A stretch of DNA of 64,000 bases from positions 1,010 to 65,009 of the IMG/VR virus record IMGVR_UViG_3300016675_000632, one strand, 5' to 3'. How positions within the stretch are numbered: position 1 is the first letter of the stretch; every line of letters begins with the position of its first letter. Below are positions 1-64,000 of this stretch, in pieces. Both the position numbers and the translations under genes were made by a program. This stretch comes from a virus. The notes beneath the pieces are model-generated. The model made no database searches. It was not told where the DNA came from and saw only the letters and a list, made by a program, of their open reading frames with translations.

Positions 1-8353: not shown

Positions 8354-8839
8354 TTAGGGGTTGGGGATTTCTAACCCCGCAAAGGTTCGTATAAATTCGT
8401 GAACTTTATCTCTCTGCGCTGCATTGGAATAAAGCAATAAATATACACTTTGTGCTTGAATAAGCATATCCTTACGAATATCCCTAAATTCTGTTTGGGT
8501 TCTTGCGTGGGCAATAATTCCTACCTGCATCAACCTTTCACGCAAAGCCCGTTTTTTATTCGCTGTGGTAGCGGCGCAATGGTACGAAGAATAAATTTTA
8601 TCAAATTCTTGCTTATCTATTTTTATACTAGGTTTATCTTTGCTGGCGTTACGGGCTATGATGCGGGCTTGTATATGTTCGGCGAATTTTTTAAAACCTT
8701 CGCCCAAATTAGTGTTCCTTTCGTATTGGTTGGATTCGGCTACTATAGCCAATAAATCATCAATAGAAATAACCTTTTTGGCTGGGCTGCTGCTGTTGCG
8801 CCGAAATTTTGGGATAGTTGGCTGGTTAGTGGTTTCCAT
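8354..8839 (-). CDS. Hypothetical protein
   Basis: ORF track. Confidence 0.75.
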   Translation of the reverse strand: METTNQPTIPKFRRNSSSPAKKVISIDDLLAIVAESNQYERNTNLGEGFKKFAEHIQARIIARNASKDKPSIKIDKQEFDKIYSSYHCAATTANKKRALRERLMQVGIIAHARTQTEFRDIRKDMLIQAQSVYLLLYSNAAQRDKVHEFIRTFAGLEIPNP

Positions 8840-8875
8840 TTTAGAAATAAGTGGTTAATGATTGGTTGTGATTAT

Positions 8876-9475
8876 TTAGTAAAAAACAGGTGTTTGGCCT
8901 TGTGCGCCCTCTGTTGCTCTGGTGGGCGTTTTGGGGCTTTCTTGTCGCGCGTGCTGCGATATATCCAATTGGGCAAATTCTTCCAAGATGTCTATAGCTC
9001 GGTTTATTTCTTGGGCAAATTCTTTCTTTTGATAGGGGAATAACCTATTGTATTCAGCATTTACCATTTGTTTATAGGTTTGGTTAAATTCGTACATATT
9101 TAGATAGGTAGAAAACAACTGTATAAAATGCGCCTTTGTTGGCTCGTCGCGCTGTAGGTGGGATTTTAGGGCGATAATTTGGCGGGCTGCATTGTGGAAA
9201 GAGCGAAACCCTGTGCTATCGGGATACCCAAGCGAATTTTGCCAATAGATTTTCAAGTGATAAGCCCCGAAAGGGTGGCTATCGGTATTGCTTGCTCGGT
9301 AGTATAGCCAAGACCAAAACGCGTAACAAATAGCGGTATCTTGTAGCGCATAGCAAGCCATTTGTTCGTCTTCATCATCTATTTTCTGCCAAATACTTCG
9401 GGCGAGTTCGCCCAAACGGTCGGATTGAGCGTGTTGCTCTAATACAGCAAAGCAACCTTCAGTGAAAATTGGCAA
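8876..9475 (-). CDS. Hypothetical helical protein; TTG start, or joined to 9480-9575 by a +1 shift
   Basis: ORF track; start uncertain. Confidence 0.7.
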   Translation of the reverse strand: MPIFTEGCFAVLEQHAQSDRLGELARSIWQKIDDEDEQMACYALQDTAICYAFWSWLYYRASNTDSHPFGAYHLKIYWQNSLGYPDSTGFRSFHNAARQIIALKSHLQRDEPTKAHFIQLFSTYLNMYEFNQTYKQMVNAEYNRLFPYQKKEFAQEINRAIDILEEFAQLDISQHARQESPKTPTRATEGAQGQTPVFY

Positions 9476-9479
9476 ATAT

Positions 9480-9575
9480 CTATTTTTGAAAAATGCGCCC
9501 CCCTACAATATAAGCTGCAAAATTGTGAGGGTCAAAAGTCGCCCAATAATCGGGGCGAATATACTTTATAATCAT
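9480..9575 (-). CDS. 31-aa ORF MIIKYIRPDYWATFDPHNFAAYIVGGRIFQK
   Basis: Hand translation; ATG preceded by an A run. Confidence 0.45.
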   Translation of the reverse strand: MIIKYIRPDYWATFDPHNFAAYIVGGRIFQK

Positions 9576-9635
9576 TTTTTTGATGGAGTGTAAAACTCCA
9601 GCCTTTGTGAGGCTGGAGTCGTTGGGGTTAGTAAT

Positions 9636-10553
9636 TTATTCAAGTTGCAAAAAACTATTTGAACCGCCATATTTGTAGCTACTTAAAGCCGTATCAATAA
9701 AGCTAAGATTAGTAACAGGGTATTTTTTATTTTCCCCGTATTTATCGCCTTTTTCTATACTAACATTTAAGCAAAAAACTACAGTACTAATATCAAATTC
9801 ATTACCAAAGCTGGTTATTAAAGATATATGATTTTCCAAGTTTTTACACACATTAAACACATTTTTAATCGTGCTTTTTGTGCCGCCACTCTCAAATATC
9901 ATATAAGCATTGCGAAGAAAAGCAGGGAAGCAATTTATTTTTAACCGATATTTGAACGCCTCTTGCCCGTTAGCCTTAGCTACTGCGGTTTGAAAGGCAA
10001 GGTGAGGGTCGGGGCTATCTTTAAATTGTTCCTCTACCCAAGAAAAAGCCACTTTTTGTTCTTGTATGCTGGCATTTTCGCCGTTCTCCCTGTAGCCGCG
10101 CGAATCGTACTTGTATTTTGTCATCAGCTTGTAATAGTCTCCAATTTGGCTATTTTTACCAACAACTTCACAACAAATCATTTTACCGCTTGCGGTATCT
10201 CGCAATTCAGCCCCGCAAAAAATATCCCGTTCCAAATTTTTTATGTTAAAATAAAATGATTTTCGGGCTTCTAATTTTTCGTTGTCGCTTAGTTCGTCGT
10301 AACGGTTATCTTGGTAGTTAGCCAACCGATAACATTTCATTTGGTAACGTTCCATTGCATTATTAGCAAATAACATTTTGCTAGATTCGTCGGGCTTGGC
10401 GACAAAATACCCCAATGCGCTGGGGTAAGTCTTTCCATTGGCCGCCGTTAAAATAGTCCCCGAAGACAACTTGCCAACGTAAATGTTGCCGTCAGCTAAA
10501 TACCGAGTGTTGCTAGTTTCTATTTGGTCTTGGAGGTGCTTAGGCATTCGCAT
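9636..10553 (-). CDS. Gp3/recombination-directionality-factor-like protein (putative single-strand annealing recombinase)
   Basis: IYVGK...YPSALGYF N-terminal and FCLNVSIEK...KKYPVTNL C-terminal motifs; adjacent to a PD-(D/E)XK nuclease. Confidence 0.6.
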   Translation of the reverse strand: MRMPKHLQDQIETSNTRYLADGNIYVGKLSSGTILTAANGKTYPSALGYFVAKPDESSKMLFANNAMERYQMKCYRLANYQDNRYDELSDNEKLEARKSFYFNIKNLERDIFCGAELRDTASGKMICCEVVGKNSQIGDYYKLMTKYKYDSRGYRENGENASIQEQKVAFSWVEEQFKDSPDPHLAFQTAVAKANGQEAFKYRLKINCFPAFLRNAYMIFESGGTKSTIKNVFNVCKNLENHISLITSFGNEFDISTVVFCLNVSIEKGDKYGENKKYPVTNLSFIDTALSSYKYGGSNSFLQLE

Positions 10554-10564
10554 TTTTAGATTAT

Positions 10565-11539
10565 TTAAGGGGTGAATAAATCATTTTCACTATTTGCGCT
10601 AAATGTAAATTCATCTAGCAGTTTTTCAAAATAGGGCTTGCCGTCTTTCCAAAAAATACCCTTAGGGGTCTTGGATTTTACTATCCCTTTTGTCTTGGCC
10701 AACTCAAAATAAAGAGGCAAACATTTTACTTCTAAACTATCGGTTTGGTCTTCAAAGCTATAGGTCGGCTTGTCGGCTTTTTGGTAGTTTTTCGGGGCAA
10801 AGTTTGCTATCCTTTCAATTGTTGGCATACCACCGTACAATTTAGCCATTTTATTCCACGCGTGCATCAAAAAAGCTAATTGCAAGGCGTGCTTATCATA
10901 AAAGCCTTTTTTGCCACTTTTGAAATCTATAATATAAGTAATGGTTTGCCCTTTTACGGTGATTTGCGCGGCAAGGTCTAATGTCCCAGCTATAAAGTTA
11001 TCATAATCAACCACGCGAAATTCAGAGGCAATAACGCGAAGTTTGTAATCAATAGCAAACTGACAAAAGCAAGTAACATCTTTATGCAAAGTGTGCGAGT
11101 AATTATCCATAAATGATTTGATAGGTATTGCGGGGCAATTTTGCGCCAAGTATTGAGTGGCTATATCTTCGCAAAGATTTGAGATATTGGACACTTTCCA
11201 ATTTTCGGGATTTTCGCCTATTTTACGCACAATATAAGCCACGCAAATATGGAAAATTGAACCGTATTCAGTAGCTAAACGAAATCTAACATCGGCAATT
11301 TCTCGGCTTAGCGTGTCGGCTTGTTCTACGCGCCAATCAATTAGATGAGAAGATGAGGGTAAAACTGCATCACAAAAGCCCGTACAATTCAAAAAAAGGC
11401 GTTCCTCTGGGTCGTTATTCAAAAAATAAAGGCGTTGGTCGGAGTTGGTTTTTTGGAGCCGCTGAAGGTCAAATTTTAGAAAACTTGGTATAGCAACCCA
11501 AGTATCCTCTAATTCTTTTAAAAAATTACCGTTAAACAT
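10565..11539 (-). CDS. PD-(D/E)XK exonuclease
   Basis: ASEFRV...IAGTLDL...IIDFKSG...HALQLAFL motifs. Confidence 0.85.
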   Translation of the reverse strand: MFNGNFLKELEDTWVAIPSFLKFDLQRLQKTNSDQRLYFLNNDPEERLFLNCTGFCDAVLPSSSHLIDWRVEQADTLSREIADVRFRLATEYGSIFHICVAYIVRKIGENPENWKVSNISNLCEDIATQYLAQNCPAIPIKSFMDNYSHTLHKDVTCFCQFAIDYKLRVIASEFRVVDYDNFIAGTLDLAAQITVKGQTITYIIDFKSGKKGFYDKHALQLAFLMHAWNKMAKLYGGMPTIERIANFAPKNYQKADKPTYSFEDQTDSLEVKCLPLYFELAKTKGIVKSKTPKGIFWKDGKPYFEKLLDEFTFSANSENDLFTP

Positions 11540-11594
11540 ACAAGATTTTTTTTAAAGCAGCCCCACGTGAGCAGGACTGCAAAGTTTGCGAAAA

Positions 11595-12167
11595 TTATTT
11601 GTTGTAATGTTCTGGGTTGAACAAGTCATTTTTAGCAGCTTTTGCGTTGGCTATTGCTTCGTCTGCTGCTACAATTGTTTGGTTATCATTAACCAAATCC
11701 AAGCGTTCAACATCGGCAACGGTTGCAATTCTAATCCCCTTTTTCACAAAGTCCCAATAAACTACTTTTACAGCGTTTTGGGGTTCGTCTTGTAGTTGGG
11801 CAATTTTTAGAATTTGCGCGGCTGGTAGTTCCAAATCCGAAAGGGTGGCGGGCGTTACTGAGCCGTCATTTTTAACCAACTTGCAAAGCCCACTTTTTAG
11901 GGTTTGTTGGTATTCGGTAATGATTGGCTTGCAACGTTCAACTTCTGCCGCTTTTTCAATCTCTCGCTGCTTTTCTGCTAATATAATTGCCTGCGCTTTT
12001 TCTAAGGCTGTGGTGCGCGGTTTGCGCTCTTTTGGGGCTTCGTTTTGCCCGTCTGCCGTTTGTTGTTCTGCGCTATTTTCGCTTAGCGCGTTGTTGATAA
12101 TAACTGCCTCTGTAGGCTCGTTTTCGTTGTTGGTAACACCTGCTACCTTTTTGCTATCTTTAGCCAT
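11595..12167 (-). CDS. Protein with SH3/Sm-like barrel (WYL_2/DUF2693-like)
   Basis: LVKNDGSVTPAT...VYWDFVKKGIR resembles F.KKDG..R.A.GT...YWD..K.GWR. Confidence 0.5.
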   Translation of the reverse strand: MAKDSKKVAGVTNNENEPTEAVIINNALSENSAEQQTADGQNEAPKERKPRTTALEKAQAIILAEKQREIEKAAEVERCKPIITEYQQTLKSGLCKLVKNDGSVTPATLSDLELPAAQILKIAQLQDEPQNAVKVVYWDFVKKGIRIATVADVERLDLVNDNQTIVAADEAIANAKAAKNDLFNPEHYNK

Positions 12168-12214
12168 TGTTAAAAAAGAAATTTGTTTAAAAAAATTGTT
12201 GTTTAAATACGAGT

Positions 12215-12352
12215 ATATTATACGGTAACAAATACAAAAGGTTGCAAATTGCGCAAAAAAATATACTTTTTTAGTACTTTTTTTTCTTTTTGCGTGTTAT
12301 CTTTTGCATTTGTTAGTACAAAGGTATAAACTTTATTTTGAACGTGCAAGGG
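12215..12352 (-). promoter_or_regulatory. ~140-bp promoter cassette, copy 2
   Basis: Near-identical to 8080-8218. Confidence 0.85.
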
Positions 12353-12460
12353 CTTAGCCTAAAAAAGTGCAAAAATCTTGCAAAAAAACGCCTATTTTTG
12401 CGAAATCTGGGCATTTTATTTTATTTTTGCGCGATATTGTTGTAAAAATCCGAATCAGCC

Positions 12461-12487
12461 GCAACCAATTTACGAGGGCAGCGTATA
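12461..12487 (+). promoter_or_regulatory. GCAAC-N16-CGTATA promoter-like motif
   Basis: Upstream of 12519; same motif and spacing as nine other sites. Confidence 0.6.
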
Positions 12488-12518
12488 GATGCTTATTTAA
12501 CCAAAAAATGATAAAATT

Positions 12519-12914
12519 ATGTTAGCTTTCCCAAAAATCATAAAGTTGGCAACGGAAATGCGAGAAGCCCAAAAAAATTACTTCGCCGCAGTCAAGCAAA
12601 AAAATAAAAAATCGCAAGCCCCCGAACTATTGCACGCCTCAAAAACCAAAGAACGAGAGTTTAAGGAGGCGTTTAACAACTTTATACAAAGCGAAGAGTA
12701 TTCGGAAGTTTCAGACGGAACGACTACAAGCAAACATTTATTATTCAAGCTGGGCGTTACCCACTTGTTAGAGTTCCAAGAATTAGCGTTCAAAGAAATG
12801 CGAATTGGGAACCATACAGCCCACGTGATATATCAATCGCGGCAACAAGAAAAAGAATTTGATAACCTGTTGGAAGAACTAAACCCAACGCCAACCCAAC
12901 AAAGTTTATTCTAA
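12519..12914 (+). CDS. Hypothetical protein with an internally duplicated helical motif
   Basis: EMREAQK...SKTKEREF and EMRIGN...SRQQEKEF. Confidence 0.75.
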   Translation: MLAFPKIIKLATEMREAQKNYFAAVKQKNKKSQAPELLHASKTKEREFKEAFNNFIQSEEYSEVSDGTTTSKHLLFKLGVTHLLEFQELAFKEMRIGNHTAHVIYQSRQQEKEFDNLLEELNPTPTQQSLF

Positions 12915-12927
12915 TTTTTGGGGCAAA

Positions 12928-12960
12928 TTGCAACCTTTTCAAAAACTTGCCGTATATTTG
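12928..12960 (+). promoter_or_regulatory. Composite promoter of the tRNA cluster (TTGCAAC-N16-CGTATA overlapping TATATTTG)
   Basis: Both motifs read directly; Bacteroidota -7 box TAnnTTTG at 12953-12960. Confidence 0.65.
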
Positions 12961-13043
12961 CGCTATGTTATAAAAAAATAATGTGATAAAAGTAATTTTC
13001 GCTTGCGGGGGCAGTTGCCAAATTGTCGCCGCTTTTTTCTTTT

Positions 13044-13114
13044 GCTGCTGTGTCCGAGTGGTGAGGCGTTGGACTGCAAACCCAACTACGGGGGTTCAAA
13101 TCCCTTTAGCAGCT
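13044..13114 (+). tRNA. trnC: tRNA-Cys (GCA)
   Basis: Acceptor GCTGCTG/TAGCAGC, anticodon loop CTGCAAA, TTCAAAT T-loop, U73; no encoded CCA; A-C mismatch at 31:39. Confidence 0.9.
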
Positions 13115-13174
13115 CTCAAGATTTTTTTTTGGTTAAGTGATGTTGGAAATTTTTGTTAATAAATTTTTAATCGT

Positions 13175-13206
13175 AAAAAAGGCGCGTTGTGAAACGCGCT
13201 TTTTTT
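13175..13206 (+). terminator. Intrinsic terminator with GUGA tetraloop
   Basis: GGCGCGTT-GTGA-AACGCGCT plus T tract. Confidence 0.8.
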
Positions 13207-13289
13207 ATTAAAAAACCTGTTATAAATGCAACTTTGTTGCAACAATAAACATTTTTTTGCCTTTTTTCGCATATTTCGCAAATAAAATT

Positions 13290-13319
13290 TTGCGGTTTAA
13301 AAAAAACGTTTTACCTTTG
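13290..13319 (+). promoter_or_regulatory. Bacteroidota sigma-A promoter
   Basis: TTG-N19-TACCTTTG upstream of tRNA-Ser. Confidence 0.7.
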
Positions 13320-13374
13320 CTTCGTCAAACTTACCAAGTATGCCGATGCAAAAAAATAGTAAGTTGATAAAAAT

Positions 13375-13459
13375 GGAAAATTGGGCGAGTGGTAAGTCAG
13401 CAGTTTGCTAAACTGTAATATCTGTAAAGGTATCGTAGGTTCGAATCCTGCATTTTCCG
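13375..13459 (+). tRNA. trnS: tRNA-Ser (GCT)
   Basis: Acceptor GGAAAAT/ATTTTCC, loop TTGCTAA, long variable arm, GTTCGAATC, G73. Confidence 0.9.
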
Positions 13460-13465
13460 CGAGAG

Positions 13466-13680
13466 AGGCAAAGCAAATAGGATAAAGTGTTTTGTATAAA
13501 ACACATCAGCAACTAAAATCGCAATTTCTAAGGCCAACCAATTTATCCTATTTGCGCCTTATGTTCTACGAAGACTGCAACGCGGGGCGCATTTTACCGC
13601 GTTTGAAAGAAGCCTTGCGCAAACAGGGGTTAAGGCTGCAGTTTTGTTGGGGTGTAACCCGCGCCACATTTTAACCCTGT
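13466..13680 (+). ncRNA. Unidentified structured RNA between tRNA-Ser and tRNA-CAT
   Basis: 14-bp perfect stem 13473-13486/13542-13555, inner 7-bp hairpin, stems 13579-85/13597-603 and 13623-33/13671-80. Confidence 0.6.
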
Positions 13681-13703
13681 ATGAATGTGGATTTTTTGAA
13701 AAT

Positions 13704-13777
13704 GGTTTTGTAGCTCAGTAGGTCAGAGCAAGCCCCTCATAAGGGCGAGGTCGTAGGTTCAAACCCTGCCATAACCA
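13704..13777 (+). tRNA. tRNA with CAT anticodon (elongator Met or Ile2; not initiator)
   Basis: TAGCTCAG D-arm start, GCCC-CTCATAA-GGGC, GTTCAAA T-loop; one T-T mismatch in the acceptor stem. Confidence 0.85.
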
Positions 13778-13789
13778 CAAACAACCAGA

Positions 13790-14090
13790 ACGGGGGCTTT
13801 GCCCCCACTTACAATTCTTGTTAGCATTAAGCCCAGATTATAGCGGTTCATTAAGTTGTGCGCGGGGTCTGTCGGCGGTTTGTTCTTATAATTCTCTTTG
13901 GGGCTTTGCCACCAACTACAGACTTTTGCTAGCAAACAAAAAAAGAATTAAGCCCACGTTTCAAAAAAGCGTGTTGAGCGGATTTCTTTCCTCACTATAA
14001 ATTCACGAGGTTTTCTTACCTGTTTGTGGGGCTACTGACTTTGCGCCAGCGTAATTTGTTCGCTGACAAAAAAGAGCATAGCAGCGCACG
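13790..14090 (+). ncRNA. Possible structured RNA downstream of tRNA-CAT
   Basis: Several hairpins and a long-range helix; no credible ORF. Confidence 0.4.
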
Positions 14091-14095
14091 AAACG

Positions 14096-14122
14096 AGCCG
14101 TTGGTTTTACAGCGGCTTTTTT
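14096..14122 (+). terminator. Intrinsic terminator
   Basis: AGCCGTTG/CAGCGGCT stem plus T6. Confidence 0.75.
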
Positions 14123-14148
14123 ATGAAAATATAACTTTTTGTTTTGCA

Positions 14149-14252
14149 GGTGAGAGCGCGAAACCAAAAGATTGAAAATATAGCAAGATTGGAGTAATTA
14201 CCCGATTTTGTTTTTATACCCCGCTGTGCTCTCACCACTCGCGGGGTTTTTT
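14149..14252 (+). promoter_or_regulatory. Attenuator/antisense-like leader of the replication gene
   Basis: GGTGAGAGCGC (14149-59) is complementary to GTGCTCTCACC (14226-36), which lies inside the terminator hairpin CCCCGC/GCGGGG-T6. Confidence 0.6.
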
Positions 14253-14275
14253 ATTTTTATCAAATTCGTACAGCT

Positions 14276-15628
14276 ATGGCTATCAACCCTTACGTTGCGC
14301 TGGACGCGCTCAATTCAAACGATTATGTTTCTATAAATAAAAAATTGGCAGCTTATCTCGATAGTTGGGACAAAGCAGCTTTTGTGAGCTATTTGGTAGG
14401 GCAAAGACGGTATTTTGCCCAAAACGGGCAACTTACTTCAGACGGTTTTTTTTATGCTTGCGCAAAAAAAGTTGCGGCCGATATTTATATAAAAAAAAGA
14501 ACCCAAGAACACTACCTAGCTGAACTCAAAACAATGGGTTGGATTGTTACCGACCAGCGCGACAAGGACGGGAAGAGATACATTTTTTTGACCGTAAAAA
14601 TGTGCAAAGAAGTAGCTAATTTTTTGGCTTTAGATTGCGCAAAAATTGCGCAACCGATTGCGCAAAAAATGCGCAGTCCATCGCGCAAAAATTGCGCAAC
14701 CGATTGCGCAAAAAATGCGCACTTATTAGATACTAATATAACTAATGAAAAAGAATTAACTAAAGAAGAACTAGTGTGTGAGAAAAGCGCGGGCGCGAAA
14801 AACACACACACCAATTTTTTTTCTGAAAATTCAGAAAGCGAGGCGGAAAAATCGCCCATAGATGCGAGCGAAGAAAAAAGAAAAAAAGTTGCGGCAAAAA
14901 AAGAAAAGTTTTTGCAGGTTGCGCGTGGGTTCGCTTTTTTGGGTTGCGTAACCGACCAGATTAAAAAAACTGTTTGGGAGTATTTACAAGCTGCTGCCGA
15001 ATGGGATAAGGAAATAATAAGCGAAGAATGGGCTACAATTCAGCTGGAGTTGGTTAATGAACTATCCGTAAAATATACGCAAGTAGGCGTAATCAAAGAG
15101 ATTAAACGCTGCAAATTAGGGAGCCGCACTTGGAAAACTCCGCAAATAGGCTTTGTTGGCAATAACGACCTAAAAACATATTTACGTCAAACCCCTTGGC
15201 AGCCCACCGCAGCGCAGACCAACAATAGCCCCAAAAACAAACCCAGCAACGAATCGCCCACTACAGCCCCGAAAACCGATTACAAAAAAATTGCCGAAGA
15301 GCATTTTAGCCAAACCAAAAAAGCAGCCGAACCCGAAAAGCAAATTTTAACCAGCTTACAAGACTTGGAAAAATTGGTCAAAGAAAATAATATAAATTTT
15401 GAAACGACCGACAAGGGGGATTTGGGGCTAAACGCCACAAAATTAGCCCGCGTTTTAACGATTTCTAATTTTTCGGGTGTTGCCTCCGATTTGGTAAAAA
15501 AAGCCGCCAAAAACGATTTTTTAGCCCTTTGCGAAAAACAAAAAAACAACGAATACCCAATAAAAGCATTTATTGCCCTGTTGGAATTTTTAGCTAACCA
15601 CCACATAAACCAACCCGATGCAATTTAA
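14276..15628 (+). CDS. Replication initiator (lambda O-type layout: N-terminal winged helix, internal iterons)
   Basis: wHTH-like YAC...VAADIYIKKRTQEHYLAELKTMGWI; iteron cluster inside the gene. Confidence 0.75.
   Translation: MAINPYVALDALNSNDYVSINKKLAAYLDSWDKAAFVSYLVGQRRYFAQNGQLTSDGFFYACAKKVAADIYIKKRTQEHYLAELKTMGWIVTDQRDKDGKRYIFLTVKMCKEVANFLALDCAKIAQPIAQKMRSPSRKNCATDCAKNAHLLDTNITNEKELTKEELVCEKSAGAKNTHTNFFSENSESEAEKSPIDASEEKRKKVAAKKEKFLQVARGFAFLGCVTDQIKKTVWEYLQAAAEWDKEIISEEWATIQLELVNELSVKYTQVGVIKEIKRCKLGSRTWKTPQIGFVGNNDLKTYLRQTPWQPTAAQTNNSPKNKPSNESPTTAPKTDYKKIAEEHFSQTKKAAEPEKQILTSLQDLEKLVKENNINFETTDKGDLGLNATKLARVLTISNFSGVASDLVKKAAKNDFLALCEKQKNNEYPIKAFIALLEFLANHHINQPDAI
14636..14721 (+). repeat. 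Iteron cluster (probable origin)
   Basis: 39-bp direct repeat 14637-14675/14683-14721, giving four YGCGCAAAAAWTGCGCA units, followed by an AT-rich tract. Confidence 0.75.
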
Positions 15629-16175
15629 TCTTCACCCAGCTACAGCCACTATTCACCTCAAGTTGAGCTACAGCAATATGCAGCTTTTCGCTGCTCAATT
15701 CGCCAATATGATAGACACCATAGAGCGCGAAATGCCAACCTCTCACAATTTGGAGGGCTTTAATTTGCCCGATGAATTAGATGTAAATTTGCCCGCTTTG
15801 TTCAACAAACAGTTTCTTGTTGTGGCGTTAAAATCGGCTTTGCGCCGCTTTTTATCGCGCCTTGAGGCGTTGGAAGATAAAAATAAAACGGTGCGGATAA
15901 GTAGCCAAAAACTGCTAAGAAACCCACAAGGCGAGATTTGCTCGGTAGAGCAACCCGAAGCCACGCAAAAACTATTCTTGGTAAAAATGAACTATACCGA
16001 AGCCCTCGCTTATAATTACTTCGGGTTTATGTTTGAAGATATTTTTGAGCAAAGCACCCAAGCAATAACCAACAAGCTCACGCATTTTATCAACCAAAAA
16101 CTTAGCTTTCCCGTACAAATGTTAGAAAAAACGCACCCCAAAGAGCTAAACGAAAATTCTTTGCGATTAGAATAA
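15618..16175 (+). CDS. Hypothetical protein directly after the initiator
   Basis: ORF track; 11-nt overlap. Confidence 0.75.
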   Translation: MQFNLHPATATIHLKLSYSNMQLFAAQFANMIDTIEREMPTSHNLEGFNLPDELDVNLPALFNKQFLVVALKSALRRFLSRLEALEDKNKTVRISSQKLLRNPQGEICSVEQPEATQKLFLVKMNYTEALAYNYFGFMFEDIFEQSTQAITNKLTHFINQKLSFPVQMLEKTHPKELNENSLRLE

Positions 16176-16237
16176 TCTTTGCAACTTTTCCCACAACCAA
16201 CCGTAAAACATTTATTCACACCAAAAAAAATCTGTTT

Positions 16238-16702
16238 ATGTCTAAAAAATTTAATCTTGCCCTATTGATGCGCCAAATTATTAAGGCGATGCGCGGGTTT
16301 AATGACTTTGCTCCAGCTATTGGAGAAGATAAAAAAATCACAGAAAATCAACTATGTGAGCGGCTTATCGCATTAGGTTATTCAAAAGTGCCTAATAACT
16401 CGCATATTTGCGATGCTATCCGAGATATTCGGCATTTATACCTAAATAAGCCAAAGTTTGAAAACGGCGTTTATTTTTGGCTAATTAGCGGCGATGATGA
16501 AATGGGCTTGCCGTTTGAATTTCGAGCTACTGTGTTTGATTTTGTGGCTGGCGATAAATTTGGTAGATATTTAGCCGAAACCGAAGATGAGCTAACCAAA
16601 TACCAAAATTTGCGCTATGCAGATGCAGCCAACCAAAAGAAAAACGGCAACGCTGCGGGATATGCAGCTAATTTTTTAGCCCTCCAAAACCGCCCAAAAT
16701 AA
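16238..16702 (+). CDS. Hypothetical protein
   Basis: ORF track; TTGCAAC-N16-CGTAAA upstream at 16179-16207. Confidence 0.75.
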   Translation: MSKKFNLALLMRQIIKAMRGFNDFAPAIGEDKKITENQLCERLIALGYSKVPNNSHICDAIRDIRHLYLNKPKFENGVYFWLISGDDEMGLPFEFRATVFDFVAGDKFGRYLAETEDELTKYQNLRYADAANQKKNGNAAGYAANFLALQNRPK

Positions 16703-16705
16703 GCT

Positions 16706-17608
16706 ATGCAACCAACAAAATTTTGGCACGAACTCACCGAACAGCAGCAGCATTTTTTGACCCTTTTGGCATCGGGCGAAGAGGCAAACATAGAGCTTGC
16801 AAAGCAGTTGCTTTTATCTTTGCTTCGGGAGCAGTACGGCGAGGATTACCTTGCGGGAGTTGATTGTTTGAGCGAGCCGCAAAACAAAGCAGAAACGGAG
16901 TTGATAGCCAAATTTGAGAACCACCAACAAGATTTTTTTGCAAACGTTGGCTTGCCCACAGCTATATTGCCAAATGCTTTGTCTTTTTTAGAACTTTCTA
17001 AAAGTCTAACTAACTTTAGCTGCTCACGCGGTTACGTTTGGCAAGGTAATAGCGAAAAAAATAAATACATATATTACCCGCCATTTCAAAGCTATAATAA
17101 TAGCGATAGCATATCAGCATATAAAGCAAATTCTATCGCTATGCGCATTGAATTAGAAGGCTTTAGCGCGTTTTTATCTTACCCTTTTGGGTATGAGGGT
17201 TCAATAATTTTTACTTTTGTTATCAATAAGCGCAGCCCGCTATGGGTTATTATAGGGCTATGTTGCGAATTATCAGAAATTAACCCTACTATTATTTTCC
17301 GATTTACTACAGAAAAAGTAAGTATATTGCAAAAAATAAAGCTTTTAGACCACGAAAAAGTATTGGGTATTTTGTCGGAATGCCCAACACAAAAAGGTTG
17401 GCTAATGAACGTAGAAGATGTTACGCCTATGCTTTTGCACGGCCGCGAGCCAATGCCCAACCCCGATTATCTTGTTTTACAAAACACTTGCTTTTATGTG
17501 CGTAAGTATTCAAACGGCGCAACTAATCCTGCTCAAGGTTGGCTTGATATTTTAGTCGCCAGCCCCGAATGGAAAGAACGCAATTTAACCTATAAATTTA
17601 TTGATTAG
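16706..17608 (+). CDS. Hypothetical protein; N-terminus paralogous to 17611
   Basis: WHELTEQQQHFLTLL...LLSLLREQY...YLAGVDC. Confidence 0.8.
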   Translation: MQPTKFWHELTEQQQHFLTLLASGEEANIELAKQLLLSLLREQYGEDYLAGVDCLSEPQNKAETELIAKFENHQQDFFANVGLPTAILPNALSFLELSKSLTNFSCSRGYVWQGNSEKNKYIYYPPFQSYNNSDSISAYKANSIAMRIELEGFSAFLSYPFGYEGSIIFTFVINKRSPLWVIIGLCCELSEINPTIIFRFTTEKVSILQKIKLLDHEKVLGILSECPTQKGWLMNVEDVTPMLLHGREPMPNPDYLVLQNTCFYVRKYSNGATNPAQGWLDILVASPEWKERNLTYKFID

Positions 17609-17610
17609 CT

Positions 17611-18669
17611 ATGCCGAAAAATTGGAACGAACTAACAGAATTTGAGCAGCAAATTATAACTTTTTTGACAGCAGCCAGCCCTGATGTAGAAACGGCTAAA
17701 ATGCTATTTTTGGGATATTTGCGGGAACAACAAAACGACCCCTATTATCTTTCTGCGATTGGCTGCTGTAGTGAAGAGGAAGCCAACAAGGGCGGGTCTA
17801 TACAAAGAGGTCTTGCGCTGGCAGCTTACGACGAACTCAAGCGGAAAGAAAAAGAATTTTTGAAGCCCATTTTTGATGAATTTTCAAATTTTAGTGAATT
17901 GGCTGAATTCGCCTCTAATTTATACAGGGGAACAACAGCAAAGTTTTACGCACCTTGTATTTGGACAAACGGCGGTTCTTACCACGATGGAAATTATTAT
18001 GAAGACTTGAATAACTTGGAGCGTTTATACGAATACCCGATTTATTTAATGCAGAATAATAAGGTTCTAATTCCTGTTGCGCCCCAATACAGGCTAAAAG
18101 ATAGTGCCGAGTGTTGTTTGGTTGATTGCATTGAAAGGGCAGCATATTATCACCCTAATTTACATTTTTTCTTTCCAAATTTACATCAATTGCATTATAT
18201 TTTTGATAATCAATTTAGATGCAAATTTCCCGAACAATCGCCCGTTATCAATTTATTAGTGATTTATCGCTCAGAATATAGGCTAAAAGACGGCATTACT
18301 GCTGCTGGCTTTTTAGCTGAATTTTCTAATATGCTCTACTCGCTGTTTGATTTCCACAAAGAACGTTATGGTTTTTTAGATTTTGACCATACCATACCAA
18401 AGGCATTATCGCAGCCAAAAACTATGAATGCGGCGGAAATGGACAAACTAACAAATAGAATAGTTCGCCCAGATTTAATCCCAGCTTATTACACACTAAA
18501 AGAATATAAAAGTTTTTGGCGGTTTAATTTTGTTATTGAAAAACATTTTTTGCTGCATAACACCCTTAGCAATAAAGATTTTCAAGATAACGCAAACGCT
18601 ATAATGCAAAAACTCGCTAAAGATTTGCATTTTGACCACTATCAAATAACCTATGAAATCATTGTATAG
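17611..18669 (+). CDS. Hypothetical protein; N-terminus paralogous to 16706
   Basis: WNELTEFEQQIITFL...FLGYLREQQ...YLSAIGC. Confidence 0.8.
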   Translation: MPKNWNELTEFEQQIITFLTAASPDVETAKMLFLGYLREQQNDPYYLSAIGCCSEEEANKGGSIQRGLALAAYDELKRKEKEFLKPIFDEFSNFSELAEFASNLYRGTTAKFYAPCIWTNGGSYHDGNYYEDLNNLERLYEYPIYLMQNNKVLIPVAPQYRLKDSAECCLVDCIERAAYYHPNLHFFFPNLHQLHYIFDNQFRCKFPEQSPVINLLVIYRSEYRLKDGITAAGFLAEFSNMLYSLFDFHKERYGFLDFDHTIPKALSQPKTMNAAEMDKLTNRIVRPDLIPAYYTLKEYKSFWRFNFVIEKHFLLHNTLSNKDFQDNANAIMQKLAKDLHFDHYQITYEIIV

Positions 18670-18671
18670 CT

Positions 18672-19379
18672 ATGCCAAACCCAATTATAACCCAGCCCCT
18701 GCTGTTTGGGGCTGGCTCGCCCACACTACCCAACGACCACACTCCAGCTACAGCGCAAATTGTATCAAGCAAACATAAAAGCCGCAATATAGAGAGCATA
18801 AAAACTATAAAAAGGCACTTGCCAAATTATTTTTCTGTAGATGCTTTTATAGGGGGATTTTCGCTCTTTGCGCTGAATAAGAAAAATTTTGACCCGCACC
18901 CTCCAGCGCATATCTACCAAAGCGCAATGGTAAATAGTTCTTGGTATGAATATCATTTGACAGATTTACTACAAGCCACGCGCCAACCCGCCCAAAATCT
19001 ACTTGCTAAGATGCGCCAAAGTTACGGCTATTTGGCAGTAGAAAAAGCCAATCAATGGTATAACGCCAAGCAAGAAATTGATAAACTGTATCAACTCTAT
19101 AGCTCAACGGACGACGACCCAAACCACCCCAACAAGCTGTTAGCCGATAGTCTTGTGAAGGTTGTTTTTGGATATTCTAATTTTTGGGCTGATTATCATA
19201 AACGGTTCGTAAGGCAATCGGTAGCCCTTTATGGTAACGTTTTTAACCAAATAGAAACCATAACCCGATATTTAGAACTTTTGGACACGCTGCCCGAATA
19301 TGAGCATTTGCCCGAAGCGCAACGGGACGAACAATTGCGCGTTATTTTTTCTGATTATTTAAACCTTAAAATTGTATAA
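18672..19379 (+). CDS. Degenerate Dam-like (D12 class) methyltransferase N-terminal half; no DPPY motif
   Basis: HKSR...HLPNYFSVDAFIGGFSLF resembles Dam motifs X/I. Confidence 0.4.
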   Translation: MPNPIITQPLLFGAGSPTLPNDHTPATAQIVSSKHKSRNIESIKTIKRHLPNYFSVDAFIGGFSLFALNKKNFDPHPPAHIYQSAMVNSSWYEYHLTDLLQATRQPAQNLLAKMRQSYGYLAVEKANQWYNAKQEIDKLYQLYSSTDDDPNHPNKLLADSLVKVVFGYSNFWADYHKRFVRQSVALYGNVFNQIETITRYLELLDTLPEYEHLPEAQRDEQLRVIFSDYLNLKIV

Positions 19380-19382
19380 ACA

Positions 19383-19925
19383 ATGTACGACTTACAAATT
19401 CCAACGCGGACCGAATTAAGCAAATTAAACAACAAATTTGCCGATAAAACCCGCGATGAATTACGCGCTGAATATATGGAGTTGATAAAATTGCCAACCC
19501 TGCGGACGCTTTACAATAACGAAAATGAAAAAGTGGCTGCCCACCAATACGCTGTTAGAACTTGGGAAACCGCAGAAAGCCAAAAATTTATAACCGACTT
19601 TTGCTTTTGGTTTTGCGATAAATATGTCCAAAAATTCCAAGAAATTATAAATTTTATGGTTTTGCATAAAATCAAAGTTTGGTCTTCGTTTTTTGAAGAT
19701 GAGCGATTGCGCGGTCAGTTCATTTTTTCTATTGATGATTACAAGTTCCTAAAATGTGGCTACTCAATAAACTATCTCACAACGGTAGAAAGGGAAAGAT
19801 TGAATTATTTGATATTCCCTTTTTCTGAACTTCGCCCTTTTGGGGATAGCTCGCAAACCAAAGCTACTAACGAAGTAATAGCTTTTTTTGTATCATTTTT
19901 CACGCCCAAAAAATCCGAATTATAA
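19383..19925 (+). CDS. Hypothetical protein
   Basis: ORF track. Confidence 0.75.
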   Translation: MYDLQIPTRTELSKLNNKFADKTRDELRAEYMELIKLPTLRTLYNNENEKVAAHQYAVRTWETAESQKFITDFCFWFCDKYVQKFQEIINFMVLHKIKVWSSFFEDERLRGQFIFSIDDYKFLKCGYSINYLTTVERERLNYLIFPFSELRPFGDSSQTKATNEVIAFFVSFFTPKKSEL

Positions 19926-19929
19926 TCCT

Positions 19930-20631
19930 ATGCACAACGAAAACGACCAACTGCTGCTGCAAATTCGCGAGCAGGAAAAACCCTCTATAAGAGGCAATAA
20001 TTATCACCTTTGGCTACTTTGCGCCGCTCGCAATCAACCGTTTTTTACGGGCGTTGTCGCTAATTATTGGGCAGATATAGCCTTTTGCCAAGTAACCGAA
20101 AATAGCTTTAAAAAGGCTAATTTTAGCCGATTTGGTAAAGATAGGCGCAGTTTGCGTATAGGCTCAATATCGGACGGCTTGTATTGCGCCGAAGTTCGTT
20201 TCACTCGCCGCGAAGATAAAAACGTTATAGAAATCTACTTTGCGGGACGGCTCACGCGCACCATCACCGAATTTGCCGAGTGGAAATCGTACTGCAAAAA
20301 TTGGTTTTTAGAAAATTCTTTTGCTGGCGACTTTTGGAACGCTTACCGAATCTTGCGAGCCAACTCCAGCGATGACCCAAGAATGAGGGGAAAAGTTGGC
20401 GATGAGGTTGTAATTTGGGACGTAACCCAACAAGTTGAATTTCGTTCTAATTTGTACGGTTGGGGCGCACTTTCGCAGCAGGATTTCCAAACTTGCACCA
20501 TTTGGCAGGTTTTATCAATAAACGGCTGCTTGGCTGAATGTGCCACACTCGCGCCCAACGGCAATAGCATCAAAGAAACTTTTTATACTTGCGAATTTGG
20601 CAAGGTTTTTAGCGATGAAATAATAGAATAA
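19930..20631 (+). CDS. Hypothetical protein
   Basis: ORF track (19888); ATG at 19930 preferred. Confidence 0.75.
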   Translation: MHNENDQLLLQIREQEKPSIRGNNYHLWLLCAARNQPFFTGVVANYWADIAFCQVTENSFKKANFSRFGKDRRSLRIGSISDGLYCAEVRFTRREDKNVIEIYFAGRLTRTITEFAEWKSYCKNWFLENSFAGDFWNAYRILRANSSDDPRMRGKVGDEVVIWDVTQQVEFRSNLYGWGALSQQDFQTCTIWQVLSINGCLAECATLAPNGNSIKETFYTCEFGKVFSDEIIE

Positions 20632-21350
20632 TGGTAACACTAAACGAAGCTATAGCTGAATACTCTTGCTTATCTATAATGCGCGAGTTGGAGCCACTTT
20701 TCCCAAATAATTGTTTTCTTATCAATCCGCCTTATTTATCTGCGCCAAACATAGCTATAAATTATGCGTTAAAATTTTTAGACAACGCCAAAGATGAGCT
20801 TGTGGCTATCTTGGTTCAAAGTCAGGTAGGTTGGGGTAAAACAAAGAAAACGAATGTAGCTATATTAGAAAAACATACGCTTGTGGCTTCTGTAAAAATG
20901 CCGCCCGATTTATTTCTAAATAAGCTACCAACGCATATTTTCGTATTTAAGCCAAACCGCCCGCATCACAACGATGACGTTGTTAAATTTATCAATTTTA
21001 GCGATGATGGCTATAAACGCAATACACGTAAGCGGGCAAAAATACACCTAATCAACGGCGGGCAAGGCAAACAACGCTATAAAGAATTAGCTAATTTGTT
21101 ACAATTTGGCAAATCCCACCTTAGCATTTTTACAGAAAAAGAATACTATGAGGGCGAAATTGACGTTTCTTTAGGTTCAGATTGGAACCAGACCGCGCCT
21201 ATAGATACCCGCCCAACGTTGGCAGATTTTAGAAAAACGGTTCGCGATTATATGAGTTCGCAAGGCTGCGGTAGTATTCAGCAAATAATTTTAGACGCGT
21301 TTAAATACGCTCGCGATTCGCCCATTGAGTTGCCAAACAAAAAAGAATAA
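20631..21350 (+). CDS. N6-adenine methyltransferase C-terminal half (type I/IIG N6_Mtase-like); motif I missing
   Basis: LINPPY (motif IV), VASVKMPPDLF, THIFVF, FINFSDDGY, DFRKTVRDY; no upstream FxGxG. Confidence 0.7.
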   Translation: MVTLNEAIAEYSCLSIMRELEPLFPNNCFLINPPYLSAPNIAINYALKFLDNAKDELVAILVQSQVGWGKTKKTNVAILEKHTLVASVKMPPDLFLNKLPTHIFVFKPNRPHHNDDVVKFINFSDDGYKRNTRKRAKIHLINGGQGKQRYKELANLLQFGKSHLSIFTEKEYYEGEIDVSLGSDWNQTAPIDTRPTLADFRKTVRDYMSSQGCGSIQQIILDAFKYARDSPIELPNKKE

Positions 21351-21358
21351 CCCCCAAC

Positions 21359-21384
21359 GCCCCGCATCAAATGCGGGGCTTTTT
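21359..21384 (+). terminator. Intrinsic terminator
   Basis: GCCCCGCAT/ATGCGGGGC plus T5. Confidence 0.8.
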
Positions 21385-21485
21385 CATTTATTTTTGCCCA
21401 AATTTTGCATTATTTTATAATTTTTGTATCTTTGTGCAACCTTTTCATAGATAAGCCCGTATAAGCCTAAAAAATACAAAAATAA

Positions 21486-22061
21486 ATGAATTATCCTTAT
21501 ACAGTCGTTATTGCCACGTCCAAAAAAAACGAAGATACCGAAGAGGTAGAAAAATATCATCAAGTCTATAAATCGCACCCCAGCGAGGTTTTTTTTGACA
21601 TAGAAGATGCTAAAGATTTTGCCCAAGAATTTCTAAAGAAAAAGGCAGAAAAAAGAGTTATAGAGCCGCGACCTCACCGCTTATTGCCCGTTGTTCGCAT
21701 TGGCAATAAAACAGAGCGAGAGTTCAAAATTCACCCAGCACACAAAAAAAGGCAAAAGTCCGAATATGATAGCGATACTTGCCGCTATTCGTTTATAACG
21801 ACTTCTTTAATTAGGATTGAGCCTGTAGCCACAAGTGGGCTTGCGTATTGGGATTTTCACCAAGACTATGTTTATATTTTGCCTGTTGGCTTTGAGCCTG
21901 CCTTTATTAGGCTTTTCCGCTTACAAAATAAAGTAACTGTATTATCCGAAAGCACGACCAAGTTATTGCGAGATGCAGCCGAAAAATCAAAAAAAGATAA
22001 TCATAATTGGGTAGTAAAAAGCCCAAAAAATAAAGACGGGGAAGAACCCGCCGAAGTATAA
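21486..22061 (+). CDS. Hypothetical protein in a stand-alone (moron-like) unit
   Basis: ORF track; own promoters TATCTTTG (21427-34) and TGCAAC-N17-CGTATA (21435-63). Confidence 0.75.
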   Translation: MNYPYTVVIATSKKNEDTEEVEKYHQVYKSHPSEVFFDIEDAKDFAQEFLKKKAEKRVIEPRPHRLLPVVRIGNKTEREFKIHPAHKKRQKSEYDSDTCRYSFITTSLIRIEPVATSGLAYWDFHQDYVYILPVGFEPAFIRLFRLQNKVTVLSESTTKLLRDAAEKSKKDNHNWVVKSPKNKDGEEPAEV

Positions 22062-22277
22062 CTGACATACTAAATAAAGAAATTTGTACGAAAGACTGCT
22101 GACCAGCAGACACCCCCAACAAGTTGAACAATTTGTTGCACACTAAATTAAATTGTTATTAAAATACGAAGCCCAATGTAAAAAATTGGGCTTTTTTGTT
22201 TTTTCTTGTTGCAAAAAGCGGGTTTTTGTTGCAACAATTAACATTTTTTGCGATTTTTCGCACTTTTTCAACCCGAA

Positions 22278-22415
22278 CCCTTGCGCAGAAAAAATAAAGT
22301 TTATACCTTTGTTGCAACAAATGCAAAAGATAACACAAAAAATAAAAAAAGTACTAAAAAAAGTACATTTTTTTTACAAAATTTGCAACCTTTTGTATTC
22401 GTTACCGTATAATAT
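22278..22415 (+). promoter_or_regulatory. ~140-bp promoter cassette, copy 3 (inverted relative to copies 1 and 2)
   Basis: Reverse complement of 8080-8218; similarity to copy 1 extends on both sides. Confidence 0.85.
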
Positions 22416-22446
22416 CACATATTTATAACAATTTAATTTTACGATT

Positions 22447-22806
22447 ATGCACTGCTATAGAAACGATGCGCCAACTTTGCGCCAACTAACATTCAAAAAT
22501 ACTACTTTTGATGTTAAAACTCTTGTTTTTACGGGCAAATGCCCCATAACAGGGGAAAATACCTACGATGTAACAGAAGAAAGCGTAACCATCAAAAAAT
22601 TTACCGCTTACTTTACGGAAAAGCAAATCGGGAACGACCCCGACGGCGAAGAATTTGAATTGAGATGCGAAGAAGTTGGTATAAATGATGACAACGAAGA
22701 ATTGCATCAAAACGCCGACCTAATTGAACAACTCAAGGCACACGCTCAAGACAACGCCGACGACCTTTACGAGGGGCAATTCCCAGAACATTATTACAAC
22801 GACTAA
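22447..22806 (+). CDS. Acidic hypothetical protein
   Basis: ORF track; first gene after cassette 3. Confidence 0.75.
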   Translation: MHCYRNDAPTLRQLTFKNTTFDVKTLVFTGKCPITGENTYDVTEESVTIKKFTAYFTEKQIGNDPDGEEFELRCEEVGINDDNEELHQNADLIEQLKAHAQDNADDLYEGQFPEHYYND

Positions 22807-22862
22807 TTTTTTTTCATTCACCCTTGCGGGGCTAACTACCCCGCTTTTTCTTTATTTTTGAT

Positions 22863-23321
22863 ATGCAAAATGTTTTATTTTCTTTTGAGGGCAAAACTAT
22901 AGCCCAGCTTCGCGCCCAATACCAAACCTTGTTAAGCCCAGCCGCTACCGAAGTATGCACCGAAACGGGCAAAGAGGTAGCAATTGACCGCCAAAACGAC
23001 GACAGCGAGCAGTTTGTTAGCCAATTTGCGGCTTATTTGTTCGGCGAGTGCCAAGCCAAAAAAGACCCGATAATTAGCTTTTTACTAAAAAATGATGCGC
23101 AACTTACGGGCAATGATGGAAGATTGCGCTTTTTTATCTCTAAAAACCTCCAAGTTGAATGTATCGTTTGCCCCAATTTTGACTATAAAATTTGTTTTGC
23201 TGATAATTACGGCGGCTGTTTAGATACCGAAACGGAGTGGATAGCAAACGGCAGCGACAAAGGCGAATTTATACAGGCGACAAGCCTTTTCTTTCACCAA
23301 TTTTTGGAATATAACGACTAA
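22863..23321 (+). CDS. Hypothetical protein
   Basis: ORF track. Confidence 0.75.
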   Translation: MQNVLFSFEGKTIAQLRAQYQTLLSPAATEVCTETGKEVAIDRQNDDSEQFVSQFAAYLFGECQAKKDPIISFLLKNDAQLTGNDGRLRFFISKNLQVECIVCPNFDYKICFADNYGGCLDTETEWIANGSDKGEFIQATSLFFHQFLEYND

Positions 23322-23358
23322 TCCAACGCGGGCAAACCCCGCTTAAATTTTCAAAACT

Positions 23359-23739
23359 ATGTTAAATATCGGAAATAAATTTAAAGCTAAAACTATTGCT
23401 GATTTGCAAGTTGGCGACGTTGGCTATATTGTTACGTGGGCAATTTTTGCAGACAAAGACGGCAATGTCTATCTTGACGGCAGCCACACTGTAGATAGCA
23501 ATCCTGGAGGCACAGTAAAAATAAAAGTTGGGCGTTCTTATAGTGGCTATTGGGCAGAACTTTTTCGCTCTTATAGCGACCACCCTATCCACAAACGCGA
23601 GAAAATAATTGACCGCGTTAAAGTAGCCCCCGAAAAGTCTATACCTGTGCATTTTGACAAAAAGCCAACTATTTGGCAGGATTTACAAGCTGCTATCAAC
23701 GCGCAGGATTTGGACGGCGTTAAAACTATTTTAAAATAA
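23359..23739 (+). CDS. Hypothetical protein
   Basis: ORF track. Confidence 0.75.
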   Translation: MLNIGNKFKAKTIADLQVGDVGYIVTWAIFADKDGNVYLDGSHTVDSNPGGTVKIKVGRSYSGYWAELFRSYSDHPIHKREKIIDRVKVAPEKSIPVHFDKKPTIWQDLQAAINAQDLDGVKTILK

Positions 23740-23783
23740 CCCAATGCGCGGGTGCAATATCCCGCGCTTAAACTTTCAAAATT

Positions 23784-24113
23784 ATGAGCAAACCTCCCAA
23801 TTTTATACCGATTGCCCCTTATAACGGGAACGACCGCGCAGTTTTAGGCAATTTACTTGATGACAAACTTCGCGAAAACATTGCTGGCTATAAAACAGAA
23901 GCAAATGGTTACACTTTGTTGTTTGAGCGTACCCTTAACTCTATTATGCTTGCAATGTATTATGGTAGCGAATTTGATTTTTTTGTTCTTAACCAAGCGG
24001 GCGAAAAAATACATTGCAAAAGATTTGTAAATGGTTTTCAATTTATGAATTATTGGGAAAATTTATCTTGTTATGGCATAACCCAGACTCCAGCCCAAAT
24101 TTTAAAACTTTAA
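23784..24113 (+). CDS. Hypothetical protein
   Basis: ORF track. Confidence 0.75.
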   Translation: MSKPPNFIPIAPYNGNDRAVLGNLLDDKLRENIAGYKTEANGYTLLFERTLNSIMLAMYYGSEFDFFVLNQAGEKIHCKRFVNGFQFMNYWENLSCYGITQTPAQILKL

Positions 24114-24130
24114 TCCAACTCATCAAAACT

Positions 24131-24640
24131 ATGCACCCCACCACACCAACCCAACCCACAACAAGCGGGCAAATAGCTCAACAAACAGCTCAACCGATAG
24201 CAAACCAACAAAGCAAAGAAGTTGATTTTTCCACAATCAAAGGACAATATAAAAATCAATTGCGAGCAGACGGCAGTAGCACTGATGCAAGTAACGATTA
24301 TTTGCTTTATCTCGCCCAACAACAAGCAGCCAAATTATGCGAAAAAAATTTAGAAGTTTATAGCGTGAAAGAGGGCGCAGCCCCTTACGCTGTATCGTGC
24401 AAAGCATTGGGCGGCTTTTGGGATATTAGCTTGACCTATTGCCAAAAAATGCAAGCCCTTTGCATACACTTATGGACGGGCGCAATTATGGCAGTTGAAC
24501 TGCCTATTATATCAAAAAACGATATAACAAACAAAGATGCCTTTATTAGTTGGTTTTGCTCTTTTGGCGGGGATGAAGCTAATGGCAATTTGAACCCCGT
24601 TTTATCGTATTTTCACCAGCTTTTAACTTTTGATTTATAA
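24131..24640 (+). CDS. Hypothetical protein
   Basis: ORF track (24014); ATG at 24131 preferred. Confidence 0.7.
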   Translation: MHPTTPTQPTTSGQIAQQTAQPIANQQSKEVDFSTIKGQYKNQLRADGSSTDASNDYLLYLAQQQAAKLCEKNLEVYSVKEGAAPYAVSCKALGGFWDISLTYCQKMQALCIHLWTGAIMAVELPIISKNDITNKDAFISWFCSFGGDEANGNLNPVLSYFHQLLTFDL

Positions 24641-24670
24641 CCCGCGCGATGCGCACAAAATTTTAAAATT

Positions 24671-24961
24671 ATGATGTTTTTATTGCCTTTGGCTAACGGT
24701 AATCCTGGAGCCGCTCGTTTTTTAGCAGAAACGCAAATTTTGTTTGATGCAAATAATCCAATCGCTGATTCTATTGTTATGAAAATAACCGATTGTAATT
24801 TGCGCGGTAGTGCTTTATGGGTTCTTTACTCTGATTTATGCGGCAAAAATATGGAAAAAGTAGGCAAACTTTGCCAAGATTGCCCAAACGATATACTTAT
24901 TGATGCTTGTAGCCGACAAGACTATTCGGGCGTTGATTTGGTAAAACCTTATTTGGAATAA
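24671..24961 (+). CDS. Conserved phage hypothetical protein (GNPGA...GSALWVLYSDLC)
   Basis: ORF track; motif familiar from phage hypothetical proteins. Confidence 0.7.
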   Translation: MMFLLPLANGNPGAARFLAETQILFDANNPIADSIVMKITDCNLRGSALWVLYSDLCGKNMEKVGKLCQDCPNDILIDACSRQDYSGVDLVKPYLE

Positions 24962-25002
24962 TTAACAACCCGCGCGATGCGCACAAACAACAATTTTTTA
25001 AT

Positions 25003-25860
25003 ATGGCAAATTCATCTATTGAATGGACAAATAAAACTTGGAACGTCAGCACAGGTTGTAATAAAATATCACAAGGCTGCAAGTTTTGTTACGCAGAAGC
25101 AATGTCAAAACGCCTCAAGGCAATGGGGCAAGAGAAGTATAAAAACGGCTTTGATTTCACTATTCACGAAGACACGCTTTCAGAGCCGTACAAGTGGAAA
25201 AATCCTTGTATAATTTTCGTTAATTCAATGAGCGACCTTTTCCACGAAGAAATGCCTTTAGATTTTGTGCAAAAAGTTTTCAAAGTGATGAACGACTGCA
25301 AGCACCACACTTTCCAAGTTCTAACCAAAAGGGCGGATATTTTGGCTAAATACGCGCCATTTTTAGATTGGACGGATAACATTTGGGCAGGAGTTTCGGT
25401 GGAGAATCAAGAGCAGGCTAATGAGCGCATACCGCATCTATTGCAAACACCCGCCAAGACCAAATTTTTGAGTTGCGAGCCGTTGTTGGAAGCCATTGAT
25501 TTTAAGCGTGAAATACATTTTGAGGGGCAAGGTGCTTACGACCCCGATTATGGGTCTATCAACTATTTGACTGGGAAATGGTATGAAGCAAAATACGAAA
25601 TTACCAGCGAACACGATATTACATACCGAGAAGTCGCAGGCATTGATTGGGTAATCGTTGGGGGCGAGAGCGGGCGCGGCAAGATTCGCCCTATGCAGGA
25701 AGAATGGGCGGTGTCCATTATGAAGCAATGCAAAGCAGCCAACGTGCCGTTTTTTTTCAAACAATGGGGCGGAACGAATAAGAAAAAGACGGGGCGCGAG
25801 TTGCAAGGAGTTGTTTATAACGAGATGCCAAAACCTGTTTTAGAAAGAAGCAAATTATAA
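25003..25860 (+). CDS. Phage Gp37/Gp68 family protein (DUF5131, radical-SAM-like)
   Basis: SSIEWTNKTWN...GCNKISQGCKFCYAE, FVNSMSDLFH, FLSCEPLL, WVIVGGESG, PFFFKQWGG. Confidence 0.95.
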   Translation: MANSSIEWTNKTWNVSTGCNKISQGCKFCYAEAMSKRLKAMGQEKYKNGFDFTIHEDTLSEPYKWKNPCIIFVNSMSDLFHEEMPLDFVQKVFKVMNDCKHHTFQVLTKRADILAKYAPFLDWTDNIWAGVSVENQEQANERIPHLLQTPAKTKFLSCEPLLEAIDFKREIHFEGQGAYDPDYGSINYLTGKWYEAKYEITSEHDITYREVAGIDWVIVGGESGRGKIRPMQEEWAVSIMKQCKAANVPFFFKQWGGTNKKKTGRELQGVVYNEMPKPVLERSKL

Positions 25861-25870
25861 CCTACCACCC

Positions 25871-25898
25871 AGCGCGGCTCACCCCCGCGCTTTTTTTT
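25871..25898 (+). terminator. Intrinsic terminator
   Basis: AGCGCGG/CCGCGCT plus T run. Confidence 0.75.
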
Positions 25899-25976
25899 AT
25901 TTATTTTGTACGGATTTTGCAACAAAGTTGTTAGTTTTTCGTATATTTGCCTATTATTCACCAAAACCACCAAATT

Positions 25977-26183
25977 ATGAACACCTATACCACTTCCCGA
26001 ACCGCCCGCAAAATAACCCCTTGGATATTGTTTTTATTCGTCCTGTGCTTAGCTATAGGGTTTAGAGTGGGCAACTACTTCTCCACCGAAGCCCACGAGC
26101 TAAGGCAGCAACTCAAAAGCTGCAAACAGCGCAACGAAAATCTAATAAAGGGTTGCAAAAAATGCAGCGAAAAAGCCGCTTAA
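25977..26183 (+). CDS. Small single-TM protein with coiled coil
   Basis: ORF track; promoter TTGCAAC-N16-CGTATATTTG at 25917-25949. Confidence 0.7.
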   Translation: MNTYTTSRTARKITPWILFLFVLCLAIGFRVGNYFSTEAHELRQQLKSCKQRNENLIKGCKKCSEKAA

Positions 26184-26217
26184 TGTGGCTATTTTTTAAC
26201 CGTAAAAATAAAATAAA

Positions 26218-26778
26218 ATGAGCCAACACACCAACCCAACCTGCCGCAAATGTGGCGGAAATTGCAAAGAAAGTAAAGCGTTTAAACCGTCTGGGATTTT
26301 CTCGATTAATGGTTATCAAGGCGTAAGTTTTCAAGATGCCGCCGACCGACTAATTGATTGCTATAAATGCGAAAATTGCGGGCATAGCTTCACTATAGGC
26401 ACAGATGCAGAGTTTAGCGAATTTTGCGAACTTACCTACCAATTAAATCAATTTTCAGCCAAATCTGAAGCAGCTAAAACAAAAGCTCAAAACGGGCAAA
26501 ATTTAAGGTTTTCGGAAAGGAACGCCGATTTTATCAAAAAGGGAATTTTATCAAAATTAGCTGTAATCTACAAGTTAAACCCCAACAATGTGAGCGACTT
26601 GGAACTCACCGAAGCCATAACCAACGAAACCGCCCACGCACCCAATAAGCCCGCCCAATTTAATAACATAAAAATAAGATTGAAAACCCACTTTGACCTT
26701 AAGCAGGAAGCCCAACAATTAGAAAGCACCTTACAGCCCCAACGAATTGCCCGCCCTATTGACCACGACCAACAATAG
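26218..26778 (+). CDS. Protein with N-terminal zinc ribbon
   Basis: CRKCGGNC...CYKCENCG. Confidence 0.75.
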   Translation: MSQHTNPTCRKCGGNCKESKAFKPSGIFSINGYQGVSFQDAADRLIDCYKCENCGHSFTIGTDAEFSEFCELTYQLNQFSAKSEAAKTKAQNGQNLRFSERNADFIKKGILSKLAVIYKLNPNNVSDLELTEAITNETAHAPNKPAQFNNIKIRLKTHFDLKQEAQQLESTLQPQRIARPIDHDQQ

Positions 26779-26785
26779 CCAAATT

Positions 26786-27286
26786 ATGCCGAAAAGAAAT
26801 TATACCAAAGATGAGCTAAAATTCATTAAAGCCAACAGCGCAACGATGCCCCCGCAGCAAATTGGGGAACACTTAGGACGAACCGCTTGCGCTATCAAAA
26901 TAAAGATATACGCAATGGCATTACCGCCCTATCCCGATAGGCGCAGCATTTGGACTGATGAATTGCTATCTGAACTTAAAAAATACTACCCAAACGAAAC
27001 AGCCAAAGCTGTAGCCCAAAGGTTGAAAATCACCGCACCTACAGTTCAAAAAAAGGCGCAAGAGTTGGGATTGCAGAAAAGCGAAAGTTTTTATTGCTGG
27101 AAAGACGAACAAGTTAATCTAATGCTAAAAATGTTGAGCGAAAAACGCCGCGTTAATAGTATAGCCAAAAAGCTAAATAAAACCACCAACGCGATATACA
27201 CAAAAATTTATGCATTGGGTTTATCCATTAAAAAAATCAAATCACAAAAACAGCCCCAAGCCAAACAATCCACCAAAGCCCAATAA
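26786..27286 (+). CDS. Triple HTH-repeat (Myb/GcrA-like) DNA-binding protein
   Basis: Three W/Y-T-x-E...IA..L.RT..AI..K...LGL repeats. Confidence 0.75.
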   Translation: MPKRNYTKDELKFIKANSATMPPQQIGEHLGRTACAIKIKIYAMALPPYPDRRSIWTDELLSELKKYYPNETAKAVAQRLKITAPTVQKKAQELGLQKSESFYCWKDEQVNLMLKMLSEKRRVNSIAKKLNKTTNAIYTKIYALGLSIKKIKSQKQPQAKQSTKAQ

Positions 27287-27290
27287 GATT

Positions 27291-27797
27291 ATGAGCAAAC
27301 CATATACCCAAAAAGAAATAGATTTTGTAAAGGCCAACATAAGGCAAATATCCCCCAAAGATATTAGCCAACAACTCAACCGAACCCACCAAGCTATTCA
27401 ATCTTTGATTTATAGGTTGGGCTTGCGCATCACCAAAAAGAAAAGGGTTTGCAATGTTTGGACAAAAGAACGCACCGAAAAGCTAACCAATTGCGCCAAC
27501 AATCATTCAGCCAAAGAGATAGCCGAGATAATGGGCGCAAGCCTTTCGGCTATTCGCAGCAAAGCCCAAAAGCTAAATTTATCTTTTATGGGCAATAGAT
27601 ACTCCCAATGGAAAAAATCTGAAGTTACAGAAGCAAAACGACTTTTGAAAGAGGGCTACACAATTAAAAAAATAGCCGAAACTTTGGGCAAAAAGGCAGG
27701 CTCAACCTATGGCCAACTTAGAAAAAACGGGCTAAAAGTAAAAGAGGTCAAAGAGCAACGAGCCAAAGAGCCAAAACAATTTGTTTATTTAGATTAA
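27291..27797 (+). CDS. Triple HTH-repeat protein; tandem paralog of 26786
   Basis: Same repeat pattern. Confidence 0.75.
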   Translation: MSKPYTQKEIDFVKANIRQISPKDISQQLNRTHQAIQSLIYRLGLRITKKKRVCNVWTKERTEKLTNCANNHSAKEIAEIMGASLSAIRSKAQKLNLSFMGNRYSQWKKSEVTEAKRLLKEGYTIKKIAETLGKKAGSTYGQLRKNGLKVKEVKEQRAKEPKQFVYLD

Positions 27798-27810
27798 CCC
27801 CACGCAAACT

Positions 27811-28035
27811 ATGCAAAATAATCCCAATGCGAGCGAATCGCCGCACCCCGATAGAATAAAAAGGCTATCCCGCCTATATTTTGTATATAAATTACAAGCC
27901 TACGCTTACGAGCAAGTTATGCGCCAACTAATCCCAGAACTAATCAAAGAATTAGAGGCACAAGGGCATCGCCCGCAAGCTTTCAAAATAGTTGGCAAAG
28001 GGTTTCAAACAAAAATTTTACCTGAAAAATCATAA
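27811..28035 (+). CDS. Hypothetical protein
   Basis: ORF track. Confidence 0.65.
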   Translation: MQNNPNASESPHPDRIKRLSRLYFVYKLQAYAYEQVMRQLIPELIKELEAQGHRPQAFKIVGKGFQTKILPEKS

Positions 28036-28047
28036 ACTTTTCAAACT

Positions 28048-28323
28048 ATGCCAACACACAACGAAGCAATAGCAGTTCTAAATAACTGCAATTTTAACCC
28101 CACGCTCAACGCCTACTATTTGGCAGAAATTCAAAATCGCAAAGATAGCCCGCAAGACTTGGAAACGATTATTGGTGCGATGAAATTGTCCGCCAAAGCG
28201 CGCGAAAACGCTAACGAAATCAAGGAACTGTTAGCTAAAAACCACGCCCAAATATCCAACCTACAGCAAGCCGCTTCAGTAGATGCGAAAGAACTGAAAA
28301 ACCGCCAACAAGTAAAAAGTTAA
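28048..28323 (+). CDS. Hypothetical protein
   Basis: ORF track. Confidence 0.7.
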   Translation: MPTHNEAIAVLNNCNFNPTLNAYYLAEIQNRKDSPQDLETIIGAMKLSAKARENANEIKELLAKNHAQISNLQQAASVDAKELKNRQQVKS

Positions 28324-28342
28324 ATGAATAATACATAAAGCC

Positions 28343-28378
28343 AGCCCTTGCAAGTCGCCCGATTTGCGGGGCTTTTTT
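28343..28378 (+). terminator. Intrinsic terminator
   Basis: AGCCCTTGCAAGTC/GATTTGCGGGGCT plus T run. Confidence 0.7.
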
Positions 28379-28524
28379 GTGTAAAAAAATCAAAAAATAA
28401 TACAAAATTTTGCAACAAAACGGACGCCACGTCCGTATAATGGTGTAATTTTTAACCGATGCGGTTGCAAAAACACACCGTTTTTTTGAAGCCGTCGTTT
28501 TTTCTAAAATAAAAAATTGTAGTT

Positions 28525-28779
28525 ATGCTTACATTTATTTTTTGGGCTGGTATTGCCTTTTTCGTTTTATTTCTTATCCTTAGCAGCAAAACTGTTTGCG
28601 CTTTAGTTGTAGCTTATTTTGATGCCAAAGGGTGGAAAGGTTGGAATATCTACCTTTGTTTGTTGCTTGCCTTTGCGGTTGCTTCCTCATCAATGCTTAA
28701 TTTTTGGCTTGGCTGGGATTACGCTTCAGTAGAACCTGTCAAAGAGAAAATTATTTATCAAGGCACAATTTGTTTATAA
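28525..28779 (+). CDS. Small 2-TM membrane protein
   Basis: ORF track; TTGCAAC-N17-CGTATA at 28410-28439. Confidence 0.7.
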   Translation: MLTFIFWAGIAFFVLFLILSSKTVCALVVAYFDAKGWKGWNIYLCLLLAFAVASSSMLNFWLGWDYASVEPVKEKIIYQGTICL

Positions 28780-28799
28780 CCACTAAAACAAGCAAAATA

Positions 28800-29099
28800 A
28801 TGCTAATAAATTTAACTTGCAAGCCTTGCGAAAAACCCGATTCTATATGTGCTGTTTATCGCGATAAAAAAATGATAGGCCATATCTATCACGACCAAAA
28901 CTACAGCCAAAATTGGCGCGAGTTTGAACTTTTACTAAAAGATAATTCTTTTGCAAGACTTGGCTTTGCTTTGCAGCTTACCGAAAAAGATTGCGACGCA
29001 TTTTTCACAGAAACTCCCGACTTTTCCAAGTTAGAAAAAGCGTTAAACAAAACCCTCAACAAAACATTTTTCAACCTCGCAAACGCTAAAAAAATCTAA
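28800..29099 (+). CDS. Hypothetical protein
   Basis: ORF track (28704); ATG at 28800 preferred. Confidence 0.7.
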   Translation: MLINLTCKPCEKPDSICAVYRDKKMIGHIYHDQNYSQNWREFELLLKDNSFARLGFALQLTEKDCDAFFTETPDFSKLEKALNKTLNKTFFNLANAKKI

Positions 29100-29102
29100 A
29101 TA

Positions 29103-29777
29103 ATGCACCACACACCACCACCCGCGCCGCTTATTATACAGGGCGCACATTTTGAGTTTCGCGAACCGCAACCTTTGCCTGCTGCGCAAACTTTTATACC
29201 CAACCCACCAGATAGAAAAGAACCCGAACTTTATAAATTTTGGGTTTATAAAGACGACAAAAAAGTAGGACTTTTGACCATCAATAAAAAGTCTGAAGGT
29301 TTGGGCAAGCGAACCAATAAAGCTGTTTTTACCGATAATATCGCCCGCGTAACTAAAAGCCCGCAAATGGTTTTTGAATTGGCACATTTTGATATTCCGA
29401 TTGATGCTAAACAAATGCTTAGCAGTGCCTACAATTTGGAACGGGACAAAGAAATCGCAACCCAATACTGTTTAGATTTTGAACAGCAGTATATTGAGTT
29501 TGTGGGTAGTCAATTTGAGTATGTAGCAATCCCGCTGCCTGTTGTAGAATTTAAAGCCCCAATAGAAGCACCGCAAGACGAATTTTTAACCAAATGGGAA
29601 AACCGCCCGTTGGCGCAATGCTTAATATCCACAGAGCAGCAGCCCGAAACGGTTATATCGCCAACAAATAAACAAAAAGACGGCAATATAACACTTGATT
29701 TTGTCAAAAAATCCCCTCAAATGCCTATTGGTGGCTTATGCTATCCTATCAAAAGCGGAGTTGTGAAAATTGATTAA
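29103..29777 (+). CDS. Hypothetical protein
   Basis: ORF track. Confidence 0.75.
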   Translation: MHHTPPPAPLIIQGAHFEFREPQPLPAAQTFIPNPPDRKEPELYKFWVYKDDKKVGLLTINKKSEGLGKRTNKAVFTDNIARVTKSPQMVFELAHFDIPIDAKQMLSSAYNLERDKEIATQYCLDFEQQYIEFVGSQFEYVAIPLPVVEFKAPIEAPQDEFLTKWENRPLAQCLISTEQQPETVISPTNKQKDGNITLDFVKKSPQMPIGGLCYPIKSGVVKID

Positions 29778-29780
29778 GGT

Positions 29781-30119
29781 ATGACAGCGAAAGACTTGCA
29801 CCAAAAAGCCTCTTATTACACCCAAAACGCGCTCGCGCACGAAGTCAAAAGCCAAAAACACGAAGCCGACGAATGCTATAGATTAGCCTATTCGTTCCAA
29901 AAAGAGGTTGCAATGCAATATCTACACAAAAGGCACTTAGAACCAACCAGAAGTATTTTATTTGCATCTGCGGCGAATTTGGCAATATCTTGCGGCTTAT
30001 TGGCAGAGGCGCAAATGTTGGCAAAATATGGGCTATCTTACAAGCGCGGGCTTTTGGGCAACCGTACCCCGCAAATCAAAGAGCTAAAAATGATTTTCAA
30101 ACGTTGTAAAAATGCGTAA
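29781..30119 (+). CDS. TPR-like helical protein
   Basis: LHQKA...EPTRSILFASAANLAISCG motif. Confidence 0.7.
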   Translation: MTAKDLHQKASYYTQNALAHEVKSQKHEADECYRLAYSFQKEVAMQYLHKRHLEPTRSILFASAANLAISCGLLAEAQMLAKYGLSYKRGLLGNRTPQIKELKMIFKRCKNA

Positions 30120-31074
30120 AATGCACCCCAAACATCATAACATACAAAAATCGCTAAACTATGCAGAAATCGCTAAGGCGCATTCTGCACGCGGTCAAAA
30201 AACGCTTTCCCAGCTTTACTATTTCCTTGCTTTTGATAGCCAAAAAAACGTAATAGAAAGTATTTTGCGCACCGAAGAGCCACACATAACTAACCCGCAT
30301 TTTATTGATTTTGCGCACAGCGCGGCTAAATTAGCTTTGTTGTGCGGCTTGCCCCAAGAGGCTACCAAAATAGCACAAATAGGGCTTAAATACAGCCAAC
30401 AGCACTTTTTCCCTTACGACAAACAAAAAGATTTTTTAGAAATTGGCTACGAAAACGAACTTAAGAAAAACCAAAACTTTTTACTTGAATTTGGTTTATC
30501 TAATCATTATTCCGCTAAAAGGTTTGAGGAGTTTGGTTTTGAAACAACTGCAGCTCAAGTTATTTCGGCTGCTGAAAATGAGCTAATCAAAGAAAATGCA
30601 AATATAGATTTTGCAAAAACTTATGAGTTGCTTTCTATTTTGCTATCCAATCTATCTAATAAAGGTTTTTCTTTTGATGAAAACTTTGCCCAAATGTTCA
30701 ATAATGTAAGAATACTTTGCAAAGATATTTCCGTTTCTGGTAATAACACCAAAATATCAACATATAAACAAGCAAAGTGGTGCATAGGTCTTATCTCGTC
30801 TTATATTCAAGATTTTGATTTAAAATACCCCGCCTTTGTTGTTGCTGATTGCTACAGCCCACAACCAATAGGATTAGTCCAACCCGTATTTGGTAAAATT
30901 TACGACCCTGAAAAGCGTTTTTGTTATGGGGAAAGAAACCTTGAGATTTTTACCATTGCGCGGCACAAAGCAGCAGCCGAAAATCCTAAATTGTTCCCTA
31001 TAAAAGGCGACCTTGTTTGGGGTGTTCCCTCCATAGAAAAAGGTAAATTCTTCTTTGTAGATGAAAGCAATTAA
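30112..31074 (+). CDS. Hypothetical protein; N-terminus paralogous to 29781
   Basis: FAHSAAKLALLCGLPQEATKIAQIGL vs FASAANLAISCGLLAEAQMLAKYGL. Confidence 0.75.
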   Translation: MRKMHPKHHNIQKSLNYAEIAKAHSARGQKTLSQLYYFLAFDSQKNVIESILRTEEPHITNPHFIDFAHSAAKLALLCGLPQEATKIAQIGLKYSQQHFFPYDKQKDFLEIGYENELKKNQNFLLEFGLSNHYSAKRFEEFGFETTAAQVISAAENELIKENANIDFAKTYELLSILLSNLSNKGFSFDENFAQMFNNVRILCKDISVSGNNTKISTYKQAKWCIGLISSYIQDFDLKYPAFVVADCYSPQPIGLVQPVFGKIYDPEKRFCYGERNLEIFTIARHKAAAENPKLFPIKGDLVWGVPSIEKGKFFFVDESN

Positions 31075-31220
31075 AATCCACAACCGCCCACGCCACAAAG
31101 GGCAAACGTTGGCTAATTGGCAAAAAGCCCAAAAGAGCCAACAGCTAACCGCGTGTTTTGCCCTTTTTTTCTATCACTTTTTTATCCAATCCGTAGAATG
31201 AAAAAAGTATTACACACTCT

Positions 31221-31664
31221 TTGCACCCCAATAACAGACAAAAAAAATTTGTAGATTATAGCGGGTTGGTTAATCTTGCCAAAATCAGCACTCCAGAGCT
31301 ATGCGAGGGTGGGCGCAAGAGTATTTTTATTCGCCCGCAAAAATCTTTTCAAAAAATAATAAAAATCTTTAGTAGGAACGGTTGGATTTGTTTTCTTTAC
31401 GAAGTAAAAAATGTTAATAACAAAAAAATTGATGGCTGCGACCACTTTATACTATTACACGAAAACAGGAATTTTGGTATAAATCTTTATGTTCATAAAA
31501 ATTGCTATTGGGCATATATTAGAAATTTTGAAAAGAATTTTGAATATCACGAGCAGGCAGGCAAAAACAATAAAATAGGCAAATTTTTATCCAAAATTAT
31601 CAACCCCGCCGACTACCCACAATTTTACCCACAAAGCGAAAAATTAACTAATGAAAAAGCATAA
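31221..31664 (+). CDS. Hypothetical protein (TTG start, or ATG 31198 with a shift in the A8 run)
   Basis: ORF track; start uncertain. Confidence 0.65.
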   Translation: MHPNNRQKKFVDYSGLVNLAKISTPELCEGGRKSIFIRPQKSFQKIIKIFSRNGWICFLYEVKNVNNKKIDGCDHFILLHENRNFGINLYVHKNCYWAYIRNFEKNFEYHEQAGKNNKIGKFLSKIINPADYPQFYPQSEKLTNEKA

Positions 31665-31965
31665 ACACCACAACCCCCGCTACCAAACCAAGCGAGCGGG
31701 TAAAGTCAAAAAGGCTATTGAGTTCATCTTAAAATCCCAAAGACGAGCCCGCAATCGGCGAATGAAAGCCCGCAAGATATTCAGCCGCCAATCACAGCCA
31801 AAAAGCGGTAATGGTGTTTTATCTACCTTTACCGCAATGAGTTTCGCAATGGGCGCATTGGGCAAAAAATGAACGGGCGCACTTGGCGGCGAAATGCGCC
31901 AAGAACTATCTAAAACTTTTCTATCAACATCTACCAAAAGCCCGAAAATTAACGGTATGCGGTAG
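31651..31965 (+). CDS. Basic hypothetical protein; ends at TGA 31872 or, with read-through, at TAG 31965
   Basis: The frame stays open 30 codons past the TGA and closes 18 nt before the next ATG. Confidence 0.55.
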
Positions 31966-31983
31966 GCTAAACCAAAACAAACA

Positions 31984-32700
31984 ATGCTCACAGCTAACGA
32001 ACTTTTACGCACCGCCTCGCACCAATTTGATAAATTTATTAAATCCGCCCGTCCTTATGAGGGTAAAAAGCCCGCTTTTGATGCAAAATCCCACAAGCGG
32101 CAGGTTGTCAAAAATCTCACAGAGGAATACAACGAAATGCAGAAAGAAACCGAACACAGCCGCAAGTGGTGGTTTGAGTTTGCCGATACTTTATTTTGCG
32201 CTTATACAGCCTTAAAAATAAAGGTAAAAGAGTATGAAGATGCAAAAATTGAAAAGTTTGTAGATTTTTGCGGGATTAAATATATCCCCTACATTTACGC
32301 TATAGCTACTGCTGTATCCAACGGGTCTAAATTCTTTGATATTAAAAAATTAGCCGCACAAGCACTAATCGCCACAGAGCCTCACGAAATCCTACAGCGA
32401 GCGATACAACACGCCCACGCTAACCAATGGGAACTGTGGCAAACCGATAACGACGGCAAAACCTTATATTTTTTCTCAAAAGACGGCAAGGTGCAAAAAT
32501 CTACCCAATTCGGCTATCTTTCAAAAGACAATTTGCACGAGGATATTTTGCGGGATTTATCTAAGCACTACATAAATACCCTAAAAGAGGGCTACATAAC
32601 CGAATTAAGCGGCTGCATTGATGAGGTGCAAATGATACGGTTAATTGTGAAAAAGTACGAAAAAACGGGCGATTTGAACCACTTTATAATTAACCTTTAA
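31984..32700 (+). CDS. MazG-like / PRA-PH family all-alpha NTP pyrophosphohydrolase
   Basis: LTEEYNEM...EFADTLF...SNGSKF...KDGKVQK matches EE..E...E.AD...SNMSK...REDGKVLK. Confidence 0.7.
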   Translation: MLTANELLRTASHQFDKFIKSARPYEGKKPAFDAKSHKRQVVKNLTEEYNEMQKETEHSRKWWFEFADTLFCAYTALKIKVKEYEDAKIEKFVDFCGIKYIPYIYAIATAVSNGSKFFDIKKLAAQALIATEPHEILQRAIQHAHANQWELWQTDNDGKTLYFFSKDGKVQKSTQFGYLSKDNLHEDILRDLSKHYINTLKEGYITELSGCIDEVQMIRLIVKKYEKTGDLNHFIINL

Positions 32701-32711
32701 AATTTGGGGAA

Positions 32712-33002
32712 ATGGAAATTAACGACAACTTTATAACCCTAACCAACCACGACGGCGGCGGCTTTGGATTAATTTTAGACAATGTTATAGCTTATTCGGT
32801 AGGGCAAGGCTTTTATGATACAACCAAAGATAAGCATTATTACATCACCATTAACACGCGTTATTCAGATGATACAGTTGCATTATGCAACACCCACACA
32901 GTTGGCACAGAAGAAGAATTGCGCGATAGATTGAAGATTATCAATAACGCACTTGCAAATGCTTTGAAAAATACGCTAATAAAAAAACTTGCCGCAAAAT
33001 AA
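32712..33002 (+). CDS. Hypothetical protein
   Basis: ORF track. Confidence 0.7.
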   Translation: MEINDNFITLTNHDGGGFGLILDNVIAYSVGQGFYDTTKDKHYYITINTRYSDDTVALCNTHTVGTEEELRDRLKIINNALANALKNTLIKKLAAK

Positions 33003-33041
33003 TTTCAACTGCTCAATAAATTAGAGTGGTTCATAAACAAC

Positions 33042-33074
33042 AAAGCCCTCACATTTCGCAACGTGGGGGCTTTT
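33042..33074. terminator. Bidirectional terminator between convergent blocks
   Basis: AAAGCCCTCACATT/ACGTGGGGGCTTT hairpin with A and T flanks. Confidence 0.75.
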
Positions 33075-33107
33075 CTTTTGTATCTAATTCTTTTCTTTAT
33101 CCTAAAA

Positions 33108-34091
33108 CTATTTTATCTCACCTTTTGCATCGGCTACTATAGCCCTGCTCACCGCTTCTATAGAAACGCGCTTGTATTCGGGGCTATAGTGGATAAGCAT
33201 TGCATCGTCTCGCTCGTCCCCGAACCCGTCCTCTATCAAAAAGGCAGGCATATTCGTATCTGCTACTTCGTCAAAATTTTCTTCGTAGTCTTTGTCGCCG
33301 TCCCCGAACCGTTGAACGCGTATAGTGGCGGATTGTTTTTTACCTGCGGCGGCTGCATCTTTATCATAAAAAGGCAAGCCCAAACTATTGAAGTTGTTTA
33401 AGGCTACCTCCGCTACCTTATCGCTGTGCGTTTGCCCTTTGGATGTAAAAATGCAGATGCCGTTGGCGTTGTGATTTGGCGAGGCGTTAAAATGCCAACC
33501 TACCCAGAACGCCCGCGCTTTTGGGTTTTGTCTTTTTTGGGCTGTAAATATCGCGTTGACTAATTTTATGCGTTGCCCACGCGGTATATCTTGCCATTCG
33601 TGGGACATCACCACGATATTAAGTAGCCCCGCAGTAACATAAGGTTTTAATGCCTCCACCAAAGCCGCAATGTATATCCTATTTTCTACCCCCTCAAAGA
33701 AATACCCCGCCGCGTGAAAATCAGCTGTAGCTCCAGCGATGTGTGGGTGTGGGTATAGTTGCCACGTCTTGCCGACTTTTTGGCCGTGCCTAAAGTATTT
33801 GCCGTCGCCCGTTTTGTAGGTGGTATATTCTTTGTAAATATCCCCAGCTTTGCCCTGTGCAATTAGCCCCTCGTAAATTATTTTCCAAGTTGGCGGTAGT
33901 GCGCCGTGGCCAGCGTTCAAATATACGGTATAAATCGCCCCGCCGTCCAAAACCAGCGAAACGCCCAATTCTTTGTAATTGGGTGCGCAGGCCCTAATGA
34001 GTTGCTCAAGTTTAGAAAGTTTGGGTAAAACGGGGGCTTTGCCGTCTGCCGTTTGGGATAGCTCGGCGGGCTGAATATATTCTTTTGCCAT
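33108..34091 (-). CDS. Endolysin, N-acetylmuramoyl-L-alanine amidase (Amidase_3)
   Basis: VYLNAGHG, EGVEN, WHFNAS, PAFLIEDGF zinc-binding and catalytic motifs. Confidence 0.9.
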   Translation of the reverse strand: MAKEYIQPAELSQTADGKAPVLPKLSKLEQLIRACAPNYKELGVSLVLDGGAIYTVYLNAGHGALPPTWKIIYEGLIAQGKAGDIYKEYTTYKTGDGKYFRHGQKVGKTWQLYPHPHIAGATADFHAAGYFFEGVENRIYIAALVEALKPYVTAGLLNIVVMSHEWQDIPRGQRIKLVNAIFTAQKRQNPKARAFWVGWHFNASPNHNANGICIFTSKGQTHSDKVAEVALNNFNSLGLPFYDKDAAAAGKKQSATIRVQRFGDGDKDYEENFDEVADTNMPAFLIEDGFGDERDDAMLIHYSPEYKRVSIEAVSRAIVADAKGEIK

Positions 34092-34109
34092 AGGTTGAGT
34101 ATTTGCGGG

Positions 34110-34412
34110 TTATGGGATTTCAAAAACAAAGTCTTGGGTTTTGGGTATGGGCTTGGGTATCAATTCGCCCTGTTCGTTTGCCTGTTTGAACTGCAAACTA
34201 TCTATAATTTGCTGTAGCTTTTGGGCTTGGACTTCTTGTTCTCCCAATCGCGGGCAAGCCGTAATAGCCAAAATTAAGCCCAAAAACAGCCACGCAAAGA
34301 GTATTTTTTTTGTTCTCCTTTCTGTGGCCAATACCCGCTCGCGGAATTTGTCCGTAGGTGGTTCAACCACGCCCTTACTGTGCATTAAATTTGCGGTATC
34401 AGTTTTGCCCAT
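34110..34412 (-). CDS. Lysis-associated membrane or lipoprotein (spanin-like candidate)
   Basis: TM ending in AITAC (lipobox-like), coiled coil, Pro-rich tail; next to the endolysin. Confidence 0.4.
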   Translation of the reverse strand: MGKTDTANLMHSKGVVEPPTDKFRERVLATERRTKKILFAWLFLGLILAITACPRLGEQEVQAQKLQQIIDSLQFKQANEQGELIPKPIPKTQDFVFEIP

Positions 34413-34638
34413 TTTTCCCTCCTTTGTTTTCTTTTATTTGCTCAAAATAATCTACAATATCCCACCACCAGAACAGCGAAAATAACAGTACAAGTGGCGC
34501 AATGATATTTAAGCTCAAAGATGCGATTATTATTGGGTTGAGCGATGAGATAACCTTTAACAAATTAACCACTATCTCAAGTAACAACACAATAACCCGC
34601 TCTAAATATGCTATGTAGTCTTGTAATCTTTCGTTCAT
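34399..34638 (-). CDS. Holin candidate
   Basis: Small, hydrophobic, charged C-terminus, upstream of the endolysin; TGA stop. Confidence 0.5.
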   Translation of the reverse strand: MNERLQDYIAYLERVIVLLLEIVVNLLKVISSLNPIIIASLSLNIIAPLVLLFSLFWWWDIVDYFEQIKENKGGKNGQN

Positions 34639-34695
34639 AGTTTAATTTTTTGGGGTAAAAAAGCGGGTGAGCGAACCCACCCGCAAAAGTTGGTG

Positions 34696-34989
34696 TTAAG
34701 GCACTAATATGCCTATCAACCCGCCTAAAGGGTCTGGTTGTGCTGTGGTGTTTGGGCTAACATAATGAATAATCAATGTTTCCTCGAGTGTGTTGCTGCT
34801 ATTATTATCCATTTGCGCAATTCTATTGCCGTTTGATATAACGCCGCTATGTAAGTATAAACTGCCTTTATTTTGTGCGCAAGCTATTATTTCGGTGCTT
34901 GTTGCATTATTTTTTGATGTAAAAGCTACCCATTTGCCCAGATATGATTGGTAAATTGTAGCATTTGTAATGTCGTTTCTGTTTGGCAT
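34696..34989 (-). CDS. Hypothetical protein
   Basis: ORF track. Confidence 0.65.
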   Translation of the reverse strand: MPNRNDITNATIYQSYLGKWVAFTSKNNATSTEIIACAQNKGSLYLHSGVISNGNRIAQMDNNSSNTLEETLIIHYVSPNTTAQPDPLGGLIGILVP

Positions 34990-34993
34990 AATC

Positions 34994-36220
34994 TTATGGA
35001 GTTATTGATTTTTGAATAATGGTAGCCGAAAATGTTACTTCTGTATTATTGGTGTTTGCGCTTGTTACTACAAACATAATATCCGTTTTTTCGGGCAGTC
35101 TTAGCACCACTGTAGGTGGGTCTGTATATTGCATACCGAAAGAAGTTTGAATAGGGCGGCGACCTCTAAAACTTGTTTCTGTTGTTGATTTATGCACAAT
35201 TGCAGTTTTGATAAAAGAACTTGCACCACCTGTTGCGTTGCCTATAGTACAAGACGCTGCTAAAATTTCTACCTCTTTGCCAGCAGGAACGGTATAAACG
35301 CCCGTATTTGTTTGGCTTGTATAGGGCAGCATTATTGCAAAAATGTTAGTTGGCGTGGCTTGTTGGCGAATGGTAATTGTGCCTAAATTGTAGATATTAC
35401 CGTTTGTTGGCTTATAGTACGCTGTATGTATGCGGTAAGCCTTGAATGTTGAATTTTGGGCTGTAGTACCATTTACAGGGATAACACCCTCTTGGTATGC
35501 TGTGGAGTTTGCATCAGCAAGATATTGAACATAGATATTGCCCACGTCGCCCGCGTTACTGCTCACCACTTGCACATTGCCGTCAGCCGCAACAAAGCCC
35601 GCGTAAGGAAAACCACCTCCAGCCGCTACTATTTGAAAAGCTGGCGCGGTTATAATATCCACGTCTGGGTTATATGCAGATTTTTGAATAACAGAAACTC
35701 CAGCGATTAGCCCCATAGATGCAGCTAGAACATAATCTAAAGTAATTTGGTTGCCGTTAATTTGATTAGTTGCCAATTGTGTTGTGGCTGCTGCTGTGTC
35801 TAAGTTGCTCAACCGAATACTTGGCAAAGTGCTACCTTGTATAGTTGTTTGGTCTTGTGCCTCGCTTAATTGCAGTAATTGGTTTGCTGCTGTGGCATCT
35901 CCACCACCGCCACCGCCGCCAGCATTCAAGGCAGCAGTCAAACTATCCCGAACAGCCGCTACATCAGACCCGCTATAAAGCACCCCATTTTCATCGTATA
36001 TTTCGCTGTAGGGCAATCTTGCTAACTCTCGGTGTGGTTTTTCATAGGCCACACAAGAAAAAGCGATTAAATCGGTTGGGTCGGCTTTTATAATATTTAT
36101 AGCCAAGTATTGAGCTGGTATATTTACGGGCGTTTGGTCAGTATATTGGCTTGTCGTTGTGTCGTACCTAGCCGCTATAATATAGCCGTTATTTTTATAA
36201 ATTCTGAACTGTATAGCCAT
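34994..36220 (-). CDS. Virion structural protein (fibre/decoration or receptor-binding candidate)
   Basis: Poly-Gly linker, beta-rich C-domain, GLIAGVSVIQKSAYNPDVD motif; ATG at 36220 preferred. Confidence 0.6.
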   Translation of the reverse strand: MAIQFRIYKNNGYIIAARYDTTTSQYTDQTPVNIPAQYLAINIIKADPTDLIAFSCVAYEKPHRELARLPYSEIYDENGVLYSGSDVAAVRDSLTAALNAGGGGGGGDATAANQLLQLSEAQDQTTIQGSTLPSIRLSNLDTAAATTQLATNQINGNQITLDYVLAASMGLIAGVSVIQKSAYNPDVDIITAPAFQIVAAGGGFPYAGFVAADGNVQVVSSNAGDVGNIYVQYLADANSTAYQEGVIPVNGTTAQNSTFKAYRIHTAYYKPTNGNIYNLGTITIRQQATPTNIFAIMLPYTSQTNTGVYTVPAGKEVEILAASCTIGNATGGASSFIKTAIVHKSTTETSFRGRRPIQTSFGMQYTDPPTVVLRLPEKTDIMFVVTSANTNNTEVTFSATIIQKSITP

Positions 36221-36230
36221 ATTTTTAATA

Positions 36231-36262
36231 AAAAAAGGCGCAAAGGCTTTAACCCTTGCGCC
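36231..36262 (-). terminator. Intrinsic terminator
   Basis: GGCGCAAGGG/CCTTTGCGCC plus T6. Confidence 0.65.
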
Positions 36263-36293
36263 CTCATTATGCAATTATTTTTTTTACAAAAGA

Positions 36294-36746
36294 CTAAGCA
36301 AATGCTACCGAAGTGCCATTTACAATTAGCGTTTGGGGAACATAACCCGCTACCGATTGGATAGTAACAACTAAGTTGCCACCAGTACCCGTAACGGTCA
36401 AATTTACACCCCCCCCAACGAGCGACTGCTCAAGCCCAAGCGAACCCTCAACTAATGCCTTTTCAAGCTGTATTTTGTCGGCTGCAAAGGTATTGAAAGC
36501 CAAATTTACGCCGATTTCTTTGGTGTAAGAAACTCCGTTTACTTGGAATGTATAACGGCGGACATTGTATATCGTTGCACCCGTAAAGCTCGCAATTGTA
36601 GCAGTTTTTGTTACAAGAGGCAAAGCGCTATTTGTTGGGCTGGCGCAACCGCAAACGATATTACCAGAAAAATCAAAATCGGACTGCGCGTAAGGTGCGC
36701 CGTCTAAAATATCCCCATTGATTGGGTAGAATTGAGTTGTTGCCAT
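36294..36746 (-). CDS. Probable structural protein
   Basis: T/G/V-rich beta composition within the head operon. Confidence 0.6.
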   Translation of the reverse strand: MATTQFYPINGDILDGAPYAQSDFDFSGNIVCGCASPTNSALPLVTKTATIASFTGATIYNVRRYTFQVNGVSYTKEIGVNLAFNTFAADKIQLEKALVEGSLGLEQSLVGGGVNLTVTGTGGNLVVTIQSVAGYVPQTLIVNGTSVAFA

Positions 36747-36770
36747 AGCAATAAAAGGTTTTTTTAGTGA

Positions 36771-37037
36771 TTACCAACGCCCCTCTGGGCATTTTACCGT
36801 TTCTAATTCTTCGCGTTTATATGCTACCGAATCATAAACCAATTTTGTTTTTAATTCTAAATTACAGCCGCAAACTTTACATTGAGCGAACCCGAATTTA
36901 TTTGTCATCATCGGGCATTTTTTGCAAATATCCATTCTTTGCTGGGCTATTTCTTCGCTGACTTTTTGTTCTTTTTCCCAATCCATCAGCAATTTAAACA
37001 GCCTACCGCCCTTTTTCAATAGTTCTATTACTTTCAT
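36771..37037 (-). CDS. Cys-rich small protein (DUF6171-like)
   Basis: RMDICKKCP...CKVCGCNLELKT...KCPEGRW. Confidence 0.75.
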   Translation of the reverse strand: MKVIELLKKGGRLFKLLMDWEKEQKVSEEIAQQRMDICKKCPMMTNKFGFAQCKVCGCNLELKTKLVYDSVAYKREELETVKCPEGRW

Positions 37038-37040
37038 TTG

Positions 37041-37697
37041 CTATAATAGTTGAATGCCAAAAAAACTATCGTTATCGTATCTCTGTGGCTCCATTATCTG
37101 AAGTGATTTCTTGCAAGCGTTAGCGCAGGGATATAAAAGCGGGTTTCGTTTTAAATAAGCTTCCAAATTGCTTATTATCATATCCACGTAGCTTTTTAGG
37201 TTTTGCGTCTTATGGCTAATATCCGTCAAAGATGCAGGAACTACCGTATCCGTTTGGGTCTTAACCATTCCCGCAGCCGTAAATTTTACCGCGCTATCGT
37301 TCCAAGCTGTTATTTCTATATTGGCAGCTATAATCTTTACTAAGTATTTATTCCAAATCTCATTATTTGCAGCAGTTGTAAACTTGTTGGGCAGCTTAAA
37401 GTATATTGAATTTGTTGGGCTTTCTTGCCCTGTGGTTGTGGTGATAACCTCGTATATTTCGCCCTCAAATTGCACGTAATCCCCAACGTTGTAAATCACG
37501 CCTATAGCAAACGCCGTAGGCATCGGGATAACGGCTAAATCAGCGATTAACGACTGATAAAAATCCCAGCCCAAGCAGGTAGAGTTGTTAAAAATCCCCT
37601 CTTCTGTGGCTTCTAAAAACGCACAAATTAGCGGGATTGGAACGTCTTTGCCGATAGTAGAATTTCTTTGTATATCGTAAGGGGTTGCTATAGACAT
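37041..37697 (-). CDS. Head-tail adaptor
   Basis: Downstream of the portal; size and motifs fit Bacteroidota-phage adaptors (DUF6712-like). Confidence 0.65.
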   Translation of the reverse strand: MSIATPYDIQRNSTIGKDVPIPLICAFLEATEEGIFNNSTCLGWDFYQSLIADLAVIPMPTAFAIGVIYNVGDYVQFEGEIYEVITTTTGQESPTNSIYFKLPNKFTTAANNEIWNKYLVKIIAANIEITAWNDSAVKFTAAGMVKTQTDTVVPASLTDISHKTQNLKSYVDMIISNLEAYLKRNPLLYPCANACKKSLQIMEPQRYDNDSFFGIQLL

Positions 37698-37716
37698 AAT
37701 TAAAAAGGGGGTTAAA

Positions 37717-39138
37717 TTATTCGCTTTCTGGGTTGTCTTCTGGGTCTTCTTCGTCAGCCGATTGTATAACTGAAGGTTTATTATCCGCTTTATTTGCTGG
37801 TTGTGCTACCATCATTTTTTGTTCAGAAAAACTTTCAAAAGTTTCTAAAAATTGGGGCGGTTTTAAATCAATAATTAAACCGTCGCTATTTGCATAACCC
37901 ACCCACTCAAACAGCCCCTCTATAACATCGTTAAATAAGGGCAAAACTTGTTCTTTAAAATCAATCACATTAACGCTATAAAAAGCTAATGCGGCTTGAT
38001 ATAAAGCGTTTCCACCGCTCAAATTATTGCCACCCTTTTCTATCAAAATTTCATTAACTCCACAAGTTGAGCGTATCTTTTTTTGGCAATCGTTGGCTAC
38101 CCACTCAAAATACTTACTATCCGCCGTTGGCTGTATTGGCACAATTTGGGGTGGCTTGTTATTTTCGCCCGATGGATAAGTTATGGGTAAAACACCCAAA
38201 ATATCCCTTGCATCGTTTGAGCCGTTGGCTGTATAGTTTCTATTAAACCTATCTAATTTTTGGCGATTTTCTTCTTTGGTGTCTTTGTTTGCCAACTCTG
38301 GGACTTGTTGTATTAAGGCGAGGGTTGGCAAAAGTCTTTTATCAAAAGATAAACCACTGTATTTTAGAAGTTGATACTCTAGATAAATTGAATATAAAGC
38401 CCCTGTACTGTAGGGCAACCCATACCAAAATCTATCTGCGTTTTCTTGCTTGATGTGGTAAATGCTGCGTTCCGTACCGTCTTCAAATTCTGAAAAATTA
38501 GGGAATACGGCGTACTTCTGAAACGAAACATTCGGGTCGTAATTCAACGCCAAAAAGTCCTCGCATCGGATAGCCCAATTCCCTAATTCGTTTGTATCTT
38601 CGGTGTTTTCGTACCTAAAATTGGTAAAACTTAACTCTCTAATTCTTGCGCCTTTTGCCTTGCCTTTTTGCTTTCTTATAATCTCTACGCAAGCATTACC
38701 ATAAACGAGCATATCTAAAGCGGCTTTCTGAATAGCTTTTTTTAGGTCTTTTATACCCTCTTTGCCGCCCAACATAGCGGTTAGCGTGTTGATAAATTGC
38801 TTGCTTTGCGCAAGAGTAATCGGCGTTTCATCTTCTCCTATATCAAAATCGCTACTCTGCCGCTTTACGGTTAATCTGCGCCCTAAATAGGTTTTGTATA
38901 GATTATTGCAACCCGACAAGGTGGGCGTTGTTGTTGCCATATCGCCTAAAAAACGAACAGTTGCATCGCCGCCCTCAAGAAAAGAGATAATGTTTACCCT
39001 ACCTAAAGCCTGTAAACCTCTAGAGTAACTTAATTCGTACTCCTTTATCTCATCTACTAAGGGCGTAGTGGATTCGGACATTAAGCCCGTATAAGTGCGC
39101 TTTTCCTCACTTACTACGGTAAAAATCGGTTTACTCAT
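37717..39138 (-). CDS. Portal protein
   Basis: 473 aa; DMLVYGNACVEI and WYGLPYSTGALYSIYLE motifs. Confidence 0.85.
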   Translation of the reverse strand: MSKPIFTVVSEEKRTYTGLMSESTTPLVDEIKEYELSYSRGLQALGRVNIISFLEGGDATVRFLGDMATTTPTLSGCNNLYKTYLGRRLTVKRQSSDFDIGEDETPITLAQSKQFINTLTAMLGGKEGIKDLKKAIQKAALDMLVYGNACVEIIRKQKGKAKGARIRELSFTNFRYENTEDTNELGNWAIRCEDFLALNYDPNVSFQKYAVFPNFSEFEDGTERSIYHIKQENADRFWYGLPYSTGALYSIYLEYQLLKYSGLSFDKRLLPTLALIQQVPELANKDTKEENRQKLDRFNRNYTANGSNDARDILGVLPITYPSGENNKPPQIVPIQPTADSKYFEWVANDCQKKIRSTCGVNEILIEKGGNNLSGGNALYQAALAFYSVNVIDFKEQVLPLFNDVIEGLFEWVGYANSDGLIIDLKPPQFLETFESFSEQKMMVAQPANKADNKPSVIQSADEEDPEDNPESE

Positions 39139-39151
39139 TAGCTAAAAAGGT

Positions 39152-39739
39152 TTAAGGCACTAAGGCTGCTATAACTGCGGTTGCGGCTGCTGTGCTTAAT
39201 GATAGGAACGCGTTGTCGGATTTAGGCGACTGCTGCGCAAACACATAAGTAGTCGTTGGGACATCGCCAACGGCTGCGCCTGTATTGTGTGTTGTTTTGG
39301 CTTGTATGCCATTTGGCGAAAAAACTGTAGATGATGCAGCTGGTTTATTTACCCCAACAACAATCCACTCATCGGTGGCGTTTCGGAGTTGAGCAACTAG
39401 AACGAGCTTGCAACATTTTTGCAGGTCGGCAGATAATTGGTTGTTAGTCAGCCCAACGCCCACGCGGGTAGCTGTTACCGTTTGCGTGTAGTTGGTTACT
39501 TGCCCGTCGCTTGGTGCAGCTTCAAAGCTATTTGTTGCGCCGTCCTCATCTATTTCTATTTCGTGAACAGACGAAGTGGGCAAACCTGTAATAGCTGTTA
39601 TTTGCTCGCGAGTAGCACCCGTACCTAATGTTTTTGTCGCTGCGTTCCAAGTTGTTTTTGTCATCACGAACAGACGGCGGAAACTTCCGCTACCGCCGCA
39701 CGTGTCATCTATCTCATAAGGGCCTGAAAGGTCGCACAT
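39152..39739 (-). CDS. Major tail (tube) protein
   Basis: MCD...CGGSG...YTQTVT...LVLVAQ...WIVVG...TGAAVGD pattern of Bacteroidota siphophage tail tubes. Confidence 0.75.
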   Translation of the reverse strand: MCDLSGPYEIDDTCGGSGSFRRLFVMTKTTWNAATKTLGTGATREQITAITGLPTSSVHEIEIDEDGATNSFEAAPSDGQVTNYTQTVTATRVGVGLTNNQLSADLQKCCKLVLVAQLRNATDEWIVVGVNKPAASSTVFSPNGIQAKTTHNTGAAVGDVPTTTYVFAQQSPKSDNAFLSLSTAAATAVIAALVP

Positions 39740-39773
39740 ATTTTTAAGATTTTATAGTTAAAAAAACATTGGA

Positions 39774-40976
39774 TTAGACAGCAAAATTTGTGCTGCTCGC
39801 GTATCCAATAACAGTTTGGATAAACTCCAATACCCCAGAACCCATATTTACGTTACCCATAATGTTGATAACGCCAAGCTCTCTGTCGTTTGTGCTTGGT
39901 CTTGCAAGCAATGCAACGTTTTCTTGGCTCGGTAAATCTTGCCCAGAAGTGGTTACGCCCATATTCATAATCATAGAGGCGAACATACGGCAGTTTTTCT
40001 CGTGCTTAATAGGTCCTAAATTGGGGACGTTGCTATTCACCAACGTTTTAGCCTCGCGCCCGTACAAATAGCTTTCAACAAACGGGCGAATAGTATAACC
40101 CATAAAACGAATGGTTGAAACCATAGGGTTAAAATTCTCTTGTTTGTCCACGCCAATAAGGGTAGAACCAGCAACACCAGCGATATAAGCAGCGTTAAGG
40201 GATTGCAAAATCGCGGGGTCAGCCATAATAACCACCATATCGGGGTTACTTTGCATTTCTGGGCTAAACAACGATACAAAGCCTGTTAGTCTTTCTATTA
40301 CGTTGTTAGGGTTCAGTATGTTGTTGCCAGCGTTACCGTCGTTGGTGTCAAAATATGCCGTTCTGTCGGGGTCGGTAGACAAAGACGAGTTTAACATATC
40401 CGTCCAAACACCGTCTTGAGTAGCGATAAACTTCTCAAAAAACGGATAATTGGTATCAGTTGTAGCAACGCCATTTCTACGTCCTGCGGTATTGCTACCC
40501 GCAACGAAAGAGGTATCGCCAAACATTGCGCCGTATTGAACCTCATCAACAATTCTATCTACAAGACTTTTGAGGGTCAAAGCCCAAAAGAACGAACCAA
40601 TTTTGCTTCGCAAAGTTGAGCCTATAGGGTCGCTCACAGCTTCGGCAATGGTCGTTTGGGTTTCGCTTCCACAGTATTTTGCCTCAATTTCTTGGGTGCA
40701 ATAAGTCGTGAAAGTTTCAAAGTCTTTATTTTTTATTGTGATTTGGCTTAAGCGAAGTTTGCCAGCTTTGCCGTTATTGATGCAATTTTCTGTTTTTGCA
40801 CTCAACGCGTAGGGTCGCTGCCCTGTCAGATTGACCACCATTTTACCATTTACACGTCTTGCAACGGTAGCCAAATTCAAACCTCTATCAAATAAAACCG
40901 ACCTTGGCCGTGCGTATGCTTTTGTGAGATAGTAAGTTAATTTTTCCGTTCTAATGATTGCCTGAAATTCTGCCAT
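39774..40976 (-). CDS. Major capsid protein
   Basis: 400 aa, downstream of protease and scaffold; HK97-fold-like ending NVNMGSGVLEFIQTVIG. Confidence 0.75.
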   Translation of the reverse strand: MAEFQAIIRTEKLTYYLTKAYARPRSVLFDRGLNLATVARRVNGKMVVNLTGQRPYALSAKTENCINNGKAGKLRLSQITIKNKDFETFTTYCTQEIEAKYCGSETQTTIAEAVSDPIGSTLRSKIGSFFWALTLKSLVDRIVDEVQYGAMFGDTSFVAGSNTAGRRNGVATTDTNYPFFEKFIATQDGVWTDMLNSSLSTDPDRTAYFDTNDGNAGNNILNPNNVIERLTGFVSLFSPEMQSNPDMVVIMADPAILQSLNAAYIAGVAGSTLIGVDKQENFNPMVSTIRFMGYTIRPFVESYLYGREAKTLVNSNVPNLGPIKHEKNCRMFASMIMNMGVTTSGQDLPSQENVALLARPSTNDRELGVINIMGNVNMGSGVLEFIQTVIGYASSTNFAV

Positions 40977-40999
40977 AATTTTATTTTTAGGAGAGTTTA

Positions 41000-41305
41000 T
41001 TATGATTGTGTGCTTTCGGTTTTGCCACTTTTGGCGGTTACTGTTACTTTAGCGTTGGATTGTAGCTCTTCGTAGAAACTACCGCCTCTCGCCATTTCGC
41101 AACATACGCGAGCCTGCCGAATAATCAGACCCACATTTGCAGGATTGTTAAGCCAAGAGTTTATTTTTTCCATCAACGAAGTATATTCGGTGTTTAACCC
41201 TGCCTCGTGATACTCTTTTGCTTTTTGCGTAAAATCCGCTAAATCGCTTTTTTGTTTTGGGGAGGTTGCCCCCCAATTGACAAATAAAAATTTATCTTTA
41301 CCCAT
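41000..41305 (-). CDS. Hypothetical head-region protein
   Basis: ORF track. Confidence 0.7.
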   Translation of the reverse strand: MGKDKFLFVNWGATSPKQKSDLADFTQKAKEYHEAGLNTEYTSLMEKINSWLNNPANVGLIIRQARVCCEMARGGSFYEELQSNAKVTVTAKSGKTESTQS

Positions 41306-41308
41306 TTT

Positions 41309-42010
41309 TTAGCCTTTTAGGTTTTGGTGCAACTCAACGATTTCTTCAGTGGCTTCTTTGATAATGCGCGAGGTTGGCAATTCGCCTTTTATCTCAACGG
41401 TCAAGCCGTCTATGGTCAAAGATATTCCGCCTTTATCTTCGCTGGCTCTTGCTGGGATAGGCGAATTATCAGCTTTTTTGTTTTTCACTACAGCCGCGTT
41501 AATTTCGCCGTCCAACTCGCTCTGTTCTTGTCTTTGCTCTTGGCTTTCTAACTTTGCTTTAGCTTCTGCTGCTTGTTTTGTCGCCGCTTCTGCTTGTTTT
41601 GTAGCTTCGGCTGCTTTGGCTTCGGCTGCTTGTTTTGCCGCTTCAATTGCTTCGTTTTTTGTTCGCAATTCAGCAATTTCTGCTCTTAGGGAAGCGTTAG
41701 CCTCTTCTATCATTTTGGCTATATCTTCTTTGTTCATATCCGAGTTATTGGGATTTGTGGCTTCTGCCGTTATTGGATTAGGTTGCGTTGTTTGATTGTC
41801 CGCTTCTTGGGTGGCTTCTGCGGTTGGGGCTAACAAACCCTTGATAGCCGCAGCCATTTTTTTACCTTGTTCGGTTTGGTCTAATGCTGCGATTTCTTCG
41901 GGGCTTAGTGGCTTGCCATTTTTAGAAGTGCCAAAAATCCCGAAAAAATTAAACTTCCCCCAAATTTTTGCGAGGAAACCTTCCTCTTTTATTTCTTGCT
42001 GTTTATCCAT
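41309..42010 (-). CDS. Scaffold protein candidate
   Basis: A/E/K-rich coiled coil between the protease and the capsid gene. Confidence 0.65.
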   Translation of the reverse strand: MDKQQEIKEEGFLAKIWGKFNFFGIFGTSKNGKPLSPEEIAALDQTEQGKKMAAAIKGLLAPTAEATQEADNQTTQPNPITAEATNPNNSDMNKEDIAKMIEEANASLRAEIAELRTKNEAIEAAKQAAEAKAAEATKQAEAATKQAAEAKAKLESQEQRQEQSELDGEINAAVVKNKKADNSPIPARASEDKGGISLTIDGLTVEIKGELPTSRIIKEATEEIVELHQNLKG

Positions 42011-42016
42011 AATCTT

Positions 42017-43009
42017 TTATTTTGCTATAAGAAAATCCAAAACATTAGGCACTGCTTCTTGAGTCGTTGTGCCTCTATCTCTTTGCAGTCTGGCGATTTC
42101 CGCGCTTAATCCGCGCTCGCTCACCTCATCAACAAGCCCAACTTGGCGGGCATCTTGCCCATAATATACTTGACCTGTTAAAATCTCTGGCACATTTTCG
42201 GGCGTGGCTGTTGATAAGTCAAATTGAGCGATGCCAGCTTTTACGCCGCGATTGTTTTGTATATCGCGCAAAAACACGCTATTTATCTTATCCAATTGCT
42301 CGATAAGCAGCTTATCGTTGCCTTTCATAGCGTCCTCGTAAGCCTTGTTTTTGTTGATGGATAAACTCGCCTTAATATCCCTTGTAACAACGCCCAAATT
42401 TTTCTGGTACTCACTCCAATTAGACAAACTAACTAAAATGCCAATGCTACCGACTTGCGCCGTATCTTCTGCCATAATAATTTTATCAGCCCCCGAAATC
42501 AACCAATAAGCAGCAGAGCAAGCGCAACTATCAACAAAAGCCCAAACTTGTTTTTTATAAGTCCCTCTAAATTTTGTTATTGAGCGGCTCAAAGTTTCAA
42601 CTCCAGCGACCTGCCCGCCCCCGCTATCTACGGTTATCATTACAGCTTTTATCCTTGGGTCGTTGCCGATAATATCAAGCGATTTGCTTATTTCGTCTAT
42701 ACCATAGACCCAGCGACCGTTCCACCAATCAAAATAAGATTGCTTTTGTATAAAGCCCCTAATTTCTAAAATAGCTACATTGCCATAGGTTCGCCCATCA
42801 ATTTCTAAGCTACTTTGGATTTCTTGGTCGTCTGCAAATTGTGAATACTCAACTATTTTCTTTTTGTTGGTTGCTATTTTGAAGCCCAAAAAATCAAAAG
42901 GGGGCTTACTTTCGCCTTGCGGGGTTTTGATTTGTTGGCTGTAACTATTTTGCGCCCTTGCTAATTCGGAAGCATCTATTGCCAACGGGCGACCTATTAT
43001 ATCAATCAT
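42017..43009 (-). CDS. Head maturation protease, peptidase S49 family
   Basis: VDSGGG, CACSAAYWLISGAD, QVGSIG, KNKAY motifs. Confidence 0.9.
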   Translation of the reverse strand: MIDIIGRPLAIDASELARAQNSYSQQIKTPQGESKPPFDFLGFKIATNKKKIVEYSQFADDQEIQSSLEIDGRTYGNVAILEIRGFIQKQSYFDWWNGRWVYGIDEISKSLDIIGNDPRIKAVMITVDSGGGQVAGVETLSRSITKFRGTYKKQVWAFVDSCACSAAYWLISGADKIIMAEDTAQVGSIGILVSLSNWSEYQKNLGVVTRDIKASLSINKNKAYEDAMKGNDKLLIEQLDKINSVFLRDIQNNRGVKAGIAQFDLSTATPENVPEILTGQVYYGQDARQVGLVDEVSERGLSAEIARLQRDRGTTTQEAVPNVLDFLIAK

Positions 43010-43109
43010 TTACATATCCCTATAATTATAATTATAAAAAAAAATTCGCTATAAAAAGAACACAAATATAAACAGGCTTTGCCTCGCTGACAATCTTTTT
43101 TTATAAAAC

Positions 43110-43193
43110 GTAATCAAAACGATTAACAAAATACAGGGTATTTAACAAAATGTAATCAAAGCGATTAACAAAAAGCAGGTTTTTTTAATAAAA
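43110..43193. promoter_or_regulatory. 42-bp tandem repeat carrying two TAATC-N5-GATTA palindromes in the divergent late promoter region
   Basis: Palindromes at 43111-43125 and 43153-43167; TAnnTTTG boxes on both strands nearby. Confidence 0.6.
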
Positions 43194-43282
43194 AATAAAA
43201 TATAAAATGCAGGGTATTTGTATTTTGATTATCTTTGCGGGCAATTATTAGTAATACATTTATCATAAACAAAATCAGCAAT

Positions 43283-44254
43283 ATGTCAAATTTTGATTTA
43301 ATCATTGACTTGCTAGACTTGGCAATAAAAGACCAAGAAAGCAACGGCGGGCAATCCTTGGCACTCAAAGCCGTAAAATCGCAAATCGCAAAAGCGTTGA
43401 ACTCATTGAAAGGGCTAAAACTCAACTTGTCAAAAAGCGTTCAAGAGGTTCTCCAAGATGCAGAAATACATATTAAGGTTGCTTTGGATAACTACTCACC
43501 CGAAGTAAAAAAAGAAGCTCAACCTAACAAAGTTGCCGAAGAAAACCCGCACTTGTTGGCAATAAAAGAAAAAGAAAAAGTAATTGCCGCACTCACAACG
43601 CAAGCCCAAGAAATGGAGAGTTTGGCTAATTTAGCCAACAAGCGCGAAAACATTTTGTCCCTTATTGATGCTCACGAAAAAGAACTTGAGCTATTGCTTA
43701 ACGGCAAATTAGCCGAAACCCAAGCCGCAGAGCAAGAAAAAAAAAGCGAGTTAGCATCGCCGCCAACCAATACAGAAACGGCGACTGTTGCGGATAGCGA
43801 AAGCGAACATACCGAAGAACCAGCCGAAGAAAGCCCCGAAAATGTTGAGGACTTGGAGCCGCAAGACGAAACGCCCATCGCGCCAACAATGACAGAGGAC
43901 GAAGAGGCAGCTATAGAAGCCCAAAAATTAGAAGCTATTTGCGAAGAATTTGCTATTGATGTGGCGGAAAAAGTAAAATCCCTGCCAAAAAAGAATTTGA
44001 AAACGGCTGCGGCAATGGTTTTAGATGAAGCCAAGAAAGAGTTTGAAAGTAGTTTTTCACCTGAACTTGATATTGAAAAAACGCCCACAATTATAAAAAT
44101 TGTAAATAAAATCAATTTACAAGGGGCTTTGCCCATACCAGAAGAGGGCGCAACCAACGCCGCGCTTCTAGAAAGATTGCAAGCTGTTTGGCTATCCAAA
44201 TATGAGCAGGCAAAGTCGCAAAAAGCCGAAGACCAAGACAAACCCACAGTATAA
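43283..44254 (+). CDS. Acidic coiled-coil protein, first gene of the tail operon
   Basis: ORF track (43235); ATG at 43283 preferred. Confidence 0.75.
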   Translation: MSNFDLIIDLLDLAIKDQESNGGQSLALKAVKSQIAKALNSLKGLKLNLSKSVQEVLQDAEIHIKVALDNYSPEVKKEAQPNKVAEENPHLLAIKEKEKVIAALTTQAQEMESLANLANKRENILSLIDAHEKELELLLNGKLAETQAAEQEKKSELASPPTNTETATVADSESEHTEEPAEESPENVEDLEPQDETPIAPTMTEDEEAAIEAQKLEAICEEFAIDVAEKVKSLPKKNLKTAAAMVLDEAKKEFESSFSPELDIEKTPTIIKIVNKINLQGALPIPEEGATNAALLERLQAVWLSKYEQAKSQKAEDQDKPTV

Positions 44255-44322
44255 TTTTTTATTCAACCCATAACGAAAGGCGAGGCTTGCGCCTTGCCTT
44301 TTTAATTAAACCGTTTTTAATT

Positions 44323-45387
44323 ATGCAATTGCTAGAAATCACCTATCAAACCGAAAAGAAAATTTATGTTAGCGGTCGGATAAAAAAACAAATCGTTAAG
44401 CTAAGTTTCTGGTATCCCGAAACGCCCAAAGAAATCAACCTAGAAGATTATCAAAAAGCTATAACTGCTACCCAAAAAATGCCCTTATTTTGCAAGGTTA
44501 TTTTGGGTTTCAAATTCGCCAAAGACGTGCCAGCCGTAGAGCGTACCGATAACTTTAATTTTAATAGATGCACAGCAGCAGAAAAGCAGCAAGTTTATGC
44601 ATCTATTAAAAACATTTTATTGCCCCTCCTAAAAATAAAAAAGCTACCTTTGGGGGCAGCTGATATATTTGGAGAGAAAATGCCAACAATAGAACGTTTT
44701 GAGGCTGTAAGCGAAAAAGATTTATCTTTTATGGTTGATGCTGACGTTATGGAATTTCTGCCTGTTAATGATTTAATAGACTTGGTAAAAGTTGTTCTTT
44801 ATAATATATCCGATGCTTTTATCTTACAAAAAACCGAAGGTTTGAGCCAAACGGAAGCGCAGGAGGTTTTAGAGGGCGAGAATGTTATACACCTTTCCTA
44901 TACCGATAAGCAAACTAAGCTAGTAACCAATCGCATTTTCTACCTGCCTTTTGAAAAAGTAAAATCTTTTTACGATAAAATTATCGTAGATGTGATAAAA
45001 GCCAATGCGGGCAAATCAGAGAACGAACAAAAAACTGAAGCCCAATTGAAACGGGAAAAATTATCTAAAACGATACATACTAATTCTTTTCCCGATTACA
45101 TAGCTTGGGACGCTACAACAGCGTTATTTTTTAACGATATGTTGGGAGAAAAAAAGGTAAGCGAAAGTAAAGCGTTAGCCGCTCTACTTGCCGCGCTTTG
45201 TGTGGAGATTGAAACGTTAGAACCTTTGGTAGAAAAGCAGGTTTTGCCCCGTCCAACAGAAGAAATTAGAAAAGAAACGGAGTTGCTTATTGAGCTATTT
45301 GAGCAAAAATTAACAATGGATTGGGTGCATAAAATTAGGTTTTTTTTTTCGCATACATATCAGCTTTACAAAACACACACGCTTTAG
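44323..45387 (+). CDS. Tail assembly chaperone (gpG-like)
   Basis: Tail operon; a T10 slippery tract (45340-49) near the C-terminus (RFFFS). Confidence 0.7.
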   Translation: MQLLEITYQTEKKIYVSGRIKKQIVKLSFWYPETPKEINLEDYQKAITATQKMPLFCKVILGFKFAKDVPAVERTDNFNFNRCTAAEKQQVYASIKNILLPLLKIKKLPLGAADIFGEKMPTIERFEAVSEKDLSFMVDADVMEFLPVNDLIDLVKVVLYNISDAFILQKTEGLSQTEAQEVLEGENVIHLSYTDKQTKLVTNRIFYLPFEKVKSFYDKIIVDVIKANAGKSENEQKTEAQLKREKLSKTIHTNSFPDYIAWDATTALFFNDMLGEKKVSESKALAALLAALCVEIETLEPLVEKQVLPRPTEEIRKETELLIELFEQKLTMDWVHKIRFFFSHTYQLYKTHTL

Positions 45388-45620
45388 CATACAAAAAACC
45401 AACGCCAAAGGTAAAAAACGGCGAGGTTATAACGCCCCCAAGCCCGCAAATAAAAAAGCAATGGAAATTTATTATAGCGGAATTAGCCGCTACCAAAGAT
45501 ATTTTCAGGCCAGCCAATAGCCCGCTATCTGCTTATGATGCTATGTATAACGCCCCATTCCGAAAAATAATGGAGTTATTGGAAAGCCAAAATATAGATT
45601 ATCTAAACTCCTTACCTTAA
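45348..45620 (+). CDS. gpGT-like -1 frameshift extension
   Basis: The -1 frame reads FAYISALQ...QWKFIIAELAATKDIF...AYDAMYNAPFRKIMELL...SLP to TAA 45620 and fills the gap before 45630. Confidence 0.75.
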   Translation, partial: FAYISALQNTHALAYKKPTPKVKNGEVITPPSPQIKKQWKFIIAELAATKDIFRPANSPLSAYDAMYNAPFRKIMELLESQNIDYLNSLP

Positions 45621-45629
45621 CTTCTTAGA

Positions 45630-46376
45630 ATGGTAAATTTAACCGATTTAGAGCTTTACAGCATATTCGCGGAGATTACCCGCGCCTTTCCAAGTTCGCC
45701 GTTGAACACAAACGGCTACCCTTATTTTATCCAACCTAAAACCTTTGCGCCCATCAGCCAGCCCGCCGATTTGGATAGCGATAACTTCGCAAAAAGCCAA
45801 TCCTATTTATCTAAGCCGTTTTTTTTCAGCAGGGAAAGTGCAAATAAAATAGAAACTTTCTACCCTGCTATAGTGCTGCTGCAAAGGGACGGCGTTATAA
45901 ATTTGGTAGATAATAGTATTTCTACCGATTTTGACCTTTTGTTTTTAGATAAACTTGGCAGCCAAACCAACAGCGCCGCGATAAGTGGCAACACGTTAGC
46001 CAACAGGACGGAAGAAGAGGTTTTGCAAGATTTAAAGCTGCTTTGCAAACAGTTTTTAGACGAAGCCAATAATTTTATTTACGCTACAGTTGAATACCCA
46101 GCATCGGTAATAAAAAACATTTGGGCTTCTGAAAATTACCTTAAACAGCAGAAAATAAGCGGGGATATTGTGAATTATCAGAAAAAAGAAAGCCTCACAA
46201 GCTATTTAGTAAACAGAAACCAAATACCTATAGGCACAATGCTAACCAAAGAAAGCACAGCAGCCCGAACCGTTGGCATAGCTCTTGAGCTAAGGCTCAA
46301 AACTCAAATGTGCCTAAGTCGCCCAAGTTTTGATTATACGCCAGCGAAAAAAGAATTTAACGGTAAAATTTGCTAA
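45630..46376 (+). CDS. Tail completion/terminator-like protein
   Basis: Position and size in the tail operon. Confidence 0.55.
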   Translation: MVNLTDLELYSIFAEITRAFPSSPLNTNGYPYFIQPKTFAPISQPADLDSDNFAKSQSYLSKPFFFSRESANKIETFYPAIVLLQRDGVINLVDNSISTDFDLLFLDKLGSQTNSAAISGNTLANRTEEEVLQDLKLLCKQFLDEANNFIYATVEYPASVIKNIWASENYLKQQKISGDIVNYQKKESLTSYLVNRNQIPIGTMLTKESTAARTVGIALELRLKTQMCLSRPSFDYTPAKKEFNGKIC

Positions 46377-46921
46377 TTATGAATGAGTTGGAATTTGCGC
46401 GACAAATCAAAGATAATTTCTCTGAATTGGGCGAATATCTAAAAGAACAGCTCACCGAAGAACTAATACAACAAGGGCATAAATATACAGGCGCACTAAT
46501 CAAATCAATAGATTACGCGGTTGAGCTATACCAGAAAGAATTAGTTTTATCGTTGAGTTATTATCAATACGGTGCTTATTTGAACAAGGGCGTAAAGGCT
46601 AACAAAGTACCCTTTGGCAAGGGCAACAGCAGCAGCAAGCAGTCGGAATATCTTCGCGCCCTTACCGATTGGGTGATAGGCAAGCGAATAGAAACCAGAG
46701 CCAAACAAGCCTTTGGAGTAGCCATAGCTATAGCCAAAACCCACGCTAAAAAAGGCATACCGACCGTTGGCAGCTTTAAGTATAGTTTGAATGGGCGCAG
46801 GCTCGGTTTTCAAGATTACATTTTATCAACCAAAGAACGGGAAATAAACGAAATTATCCAATCTGGGCTTGAGCGGTCTGTATTTACTACCTTGGATAAT
46901 ATACTAAAACAAGCAGCCTAA
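46370..46921 (+). CDS. Neck/tail completion protein (HK97 gp10-like)
   Basis: TGALIKSI...YGAYLNKGVK...IAKTHAKKGI motif. Confidence 0.7.
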   Translation: MLIMNELEFARQIKDNFSELGEYLKEQLTEELIQQGHKYTGALIKSIDYAVELYQKELVLSLSYYQYGAYLNKGVKANKVPFGKGNSSSKQSEYLRALTDWVIGKRIETRAKQAFGVAIAIAKTHAKKGIPTVGSFKYSLNGRRLGFQDYILSTKEREINEIIQSGLERSVFTTLDNILKQAA

Positions 46922-46948
46922 ATAACCTAAACCCCAAAATTATAAAAA

Positions 46949-48265
46949 ATGGCTATATCAATTATAAGCGAACCATCACAGCTGCCAAGTGCTGCATCTT
47001 TCCCTTTTCGGGTTTATCAGCCTTTGGTTTATTGGGTCGGCATTACAGGCTCACCAAACGCTCCAGCTTGTAAGGCGCAGCTTTATATCAACGGCGTTGC
47101 TTACAAATCACCCCAAACCTCAACGCATATAGACTATGATAGCTTAACAGGAACTTTCAAGTTTAAATTTGATGCCACGAGTTTATTGCGAGATTATGCG
47201 ATTAGCGAGGCAACGTGGGGCGCACTCAACGGGCAAACTGCAACTGTAGCACCAGATGCCAACTCCGCAAATACGGGATTTTACCAAAGAATACTTTTTT
47301 ATTTTGAATTTACAGAATACATAATAACCCCGCCCGACCCAACATTAGAGCCTGCCGATACGGTTACAAGTACAGTAAAGCAGGCTATCAACGCCAAAGC
47401 CGACACCTCAAGCGTTAGCATATATCCTTACGTTGGCGTTTTCCCGTCTTTGTGGCTATCCAATGCGCCAAGAGTAGGCACTACCACGATTAAAGAAATT
47501 GATTTAGCACAGGGCGATTTTTTAACCTACTTTTCGCAAGGTGCGCCCGGAGGATTTACCGAAATGGCAGAGGTTAAAACATACGACGATAACAGCAACT
47601 TAATAGCCACTTATTATTTTAATGTGGGCGTACCTATAGCCGATGCAAACAGATTGCGGCGCGTTGGTTTTGGTCCAACTAATCTAAACAACACCCCAGC
47701 GAGCCAATTTACAACAACCCCAACCTTTCCAATAATTCATAGCGGAGTTTATTTTTACGAGGTAAAAATTGTTTATTGGGAAAAAGCGGGCGGGGGCGTA
47801 CCTTTGCAAGATTTAACCCGATTAGCGCGTTATTATGTTACAAATGGTTGCGAAAAAGTACAATTGTATTATAATAATGAGTTTGGCTCGGACGACAATT
47901 TGAGTTTTGATGTGGATATGTCAGCCGAAGACTACAAGATAAACCAAACGCAATATAATATCCCAATAGTCAATATCATACCCACTATAGAAACGCGGGG
48001 CAGCCAAACGCTAACCTCAAACGCGGAAAGAATTTTTACCTTGCGCGGTAACTTTCACCCAACAGAACAGGCGAGAATAAAAGAGCTACTGAATAGCCCC
48101 AACTTGGCGTTAGTCTTTCCCAATAATCCGACTAAATACATTAAAGTAGTAAATGAAAAAACGGGCATCAATCGCATTAAAAATTCAGACGAGGACGGCG
48201 GCGAAAGTATTGTTTTAGAGTTGGTTTTGCGCCAATCTGCCAAAGATTTTTCACACCAAAATTAA
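46949..48265 (+). CDS. Tail tip/baseplate protein
   Basis: Beta-rich; C-terminal LYYNNEFGSDD...IKELLNSP pattern of Bacteroidota tail genes. Confidence 0.65.
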   Translation: MAISIISEPSQLPSAASFPFRVYQPLVYWVGITGSPNAPACKAQLYINGVAYKSPQTSTHIDYDSLTGTFKFKFDATSLLRDYAISEATWGALNGQTATVAPDANSANTGFYQRILFYFEFTEYIITPPDPTLEPADTVTSTVKQAINAKADTSSVSIYPYVGVFPSLWLSNAPRVGTTTIKEIDLAQGDFLTYFSQGAPGGFTEMAEVKTYDDNSNLIATYYFNVGVPIADANRLRRVGFGPTNLNNTPASQFTTTPTFPIIHSGVYFYEVKIVYWEKAGGGVPLQDLTRLARYYVTNGCEKVQLYYNNEFGSDDNLSFDVDMSAEDYKINQTQYNIPIVNIIPTIETRGSQTLTSNAERIFTLRGNFHPTEQARIKELLNSPNLALVFPNNPTKYIKVVNEKTGINRIKNSDEDGGESIVLELVLRQSAKDFSHQN

Positions 48266-48273
48266 GCCCTTAT

Positions 48274-50610
48274 ATGCAAAATGTAGAAATTTATATCAAC
48301 AATCAATTAGTTGATTATAACGAAAATTCGGGCGTTACAATAGAGTTCAAAAAGGTAATTGATGATTGGCTAAATTTTGGCGGCTCACTCTCAACTGCTG
48401 CCAGCCCTTTGGCTAACAACATAACCATACCAGCGAGCGCAAGAAACAACGCTATTTTATTCAATAGCAACAATAACCTTTCGGATAATTTATACGCTCA
48501 AGCGATTTTGAACACCGTACAAATTTATCTAAACGGGCATATATTATTCACAGGTTCGGGCGTATTGGTAAATGTGGAGTTTAACGAGGGCTTGGCTGTT
48601 GCTTATTCTATAGCGGTAAAATCAACGGCTCAAGATATTTTTGCGGCTATGGAGATTTTATTAACAGATTTGGATATGGGTAACACAGGCAGCACAGTAG
48701 CGGATATTTACGCCAGCCGCACTCCCGTATCCGTAACATCTAATCCCGTAGCTTGGCCACTCGCTAATTTTGGCGGCAACGTAGTTTTTGATGGTGTGCT
48801 ACAGCTAACCAAATGGAGAAATAAAGACGGGGAACGCCCAGCCGTTAGATTTTACAAGATTATAGAATCCTTTGCGCTGCAAAATGGCTATAAAATACAA
48901 GGCGAACTATACAATAACCCGCAGTTTCAAAACGCCTTGTATATGTTCGGTGTGGGCGAGGATTGGGAACGGGGCGATAATTGGCAGGATTATAAAGTTT
49001 ATGCGCGTGTGGGAACGAACCCAATTTACAACAATATCCCCGACGGCTCTTTGTTGTTTTTCCCCGATACTTCGCCACCTTATTATGACCCGCAAAACCT
49101 CAACAATGGCAACTCGTTTGATGCAAGCGCAAACGGTACTTTGGTTATTGATAAAAGCGGTTGGTATGAATTTGAAATTTTGGTAAATAGCCCCGATGAT
49201 GTGGTGTTTGATGTGGTTATAACCAACAGTATCAACAGCAACCCGCAAACGCTTTTTAATGTGCAGCCAAGAAACAAAGTGTTAAGGACGGGGTTAATTG
49301 ATTTTCATTTGCCCGACCCGCTTTTTGGGCAAGAGGGCGACAGGACGCAATTAAGAATTTACGTTTATCGGCTTTCTGGTAGCGGCAATATATCAATAAA
49401 CCCTGATTCGTACTATAAAGCGACAATGAATAAACGGGCGCAATTGGGCGCACCGATTAGGATTGCAAGCTGTTTGCATAAAAGAACGTTTAAGGAGTTT
49501 TTGCGGGACGGTGTTATGCGTATGTATGGGGCTGTTTTAAAGGTTGATAATGTGCTTAAAACTCTCACGCTAGAAAGTCGGTTTGTGAATGATTTGGGCG
49601 AAACTTTCCCTAATTACGTACAAAATTCTTCAAAGTCGTACTACAAAAGCTACGATAGGCCGCCCAAAGTGCTAGACATAGATAACGAAGACGCAACGAC
49701 CACAAACGAAAAACCCTTTGGCGATAATTTGGGATTGTATTTTACCGAAGACTCAAGCGATGGAACGCTAAAAATAGTTAATGCAACCGCGCCTTTTGAT
49801 GACCTACAAAACCCCGTACCCTTATACAGTACTTCTATAGAACTTAGCTTTACAGGCAAAGAGGGGCAAAATTATAATAATTATTTTACCCCGTTGATAA
49901 ACAGCAGGTTTTATGCTTTGCCCGATACTATAGTGCCAAACTTTCTATATTATCCCACTATTTTAGAAAACGAAAGCCTTTTATCTTACAATAGCTTTGG
50001 GGAAAATAGCGGCATAGTTCCAACCTACAAAAGCAGCCCAAAAGCGGCTACTTGGTTCGGAATGTTGGATATGACTTTCAAAGATAGCGGCGCAAATTAT
50101 TATAGTATTTGGGATTATGAAAAACCCATATCGGGACCACTCACAACATTAACCTACGAAATAAGCACAGCCTTTCAAATAGTCCCAGACTATCCGACCT
50201 ATTTTGACCTAATACCCAACCCGTTCAATCTTATATATCCAAGCCTATTTTATACCTTTTCGCCCAGCGCAAACGGTAAGGTTTTAGGCTTATTGGAAAC
50301 TTATTATTACAAATACTTGGCTACTGTGTTCAATGATAAAATAATAAGGGTACGAGCGCGGCTCAAGTTAATAGATTTTTGGGAAGAGGATTTTAGAACG
50401 CCCTTTTTGGTAGAATTGAGCGGGCAAACGGTAAAATGTTGGTGCATAGGGATAGAAAATTATAACCCTATAGAAAGCGAGTTTGCCGATTATACCCTCG
50501 TGGTTGATTTTCAGTATCTAAGGGATTACGAATTTAGCCAAACCAGCAGAAACTTTAAACCACTTATCCTAATGTTTAGCGACCTAACAACGGTAAATGA
50601 CGGGGTATAA
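48274..50610 (+). CDS. Tail tip hub (Tal/gpJ-like) protein
   Basis: 778 aa, N-terminal VEIYINNQLVD motif, adjacent to the tape measure. Confidence 0.65.
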   Translation: MQNVEIYINNQLVDYNENSGVTIEFKKVIDDWLNFGGSLSTAASPLANNITIPASARNNAILFNSNNNLSDNLYAQAILNTVQIYLNGHILFTGSGVLVNVEFNEGLAVAYSIAVKSTAQDIFAAMEILLTDLDMGNTGSTVADIYASRTPVSVTSNPVAWPLANFGGNVVFDGVLQLTKWRNKDGERPAVRFYKIIESFALQNGYKIQGELYNNPQFQNALYMFGVGEDWERGDNWQDYKVYARVGTNPIYNNIPDGSLLFFPDTSPPYYDPQNLNNGNSFDASANGTLVIDKSGWYEFEILVNSPDDVVFDVVITNSINSNPQTLFNVQPRNKVLRTGLIDFHLPDPLFGQEGDRTQLRIYVYRLSGSGNISINPDSYYKATMNKRAQLGAPIRIASCLHKRTFKEFLRDGVMRMYGAVLKVDNVLKTLTLESRFVNDLGETFPNYVQNSSKSYYKSYDRPPKVLDIDNEDATTTNEKPFGDNLGLYFTEDSSDGTLKIVNATAPFDDLQNPVPLYSTSIELSFTGKEGQNYNNYFTPLINSRFYALPDTIVPNFLYYPTILENESLLSYNSFGENSGIVPTYKSSPKAATWFGMLDMTFKDSGANYYSIWDYEKPISGPLTTLTYEISTAFQIVPDYPTYFDLIPNPFNLIYPSLFYTFSPSANGKVLGLLETYYYKYLATVFNDKIIRVRARLKLIDFWEEDFRTPFLVELSGQTVKCWCIGIENYNPIESEFADYTLVVDFQYLRDYEFSQTSRNFKPLILMFSDLTTVNDGV

Positions 50611-50621
50611 AAAACAAAATT

Positions 50622-53600
50622 ATGGCACAAAATAAAATAGTCGCTATCCAATTTAAGGCTGTAGGCTCGGAGGAGATATTAGAGAAGCTAACCAATCTAA
50701 AAGTCCAAACGAAGCAAATAACAGCCGAAATAAAAGAGTTAGAAAAAGCCCAAAAGAAAACCAACGACCCCGCACAAATAAAGGCTTACGAGCAGCAAAT
50801 ACAGCGACTTATTGCCACGCAGGGCGATTTGAAAGCTGAATATACAGCAACCAACAAAGAGTTAAACCTACAGCGCAAGGCTTTTTCTGCTGTTGGTAAC
50901 GCCAAAGGTAGTATAGCGGGCTTGCGGGCTGAATACAACCTGCTAAACGCGCAATTGGATAAACTCTCTGATGCCGACAGAGGCTCGGACTTTGGCAGGG
51001 GCTTAGAAGCGCGGGCAAAGGAAATCAAAGATACAATAGATGATGCCGACCAGCGCATAGGCAACTATAGGGGAAATGTGGGCAGATATGCCGATGATAT
51101 TGTTAAGGCTCTGCGCAGAGCAGGTAGCGAAACTGCTTTTAATGATAGATTAGACAAGCTTAACAAAGAAACCGTAGATTTGGAAAAAGAGGCGGCAGAC
51201 TTAGCCAAACAATACGATAAAACTTTTGAGCAAACAGGCGAAGCATCAGAAGCTGCAAGAAAGAAAATTATCAAGGAGTTGGTAGCCGTCCAAGACCAAA
51301 TAAAGGAAAACCAAAGCAGCATAAAGAACCTAAACAAGGAAATTGAAACTGTAGGCGATTCGGGAAAAGCAGGCAAAGGCGACAAGATAAGCGGGCGTTC
51401 CGTAAAACGGGCGGGCAAATTAGCGGGCTTGGGTGGCTTGGCTGACTTAGCTGGAGGTGCGGTGGATTTGCAGAATATATTGGGCAATTTAGGACCTGCT
51501 GGCATAGCTGCTTTTGGCGTATTCGCTGCTGGTGGGCTGGTGTTCAAAGGCATACAAGCCCTAACGGAACTAAATAAGCAAATTGGGGCGGTTCGTGGGC
51601 AAGTGGCTGAATTATCGGGCGCGTCTGGTGCTGAATTGGAAAAACTAACGGTTGATGTTCGGGCTATAGCTGCCACGTTTGGACAAAGTGAGGACGAAAT
51701 TATCCAACAAACCAAAGAAAGAGCCAAACTAACAGGGCAAAGTTTCCAAGAGGCACTCGGCGAAATACAAGGCGCGTACTTAGAAACAGCCAAAGCCACA
51801 GGCGTATTCACCGACCAAGTAGATGCACAGCTCGCGGCGCAAAAACAATTAGCAGCAGCGCAAAGCGAATTAGCCAACAAATTCAACGATACGGGGCTGA
51901 ACTTAGACTTGCTCACAACGAACCTAAAAACGGGCTTTTTTAACGCGTTGATAGCAATTTATGATACAATTAAGCCAATTATTGATATTTTCGTAGATTA
52001 TGGCAAGGCAATAGGTGGAACGATTAGCCGGATATTCAACTTCTCAAAAGCGACTACCAACTTGGGCGCGGTGTTCAAAATTTTAACCGTACCCGTTCGC
52101 GTGTTGGGCGTGTTGGTCACGAAGTTGTTTGAGGGCGTTAATTTTGTGATTGATAGCTTTTCCCAATTTATCGCAGACAGTCCAAATATACAAGCGGTTT
52201 TCTCTGCTATAGGAGATGCTATCGGGCTAATCGTTGAGGGGTTATCTGCTATACCAGACGGCGTTAGTTCGTTTATAGAGGCAGCAGCAGGCACAGTTCG
52301 CGATGCAGCAAGTTATGTTACGGGTGGATTGATAGACGACAGCGCAACAGCAGCAGCCAAAGCAGATGCAAGGGAAGCGGGCAGAACTATAGCTGAAGGC
52401 TTGGTTGATAGATACGGTGAGGGTATCAAGGAAATAAGCGTTAAAACACAGTTAGAAATCGCGCGGGCTGGCGGAAACGCCATAACCGAAGCATTGCAAG
52501 CTGGTAAGAGTTTGAGCGAGGCTTTCGCCGCAGGATTAAGAGCAGGCGACAAAGAGGCGAGCAAAAGCAATTTAGTTGCTATACGCAAAAAAACGGTTGC
52601 CGAGATAGAAGCCGAAAATGAAAAGTTAGAAGAAGCGCAAAAGGAACGCGAACAGAAAGCAAAACAAGCCGCGCAAGAGGCAGCCAACGAGCGCGAAAAA
52701 CAAGCAAAAGATGCGTTAGAACGCATAAAAGAGGGCAACGCGGCTACACTTTCCCTGCTCAAAGAAAACGCCCGCAAACGCCAAGATTTTGAAACTCAAA
52801 GTATCAAAAATGAATTTGAGCGTAGAGCAGCAGAGATAAACGAGGGCAGCAGTCGCGAACTCCAAGATTTTACAGAAGCGAGCCAAAAAGCAGCAGCAGA
52901 AGTGGCGAAAAGTTTTGAAACCAGCTTACAACTATTTGATGCAGGGGGCGAGGCTGCCGAAGCAATACGCGCCCGTTATGGCAGCAAAGAGGAAATTCAA
53001 CAGGCAGCCCAAGAAGCGGCGCAAAACAACGAGATAGCCATTATACAGCAAACCACGCTTATAAAGAACGCGCGGGATAAACAACTCGCAGAGTTGCAAC
53101 AAAGCAGGGACAAGGCAATACAAGAGGCGGTTAGCGGTATAAATGAAAATGTGTTGAATGATGCGATACAATCCGCCCAATCCAAAGTAAGCGGACAAGA
53201 ACAGCAAAAAGCCATAATTGAATTGGGGCTACAGTTGGACGAACAAAGTATAAACAGCGAGTTAGAAAGGCTCAAAAGCAGTTTAGCAGCCCAAAGAGAT
53301 GCAGGCATAATCAACGCTAAACAGTTCCAAGAGGCGATAAACGTATTGGAAAATTCAGCAGCAGAAGCACAGCTCAAAATACAAGAACGGCGATTAGAAC
53401 TAACCCAGCAGACGGATAGCCAAATTCTACAAAGCAGGCTGGAGTTACTACAAAAAGAACAAGAGGCTGAAATTAACCAAATCAACAGCCAATCTACAGA
53501 AAGACAAGCGGCTTTATTGAAAGACTTTGAAAACGGGCTGCTAACCCTTGAGCAGTACGATAGCGAAAGGGTAAGGATAAGCCAAGCAACAGCAGAGCAA

Positions 53601-54689
53601 ATACTATCAATCCAAGCAGACACAGCAGCACAAAGCGAACTATTGCGGGTTGAGCAAACCAACGCTCAAATAGCAGCAGCCCAAACTGTAGCCCAAACTG
53701 AAGCGGCAATTAATGCAGAATTACAGGCGCAAATACGCGAAGAACGGCAGGCTACATTGGATAATTACGCACAACAAGCGCAAAACCTACAAACGATTTT
53801 TACCGAAACGGCACAAATTGGTAACGATTTATTTACGGCATCGGATAACAAACGAAAGGCAGCTATAGAAGCGCGTTATCAGCAAGAATTAGCAGCAGCA
53901 GGTAATAGCGCAACCGCAGCAGCAGCAGCAGAGGAAAGGAAAGACCAAGCCCTACAAGCTATAGAAAAACAAGCAGCCGAGCGCAAAAGAAAGTTTGACA
54001 TAGGCGCAGCCATTACCAACGGCGCGGTGGCAGTTACTAATATATTAGCAAGCACACCAGACCCAACGGGTATTTTTACGCTTACGCGTATCGCATTGGC
54101 AGCCGCAACTGTAGCGGCACAAATTAAACTTATCAACTCGCAACAGTTTGAGTTGGGCGGAGTTTTACCCTCTGGTGATGGAATGATTAAGGGGAGAAGC
54201 CACGCACAGGGCGGAGTTAAATTTTTAGTAGGCGGGCGAAGTGTTGAGGTTGAGGGCAACGAATATCTACAGACGGACGAATACGGGCAACGGGTGATTA
54301 TCAACAAAAAAAGTAGCACCAACCCCAAATATAGGGCTATCTTAGATTATGTAGCCAATCAATCATTTAGGGGTAAGCGTGCGTTATTATCCCAAATCAA
54401 CCAAATGGGCGGCGGGGTTAAATTTGCTAAGGGCGGCGTTGTTCATCAGCCGATTAGCTACCCGCAAAAATTCGCTGTGGGTGGGCTGTTGCCCAGCTTC
54501 CCGTCTAATTCGCAGCAGATAACGGCGCAAAATCTTGATAAACTTGTGCTGGCTATCACTCAAAGCGTGGGGCAAGTTGCCCAACAATTAGATGCGAATA
54601 TGCGGGCTATAACGGTGCAATTAGACACAGAGGCAGCCGCAAAAAAGGGGAACGAAAATATCGCCCAAAACAAAATAATCACTTTATAA
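50622..54689 (+). CDS. Tail tape measure protein
   Basis: 1355 aa, helical A/Q/E/K-rich; RNVGRY-like motif; C-terminal FELGG...GRSHAQGGV...EVEGNEY. Confidence 0.9.
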   Translation: MAQNKIVAIQFKAVGSEEILEKLTNLKVQTKQITAEIKELEKAQKKTNDPAQIKAYEQQIQRLIATQGDLKAEYTATNKELNLQRKAFSAVGNAKGSIAGLRAEYNLLNAQLDKLSDADRGSDFGRGLEARAKEIKDTIDDADQRIGNYRGNVGRYADDIVKALRRAGSETAFNDRLDKLNKETVDLEKEAADLAKQYDKTFEQTGEASEAARKKIIKELVAVQDQIKENQSSIKNLNKEIETVGDSGKAGKGDKISGRSVKRAGKLAGLGGLADLAGGAVDLQNILGNLGPAGIAAFGVFAAGGLVFKGIQALTELNKQIGAVRGQVAELSGASGAELEKLTVDVRAIAATFGQSEDEIIQQTKERAKLTGQSFQEALGEIQGAYLETAKATGVFTDQVDAQLAAQKQLAAAQSELANKFNDTGLNLDLLTTNLKTGFFNALIAIYDTIKPIIDIFVDYGKAIGGTISRIFNFSKATTNLGAVFKILTVPVRVLGVLVTKLFEGVNFVIDSFSQFIADSPNIQAVFSAIGDAIGLIVEGLSAIPDGVSSFIEAAAGTVRDAASYVTGGLIDDSATAAAKADAREAGRTIAEGLVDRYGEGIKEISVKTQLEIARAGGNAITEALQAGKSLSEAFAAGLRAGDKEASKSNLVAIRKKTVAEIEAENEKLEEAQKEREQKAKQAAQEAANEREKQAKDALERIKEGNAATLSLLKENARKRQDFETQSIKNEFERRAAEINEGSSRELQDFTEASQKAAAEVAKSFETSLQLFDAGGEAAEAIRARYGSKEEIQQAAQEAAQNNEIAIIQQTTLIKNARDKQLAELQQSRDKAIQEAVSGINENVLNDAIQSAQSKVSGQEQQKAIIELGLQLDEQSINSELERLKSSLAAQRDAGIINAKQFQEAINVLENSAAEAQLKIQERRLELTQQTDSQILQSRLELLQKEQEAEINQINSQSTERQAALLKDFENGLLTLEQYDSERVRISQATAEQILSIQADTAAQSELLRVEQTNAQIAAAQTVAQTEAAINAELQAQIREERQATLDNYAQQAQNLQTIFTETAQIGNDLFTASDNKRKAAIEARYQQELAAAGNSATAAAAAEERKDQALQAIEKQAAERKRKFDIGAAITNGAVAVTNILASTPDPTGIFTLTRIALAAATVAAQIKLINSQQFELGGVLPSGDGMIKGRSHAQGGVKFLVGGRSVEVEGNEYLQTDEYGQRVIINKKSSTNPKYRAILDYVANQSFRGKRALLSQINQMGGGVKFAKGGVVHQPISYPQKFAVGGLLPSFPSNSQQITAQNLDKLVLAITQSVGQVAQQLDANMRAITVQLDTEAAAKKGNENIAQNKIITL

Positions 54690-54691
54690 AT

Positions 54692-55165
54692 ATGGAAAAA
54701 AATTTAATTGCAAACTCCCCCATAGAAACAGGTAAAGCCCAAGAGCTAACCGATTATTATAAACTTTGCGGCTCAACTAAGCAATTCTATATGGGCAACA
54801 AAAGCAGGGAAACGATAAAAAAAGAAGCCGAACAATTGGCTGAAACCTGCCGTTTGGATAGCAAGACAAAGCCTGTAGTGATAAACAACAAAGAATATAA
54901 TTTGCCGTACCTGTTTGCTTTATACAGGGCAAACGTTAATCCTAATTTTACGGTTTTAGAGCTATTTGGCTACAACGCTCCGCAAATAGTAAAAATCATT
55001 GTTTTAGGTATTTGGCAAGCTCACCTTCAGTTGTTTAGCGAGCGGAAAGAAAGCGAGCGAAAAAAGGCAAAAAGGCTACTGATATACTGTTTGCGCACTA
55101 TTTTATTTATAGATAGTCGCCAAGTTATACACAACGTTATAAAGCGGCAGAAACTCGCCTTATAA
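54692..55165 (+). CDS. Hypothetical protein
   Basis: ORF track. Confidence 0.7.
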   Translation: MEKNLIANSPIETGKAQELTDYYKLCGSTKQFYMGNKSRETIKKEAEQLAETCRLDSKTKPVVINNKEYNLPYLFALYRANVNPNFTVLELFGYNAPQIVKIIVLGIWQAHLQLFSERKESERKKAKRLLIYCLRTILFIDSRQVIHNVIKRQKLAL

Positions 55166-55168
55166 AAC

Positions 55169-55206
55169 AAAAAGCCCACGCACTAATTGTAGCGTGGGCT
55201 TTTTTT
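55169..55206. terminator. Bidirectional terminator
   Basis: AAAAAGCCCACGC/GCGTGGGCTTTTTT. Confidence 0.85.
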
Positions 55207-56554
55207 ATCTGCCTTGTTGTAACTGTCTTTCTCTTCTCATACTCTCGGCAGCCAAGAATTTTAATGTGTTTTCTTCTAATGCGTATACCGTTGCATCTTT
55301 CAAGTGGTCGTTTTTTGTGGTCGTGTTGATAAAATCACCGTCCCTATTTTTTACCCATTGCAACTCTGAATACTCGCGTTTTAGGTTTTCGCTGCTGCTG
55401 TCTAAATATAATCTCTGGCTTTGTATGTAATTGATACCACTAAGAACTGAACCAGCCCCTTTTTTTGCCCCTCTTATGTAAATGCTGCCATCTCCTATTT
55501 CTCGTATCGCTTTTATCATTGCTGGGGCTGAACTATCGGCAGTAACCCAAATCTCGCCATTATCGCCAATGTAATTGCAATTGTTATCATACAACCATTT
55601 ATAAGCAGATAATATGCCGTCGGCTATTTGCTGATTGGTGAGCTGCGAACCGTACAAAAATTCTTTCACATACAACGCACCATCATAAAACCCAACAAGC
55701 ACCAATGCTGTAGGGTCTGTATATCCAAAGTCTAAACCCAAAGATAAACCTTCAGCTTTTGTAGGGAACTGTTCGCACTCTTTCCAATTGGGAAAAACCA
55801 AACCTTCAGCCCGTCCTGTTTTGCCCTCACCATAAACACGCCACCAATTAACATCGTGCCGTCTGCTCTCAATGTTAGATACCATAGCATCGGAAAGAAA
55901 GCGATTATCCTTGTAGGTTGAAGTAAAGGCGACCACGTGAGGATTTTTTATATTAGTGCCAAATTGCATTACTACCTTGGTATGCACCCAAAAACGGACG
56001 GAAGGGTTATAATCTATAAAAACAAGCTGCATAGTACGAACAGCTAAAGCATCATAAACCCCGTAAATTACGCTGGTAGCCTCGCAAATATAGGTATAAT
56101 CATATTTACCAAACTTTGCTTTTTCTACACTATCCACGCCCATAAATTGCAAAGTGCTGCCGTTTGAAAACGTGTAGGTGCTGGTACTTATATTGTATTT
56201 TATATTAAAGTTATTGCCCAAATCCTCGCATATTTTTACCGATATGGGGATAGCATCTCGGCGCAAAGAAGTATAATGTTTAGCAACCACGCGAACGGAA
56301 ATTTTATTACCCAACGGCTTTTCTCCCAGCTTTTTGTCTGGTCTTAGCTTTTCGCCGCGTAAGCATAAAAATATCATCAATTGCATCAACGAATAAGTCT
56401 TGCCGCTTGATGTGCCACCCTGATTAACTACCGTTTTTATATCCTCTCCGTAGTCTTGGCAGACGTGGTAATTACTGATAAAAATAGAGGAGGTTTCAAA
56501 ATTACAAACCTTTGGGCTTAGATATTCGCTGTTGATATATTCTATCATAGGCAA
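55205..56554 (-). CDS. terL: Terminase large subunit (PBSX family)
   Basis: Walker A QGGTSSGKT, YICEA, FIDYNP, GLDFGYTDP, DHLKDA. Confidence 0.95.
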   Translation of the reverse strand: MPMIEYINSEYLSPKVCNFETSSIFISNYHVCQDYGEDIKTVVNQGGTSSGKTYSLMQLMIFLCLRGEKLRPDKKLGEKPLGNKISVRVVAKHYTSLRRDAIPISVKICEDLGNNFNIKYNISTSTYTFSNGSTLQFMGVDSVEKAKFGKYDYTYICEATSVIYGVYDALAVRTMQLVFIDYNPSVRFWVHTKVVMQFGTNIKNPHVVAFTSTYKDNRFLSDAMVSNIESRRHDVNWWRVYGEGKTGRAEGLVFPNWKECEQFPTKAEGLSLGLDFGYTDPTALVLVGFYDGALYVKEFLYGSQLTNQQIADGILSAYKWLYDNNCNYIGDNGEIWVTADSSAPAMIKAIREIGDGSIYIRGAKKGAGSVLSGINYIQSQRLYLDSSSENLKREYSELQWVKNRDGDFINTTTKNDHLKDATVYALEENTLKFLAAESMRRERQLQQGR

Positions 56555-57205
56555 TTATTCTAATATACCATTGGGGATTTTTCGGATTTCGCCCCCCAAA
56601 TTGATGTTGATAATTTTTGCCTCTTCGCTATCGCCTTTGCTAATTTCTAACTCTTTCTCGCGCATTTTCAAATCGTCTTCGCGGGCTTGCTTTTGAACGT
56701 GCCTATCAATAAGCCGCTCGCTTATTCGGTTGGCTTCTTTTTGATAAATTGCAGCCTCTACGAAAAGCCCATTGTTATACAAATCAACAAAGGCAGCGTT
56801 AAAAACATCTTTTATTTCTAAAAGCTCGCTTTCTATATCCACAACTTTTGCAAACTCCAAATCCTTTACTACATCATCGACGCAAGAAGCAAAAACGGGG
56901 TCTTTTTTCTTTAGCTCATAAATTCTTTGTCTACCAACGCCCAACATTTGCGCTGTAGTCTTAATAGAGTTCCCGTAGCACAAAGCTTTCAAGAACTCTT
57001 TTTTTAATTCTATATTGTCTTTTTCAAATTTTTGAGCGTTTTCATCAACTAATTTAACAATATCATCTCTGCGGGCGGCTAAAGTGTCCGATTTGTAATC
57101 TATAAACCTATCTTTTTGCTTTTTATTAGCCTTTTCATCTCTAATTTGTTGTATAGTTTTAATGTTTAGCGGTCTTTCGTCCTGCTCTTTCTTTTTTCTT
57201 GGCAT
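56555..57205 (-). CDS. terS: Terminase small subunit
   Basis: HTH FLKAL...IKTTAQMLGVGRQRIYELKKKDPVF, abutting terL. Confidence 0.8.
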   Translation of the reverse strand: MPRKKKEQDERPLNIKTIQQIRDEKANKKQKDRFIDYKSDTLAARRDDIVKLVDENAQKFEKDNIELKKEFLKALCYGNSIKTTAQMLGVGRQRIYELKKKDPVFASCVDDVVKDLEFAKVVDIESELLEIKDVFNAAFVDLYNNGLFVEAAIYQKEANRISERLIDRHVQKQAREDDLKMREKELEISKGDSEEAKIININLGGEIRKIPNGILE

Positions 57206-57495
57206 AGCAAATTTGGGGTGTTTATTTGATAATTAGGCGGTGGCTTGTTTCAGTTGGGCGCATAACAGCGCGTATAAAATAGTTGCATCAAGGAGAACGG
57301 CACTTGCCGCGTGTTGGTAGGTGATTAGCCCAACCGTTGGGGCTGGGCTGTTGAAAATAGGATAAATAAAAATAAGTTGGCATTTTGCAAGTTCCTTTGT
57401 TACTTCTGTAGGTTTTTCGTTGGGTAACAGGGAAAGCCTTTTTTGGCAAAGGTTGCAAACTGCAAACAGTTTAGTTTTGATGCGGTGGCGATTCG

Positions 57496-58950
57496 TTACT
57501 CGTCCGCATCGGGTGGGGCAAGAAATTGCGCCTCAATTTCTGCATAATGCAGCTTTATTTGGCGTGGGTCGCCCTTGTAAAAAATTAGTACGTTTTGGTG
57601 CGTCTTAACGACTTTTCGGTTTCTCATTTGTGCGCTCGCTCTGATGGAGGCGTTGCCCGCAACCTCTAATAAAATCAATTCGTTGTAGAGATGCAAGCCC
57701 GCGTCCATAAATATACGCTTTATGTCGTCTGGGAAAGCATAATAAGCTCCTTTTCTATCGCGCACATCACCCACAACTATAGCCGCAAAAGAATTTTCTT
57801 TTAAGCATTGGCAAGCATCGGTGAACGCATCGCGCAAGATGCTGATAAAATCTGCATAGGTAGGCTGATTGCTCGCATCGTTGGGCAAATCACTGTATAT
57901 CTCCAAATCATAGTAAGGCGGGCAAGAAAATAGCAAATCTTGGCTATCCTTGGGGACGTGCTGTAGAACATTGCGCCCATCATCGCAAATATAGCGTATT
58001 TGGTCGCCAAAGTCCTTTATATGTTCGTTATTGATAGCTACTTGTTCGGGGCGCAATTCAATCCCTACAAATTCGTTGCCAAAATGTACGGCCACGCGAC
58101 CAAATACGGTATCACCCGCAAAGCAGTTAAAATACTTACCATTGGGACGACCGAACCATTGGCAGATAATTTCACATAAAACGGGGTCTAATAAGGAAAC
58201 GCCGCCAACGAGGTAGTTATCGGGGACTTCGTAATAGTTTTCCTCAAACTCTTTCGTGGTCAGCGTGCGTCCCAATTCTTTTTCTTTCTGCTCTTTCTTT
58301 CGGTAAAACGCGGGGTCGTTTATAGCCATATCTTGCCGCAAGGTTTGCTCTCGGCTTTCGCCTTTGTCGTTGATAATAGCCCGCCAAATTCGCTTTCGTT
58401 CCTGCCAATAACCCTGTCGCGTATCCAACACCGAAAAGGGCGGCACACCAAAACGACGGGCGAGTGAGCCTGCGCGGTCTGCGCTTTCGGTTCTATGGTC
58501 GCTTATCGGTTCGGGTTCGGGCGTGGATAGCTCAATTTCTACGGATTGGCTTAGTTCCTCTATTTCTAAACCCCAGCTTTCAATTTCTACGACGGTATAG
58601 TCGGCCTGTAGAATTTCTATGTCCCATTCCCCAGCTTGGCTATTATCGGTGATGATAAAACGCCGCTTTTCCTCTTCGGTGAGGTTGGCACAGTCTTTTA
58701 TTCATTCTGCGGGAACGTGGCTATAGCCCAACTCGCAAAGGGCGCGGTAACGTTGCGTTCCGCCCAAAATTATGCCTGTGCTGGAGTCATACACAATCGG
58801 ACGGAGGGCAAGCATTTTTCAGAAGTCAGAAACGCTGGTTTTGAGTTTAGCTAGTGCTTCGGGCGATATTCAGCGTGGGTTGCGCTCGTTGGCGCGAATA
58901 GTGGAAAGGTCAAAAAGGGGCTTATCGCCCCAATCAATAACATTTTTCAT
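57496..58950 (-). CDS. ParB-like N-terminal domain fused to an N6/N4 DNA methyltransferase; three in-frame TGA codons in the ParB part
   Basis: ATG 58950 is in frame with the track ORF 57496-58446. NPR*I...DF*KML.LRPIV...ILGG.QRYRAL...PAE*IK...RFIITDN...GEWD; then SLARRFGVPPFSVLDTRQGYWQ, CFAGD, SCPPYYDLE. Confidence 0.8.
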
Positions 58951-58961
58951 TGTATAAAAAT

Positions 58962-59345
58962 TTAATCTTTTGGCTTTTTGGTGCTGGGCATAATTTCGGT
59001 ACTCAGGAAAACAACGTCTTTGCTGCTTTGAATTTGCCCAGACTGTAAGAGATAAGCGACAACTTGCGCGTTATAATTTTCCTCAAGCAGTTTGCAACTT
59101 TTCACCCACTCTTTGCCTTGTTTGGCTCTTTTGTCCATTAGCGCAATAGTTTTTATATCGGTTATGAACCCTTGAGGGAAAAATTGCTTTTTGTCGGCTT
59201 TGGTTATGGAAAGGGTTAGCCATTGCTGGCTATCGCTGCCTTTGGTTTGGTAGCGAATCTGCGCCGCATCTTTGCGTAAAACCTCATCAATTTGCGCGTT
59301 GGCGTGATAGAAAAATTTGGGGGCAGTATCTATGCTGATTAACAT
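58962..59345 (-). CDS. Hypothetical protein
   Basis: ORF track. Confidence 0.7.
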   Translation of the reverse strand: MLISIDTAPKFFYHANAQIDEVLRKDAAQIRYQTKGSDSQQWLTLSITKADKKQFFPQGFITDIKTIALMDKRAKQGKEWVKSCKLLEENYNAQVVAYLLQSGQIQSSKDVVFLSTEIMPSTKKPKD

Positions 59346-59383
59346 ATTTATAGAATTTTAGCGGGTTATTGATAAGGTTTTAT

Positions 59384-59836
59384 TTATAACAAAAATACAG
59401 CGTAGCCGTCTTGCTTGGCAAAGTAGCCCATTTTCTGCTGTTGGTTATCGCTAACATTGGGCAAATAGCGGTATTTATGTGGCAAGATGCTTCTAAATGT
59501 TTGCTGGGGCAATTTTTTATATTTTGGCTTATCCAAAAATTCTATCTTTTGGTTGGGCTGCAATGCGCCCGTTTCTGCTAAATACGCAACAGCTTGGCTT
59601 TGGAAATAAGCCCGCATTCCCTCGTAATTCGGCTGCTCATTGTTTCTTTTTTTTCCAAAAGCAGATAAAACGGCTGGCAAGACGCTGAAAACGAGATGCC
59701 CAAACAAGCCTGTAGTTTTCTTTCTTTTGATGAAGTACGGGAGTATGGCCAAGTTTTGGCGCAAGGCGATAGTTTTGTTTATTTCCTCTGGCGAGGAGTT
59801 AGGCGGGAAAGCACCGTATTGATAGCATAATATCAT
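59384..59836 (-). CDS. Hypothetical protein, possible TM
   Basis: ORF track. Confidence 0.7.
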   Translation of the reverse strand: MILCYQYGAFPPNSSPEEINKTIALRQNLAILPYFIKRKKTTGLFGHLVFSVLPAVLSAFGKKRNNEQPNYEGMRAYFQSQAVAYLAETGALQPNQKIEFLDKPKYKKLPQQTFRSILPHKYRYLPNVSDNQQQKMGYFAKQDGYAVFLL

Positions 59837-59865
59837 AATTTGTAAAATGTTTTTGAAAGTGGGGA

Positions 59866-60390
59866 TTATTTAGCGCGTAAGATAGCCAACAAGTCCTTAC
59901 CCTCTTTAAATAAATTCCAAATATAAATAACCATATTGGCGGTTTTATCTAAAAAGGTTATCATTTCCGCGCTTCTCTTGAATTTGAAAGCGGGCGTTTC
60001 CTTGAGCAGGGTTATAAGTTGGTCTTTCTCTTGTATATCCAAATCTTGCAACTCCTCACCAATTTGGCGCAAGTTCAATAAGAGCCTACCGCCTTTTATG
60101 GCTGGAGAAAGCAGCCCCAAAGCCTCAAACCAACTTATGCTATCATCAGAGGTAACATCTGCCAAATGTGGGACTATTTCGGCTATATATTGTATAAATT
60201 CGGTAACTTTGGCAATGCCAAACTTTGCGCCCTTTTCGGGTGTTTCAAACTCGGCAAAGCGAGCTATAAAGGTGTTTTCTGCCATAATCGGATATTTTTT
60301 ATTTAGAGGGATTTTATAGTACATTGACAGTTCAGCCAACATTGCAAATAATTTATTTGTAGCGATATTTGGCAACGAATTATTAAACAT
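59866..60390 (-). CDS. Helical hypothetical protein (start 60390 or 60285)
   Basis: ORF track; both ATGs have AT-rich leaders; -7 box TATATTTG near 60496-60503. Confidence 0.7.
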   Translation of the reverse strand: MFNNSLPNIATNKLFAMLAELSMYYKIPLNKKYPIMAENTFIARFAEFETPEKGAKFGIAKVTEFIQYIAEIVPHLADVTSDDSISWFEALGLLSPAIKGGRLLLNLRQIGEELQDLDIQEKDQLITLLKETPAFKFKRSAEMITFLDKTANMVIYIWNLFKEGKDLLAILRAK

Positions 60391-60556
60391 ACATTTTTTA
60401 TTTTGGATAAAATAGCGGCTCAACTCGCGCCGAGCCGCTACCCAAATTTAACCCGTTTTCAAAATTTACAAACCGCAATGTTAATTATGCGGGGCAAATA
60501 TACGGTTTTTTGATAACAAAAAATAATTTTTATTTTTTTTATAGAATTATTTGCAC

Positions 60557-60588
60557 AAAAAAGCCCTGCGCGGTTGGGCGCAAGGCTA
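60557..60588 (-). terminator. Intrinsic terminator
   Basis: AGCCTTGCGC/GCGCAGGGCT plus T6. Confidence 0.7.
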
Positions 60589-60635
60589 ATCAACAAATAA
60601 TGTAAAATAAAATGAAACGCCGTTTCACAACGGGA

Positions 60636-61053
60636 TTAGTCTTGAGTGCCTGTGAGCGGGTTTTGGTCGGTTTCGGGCAATTTTGGTTCATCGCGCGGGG
60701 GCGTTGGGTCTGCGGGTGGGTTTGGGTTATCGTTGCAACCGCAATCGCAAACGCATTTTGCAAGCCTGCAAAGCAAGCCTAATAAAGTTGTTTTTTCACC
60801 AAATAGATAAGCCCCTTTTTTTTACGTCTGCCTCAAATGCAAAGTATTCTTTTTGCGCTTTTTGGACGGCTGCGCAATCTATACGGGTTAGGCTAATGTT
60901 GCGGTCGCAACCGATATGATAGCCTTTTGCAGGATACAAACCCTCCGCTGTAGTGCTTACCTCGCCAACGGGTAAATCGGTTAGAATAAAGCTATCTAAG
61001 AATATAGTTTGCCCTTTTTCGGGCGTGATGAATAAACGGCTTTCTTGTGCCAT
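60636..61053 (-). CDS. Hypothetical protein split at an A8 run; Cys/Pro-rich second part
   Basis: Track ORF 60796-61053; the +1 frame reads KKGAYLFGEKTTLLGLLCRLAKCVCDCGCNDNPNPPADPTPP...TGTQD to TAA 60636. Confidence 0.5.
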
Positions 61054-61193
61054 AATTTTTTTGAATTGGTTTGAAAATTAACGAATAAATCAATAAAGGT
61101 AAATTATTACCAAACGGGAAGGGGCTGTTGCCACATATTAAAGGATTTTTGAGGTTAGGAAATAAATTTTATTGTGAATTATCAACGGGGTAT

Positions 61194-61222
61194 TATACGG
61201 GCATTTTTCGGTTTTGTTGCAA
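61194..61222 (-). promoter_or_regulatory. TTGCAAC-N16-CGTATA promoter-like motif
   Basis: Read directly; upstream of 61053. Confidence 0.6.
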
Positions 61223-61240
61223 AATTTACCAAAAAATATA

Positions 61241-61275
61241 AAAAAAATACCGCAACGTTTCACAACGCGGCGGTA
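61241..61275 (-). terminator. Intrinsic terminator with GUGA loop
   Basis: CCGCCGCGTT-GTGA-AACGTTGCGG plus T7. Confidence 0.7.
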
Positions 61276-61328
61276 GAATATGAATAAAACCCTATGAAAA
61301 AACAACTTAAAAACAGTTATGCTTGAGA

Positions 61329-61463
61329 TTAGGTGCGCTTATTTTTGCGCTTTTGGTAAAAATGCACAAACACACCGCCAGCTATAGCAAACAGCCCGCA
61401 AAAGGCGCAAAGAGGCAATAATGGGGCAAATTCGCGCGTATAAATTTCTATTATTGTATCCAT
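61329..61463 (-). CDS. 44-aa single-TM protein
   Basis: Hand translation MDTIIEIYTREFAPLLPLCAFCGLFAIAGGVFVHFYQKRKNKRT. Confidence 0.55.
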   Translation of the reverse strand: MDTIIEIYTREFAPLLPLCAFCGLFAIAGGVFVHFYQKRKNKRT

Positions 61464-61729
61464 ACATTGGTTGATTTTGGTTTAAAAATAACGAGCTTTT
61501 TGGGCGTTCTGAACCTTTGGTTTGGTTTGGGCTTCTTTGCTTTTCGCCAGCAGCCATTGGAGATAAGCAACGCTTCGCGACTGCGGAAGTATAGCAAAAT
61601 TTTAGCCCCCGAAAGCAGAAACAAGGGCAACCCGTACAATAAAATAATAACGATAGCCCCAATTTTAGCCGCCCAAATTTGGCTGCTCGCCATTGTTTCT
61701 ATCGGGGGATTAAACAGGGAAAATTCCAT
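61451..61729 (-). CDS. Small TM protein with basic tail
   Basis: Track ORF 61451-61930; ATG at 61729 preferred. Confidence 0.6.
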   Translation of the reverse strand: MEFSLFNPPIETMASSQIWAAKIGAIVIILLYGLPLFLLSGAKILLYFRSREALLISNGCWRKAKKPKPNQRFRTPKKLVIFKPKSTNVWIQ

Positions 61730-61745
61730 AATGATAAAATTGTGG

Positions 61746-61952
61746 TTAATCGCTTTTTTGGTGAGGTTGGCTGGGGTCGCTTCTGTGGGTTGCTTGGGGT
61801 TCGTTGTGGGGCTGCGTGGTTTCATTTTGAGTTGGGAAAAGCACAGCAAATAAAGTAAGCAACCCCGTTGCCCCCACGCCAAACTGCCAACCACCCCAAA
61901 GGAACGCAAACACAGCAGCAAAAAAAGCAAACATTTTTAGTATATTTATCAT
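61746..61952 (-). CDS. Small 2-TM protein
   Basis: ORF track; ATGA overlap. Confidence 0.65.
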   Translation of the reverse strand: MINILKMFAFFAAVFAFLWGGWQFGVGATGLLTLFAVLFPTQNETTQPHNEPQATHRSDPSQPHQKSD

Positions 61953-62767
61953 TGCTCACCTCCTTTTTTGTTACGGCGCATTGGCGTGTGTTTGCGTTGG
62001 TAATCTATCACTTCGGCTTCAGAGGGCAGCCCGTTGGGGAAATTTGCCTTGTCGTTAGATAGTTCTTTTAGTTTGGCATCGGCTATCTCTAATTCTTTTT
62101 TGAACATCAACGCCTTTTCACTTTGTCCCGCTTTATTGGCCGCCGCTATAGATTTGCGCAAATTGAGTTTTTTATGTATCAATAAAATGCTGTTTTGAAT
62201 AGGGAATTTCGCCTGTTGCATCTCGGCTATAGCTTCGCGTTCTTCGTCTGTAAATTGCAGCAAGTCGCTAAAATCGGGTTCTGGGGCTGATTCGTTCTGC
62301 TGTTGTTTTGTATCGTTCAACTCTATTACTCGTTGGGCTGCGGGTTCTGTTTTTTGGTCTTTGGGGACTTGCCATTGTCCGCGCTGTTGGGTGGATAGGT
62401 TGGGTTTATAATTAGGCACTTGCACGTCTAAAGTTCGCTTGTCTTTGGGTAGCCAAAAATCAGCTTGCAAAGTTTGTTCTTTAGATGTGGCATTACCAAC
62501 TAACCCGCTTGCATCTATAAACTCAAAATCTACCTGCTTGCGCTCATTTTTGCCGTTTTGCGCCTTTTGTCCGCCTCCCCCGCCGTTATTTTGGGCAAAA
62601 TCAAACAAAATAGGGGATATATCGCGCTTTTTAGACGTTTGGGGGCTGTTATCAGTAGGGCTGTAGTTTGGCTTTAGATGTTGGGCTTGGGTATCATCTT
62701 GTGTTTTAGATGTGTAATTTTCTTTATATTTGCGTGTTTGCATCTGCGCATCTTTCTGTTGGGGCAT
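61949..62767 (-). CDS. Low-complexity Q/N/P-rich protein with helical C-terminus; probable -1 frameshift extension of 62782-63861
   Basis: Frame is open upstream through C CCA AAC TAA; ends TGA TAA. Confidence 0.75.
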   Translation of the reverse strand: MPQQKDAQMQTRKYKENYTSKTQDDTQAQHLKPNYSPTDNSPQTSKKRDISPILFDFAQNNGGGGGQKAQNGKNERKQVDFEFIDASGLVGNATSKEQTLQADFWLPKDKRTLDVQVPNYKPNLSTQQRGQWQVPKDQKTEPAAQRVIELNDTKQQQNESAPEPDFSDLLQFTDEEREAIAEMQQAKFPIQNSILLIHKKLNLRKSIAAANKAGQSEKALMFKKELEIADAKLKELSNDKANFPNGLPSEAEVIDYQRKHTPMRRNKKGGEQ

Positions 62768-62791
62768 CGCATCTTCCCGTTTTAGTTTGGG
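62747..62791 (-). other. -1 programmed frameshift signal: C CCA AAC before TAA, possible downstream pseudoknot
   Basis: Heptamer 62785-62791; GGG...CCCC stem begins 6 nt later; loop UGCG could pair with downstream CGCA. Confidence 0.7.
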
Positions 62792-63861
62792 TTGGCTGTG
62801 GGGTCGTGCTTAGTTCCTGCGCTGGGCTTGGCTTTTTCTGCCGTCTTGGTTTGTATAGAAACGGGGGCTGGGTTAATTTGTACGGGCTGTTGGTTAGTAA
62901 CAATATCAAGGCAAGTTACTACTTCTATCATCAAACAGAATAGTAAAGCGCCAACCCCAAAAAGCATAATCAAAAAACCTATGCCCGCATATATTCTGTC
63001 GCTGATACCTAATGAGCTTTGCTGGGCAACAATTTCTGCATCGTAAGCTGGAGCTATCTTATCGTTAAAATAAAGTATTTTATCGCTTAGTTCTTTTTCG
63101 GCTTGTGCTAATTGTGGAGCCAAAAATTTAGCGGCTGCTTTCTGCGCGCTATCAATTTTTGACTGCGCCCAACCGTTGCCGTTCTTGGCCATCTTTTCTA
63201 TCTGTTTGCCAACAGAAACACCTTTGCTGGCTTCTTTGCGCAATTCAGCAAGTTTCTCTTCAGCAGGTCCAACAACCTTTTTATATTCAGCATCGCGGCG
63301 GCTGTTAATTTGGGTTACTTCTAATCGGTTTTCTTTGGCTTCTTCTTTGGGTCTGATTGTTGTTGCTGTTACATCTGAACCACCGTAAGAGGTAATGAAA
63401 GACACAGTAAAACCCGTTGTTGCGATAAAGAAAGATAGGCACATTTGCAACAGGCGAGCTATGCCAAACCCTGCAAAAAATCGGGTAATAACATTGTGAG
63501 CTATACCGCGAGAAGCAAACATATTTATCATATCGCGAGCAAATAGGACTTTGCACAAAATAAACAGCTCGGAAAAAGCTACGCGCGAATGCTTGCTAAA
63601 TAGTACGAAATCGCACAACAAAGCCACGCAAAACGCAAATACGAAGCAAAAGAACTTAAACACGCCGCCCCAAAATCCGATTAAGTTGGGCAAATCCACA
63701 AAGGGCGCGAAAGTTTCGGATAGTATTCTTTCAAAAAAAGAATAAAGGTAGATAGTAGAACCTATGGTACTAACCGCTAAAAAAAATAAATGTAAATAGC
63801 TGTAGCTTTTTTTAGCTTGGGCGCGAATCGCGGCGTTTTCTATGGTTAATTGACGTTGCAT
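62782..63861 (-). CDS. Membrane protein with about 3 TM, a coiled coil and a TM; paralog of 573-1571
   Basis: ORF track; same topology and shared AK(S/N)GN.WA motif. Confidence 0.8.
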   Translation of the reverse strand: MQRQLTIENAAIRAQAKKSYSYLHLFFLAVSTIGSTIYLYSFFERILSETFAPFVDLPNLIGFWGGVFKFFCFVFAFCVALLCDFVLFSKHSRVAFSELFILCKVLFARDMINMFASRGIAHNVITRFFAGFGIARLLQMCLSFFIATTGFTVSFITSYGGSDVTATTIRPKEEAKENRLEVTQINSRRDAEYKKVVGPAEEKLAELRKEASKGVSVGKQIEKMAKNGNGWAQSKIDSAQKAAAKFLAPQLAQAEKELSDKILYFNDKIAPAYDAEIVAQQSSLGISDRIYAGIGFLIMLFGVGALLFCLMIEVVTCLDIVTNQQPVQINPAPVSIQTKTAEKAKPSAGTKHDPTANPN

Positions 63862-63888
63862 TGGTTTGTAATTTTTGGATTAAGAAAA

Positions 63889-64000
63889 TTATTTTTGCTT
63901 TTTGTATTTTGAGTAATTTTTAGGTTGCAATATATAGGGCGGGCTATTGCTATCTACCAATGTGGGGCAACAAAATAGCGGGTTTTTGAGTGCTACTCTT
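63889..64000 (-). CDS. C-terminal fragment of a paralog of 1605-2204 (start lies beyond the window)
   Basis: Translates RVALKNPLFCCPTLVDSNSPPYILQPKNYSKYKKQK*. Confidence 0.85.
   Translation of the reverse strand, partial: RVALKNPLFCCPTLVDSNSPPYILQPKNYSKYKKQK

Follow-up and report, generated by a model that had tools for sequence, protein, structure and literature searches.

Does the spacer between two tRNA genes of this phage hold one structured RNA, or is a smaller unit kept there? The preliminary description of this DNA proposed a single structured RNA of about 215 nt. We analyzed a window of 64,000 nt (the whole stretch of DNA, in whose positions all coordinates are given). The spacer between tRNA-Ser and tRNA-Met is 243 nt long (13461-13703) and consists of two unlike parts. 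The first is a hairpin of about 95 nt, which we call hairpin 1 (13465-13560). The second is a segment of about 136 nt (13563-13698) that differs from strain to strain. It is plausible that the original proposal is partly right and that the locus holds a transcribed, tRNA-flanked structured element of ~95 nt, not ~215 nt.

Phage record and locus

The source is a 65,340-base IMG/VR virus record. It is classed as linear and is 68% complete, and the window is nearly all of it. The phage is uncultured and was retrieved from freshwater metagenomes. Its genes for a replication initiator, a large terminase, and a tape-measure-like protein identify it as a tailed phage and bear out the phage setting that had been claimed for the locus.

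The spacer lies within a 2.1-kb gene-free region. The region extends from the end of a leftward gene at 12167 to the start of the rightward replication-initiator gene (14276-15628), and it contains a 131-aa ORF (12519-12914). It also contains three tRNA genes, all on the + strand. The tRNA-Cys gene (13044-13115) was found by ARAGORN and Rfam. The flanks of the spacer are tRNA genes, as had been claimed, and both programs agree on them. The tRNA-Ser(GCT) gene (13375-13460; Rfam tRNA score, 55.4 bits) does not encode CCA and is kept in three related sequencing runs described below (X3, X4, and X7). The tRNA-Met(CAT) gene (13704-13778) has an Rfam score of 62.2 bits.

The Rfam check covered the whole window at the gathering score and positions 12900-14300 at an E value of ≤10. 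It returned only the three tRNAs and chance-level hits outside the spacer.

Hairpin 1

Every helix that the preliminary description named, from the 14-bp stem to AGCCTT/AAGGCT, is present in the sequence where it was placed. The helices of the first part make up hairpin 1 on the + strand. It contains a 5-bp closing stem, an AAA bulge, 14 perfect base pairs, a stacked 7-bp inner hairpin, and a one-sided loop of 37 nt. The perfect stem pairs GCAAATAGGATAAA (13473-86) with TTTATCCTATTTGC (13542-55) and is extended by AGGC (13466-69) and GCCT (13556-59). The inner hairpin spans 13487-13504 and pairs GTGTTTT (13487-93) with AAAACAC (13498-504). The loop (13505-13541) is single stranded and lies on the 3' side only. 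The closing stem is 18 to 19 bp overall, and the stacked helix is ~25 bp with the inner hairpin included. The whole unit is ~95 nt.

Hairpin 1 is far more stable than expected. The region 13461-13565 folds at -29.3 kcal/mol, compared with -15.2 kcal/mol for shuffled sequences (z, -5.15), and none of 200 shuffles folded as well. The minus strand folds nearly as well as the + strand (z, -4.09), so hairpin 1 may be a palindrome that matters as DNA. Perfect 14-bp inverted repeats within 100 nt number 3 in the 64-kb window versus 0.07 expected by first-order Markov resampling. The claim of a structured element is thus upheld for this half of the spacer, by its fold and by an inverted repeat beyond chance. 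The GC content of hairpin 1 is 35%, that of the neighboring noncoding DNA is 27%, and that of the window is 41%. Hairpin 1 is real and nonrandom, and it is the only part of the spacer that exceeds chance.

The two other perfect 14-bp inverted repeats of the window are AT rich and unrelated to hairpin 1. One (21383-21490) is an intergenic AT-rich pair before the gene at 21486. The other (44559-44611) is TTTAATAGATGCA/TGCATCTATTAAA and lies within the ORF 44287-45387.

Hairpin 1 does not have the form of an intrinsic terminator. It lacks a U-tract, the letters that follow it are UAUGUUCU, and the terminator scan made no call. No determinant for cleavage by RNase III or another enzyme is recognizable in its sequence. 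In the spacer, ARAGORN at relaxed thresholds found no tRNA-like arm, no tmRNA, and no pseudo-tRNA; hits obtained at ps70 with introns allowed are artifacts that bridge the real tRNAs. The spacer also contains no copy of a tRNA end. Its best local alignments to tRNA-Ser, tRNA-Met, and tRNA-Cys on both strands score 7 to 9, which is no better than shuffled spacers (mean, 7.5; maximum, 12).

The second part of the spacer

The second part (13563-13698, + strand) is strain-specific filler of ~136 nt. It has a GC content of 49% (0.49, versus 0.41 for the window and 27 to 35% for the surrounding noncoding DNA). It contains the helices of the second half and the proposed pseudoknot. One helix pairs AACGCGG (13579-85) with CCGCGTT (13597-603). 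The last stem pairs ACAGGGGTTAA (13623-33) with TTAACCCTGT (13671-80) and has one bulged G. The pseudoknot would be formed by AAGACTGCA (13571-79) and TGCAGTTTT (13637-45), and AGCCTT (13611-16) and AAGGCT (13632-37) form a competing helix.

The segment 13563-13703 folds about as well as its shuffles do. It has a z of -1.36 on the + strand, where 23 of 200 shuffles are as good, and -1.10 on the minus strand, where 30 of 200 are as good. The helices of this part, the pseudoknot included, are thus not beyond expectation, and the claim of a structured element does not hold for this half. The whole 243-nt spacer has a z of -2.68 on the + strand and -2.64 on the minus strand. Since the second part contributes so little, the value of about -2.7 is owed to hairpin 1 alone.

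The minimum free energy folds include a weak + strand hairpin at 13665-13697 (CCACATT/AATGTGG, followed by ATTTTTTG) directly before tRNA-Met. It was not called in the terminator scan because its loop is 11 nt. The unlike allele of X3 likewise ends with a small hairpin and ...GTGTGGATTTTTAAC. The segment also contains an imperfect direct repeat, with TGCAACGCGGGGCGCATTTTA at 13576-96 and TGTAACCCGCGCCACATTTTA at 13653-73.

Alleles of the spacer in related phages

Relatives were recovered as Logan contigs from four sequencing runs of four studies (X3, X4, X5, and X7), which were compared over 12900-14400 at a likeness of at least 80%. None of the listed runs that contain the stretch is recorded as RNA; those labeled RNA-Seq are probably DNA and have no bearing on expression.

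X3, X4, and X7 keep 13220-13562 at ~95% identity. This stretch contains the promoter region, tRNA-Ser, and hairpin 1. Likeness resumes at 13699-13704, where tRNA-Met starts, and continues at ~95% identity from there onward. Between these points the depth of 13563-13698 is zero in all four related runs at ≥80% likeness. In the X7 allele, 13562 is joined to 13699 with TATAA between. In the X4 allele, 407 other letters stand between 13562 and 13704. In the X3 allele, unlike loose ends are found at 13562 and at 13704. The left breakpoint at 13562 is common to these three different alleles and lies 2 to 3 nt past the base of the hairpin 1 stem. Hairpin 1 travels with tRNA-Ser, and the remainder is a strain-specific insert that is not unusually structured.

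The relatives keep the first part of the spacer and lack or replace the second, so the ~215-nt element is not one unit. The claim of a single structured RNA of this length is not borne out; its 3' 136 nt are strain specific and fold in an ordinary way. The pseudoknot fares no better. It lies wholly within the variable part, and it is absent or replaced in 4/4 related runs. A single structured RNA over the whole ~215 nt, whether a ribozyme, a riboswitch, or a GOLLD- or ROOL-like RNA with a pseudoknot, would be consistent with the existence of all of the helices and with the z of -2.7 for the 243-nt fold. This value comes from hairpin 1, however, and the spacer has neither an Rfam match at an E value of ≤10 nor an HDV-like topology. 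The X7-type allele, which lacks 13563-13698, already largely refutes this reading, and we consider it very unlikely.

X5 is different. Its 31-kb contig has 75 nt in place of the whole tRNA-Ser, hairpin, and tRNA-Met block (13373-13777), and the replacement is probably a single tRNA. The noncoding scaffold around the tRNAs (12914-13372 and 13778-14137) is kept in X5 at roughly 85 to 90% identity. The flanking genes of X5 appear to be different, because its sequence is unlike the window before 12914 and after 14270. The noncoding regulatory module seems to be more widely shared than its neighboring genes.

Other spots of the region also vary. At 13842-13925, 82 nt are exchanged for 83 nt in X3. 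X7 lacks 107 nt at 13989-14097. At 14131-14243, X3 has 157 nt and X5 has 185 nt in place of ~100 to 110 nt, and X4 also has a replacement. This last spot covers a proposed antiterminator/terminator leader before the initiator gene.

Changes within hairpin 1

Three changes in hairpin 1 are found among the best-supported 40 of 192 differences in the relatives. Two are A>G substitutions, at 13482 and 13505, and the third is the loss of 1 nt at 13515. In a + strand RNA, the change at 13482 gives a G-U pair with T13546; on the opposite strand it gives a C-A mismatch. The remaining two changes are in the loop, and none of the three breaks a pair. Further changes in hairpin 1 may exist, since these 40 are the best supported of the 192. 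The observed changes fit the structure of a + strand RNA, as weak evidence; by our estimate, three benign changes would be expected by chance about 1 time in 5. Hairpin 1 is no better conserved than the neighboring promoter region, because the relatives are only ~5% diverged there.

With such close relatives (~95% identical over the whole noncoding region), retention of hairpin 1 carries little weight. Hairpin 1 might then be a functionless, neutral palindrome, such as the remnant of an old insertion, that was retained through recent divergence. The lack of homologues elsewhere would fit this. It is very improbable, however, that chance would produce a perfect 14-bp arm that extends to 18 to 19 bp and stacks on a 7-bp hairpin, and the homology breaks respect the boundary of hairpin 1 in three alleles. 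We regard a neutral origin as unlikely.

The shared breakpoint raises another explanation. Hairpin 1 could be a recombination site that acts as DNA or single-stranded DNA (attC-like or another folded site), with cassettes exchanged just 3' of it. Three different alleles (a deletion, a 407-nt replacement, and other sequence) start exactly after 13562, and the palindrome folds on both strands. Against this, the 65-kb record (68% complete) shows no tyrosine or serine recombinase, integrase, resolvase, or PF00589 match. No attC core sites (R'' RYYYAAC and R' GTTRRRY) are present in 13455-13575 on either strand, and there are no copies of tRNA ends and no flanking direct repeats. The right boundary is the start of tRNA-Met, as expected from homologous recombination in conserved flanks, and the DNA symmetry is lost with 13482 A>G. 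Such recombination would explain the shared breakpoint at 13562 equally well. We judge a dedicated recombination site to be distinctly improbable.

Coding potential

The preliminary description had named a 60-aa ORF (13492-13674) as the alternative that would overturn a noncoding reading. The ORF exists on the + strand with a TTG start, and it was rejected as a gene. Its start lies inside hairpin 1, and the frame crosses the point where homology breaks off. The X7-type allele would shorten it to 32 codons, and the frame would then extend into tRNA-Met. No homologue came from a word-indexed search, and an exhaustive one with HMMER returned just two hits, as multistretch matches to proteins of 570 and 890 aa. 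The 570-aa protein has only subthreshold Pfam stretches, and the 890-aa protein is a leucine-rich-repeat protein.

The minus strand contains a 36-aa ORF (13669-13559) with an ATG start, almost wholly inside the variable cassette. Both of these frames are open, and either could in principle encode a small protein. Neither has a Pfam match, however, and gene callers placed no gene here on identical ENA and Logan contigs. A small protein is extremely unlikely.

Proposed transcription and processing

A motif scan of the + strand found a promoter-like site (13290-13319) that lies 55 nt before tRNA-Ser. It reads TTG-N19-TACCTTTG and is of the Bacteroidota -33/-7 type. It has the same form as repeated early promoters at 22281-22311 (+ strand), 12319-12349 (- strand), and 8185-8215 (- strand); the promoter-like sites of the window have the form TTG-N19-21-TACCTTTG. 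The window contains 11 occurrences of TACCTTTG versus 3.0 expected, and 0 of 100 shuffles reach 11. We take TACCTTTG to match the TAnnTTTG -7 element of Bacteroidota sigma-A promoters, and this match suggests a freshwater Bacteroidota host. The motif makes 13290-13319 a putative promoter.

The first intrinsic-terminator-like site downstream of the promoter is at 14095-14125 on the + strand. It contains a 9-bp stem with 5 GC pairs and a T-run. The terminator scan called its stem at 14095-14118 and no + strand terminator between 13320 and 14095. The unit before this one ends at a terminator (13182-13199) behind tRNA-Cys. The simplest reading of these signals is one transcript from ~13327 to 14125, which would contain both tRNAs, the spacer between them, and ~320 nt of additional noncoding RNA. 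The claims that the element is noncoding, is flanked by tRNA genes, and lies within a plausible single transcription unit are supported.

A symmetric hairpin (TAAAAAAGGCGCGTT/AACGCGCTTTTTTTA) lies at 13174-13207 behind tRNA-Cys, with A and T runs on its two sides. It looks like a bidirectional terminator that separates the tRNA-Cys and tRNA-Ser units.

We propose that the spacer is a transcribed segment within a small phage tRNA operon, in the order promoter, tRNA-Ser, spacer, tRNA-Met, noncoding RNA, and terminator. An RNase Z-type cut behind the CCA-less tRNA-Ser and an RNase P cut at the tRNA-Met 5' end would free an RNA of 243 nt, of which the first ~95 nt alone would be the selected unit. 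The paired 5' and 3' ends of hairpin 1 and its stacked helix of ~25 bp may resist exonucleases, and the unstructured remainder would be trimmed. Hairpin 1 may also be a processing site for a double-strand-specific (RNase III-type) enzyme that parts the two tRNA precursors. It would act in cis to separate and stabilize the tRNA precursors, and it would persist as a small stable by-product RNA. The slot between the conserved units would be rewritten repeatedly through recombination among related phages. The release by tRNA processing that had been suggested for the element is thus retained, as a proposed step, for an RNA containing hairpin 1; it is not retained for one structured unit of ~215 nt.

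The anatomy and stability of hairpin 1, its retention, the replacement of the rest of the spacer, and the lack of a known family are observed directly. The transcription, the processing steps, and the cis role of hairpin 1 are what we infer from them. We give about an even chance to the reading in which hairpin 1 either serves processing or stability in cis or is a stable by-product RNA, with the remainder of the spacer as strain-specific filler in a recombination-prone slot.

Hairpin 1 may instead be a small RNA or decoy that acts in trans, with its clamped 37-nt loop pairing to a host or phage mRNA or binding a host protein. It has a long closing stem and a large open loop, it is kept in three relatives, and it is at a position where tRNA processing would release it. 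Yet the loop has no complement longer than 11 nt in the 64-kb window, which is about the chance level. Two of the three observed changes in hairpin 1 are in the loop, the relative in X5 manages without hairpin 1, and there is no homologue outside a very narrow lineage in viral, metagenome, and genome collections. An action in trans is not the reading we would expect to hold. A bolder version of it is that hairpin 1 is the founder of a new class of phage small RNAs, which tRNA-processing enzymes of the host would free from a tRNA operon. Its loop would act in trans by antisense regulation or as a decoy for a host RNA-binding or defense protein, and the adjacent slot would carry interchangeable RNA cassettes that differ between strains. 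We consider this version quite improbable.

Searches for homologues

The collection of homologues that had been envisaged for the element yielded none in the viral, metagenome, and genome collections beyond the relatives that are ~95% identical across the region. Judged by the refuting conditions of the preliminary description, the result is largely negative. When 13000-14300 was compared with 50,697 phage records by BLAST in distant mode, only the tRNAs matched. Rep and TerL found no relatives among viral contigs, and the Rep alignment had no match among metagenome contigs. Homologues of Rep (P0001-P0003) are on contigs of 1.1 to 2.0 kb that stop 60 to 177 nt upstream of the gene. The contig with a 76%-identical homologue of the 131-aa gene is 1,255 nt long and breaks off within tRNA-Cys. 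Contigs with an identical 131-aa protein are uninformative because their DNA is 100% identical.

Exact patterns were made for the 5' arm of the hairpin with the inner hairpin, the 3' arm, the cassette hairpin, and the promoter region. They gave 0 true hits in viral contigs; there were three chance 17-mers, of which just one aligned, over 18 nt. Exact-pattern scans of genome contigs gave 0 matches. A two-arm pattern matched 34 loci in metagenome contigs, all of them unrelated AT-rich hairpins by BLAST.

The two-arm pattern recurrently picked up one near-identical locus of ~76 nt (AAATAGGATAAAGGATAGTGATTGTCTTCCCCC...TTTTACCCTATTT) that is unrelated to the phage element. It was found largely on assembly contigs, several of them labeled human gut. 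The set contains L012, L014-L020, L022, L023, L025, L026, L028, L029, L032, L034, L035, L037-L040, L042, and L043.

Comparison with known systems

To our knowledge, the phage T4 RNAs rnaC and rnaD have no known function. NC_000866 annotates both as small stable RNAs directly behind tRNA-Arg: rnaC is species 1 (139 nt), and rnaD is species 2 (119 nt). Like them, hairpin 1 is a candidate non-tRNA RNA of the ~100- to 140-nt class beside tRNA genes in a phage tRNA operon, from which it would be released. T4 rnaC also folds far better than its shuffles (z, -4.57). There is no sequence similarity, however (best BLAST E value, 1.2). T4 rnaC ends in a tRNA-like T-arm (GGGUUCGAAUCCC) and an acceptor-like closing stem, whereas hairpin 1 is without any tRNA-like feature.

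Theta ribozymes, which are of a minimal HDV-like kind and occur at phage tRNA 3' ends, have a nested double pseudoknot that contains P1, P2, P3, P1.1, and P4 (PMC10879173). Their cleavage site is within ±5 nt of the tRNA 3' end (PMC10879173). Hairpin 1 resembles them in its place directly behind a CCA-less tRNA, in its likely Bacteroidota phage, and in the proposed freeing of the tRNA 3' end. It differs in being a simple, long hairpin of ~95 nt without the nested double-pseudoknot topology. A scan with a relaxed HDV-like descriptor gave 0 candidates after tRNA-Ser, after tRNA-Met, or anywhere in 13461-13700. The descriptor called for a P1 of 6 to 7 bp, a P3 of 3 bp, and a P2 of at least 4 bp, with G-U pairs allowed and the start within ~±8 to 10 nt of the tRNA 3' end. 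The HDV-like covariance models of Rfam had no match within 13461-13703 at an E value of ≤10.

GOLLD and ROOL are RNAs of several hundred nucleotides that are often near tRNA genes in phages and prophages. Unlike them, the conserved unit here is only ~95 nt of a 243-nt spacer, and none of the existing Rfam models for them match. The suggested kinship with GOLLD, ROOL, or theta ribozymes was not recovered, at an E value of ≤10 in Rfam or as an HDV-like nested topology. Nothing points to a ribozyme or switch, and no small-ribozyme family of Rfam matched at an E value of ≤10.

RNase III processing hairpins are found in the early transcripts of phage T7 and in rRNA and tRNA operons. They are long and nearly perfect and lie between functional units. 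Hairpin 1 is like them in form, with ~19 to 25 bp and a bulge between the units of a putative polycistronic transcript. Its large one-sided loop of 37 nt is atypical for the T7 sites.

Variable segments are also known from T4-type phages. A nonhomologous block lies inside the tRNA clusters of T4 and T2L (PMC2330249). PeSLs are composite terminator and early-promoter motifs that flank protein-coding ORFs, and they are associated with modular shuffling in T4-type phages (PMC2839356, PMC4122927). As in T4-type hyperplastic regions, a short variable segment is swapped here among close relatives between conserved units, and the T4-type tRNA cluster is a plastic spot too. Unlike PeSLs, hairpin 1 includes neither a promoter nor a U-tract, and the cargo is noncoding, is 136 nt long, and contains no homing endonuclease gene in the present allele.

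The spacer is best filed, as a lineage-restricted case, among the structured non-tRNA RNAs or spacer elements of phage tRNA operons, and it is fairly ordinary. If hairpin 1 is made and kept as RNA, it would be a Bacteroidota-phage example beside the still unexplained rnaC and rnaD of T4. The allele comparison shows, at nucleotide resolution, that the slot separating a tRNA-linked hairpin from the following tRNA is rewritten in near-identical freshwater phages. It is a small, clean case of noncoding modular shuffling. Neither point is very surprising for a specialist, and the more exciting readings (a ribozyme, a switch, or a large structured RNA) are unsupported.

Possible replication origin

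Hairpin 1 was also considered as a replication origin and was rejected as unlikely; clear iterons sit inside the initiator gene instead. Four repeat copies with a period of 23 nt are found at 14611-14721, and they are built on the palindrome TTGCGCAAAAATTGCGCA. They look like a lambda-type origin, with iterons within the initiator gene.

Follow-up and report, generated by a model that had tools for sequence, protein, structure and literature searches.

The window analyzed here is the whole 64,000-nucleotide stretch taken from the 65.3-kb virus record IMGVR_UViG_3300016675_000632. It carries on the minus strand a long reading frame with internal TGA codons, located immediately ahead of the packaging genes:

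57496-58950, minus strand: ParB-like/SAM methyltransferase-like gene, 484 codons by translation, including three in-frame TGA
58870-58872, minus strand: TGA site 1, codon 27, context NPR*IS
58819-58821, minus strand: TGA site 2, codon 44, context DF*KML
58702-58704, minus strand: TGA site 3, codon 83, context PAE*IK
57206-57495, minus strand: downstream intergenic region with nucleotide-level conservation in all clades (alignments A2 and A5)
~57392-57433, minus strand: 3' remnant of a pyruvoyl AdoMet decarboxylase gene with an intact counterpart in clade B
56555-57205, minus strand: protein of 216 amino acids directly downstream, in the small-terminase position by synteny with a relative
55205-56554, minus strand: large terminase (PHROG terminase large subunit, E 3e-23)

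Translation confirmed that the three in-frame TGA codons are real. The frame runs from the ATG at 58950 to the TAA at 57496 and contains no TAA, TAG or indel, which reproduces what a sequence-only reading of the locus had described. That reading had also claimed that no start codon follows the third TGA until a GTG within a conserved motif; code 11 indeed offers no start codon 3' of this TGA before the GTG at 58446, in the conserved motif GVPPF. The longest open piece under the same code is the 316-amino-acid C-terminal part that begins there. The internal start codons differ between clades, however, and show no conservation. We identified no other credible TGA-interrupted gene in the window. 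Similarly, a relative represented by a 50.7-kb Logan contig has, over its whole length, a single gene with internal TGAs, and it belongs to the same family.

The gene encodes a ParB-like N-terminal domain fused to an N6/N4-type SAM methyltransferase-like domain, from which DNA-modifying activity, substrate and transferred group can only be inferred. The window protein falls under the Pfam cut-offs for both ParB_N (PF02195; 18.9 versus 26.3 bits) and N6_N4_Mtase (PF01555; 24.2 versus 26.7 bits). Homologues score 38-48 bits against the methyltransferase profile, and one of them, P0021, exceeds both cut-offs (32.6 bits for ParB_N). Furthermore, there is a profile match to the methylase 2zie (E 1e-7), and a profile of the subfamily matches Spo0J (1vz0) over residues 14-133 (E 1e-3). 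Foldseek comparison of an AF2 model returned a class-I SAM methyltransferase fold, with Trm11, TrmN and TrmM at E ~1e-8. The pLDDT of the model is 85-93 over the ParB-like part, where the fold search was swamped by methyltransferase matches. The motif that corresponds to the catalytic tetrapeptide, (D/N/S)PP(Y/F) in the N6/N4 type, reads S-C-P-P-Y and is invariant in the family.

Contigs from six other runs (X3, X4, X5, X8, X11 and X13, with habitats listed as freshwater, gut, aquatic, sludge, mollusc and river) retain every TGA that they cover: site 1 in X5, X8 and X13; site 2 in X5, X8 and X11; and site 3 in X5, X8, X11 and X13. Variants across the gene fall mostly at third codon positions (42/46), as do all nine in 58660-58960. 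Also among the variants is a -1/+1 pair of indels, 6 nt apart, that restores the frame. The habitat of the phage is freshwater and wastewater.

More distant relatives share the interruptions in part. Four sequences of clade B from four samples (L004, L005, L011 and L096; 76-77% amino acid identity) carry the TGAs of sites 2 and 3. Site 1 is TGA only in the clade of the window; clade B has ACT (Thr) there and clade C has AAG (Lys). Clade C has ACT (Thr) at site 2 and TGG (Trp) at site 3. L003 (68% identity) has two TGAs at different sites, where the window encodes Tyr and Trp; the terminase of its phage is only 37% identical to that of the window. Coding sequence around these codons is constrained. 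For the window and L004, the NG86 estimate of dN/dS was 0.096 in the ParB part (dS 1.2) and 0.05 in the stretch bounded by the shared TGAs, and comparison with L003 gave 0.08-0.15. The sequence-only reading had named a value near 1 in the ParB part as a refutation of its proposal; the estimates are close to 0.1. With the exception of a single contig (L002, a 94% relative with two frame breaks), no clade has a TAA, TAG or net frameshift in the gene. The breaks in L002 indicate that some copies may be decaying or that its assembly is poor. In-frame stops were absent from 80 IMG/VR phage homologues, 37 environmental ParB-domain relatives and 11 cellular homologues. A blastn search of isolated phages (INPHARED) with the gene returned nothing, IMG/VR scans with the methyltransferase or the terminase as single query returned no close relatives, and a replication-region protein search aimed at the tRNA clusters of relatives returned only contigs under 2 kb.

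The window and its relatives together provide five independent sites, all of them TGA. Because TGA accounts for only 17-21% of the single-step nonsense opportunities in the gene, the probability of this outcome is ~1.5e-4 to 4.5e-4. At the Tyr site of L003, for example, the stops one step away would be TAA or TAG, yet TGA is found. The argument in the sequence-only reading that a single type of stop fits random decay poorly thus gains quantitative support (P ~2e-4). The TGA codons are conserved and repeatedly gained, to the exclusion of other stops, within a frame under strong purifying selection.

The residue inserted at these codons is probably Trp, an inference from homologues. Two of the five TGA sites are conserved Trp columns, and sister clades have TGG at two of the five. 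One is site 3, which the sequence-only reading had assigned to a conserved Trp; the alignment bears this out, with TGG in clade C as well as the closest intact homologues. The remaining three columns are Pro (64/66 homologues at site 2), Ile/Thr/Leu (I/T/L/F/V at site 1) and Val/Ile. One refuting condition named in the sequence-only reading, homologue columns unrelated to a single amino acid, is therefore partly fulfilled. In a column test, Trp was the top residue, narrowly ahead of Ile. The residues compatible with the five columns do not include Gly, and no homologue has Cys at any of them. The caveat that TGG encodes Trp everywhere else holds without exception, for TGG is used at every remaining Trp codon of the window (189/189).

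Few genes of this phage group end in TGA: 3/85, 3/59 and 0/12 (6/156). In the controls it accounts for 43% of terminators at IMG/VR loci with intact homologues, 40% at environmental loci and 28% at Bacteroidota genomic loci (p 5e-23 to 7e-11; p 0.014 when compared with the control subset of lowest share, 12.5%). L134, a relative that lacks the interrupted gene, has few TGA terminators too, so the scarcity may be a trait of the lineage or host rather than a consequence of suppression. Only three window ORFs of at least 70 amino acids end in TGA:

3443-4279, minus strand: ORF ending in TGA
60796-61053, minus strand: ORF ending in TGA
61949-62767, minus strand: ORF ending in TGA

The next in-frame TAA or TAG lies 4, 23 and 1 codons past these TGAs, respectively. 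Such back-up stops are uninformative because a TAA or TAG is expected within ~22 codons at this composition. Coding density, proposed earlier as a check on the code, does not favor genome-wide recoding: it rises from 88.4% under code 11 to 90.2% under code 4, less than with a control reassignment of TAG (91.3%). Code 4 repairs one gene only and does not improve gene calls across the genome.

The record has three tRNA genes, none of which reads UGA by standard rules:

13044-13778, plus strand: tRNA genes Cys-GCA, Ser-GCU and Met-CAU, the only ones in the record

No tRNA(UCA) was found in the 65.3-kb record and no tRNA at all in the 50.7-kb relative, in agreement with the caveat already attached to the locus; completeness has not been shown for either contig. 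An end-overlap test of completeness found only one gene common to both contig ends. Searching the tRNA cluster for a hidden suppressor with ARAGORN at a lowered threshold and permissive Rfam settings gave only noise, and the conserved intergenic element downstream of the gene has no likeness to a tRNA. Profiles for release factors and TrpRS had no match in the 65.3-kb record. We found neither a conserved +4 base at the TGAs nor a downstream structure of the kind that stimulates read-through, and a literature search on UGA read-through in Bacteroidetes retrieved no paper. Two other routes around the stops were set aside. For A-to-I editing of UGA to UGG, the flanks are, as we judge them, unlike the TadA target loop, and RNA reads are lacking. 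Bypass by termination-reinitiation or frameshifting was dismissed because homologue residues align one-to-one over each TGA and the intervening fragments are only 16-38 amino acids long and lack start codons.

The interrupted gene heads the packaging genes of Bacteroidota-type phages. The promoter motif TTTG-N17-23-TAnnTTTG occurs 17 times versus 6.4 expected, the nearest terminases are those of Bacteroides and Flavobacterium phages, and the nearest cellular homologues are from Cytophagales and other Bacteroidota. This evidence points to Bacteroidota as the probable host. In clade B, an ORF beside the ParB-methyltransferase gene matches the AdoMet decarboxylase family (PF02675, E 4e-14 and 2e-15). 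The AdoMet_dc profile has no match in the window's record, and the 50.7-kb relative also lacks the gene.

Several explanations could account for stops in such a gene. That the true codon is TGG and the TGAs are sequencing or assembly errors would be a natural concern for one metagenome-assembled contig; it is refuted because at least six other runs, assembled independently, and diverged relatives show the same TGAs, and we regard it as practically ruled out. The gene could also be a pseudogene, or a truncated methyltransferase could be made from an internal start with the ParB part dead, as the 316-amino-acid open piece from GTG 58446, the frame breaks in L002 and the loss in the window of the AdoMet decarboxylase partner of clade B might suggest. 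We consider this very unlikely: upstream of the TGAs and between them dN/dS is 0.05-0.13 at dS ~1, third positions account for all nine population variants of the first 300 nt, frames remain free of TAA, TAG and net frameshifts in every clade despite their divergence, and the internal starts are not conserved. The preference for read-through or recoding over decay in the sequence-only reading is upheld by TGAs that persist across studies and are shared with 76% relatives at dN/dS ~0.1. UGA is also the selenocysteine codon. Insertion of this residue is highly improbable, however, because Rfam finds no tRNA-Sec, no homologue has the Cys that would be expected to replace it, no hairpin 3' of the UGAs is conserved (z-scores +1.5 to -1.9, differing between homologous sites), and the shifting TGA positions between clades would each require a separate SECIS element.

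Two further explanations concern how UGA is decoded. The stops could be leaky attenuators in a standard-code host, with the near-cognate tRNA-Trp(CCA) reading UGA only rarely and the enzyme made at trace level. This would fit the failure to find a suppressor tRNA, the use of TGG for all other Trp codons, the occurrence of TGAs at tolerant and Trp positions alike and a number of TGAs (2 or 3) that differs by clade; near-cognate read-through would insert Trp too. Typical read-through is ~1% or less per codon. Three stops would therefore reduce the product to ~1e-6, which is hard to square with a dN/dS of 0.05-0.1 in the N-terminal domain, and no conserved +4 base or structure is there to raise it. 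Thus, we view leaky stops as unlikely. Alternatively, the host itself may have reassigned UGA to Trp (code 4) or Gly (code 25) and the phage may follow its code. Such a host would explain why the phage lacks a suppressor tRNA and why so few of its genes end in TGA. Hosts with code 25 are present in wastewater and freshwater, and phages that follow host code 25 have been reported. Under host reassignment, TGA would drift into all genes, yet it is a sense codon in one gene only in both long contigs, and Gly is unfit for the five columns. In addition, the evidence points to Bacteroidota hosts, which to our knowledge are known only with the standard code. Host reassignment is accordingly improbable.

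Given the strong protein-level selection on this gene across samples and distant relatives, its stops must be read as an amino acid. We consider it likely that the gene is functional and that a trans-acting UGA-decoding activity in the infected cell translates its three UGAs as an amino acid, most likely Trp. Gene-restricted UGA recoding is, in our judgment, the best reading of the data and a minimal form of the TGA recoding known from phages. The decoder, itself inferred, could be a suppressor tRNA of phage or host. Elsewhere, the genome reads identically under codes 11 and 4 and avoids TGA as terminator, and sense TGAs are confined to the single ParB-like/methyltransferase-like cassette that heads the packaging operon. 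We infer that the TGAs may restrict when or where the enzyme is made, gating or throttling it to late infection or to decoder-supplying cells, for instance; the timing or host-dependent switch put forward in the sequence-only reading is likewise only an inference. Neither the recoding nor the gating has transcript, protein or methylome evidence behind it. A stronger version is possible, and we advance it only tentatively: the UGAs would be a positively selected, self-contained translational gate that travels with a mobile cassette and depends on an unrecognized decoder, with no recognizable phage suppressor tRNA. The cassette (ParB-like/methyltransferase gene with or without AdoMet decarboxylase) would have moved among Bacteroidota phages whose packaging genes are 37-40% identical, keeping or re-acquiring two or three UGAs in the first domain. 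The enzyme would then be made only while the decoder is active, as in late infection or in particular hosts.

Gene-restricted recoding has parallels in TGA-to-Trp recoded phages of standard-code hosts (Agate, Jade and some crAss-like phages; Ivanova 2014, Yutin 2021, Borges et al. 2021/2022), which likewise have in-frame TGAs in a conserved late-region gene and share with the window phage TGG in sister lineages (here at two sites), TGA-depleted terminators and a probable Bacteroidota host. In such phages TGA aligns with Trp, recoding is concentrated in late genes, and a suppressor tRNA is detectable in only 35%; a standard-code relative had 2.7% TGA stops (Borges et al., bioRxiv 10.1101/2021.08.26.457843). 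Sup-TCA was reported in 15% (Cook et al., PMC11210395). Like the window phage, 65-85% of reported code-4 phages therefore have no detectable suppressor tRNA. However, the recoded phages are from the gut rather than freshwater and wastewater and have sense TGAs over structural and lysis genes, whereas the window phage has them in one gene and gains no other gene call from code 4. Also unlike those phages, the window group has the same single gene affected at different positions in phages with terminases 37-40% identical, and three of its five TGA sites are not Trp positions.

A comparison can also be made with the A1 protein of Q-beta, in which one leaky UGA is read as Trp and a longer, functional product results in controlled amounts. 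There, the leaky stop ends a complete gene and two products result. The two or three stops of the window gene and its relatives fall within the first domain, and without read-through nothing useful would be made.

Stop-codon recoding in phages has been proposed as a timer of late-gene expression, yet the known cases involve hundreds of codons in dozens of genes, and cause and effect are hard to separate. The window provides an unusually clean case in one gene: with only 2-3 repeatedly gained UGAs, the regulatory hypothesis is directly testable with a single reporter. It raises the question of what decodes UGA where no suppressor tRNA is visible, and the dosage or timing of a predicted DNA-modification enzyme appears important enough for gating. 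Dual-coded blocks have been described in phage genomes with Mgcod (Pfennig, Lomsadze and Borodovsky, bioRxiv 10.1101/2022.06.29.495998), and there too most of the genome is identical under code 11 and code 4, with the alternative code for a part only. The resolution of Mgcod is ~5 kb windows and blocks of at least 20% of the contig, and the single 1.45-kb gene in the window is far smaller. Density-based predictors of the code miss such cases, and similar interrupted phage 'pseudogenes' may thus be under-counted.

The ParB-methyltransferase gene has one long reading frame interrupted only by TGA codons:

57496-58950, minus strand: ParB-methyltransferase gene, 484 codons from the ATG at 58950 to the TAA at 57496
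58870-58872: TGA at codon 27 (site 1)
58819-58821: TGA at codon 44 (site 2)
58702-58704: TGA at codon 83 (site 3)

The sequence-only reading had described these three codons in a frame free of TAA, TAG and indels, and translation agreed, revealing no further stop or frame break within the 484 codons. It had also placed the first usable start after the TGAs at a GTG in a conserved motif. Indeed, the longest open piece under the standard code (code 11) is the C-terminal 316 codons, which start at a GTG within the GVPPF motif. The same reading had proposed comparing code 11 with code 4 (TGA read as Trp), and the two ORF lists identified this gene as the only credible one in the window repaired by a sense TGA.

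A sequencing artefact, in which the true codons are TGG, is disfavoured by independent data. The window (1010-65009) comes from a 65,340-bp IMG/VR viral contig with a CheckV completeness of 68%, and its DNA was found in the metagenomes of 13 studies (freshwater, wastewater, sludge, river, aquatic, mollusc and animal gut). Contigs from six other sequencing runs carry variants of the gene (96-99% identical), each retaining every TGA that it covers. All nine differences in 58660-58960 are at third codon positions, as are 42 of the 46 variant sites listed for the whole gene, and none of the nine falls in a TGA. Furthermore, in the variants of two runs (X5 and X8) one nucleotide is deleted and another inserted 6 nt away (window 58236-58242), so that two codons are recoded and the frame is restored. 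A separate copy (L002, on a contig of ERR8576873), 94% identical to the window gene, retains all three TGAs and a TAA end and has frame breaks near the start and near codon 380; it is either decaying or poorly assembled.

Protein searches retrieved a small subfamily of relatives with more than 65% identity. Clade B (L004, L005, L011 and L096; four samples, 76-77% identity to the window, which represents clade A) carries TGA at sites 2 and 3; its site 1 reads ACT (Thr). In clade C (L003, 68% identity), sites 1 to 3 read Lys, Thr and Trp (TGG), and TGA appears at two other positions, which are TAT (Tyr) and TGG (Trp) in the window. Across the three clades this amounts to five TGA sites of independent origin, with TAA and TAG absent. 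Because TGA makes up only 17-21% of the single-step nonsense opportunities in the gene, its presence at all five sites has a probability of about 1.5e-4 to 4.5e-4; at the Tyr site, one-step stops would be TAA or TAG. No in-frame stops were found in 80 IMG/VR homologues (45-48% identity), in 37 environmental contigs that encode a related ParB domain and use TGA as an ordinary terminator, or in the 11 cellular homologues checked. The only genuine internal TGAs in the complete clade-C contig (50,692 bp, assembled from five overlapping loci) are the two in this gene, and none occur in the credible neighbour genes on clade B's short contigs.

The encoded protein combines an N-terminal domain weakly similar to ParB_N with a C-terminal domain similar to N6/N4-type methyltransferases. 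It falls slightly under the Pfam cut-off for both, which the homologue P0021 passes, and the subfamily profile matches the modification methylase 2zie (a solved structure; E 1e-7) and Spo0J (1vz0; E 1e-3). An AlphaFold model built with Trp at the TGA positions had pLDDT values of 85-93 for residues 10-100, and the core of the methyltransferase domain scored about 87-97. In Foldseek, the modelled C-terminal domain resembled the class-I SAM amino-methyltransferases Trm11, TrmN and TrmM (E about 1e-8). A catalytic-looking SCPPY motif is invariant throughout the family.

These phages also rarely end genes with TGA.

ORFs ending in TGA, counted with a single ORF procedure on every sequence set
Window: 3/85
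Clade-C contig, methyltransferase fragment left out: 3/59
L134, a related phage without the interrupted fusion gene: 0/12
Phage group total: 6/156 (3.8%)
Control, IMG/VR loci with intact homologues: 302/701 (43%)
Control, environmental loci: 85/213 (40%)
Control, Bacteroidota genomic loci: 69/244 (28%)
Bacteroides phage BT03: 5/40
Lambda: 37/63

TGA terminators are rarer in the phage group than in the controls (Fisher p 5e-23 to 7e-11), including the control subset with the lowest TGA use (12.5%; p = 0.014). Low GC does not explain this scarcity, since it persists at 50% GC, and its presence in L134 makes it a trait of the phage group. The pattern is consistent with, though no proof of, a UGA-suppressing setting or the path in which divestment precedes recoding (Borges et al., bioRxiv 10.1101/2021.08.26.457843). 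Two small window ORFs (31651-31965 and 60727-61053) terminate with TGA, after which their frames run on for 30 and 22 more codons, distances expected by chance and therefore uninformative about read-through. A Dam-like (MethyltransfD12) gene in the clade-C contig (45786-46526; L010:4173-4907) ends in TGA, with further TGAs 2, 13 and 14 codons on and TAA at +17.

The sequence-only reading had looked to homologue columns for a single amino acid, which held only in part. Two of the five TGA columns have a conserved Trp (33/71 and 67/71 homologues), encoded by TGG in sister clades, but the others have Pro (64/66), Ile/Thr/Leu and Val/Ile. Not all of the TGAs came about by synonymous change from TGG. 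A Codetta-style sum ranked Trp at the top and Ile a close second, with Gly and Cys unfitting; Trp is the best single guess for the inserted residue. Both long contigs use TGG for every other Trp codon, and the full record encodes only tRNA-Cys(GCA), tRNA-Ser(GCU) and tRNA-Met(CAU), so the earlier statements on exclusive TGG use and the lack of a tRNA(UCA) stand. The clade-C contig has no tRNA genes at all, and no RF-1, PCRF or TrpRS domains were found in the full record. A suppressor tRNA (Sup-TCA) is detectable in only 35% (bioRxiv 10.1101/2021.08.26.457843) or 15% (Cook et al., PMC11210395) of code-4 phages. No decoder was identified, but its absence from the phage is not demonstrated, because the completeness of both contigs is unresolved. 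For example, the right end of the record (64913-65340, reaching beyond the window's right end) repeats a gene located near the left end (record 2617-3219; window 1608-2210) with 83% nucleotide and 80% amino acid identity and no detectable homology in the sequence between. This could reflect wrap-around of a circular or terminally redundant genome of ~62.3 kb (two co-assembled strains) or a real duplication, leaving completeness uncertain. In the tRNA cluster (window 13044-13778; Cys-GCA with U73, Ser-GCU, Met-CAU), the spacers are long and structured, and a Bacteroidota-type promoter match (13289-13319) immediately precedes tRNA-Ser.

The gene is very probably functional and translated through its UGAs. 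A pseudogene is disfavoured: for the window against L004, Nei-Gojobori dN/dS is 0.096 in the ParB part (dS 1.2) and 0.05 in the stretch bounded by the two shared TGAs, and against L003 it is 0.08-0.15, values not near the 1 that the sequence-only reading had named as a sign of relaxation. Together with the all-TGA pattern, they rule out a frame that has gone untranslated since clades A and B last shared an ancestor. Selenocysteine is also disfavoured; no conserved RNA structure was found 3' of the TGAs, which argues against both SECIS-dependent insertion and structure-stimulated read-through.

How the UGAs are read is less certain. We consider it likely that recoding is restricted to this gene and relies on a trans-acting decoder, probably inserting Trp. 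The main rival, near-cognate read-through at trace level serving as an attenuator, would insert the same residue but leave very little product after three stops. A host using code 4 or code 25 (TGA read as Gly) is disfavoured: the gene gained TGA at least five times while Trp is TGG elsewhere, from which we infer, without having shown it, selection for TGA in this gene rather than neutral drift under a changed code. Under gene-restricted recoding, the TGAs may gate or throttle a DNA-modifying enzyme encoded at the start of the packaging operon. TGA recoding in phages is already known; its restriction to one gene, conserved and re-gained in distantly related phages, is new, as are the habitat other than gut, the tie to a probably mobile DNA-modification cassette and the blindness of density-based code prediction to such recoding.

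The genes directly downstream encode a protein of 216 aa and the large terminase (TerL). In clade B, a gene for a ~100-aa pyruvoyl AdoMet decarboxylase (PF02675, E 4e-14 and 2e-15; ESH self-cleavage motif) overlaps the methyltransferase 3' end, and we infer from this partner that the transferred group may not be a simple methyl. The gene is lost from the window and the clade-C contig; the window keeps a non-coding remnant of its last ~14 codons. A syntenic structural module is common to the window and the clade-C contig, with amino acid identities of only 25-47%.

L004:3763-4077, L005:2563-2877, L011:1455-1760: AdoMet decarboxylase gene, clade B
About 57392-57433, minus strand: decarboxylase remnant, window
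57206-57420, minus strand (window), L006:8410-8640, L004:3960-4275, L011:1640-1970, L002:2615-2925: conserved intergenic DNA

Amino acid identity among the three clades
ParB-methyltransferase: 65-76%
TerL: 37-40%
Protein at the small terminase (TerS) position: 29-35%

L134, whose TerL is 76% identical to that of clade B, has in place of the fusion a standalone 186-aa ParB-like protein (L134:1284-1844) with no methyltransferase domain and no TGA. These comparisons fit a putative exchange of the cassette, TGAs included, among these phages; exceptional constraint is not excluded. Downstream of the gene, the intergenic DNA is conserved in all clades at the nucleotide level despite the 25-47% protein identity. 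Its invariant core contains a GCGC-N6-GCGC hairpin whose loop varies and then a AACTGAAA..CCACC stretch. The element lacks covariation and matched neither a tRNA nor an Rfam entry; it could be a small RNA, a pac site, or a promoter or leader for the packaging genes.

The host is likely a member of the Bacteroidota. Among isolated phages, those with the nearest terminases infect Bacteroides and Flavobacterium, and the cellular homologues most similar to the gene come from Cytophagales and other Bacteroidota. There are 17 matches to the sigma-A-type promoter motif TTTG-N17-23-TAnnTTTG where 6.4 would be expected, a count reached in none of 100 shuffles.

Follow-up and report, generated by a model that had tools for sequence, protein, structure and literature searches.

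Candidate programmed -1 frameshifting immediately before the stop codon in a family of phage membrane protein genes

Two open reading frames on the minus strand of the window, by which we mean the whole 64,000-nucleotide stretch of viral DNA analysed here, most likely belong to one recoded gene (62782..63861 and 61949..62767) that uses -1 programmed frameshifting, and we extend this reading to the whole family of homologues. At the junction of the two frames, termed copy B, some ribosomes very probably slip back at a heptamer abutting the stop codon, which would add a tail of about 280 residues to a membrane protein. Judged from the sequences, selected -1 programmed frameshifting is strongly supported in this family, apparently an undescribed example of programmed frameshifting in a phage membrane protein family.

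In the mechanism we propose most ribosomes would stop at the TAA at 62782 and release a 359-residue inner-membrane protein. This protein would have four transmembrane (TM) helices and a long hairpin of helices that is probably periplasmic, and its C-terminus would lie in the cytoplasm. On a fraction of ribosomes the tRNAs paired with CCA-AAC would move back one base to CCC-AAA on C_CCA_AAC, and we infer that these shifted ribosomes would read 278 further codons in the -1 frame, giving a 637-residue isoform whose cytoplasmic tail would carry first a disordered linker and then a small helical domain. The arrangement appears to be ancestral and selected in the family: a heptamer serving as the last two codons and abutting the stop, which is TAG in most cases, a hairpin rich in GC that usually follows 4-7 nt later, and in most lineages a -1 ORF without a start of its own.

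Heptamers, stop codons and RNA structure at the two junctions in the window

The copy B gene lies upstream of methyltransferase and terminase genes. Read on the minus strand its ORF ends in ...ACA GCC AAC CCA AAC TAA, confirming both the X_XXY_YYZ register and the position directly 5' of the stop that the initial annotation had assigned to the heptamer. The -1 frame starts P K L K R E D A M P Q Q, remains open to a TGA at 61951..61949 and contains the 272-aa ORF that begins at ATG 62767, and the arithmetic of the fusion of about 637 aa predicted earlier, as against 359 aa, holds (359 + 6 + 272 = 637 aa). The chance level for in-frame X_XXY_YYZ heptamers in the ORFs of the window is 1.35% of codons. 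Among its 103 ORFs that run from stop to stop over 100 aa or more, 5 end in a heptamer plus stop, two of the five being copy B and a second copy, copy A (Table 1).

Table 1 Features at the copy A and copy B junctions, with the junctions of distant clades
Feature	Position	Strand	Details	Basis
Copy A 0-frame gene	573..1571	-	332 aa, homologous to copy B	
Copy A slippery heptamer G_GGA_AAG	576..582	-	Kept in L010, L011, L012-L017	
Copy A stop TAG	573..575	-	Directly after heptamer	
Copy A hairpin CGGGGC-AATTGC-GCCCCG	552..569	-	6 nt after heptamer	Sequence and folding
Copy A -1 extension (putative)	1..582	-	257 codons in all, past window start to contig base 821	
Copy B 0-frame gene	62782..63861	-	359-aa membrane protein (predicted)	ORF list, AlphaFold2, hydropathy, Foldseek
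Copy B slippery heptamer C_CCA_AAC	62791..62785	-	X_XXY_YYZ register; last two sense codons CCA and AAC	Sequence
Copy B 0-frame stop TAA	62784..62782	-	Abuts heptamer	Sequence
Copy B junction motif TAA AAY GGG AAG A	62772..62784	-	In all B-type loci including L006	Nucleotide-level conservation
Copy B -1 reading from heptamer (putative)	61949..62791	-	280 codons	Translation, alignment, AlphaFold2
ATG in -1 frame, possible independent start of 272-aa ORF	62765..62767	-	14 nt after stop; CCG in L006	
Weak candidate helix UGCG/CGCA	62768-62771 with 62745-62748	-	One compensatory change in L006	RNAalifold, three sequences
L019 junction			A_AAT_TTT-TAG; -1 ORF 201 codons	
L023 junction			C_CCT_TTT-TAG; -1 ORF 158 codons	
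L020, L025 and L026 junctions			A_AAC_CCC then TAG or TAA; -1 ORF 101-111 codons, common motif W-x-R-K-x-I-N-T	

The N-terminal proteins of the two copies are homologous and distant (22% identity, tblastn E 8e-7), and their genes sit at opposite ends of a viral contig of 65,340 bp from a metagenome. Of the earlier description of the copies as distant paralogs the distant homology stands, while paralogy within one genome is uncertain, given the placement at two contig ends, and the copies may be alternative (allelic) cassettes of a single locus on a contig that wraps around. The leader sequences of the copies are nearly identical and for that reason an apparent join of a B-type leader to an A-type gene in a contig from run X3 was discarded as uninformative. 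The bases that follow the stop are also alike in both copies, as had been pointed out (TAA AAC GGG AAG in copy B, TAG AAA CGG GGC in copy A). Two further routes to an extended product were considered and rejected, namely stop-codon recoding, as readthrough of the copy A TAG in frame 0 gains only 9 codons before a TAA and the copy B stop is itself TAA, and transcriptional slippage, as there is no long homopolymer run.

The stem or pseudoknot suggested in the initial annotation 6 nt downstream of copy B was not clearly supported, with RNA folding giving only a 3-bp GGG/CCC stem and the 92-nt fold reaching z = -0.49 against shuffles. The weak candidate helix of Table 1 lacks statistical support, single-sequence folds of 62745..62771 being no better than shuffles. 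Of the two copies only copy A has a convincing structure, a 6-bp CGGGGC/GCCCCG hairpin (z = -2.0). Hairpins of unrelated sequence, at -9 to -24 kcal/mol, are found in copy A and in the clades of L019, L020, L023, L025 and L026, and in non-B loci with a canonical heptamer the hairpin begins 5-8 nt past it. As these hairpins differ in length and sequence, consensus folding of the aligned junctions gave nothing, and structures across clades were taken from single-sequence folds. With regard to the heptamers, G_GGA_AAG, A_AAU_UUU and C_CCU_UUU belong to the classes measured as most efficient in Escherichia coli, and the A-site AAC of C_CCA_AAC lies outside the top efficiency class (PMC4066793).

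Conservation and turnover of the junction among relatives

In order to assess the junctions we compared related loci at the DNA level. All B-type loci retain the heptamer, the stop and an unbroken -1 frame, with C_CCA_AAC identical in L003, L006, L007, L008 and L009 despite N-terminal protein identity of only 50%, and the codon before the heptamer varies (AAC, AGC, GGC) with its last base always C. Window copy B, L003, L007 and L008 have an ATG 14 nt past the stop, so independent production of the 272-aa protein is possible in copy B. The pair could on this basis be two ordinary adjacent genes, the 272-aa protein being made only from ATG 62767, possibly by termination coupling, and the heptamer being a by-product of a conserved dipeptide or intergenic motif. 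The weakness of any stimulatory structure in copy B is in keeping with such a reading, as is the placement of the junction within downstream sequence conserved as a block: in L003 the extension matches that of copy B at about 95% identity from residue 1, against 50% for the N-terminal protein, so that nucleotide conservation at the junction could be hitch-hiking. We nevertheless regard adjacent genes as quite improbable. The ATG is absent from L006, which has no ATG, GTG or TTG for 87 nt past the stop, yet its -1 frame is open and homologous, and the product aligns with the copy B extension from residue 1 at about 61-62% identity over 280 aa. The L006 sequence diverges 3' of the shared junction motif.

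A similar absence of starts is seen in most other clades and tells against adjacent genes there too. G_GGA_AAG-TAG is present in all eight A-clade loci, at 49-99% identity, together with the GC hairpin, and the -1 ORFs run for 256-260 codons (L012 leaves its contig after 206). The first ATG of the A clade comes 132-147 nt after the stop and is preceded by a conserved basic motif, and alignments of the extensions start at residue 1. Across many lineages the -1 ORF lacks ATG, GTG or TTG for 81-147 nt past the stop while this stretch is conserved as protein, and it would therefore be reachable only by frameshifting. A codon-position test of the sequence 5' of the first ATG gave a clear coding signal in one pair only, L017/L010, where codon positions 1, 2 and 3 differ 11, 7 and 21 times and 11 synonymous changes stand beside 8 non-synonymous ones, and a weak one in other pairs. 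Among the sequencing runs listed, none is recorded as RNA, and the few with an RNA-Seq label, assigned by a tool, may be DNA.

The distant clades, with A_AAT_TTT, A_AAC_CCC or C_CCT_TTT, likewise have the stop, a hairpin that differs between them and a -1 ORF of 100-200 codons without an early start. In all checked loci with a canonical heptamer the base preceding it matches X, a regularity that adjacent genes would not predict. The canonical heptamer is absent in the distant relatives L021 and L022 (CCTAAAC) and L024 (TTTCAAG). Searches for related loci in IMG/VR and JGI with three alignment queries returned no matches, and further searches yielded only L024, L025 and L026.

As the stop always abuts the junction and a hairpin could hold terminating ribosomes there, we also considered termination-reinitiation, or some other route without slippage, starting at a non-canonical codon and giving a separate extension protein with no fusion. 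We judge this very improbable, because the fit of the last seven bases to X_XXY_YYZ in five clades with five sequences would be left unexplained, the loci compared have no conserved codon resembling a start close to the stop, and a heptamer, a 4-7-nt spacer and a hairpin together have the geometry of known -1 frameshift signals (PMC4066793).

Family-wide counts also favour frameshifting over adjacent genes. At 50% identity the family falls into about 60 clusters, which come from metagenomes of freshwater, wastewater and sludge. A C-terminal dipeptide compatible with a heptamer is found in 34 of 59 representatives against a background of 9% (naive binomial 1e-20, not exact because the representatives are related), and at other offsets from the C-terminus, taken as a control, in 3-12 of 59. 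Compatible ends occur in 30/43 short forms against 1/11 in-frame long forms; these counts are at protein level, about 35 of the short-form representatives having been scored by their dipeptides, and run slightly too high as the LN end of P0034 is not slippery in DNA. The dipeptides are chemically unlike (PN, GK, KK, NF, NP, PF, GF and others) and share only the property of being codable as XXY-YYZ, which is hard to reconcile with a heptamer that is a by-product of a conserved protein end. Heptamer type varies within clusters, and at the DNA level five types are seen in five clades. An excess of pre-stop heptamers among homologues, proposed as a check on the initial annotation, was thus found, extending to every A- and B-type relative with DNA, and its argument that different valid heptamers at one position reflect selection on frameshifting gains from three further clades that use three other heptamers.

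Predicted protein architecture and in-frame relatives

The copy B protein is modelled with four TM helices and a helical hairpin of about 130 residues (AlphaFold2 pLDDT 90; hydropathy). Its predicted fold is like that of DUF4407 (PF14362), a group of uncharacterised bacterial membrane and coiled-coil proteins, and the two may have a common overall architecture, running from TM helices at the N-terminus through the long hairpin to a TM helix at the C-terminus. In a Foldseek search of AFDB with the N-terminal model, DUF4407 proteins took ranks 1, 6, 18 and 19 and aligned over nearly the full length with a probability of 0.99-1.00, but with E values of only 1e-3 to 4e-2 and TM-scores of 0.23-0.36. 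Neither window protein has a PF14362 match above the Pfam threshold, and one of 46 family members matches at E = 0.004. The copy B extension is predicted to begin with about 175 disordered residues rich in Q, N and P (residues 1-174, pLDDT <50), followed by a helical-hairpin domain of about 90 residues (residues 200-270, pLDDT 78-93) and an invariant C-terminal PMRRNKKGGEQ in the extension alignment.

Neither the N-terminal proteins nor the extensions nor the small ORFs downstream had a significant match in Pfam, PHROGs or PADLOC. Foldseek against the PDB with the N-terminal model returned generic ABC-exporter helices only, the Atlas shape search matched only 'hypothetical protein, Uroviricota', VIA-align with the extension model found generic helical hairpins only (Z <=8), and the ESM Atlas feature search with the extension was uninformative. 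Weak hints on the role of the gene are its behaviour as a hypervariable cassette and, in some relatives, the presence of endolysin and tiny membrane-protein genes nearby.

Distant relatives of 400-593 aa carry C-terminal extensions in frame past the last TM helix, and the split in the other lineages could in principle reflect an indel introduced by assembly or sequencing, or else a pseudogene, dividing one such in-frame gene. We consider this extremely improbable. The identical break recurs in independent Logan, ENA, NCBI and JGI assemblies from many samples and studies, and X7, an independent freshwater assembly at 95% identity, covers the junction with no indel at the heptamer, in line with the earlier argument against a sequencing error. 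Furthermore, wherever the break occurs it coincides with a slippery site, none of the heptamers is a homopolymer run, and the in-frame long forms have no detectable sequence similarity to the -1 extensions. In the latter comparison, a Rosetta-stone test by BLAST, no convincing similarity was obtained, the best being one 40-residue stretch at E = 0.003, and the in-frame long forms accordingly support the architecture only. Tails seen in in-frame relatives are zinc-ribbon or HExxH-peptidase domains, and those seen here coiled-coil domains.

The likely purpose of frameshifting here would be to maintain a fixed ratio between a short membrane core and a longer isoform to which a variable module in the cytoplasm is tethered. 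A rather unlikely elaboration is that the heptamer acts as the recombination joint of a two-module system, at which variable N-terminal membrane or periplasmic 'sensor' modules and variable cytoplasmic tails are exchanged, with shift efficiency setting the short/long stoichiometry of a complex that perhaps serves in phage-phage or phage-host conflict (superinfection exclusion, lysis timing).

Comparison with known frameshift genes and significance

In the tail assembly chaperone gpG/gpGT of phage lambda and its tailed-phage analogues, as proposed here, ribosomes that slip back by one base shortly before the upstream ORF ends produce, at a fixed ratio, a minor fusion extended at the C-terminus, and the lambda heptamer G_GGA_AAG is that of copy A. 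Unlike the lambda protein, a soluble chaperone of about 140 aa, the family protein has 330-360 aa and four predicted TM helices, its gene is not beside the tape-measure gene (the candidate, 50622..54689, is on the plus strand), and its heptamer abuts the stop, leaving no overlap region. A tail chaperone G/GT identity was therefore rejected on genome position, TM helices and the lack of a chaperone match in PHROGs or Pfam. The slippery sequence of tail chaperones reportedly varies between lineages with the arrangement kept (Xu, Hendrix and Duda in 2004). The tail assembly chaperone is treated as the standard case of phage frameshifting in the PRFect paper (PMC10885494).

The E. coli dnaX tau/gamma gene and the IS3/IS911 orfAB genes resemble the family in combining an X_XXY_YYZ heptamer with a stop close by and with a stem-loop or pseudoknot that follows after a short spacer. 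An internal Shine-Dalgarno sequence lies upstream of the dnaX heptamer, and the GAGGG element found 11-12 nt upstream of the heptamer in window copy A, L010 and L017, though not conserved family-wide, resembles it. The dnaX shift truncates its protein, whereas that of the family would extend it by 100-280 residues, and where IS3/IS911 fuses a DNA-binding domain to a transposase, here a membrane protein would gain a variable cytoplasmic tail. In T7 gene 10A/10B, whose frameshift was reportedly described by Condron et al. in 1991, the slip also falls in the final codons ahead of the stop and extends a minority of molecules at the C-terminus. However, T7 10B is a capsid protein with an extension of about 50 aa, compared with a membrane protein and extensions of up to 280 aa, and its shift is not a family-wide feature with heptamer turnover as in the present family.

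To our knowledge, apart from tail chaperones, dnaX, IS elements and a handful of capsid genes, only a small number of -1 frameshift genes are established as conserved in bacteria or phages. Our analysis would add to these a whole phage membrane-protein family whose signal has been kept through at least five heptamer changes. It would also correct gene models, since the downstream ORF is at present annotated as a separate gene in most lineages and is truncated because annotation starts at a later ATG. The heptamers and hairpins of the family offer a natural series of variants for the study of stop-adjacent frameshifting, and the analysis points to a membrane protein with two isoforms whose function would be worth testing.

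The copy B junction

In copy B, the membrane-protein gene and its -1 frame extension, the frame of the N-terminal membrane protein (0-frame) ends ACA GCC AAC CCA AAC TAA on the minus strand. As the initial annotation had it, C_CCA_AAC lies directly before this stop in the X_XXY_YYZ register, abutting the TAA of the 359-aa ORF, and the -1 frame from the heptamer, PKLKREDAMPQQ..., stays open for 280 codons up to the TGA at 61949. Upon simultaneous slip the fused product would be of the expected size, 359 + 6 + 272 = 637 aa, and since copy B also has its own -1 frame ATG after the stop a free 272-aa protein is possible from there. A contig of metagenome assembly X7, from an unrelated study and 95% identical, covers 61900-63876 with a compensating pair at 62731/62734 as its sole indels and none at the junction. 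The extension ORF closes with TGA TAA (61949-61954(-)), TGA stops being rare in this phage (2/58 crude genes), which fits a separate early remark that TGA may be recoded or read through and has no bearing on the frameshift.

A word-index search for relatives of copy B returned four protein clusters only. All of their contigs (L003-L009) carry C_CCA_AAC TAA AAY GGG AAG A, with N-terminal proteins only ~50% identical and a codon 5' of the heptamer that varies (AAC, AGC, GGC) but invariably ends in C. In one of them, L006, CCG replaces the window's post-stop ATG and the -1 frame, which lacks ATG, GTG and TTG for 87 nt, is open for 281 codons with a product alignable with the window's from residue 1; as this start-less stretch is open and homologous, it should be translatable only by ribosomes coming from the upstream gene. 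Copy B is the weakest-looking member of the family because its heptamer is second-tier and RNA folding gave no significant structure downstream, where a stem or pseudoknot had been proposed. On the basis of L006 and the strictly conserved junction, frameshifting in copy B is likely, perhaps at low efficiency.

Within ORFs of the window, in-frame X_XXY_YYZ heptamers occupy 1.35% of codon positions. Two further genes, 16238..16702(+) and 23359..23739(+), end in a heptamer and stop (C_CCA_AAA TAA and T_TTA_AAA TAA, respectively), the latter followed by a GCGCGGG/CCCGCGC hairpin. Their -1 frames last for 56 and 13 codons only, without reaching into the following gene, and these endings are probably due to chance.

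Copy A and the family-wide heptamer pattern

Copy A (332 aa), a distant homologue 22% identical to copy B, ends GCG GGA AAG TAG, with a 6-bp CGGGGC/GCCCCG hairpin after a 6-nt spacer counted from the heptamer, and its -1 frame has no stop for 257 codons. Its relatives on eight contigs (L010-L017, 49-99% identity) all end in G_GGA_AAG TAG, with -1 frames open for 256-260 codons (L012 leaves its contig after 206). The first -1 frame ATG lies 132-147 nt past the stop, corresponding to a gap in the gene callers' annotation, and 5' of it is a conserved basic motif, ARKVQQSNK...NPTKK; the extension proteins align from residue 1 clade-wide (window copy A versus L013, E = 6e-15). Every A-type locus has a GC-rich stem beginning 5-8 nt past the heptamer, of varying sequence and loop size (CGGGGC/GCCCCG, GGGGYTGC/GCAGCCCC, GCGGGGCTG/CAGCCCCGC) and folding at -9 to -24 kcal/mol.

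An exhaustive profile search gave 59 family representatives at 50% clustering, mostly 310-365 aa long. Their dominant C-terminal dipeptides (NF, NP, PN, GK, KK, PF, LN, GF, GN, FP) are exactly pairs encodable by XXY-YYZ, and the excess of heptamer-compatible C-termini anticipated for homologues was found: 34/59 at the final two residues versus a 9% background over the last 60 residues, and 3-12/59 at other offsets from the C-terminus. The naive binomial probability of 1e-20 is inexact, as the representatives are related. Compatible endings (dipeptide or tripeptide) occur in 30/43 short forms (250-370 aa) versus 1/11 in-frame extended long forms (>=400 aa). The dipeptide type varies within sequence clusters, one containing ENP, EKK and ENF, which indicates that the heptamer was replaced repeatedly with its slipperiness retained. 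The comparison of copies A and B, in which different heptamers had been read as a sign of selection, holds as evidence for selection whether or not they are paralogs.

We extended the DNA-level comparison to four further lineages (table). At L019, L020, L023, L025 and L026 there is no start codon for 81-219 nt past the stop, and the -1 ORFs of L020, L025 and L026 share the motif W-x-R-K-x-I-N-T...S-K. Exceptions are L021/L022 (CCTAAAC, -1 frame of 39 codons only) and the distant L024 (TTTCAAG, ~60 codons). Almost all non-B lineages have TAG as the stop adjoining the heptamer (L010-L017, L019, L020, L021, L023, L024, L026 and window 573-575) versus TAA 48, TAG 8 and TGA 2 among window genes (crude set, n=58), which suggests that UAG is preferred at the shift site.

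Features of the window and junctions or modules of related loci and proteins
Feature	Location	Strand	Details
Copy B N-terminal gene	62782..63861	-	
Copy B heptamer	62791..62785	-	
Copy A N-terminal gene	573..1571	-	
Copy A heptamer	582..576	-	G_GGA_AAG
Tiny single-TM ORFs	61746..61952, 61329..61463; contig bases 1-820	-	44-68 aa, 3' of extension
Large terminase	55205..56554	-	
DNA methyltransferase	57496..58446	-	
Head protease	42017..43009	-	
Tape-measure-like protein	50622..54689	+	
Distant-clade junction	L019		A_AAT_TTT TAG; hairpin; -1 ORF 201 codons
Distant-clade junction	L023		C_CCT_TTT TAG; 10-bp hairpin; -1 ORF 158 codons
Distant-clade junctions	L020, L025, L026		A_AAC_CCC TAG or TAA; hairpins of 9-11 bp, different in each of the three; -1 ORF 101-111 codons
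Zinc-ribbon-like ends, FCS-x-K-C-R	P0050, P0051, P0061		after last TM helix
Metallopeptidase-like motif, HExxH	P0056		after last TM helix

Phage context and cassette organisation

The source contig (IMG/VR, 65,340 bp, linear record, CheckV completeness estimate 68%), of which the window is bases 1010-65009, is that of a tailed phage, which also carries replication and exonuclease genes. Metagenomes of freshwater, wastewater and sludge, from 12 studies in all, contain DNA nearly identical to it. Copies A and B lie at its opposite ends. The last 471 nt (contig 64870-65340; window 63861 onward) are 83% identical to contig 2581-3050 (window 1572-2041), 62.3 kb away and just upstream of copy A; this repeat comprises the 3' part of an upstream 199-aa gene and the leader. 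The order after each copy is identical: extension, two small TM ORFs and a methyltransferase, the type of which differs. The copies had been described as paralogs, of which the homology stands. The end repeat and parallel gene order are compatible both with a true duplication in one genome and with a circular or permuted genome of ~62.3 kb whose assembly wrapped round and ran on into the variant of a hypervariable cassette from a second strain. In L003 the N-terminal gene is 50% and the extension ~95% identical to the window's, with the boundary at the heptamer (L003:1230), and base 62791 is precisely where a contig of sequencing run X3 parts from the window; judged from these alignments, the cassette is mosaic with its boundary at the putative frameshift site.

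In copies A, B and relatives the extension is followed by one or two tiny single-TM membrane-protein ORFs, immediately downstream in those examined loci for which downstream sequence was available. The first overlaps the stop of the extension at ATGA, and its strong AAGGAGGT ribosome-binding site sits within the extension's invariant PMRRNKKGGEQ end. In two distant lineages an Amidase_3 endolysin gene is found 1-2 kb upstream of the family member and in the opposite orientation (L019:797-1462, L023:552-1217), a weak hint of a link with the lysis region.

Protein modules and proposed mechanism

An AlphaFold2 model of the copy B N-terminal protein, built from 46 family sequences, was confident (pLDDT 90). 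In it, residues 10-50, 63-107 and 134-169 are helices, and residues 172-212 and 230-323 form a long helical hairpin. Four TM helices (~25-43, 63-88, 134-158, 294-312) are suggested by the hydropathy profile together with the distribution of charges, and the topology would place the N-terminus inside, a ~130-residue hairpin outside and the C-terminal tail in the cytoplasm. The N-terminal protein has no Pfam-level match, and the proteins closest to it in structure belong to DUF4407, uncharacterised and scarcely mentioned in the literature searched. The extension is predicted to comprise ~175 disordered residues and then a ~90-residue helical hairpin, for which structural matches were generic only. 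Distant family members have different modules downstream of the last TM helix (P0048, P0050, P0051, P0056-P0058, P0061, P0065, P0066; L024:2414-3469), including, in one subfamily, a D-x-N-x-D-G-x-I-D calcium-binding-like loop immediately after it. P0050, P0051, P0056 and P0061 are long in-frame relatives, and no sequence homology of the in-frame extensions to the -1 extensions was found.

The most likely mechanism is classical simultaneous-slippage -1 frameshifting, in which P- and A-site tRNAs would move their pairing from CCA-AAC to CCC-AAA. In most clades the shift frequency would be raised by a canonically spaced hairpin 3' of the heptamer and perhaps by slow termination at the adjoining stop. 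By measurements in E. coli, G_GGA_AAG, A_AAU_UUU and C_CCU_UUU fall in the most efficient classes, with C_CCA_AAC and A_AAC_CCC outside them; with a stimulator, 86% of heptamers shift above background (PMC4066793).

At the level of mechanism this is a standard -1 signal like those of lambda G/GT, dnaX, IS3/IS911 and T7 gene 10. Identity as a tail chaperone was ruled out by position, the TM helices and the absent family match. No account of this family as frameshifted turned up in the literature searched, and the surveys found centre on tail chaperones, IS elements and some further classes, this family being absent. By comparative sequence evidence copies A and B belong to a real, conserved and very probably recoded gene family that is apparently undescribed; what is new is the gene family, the mechanism itself being of an already known -1 frameshifting kind.
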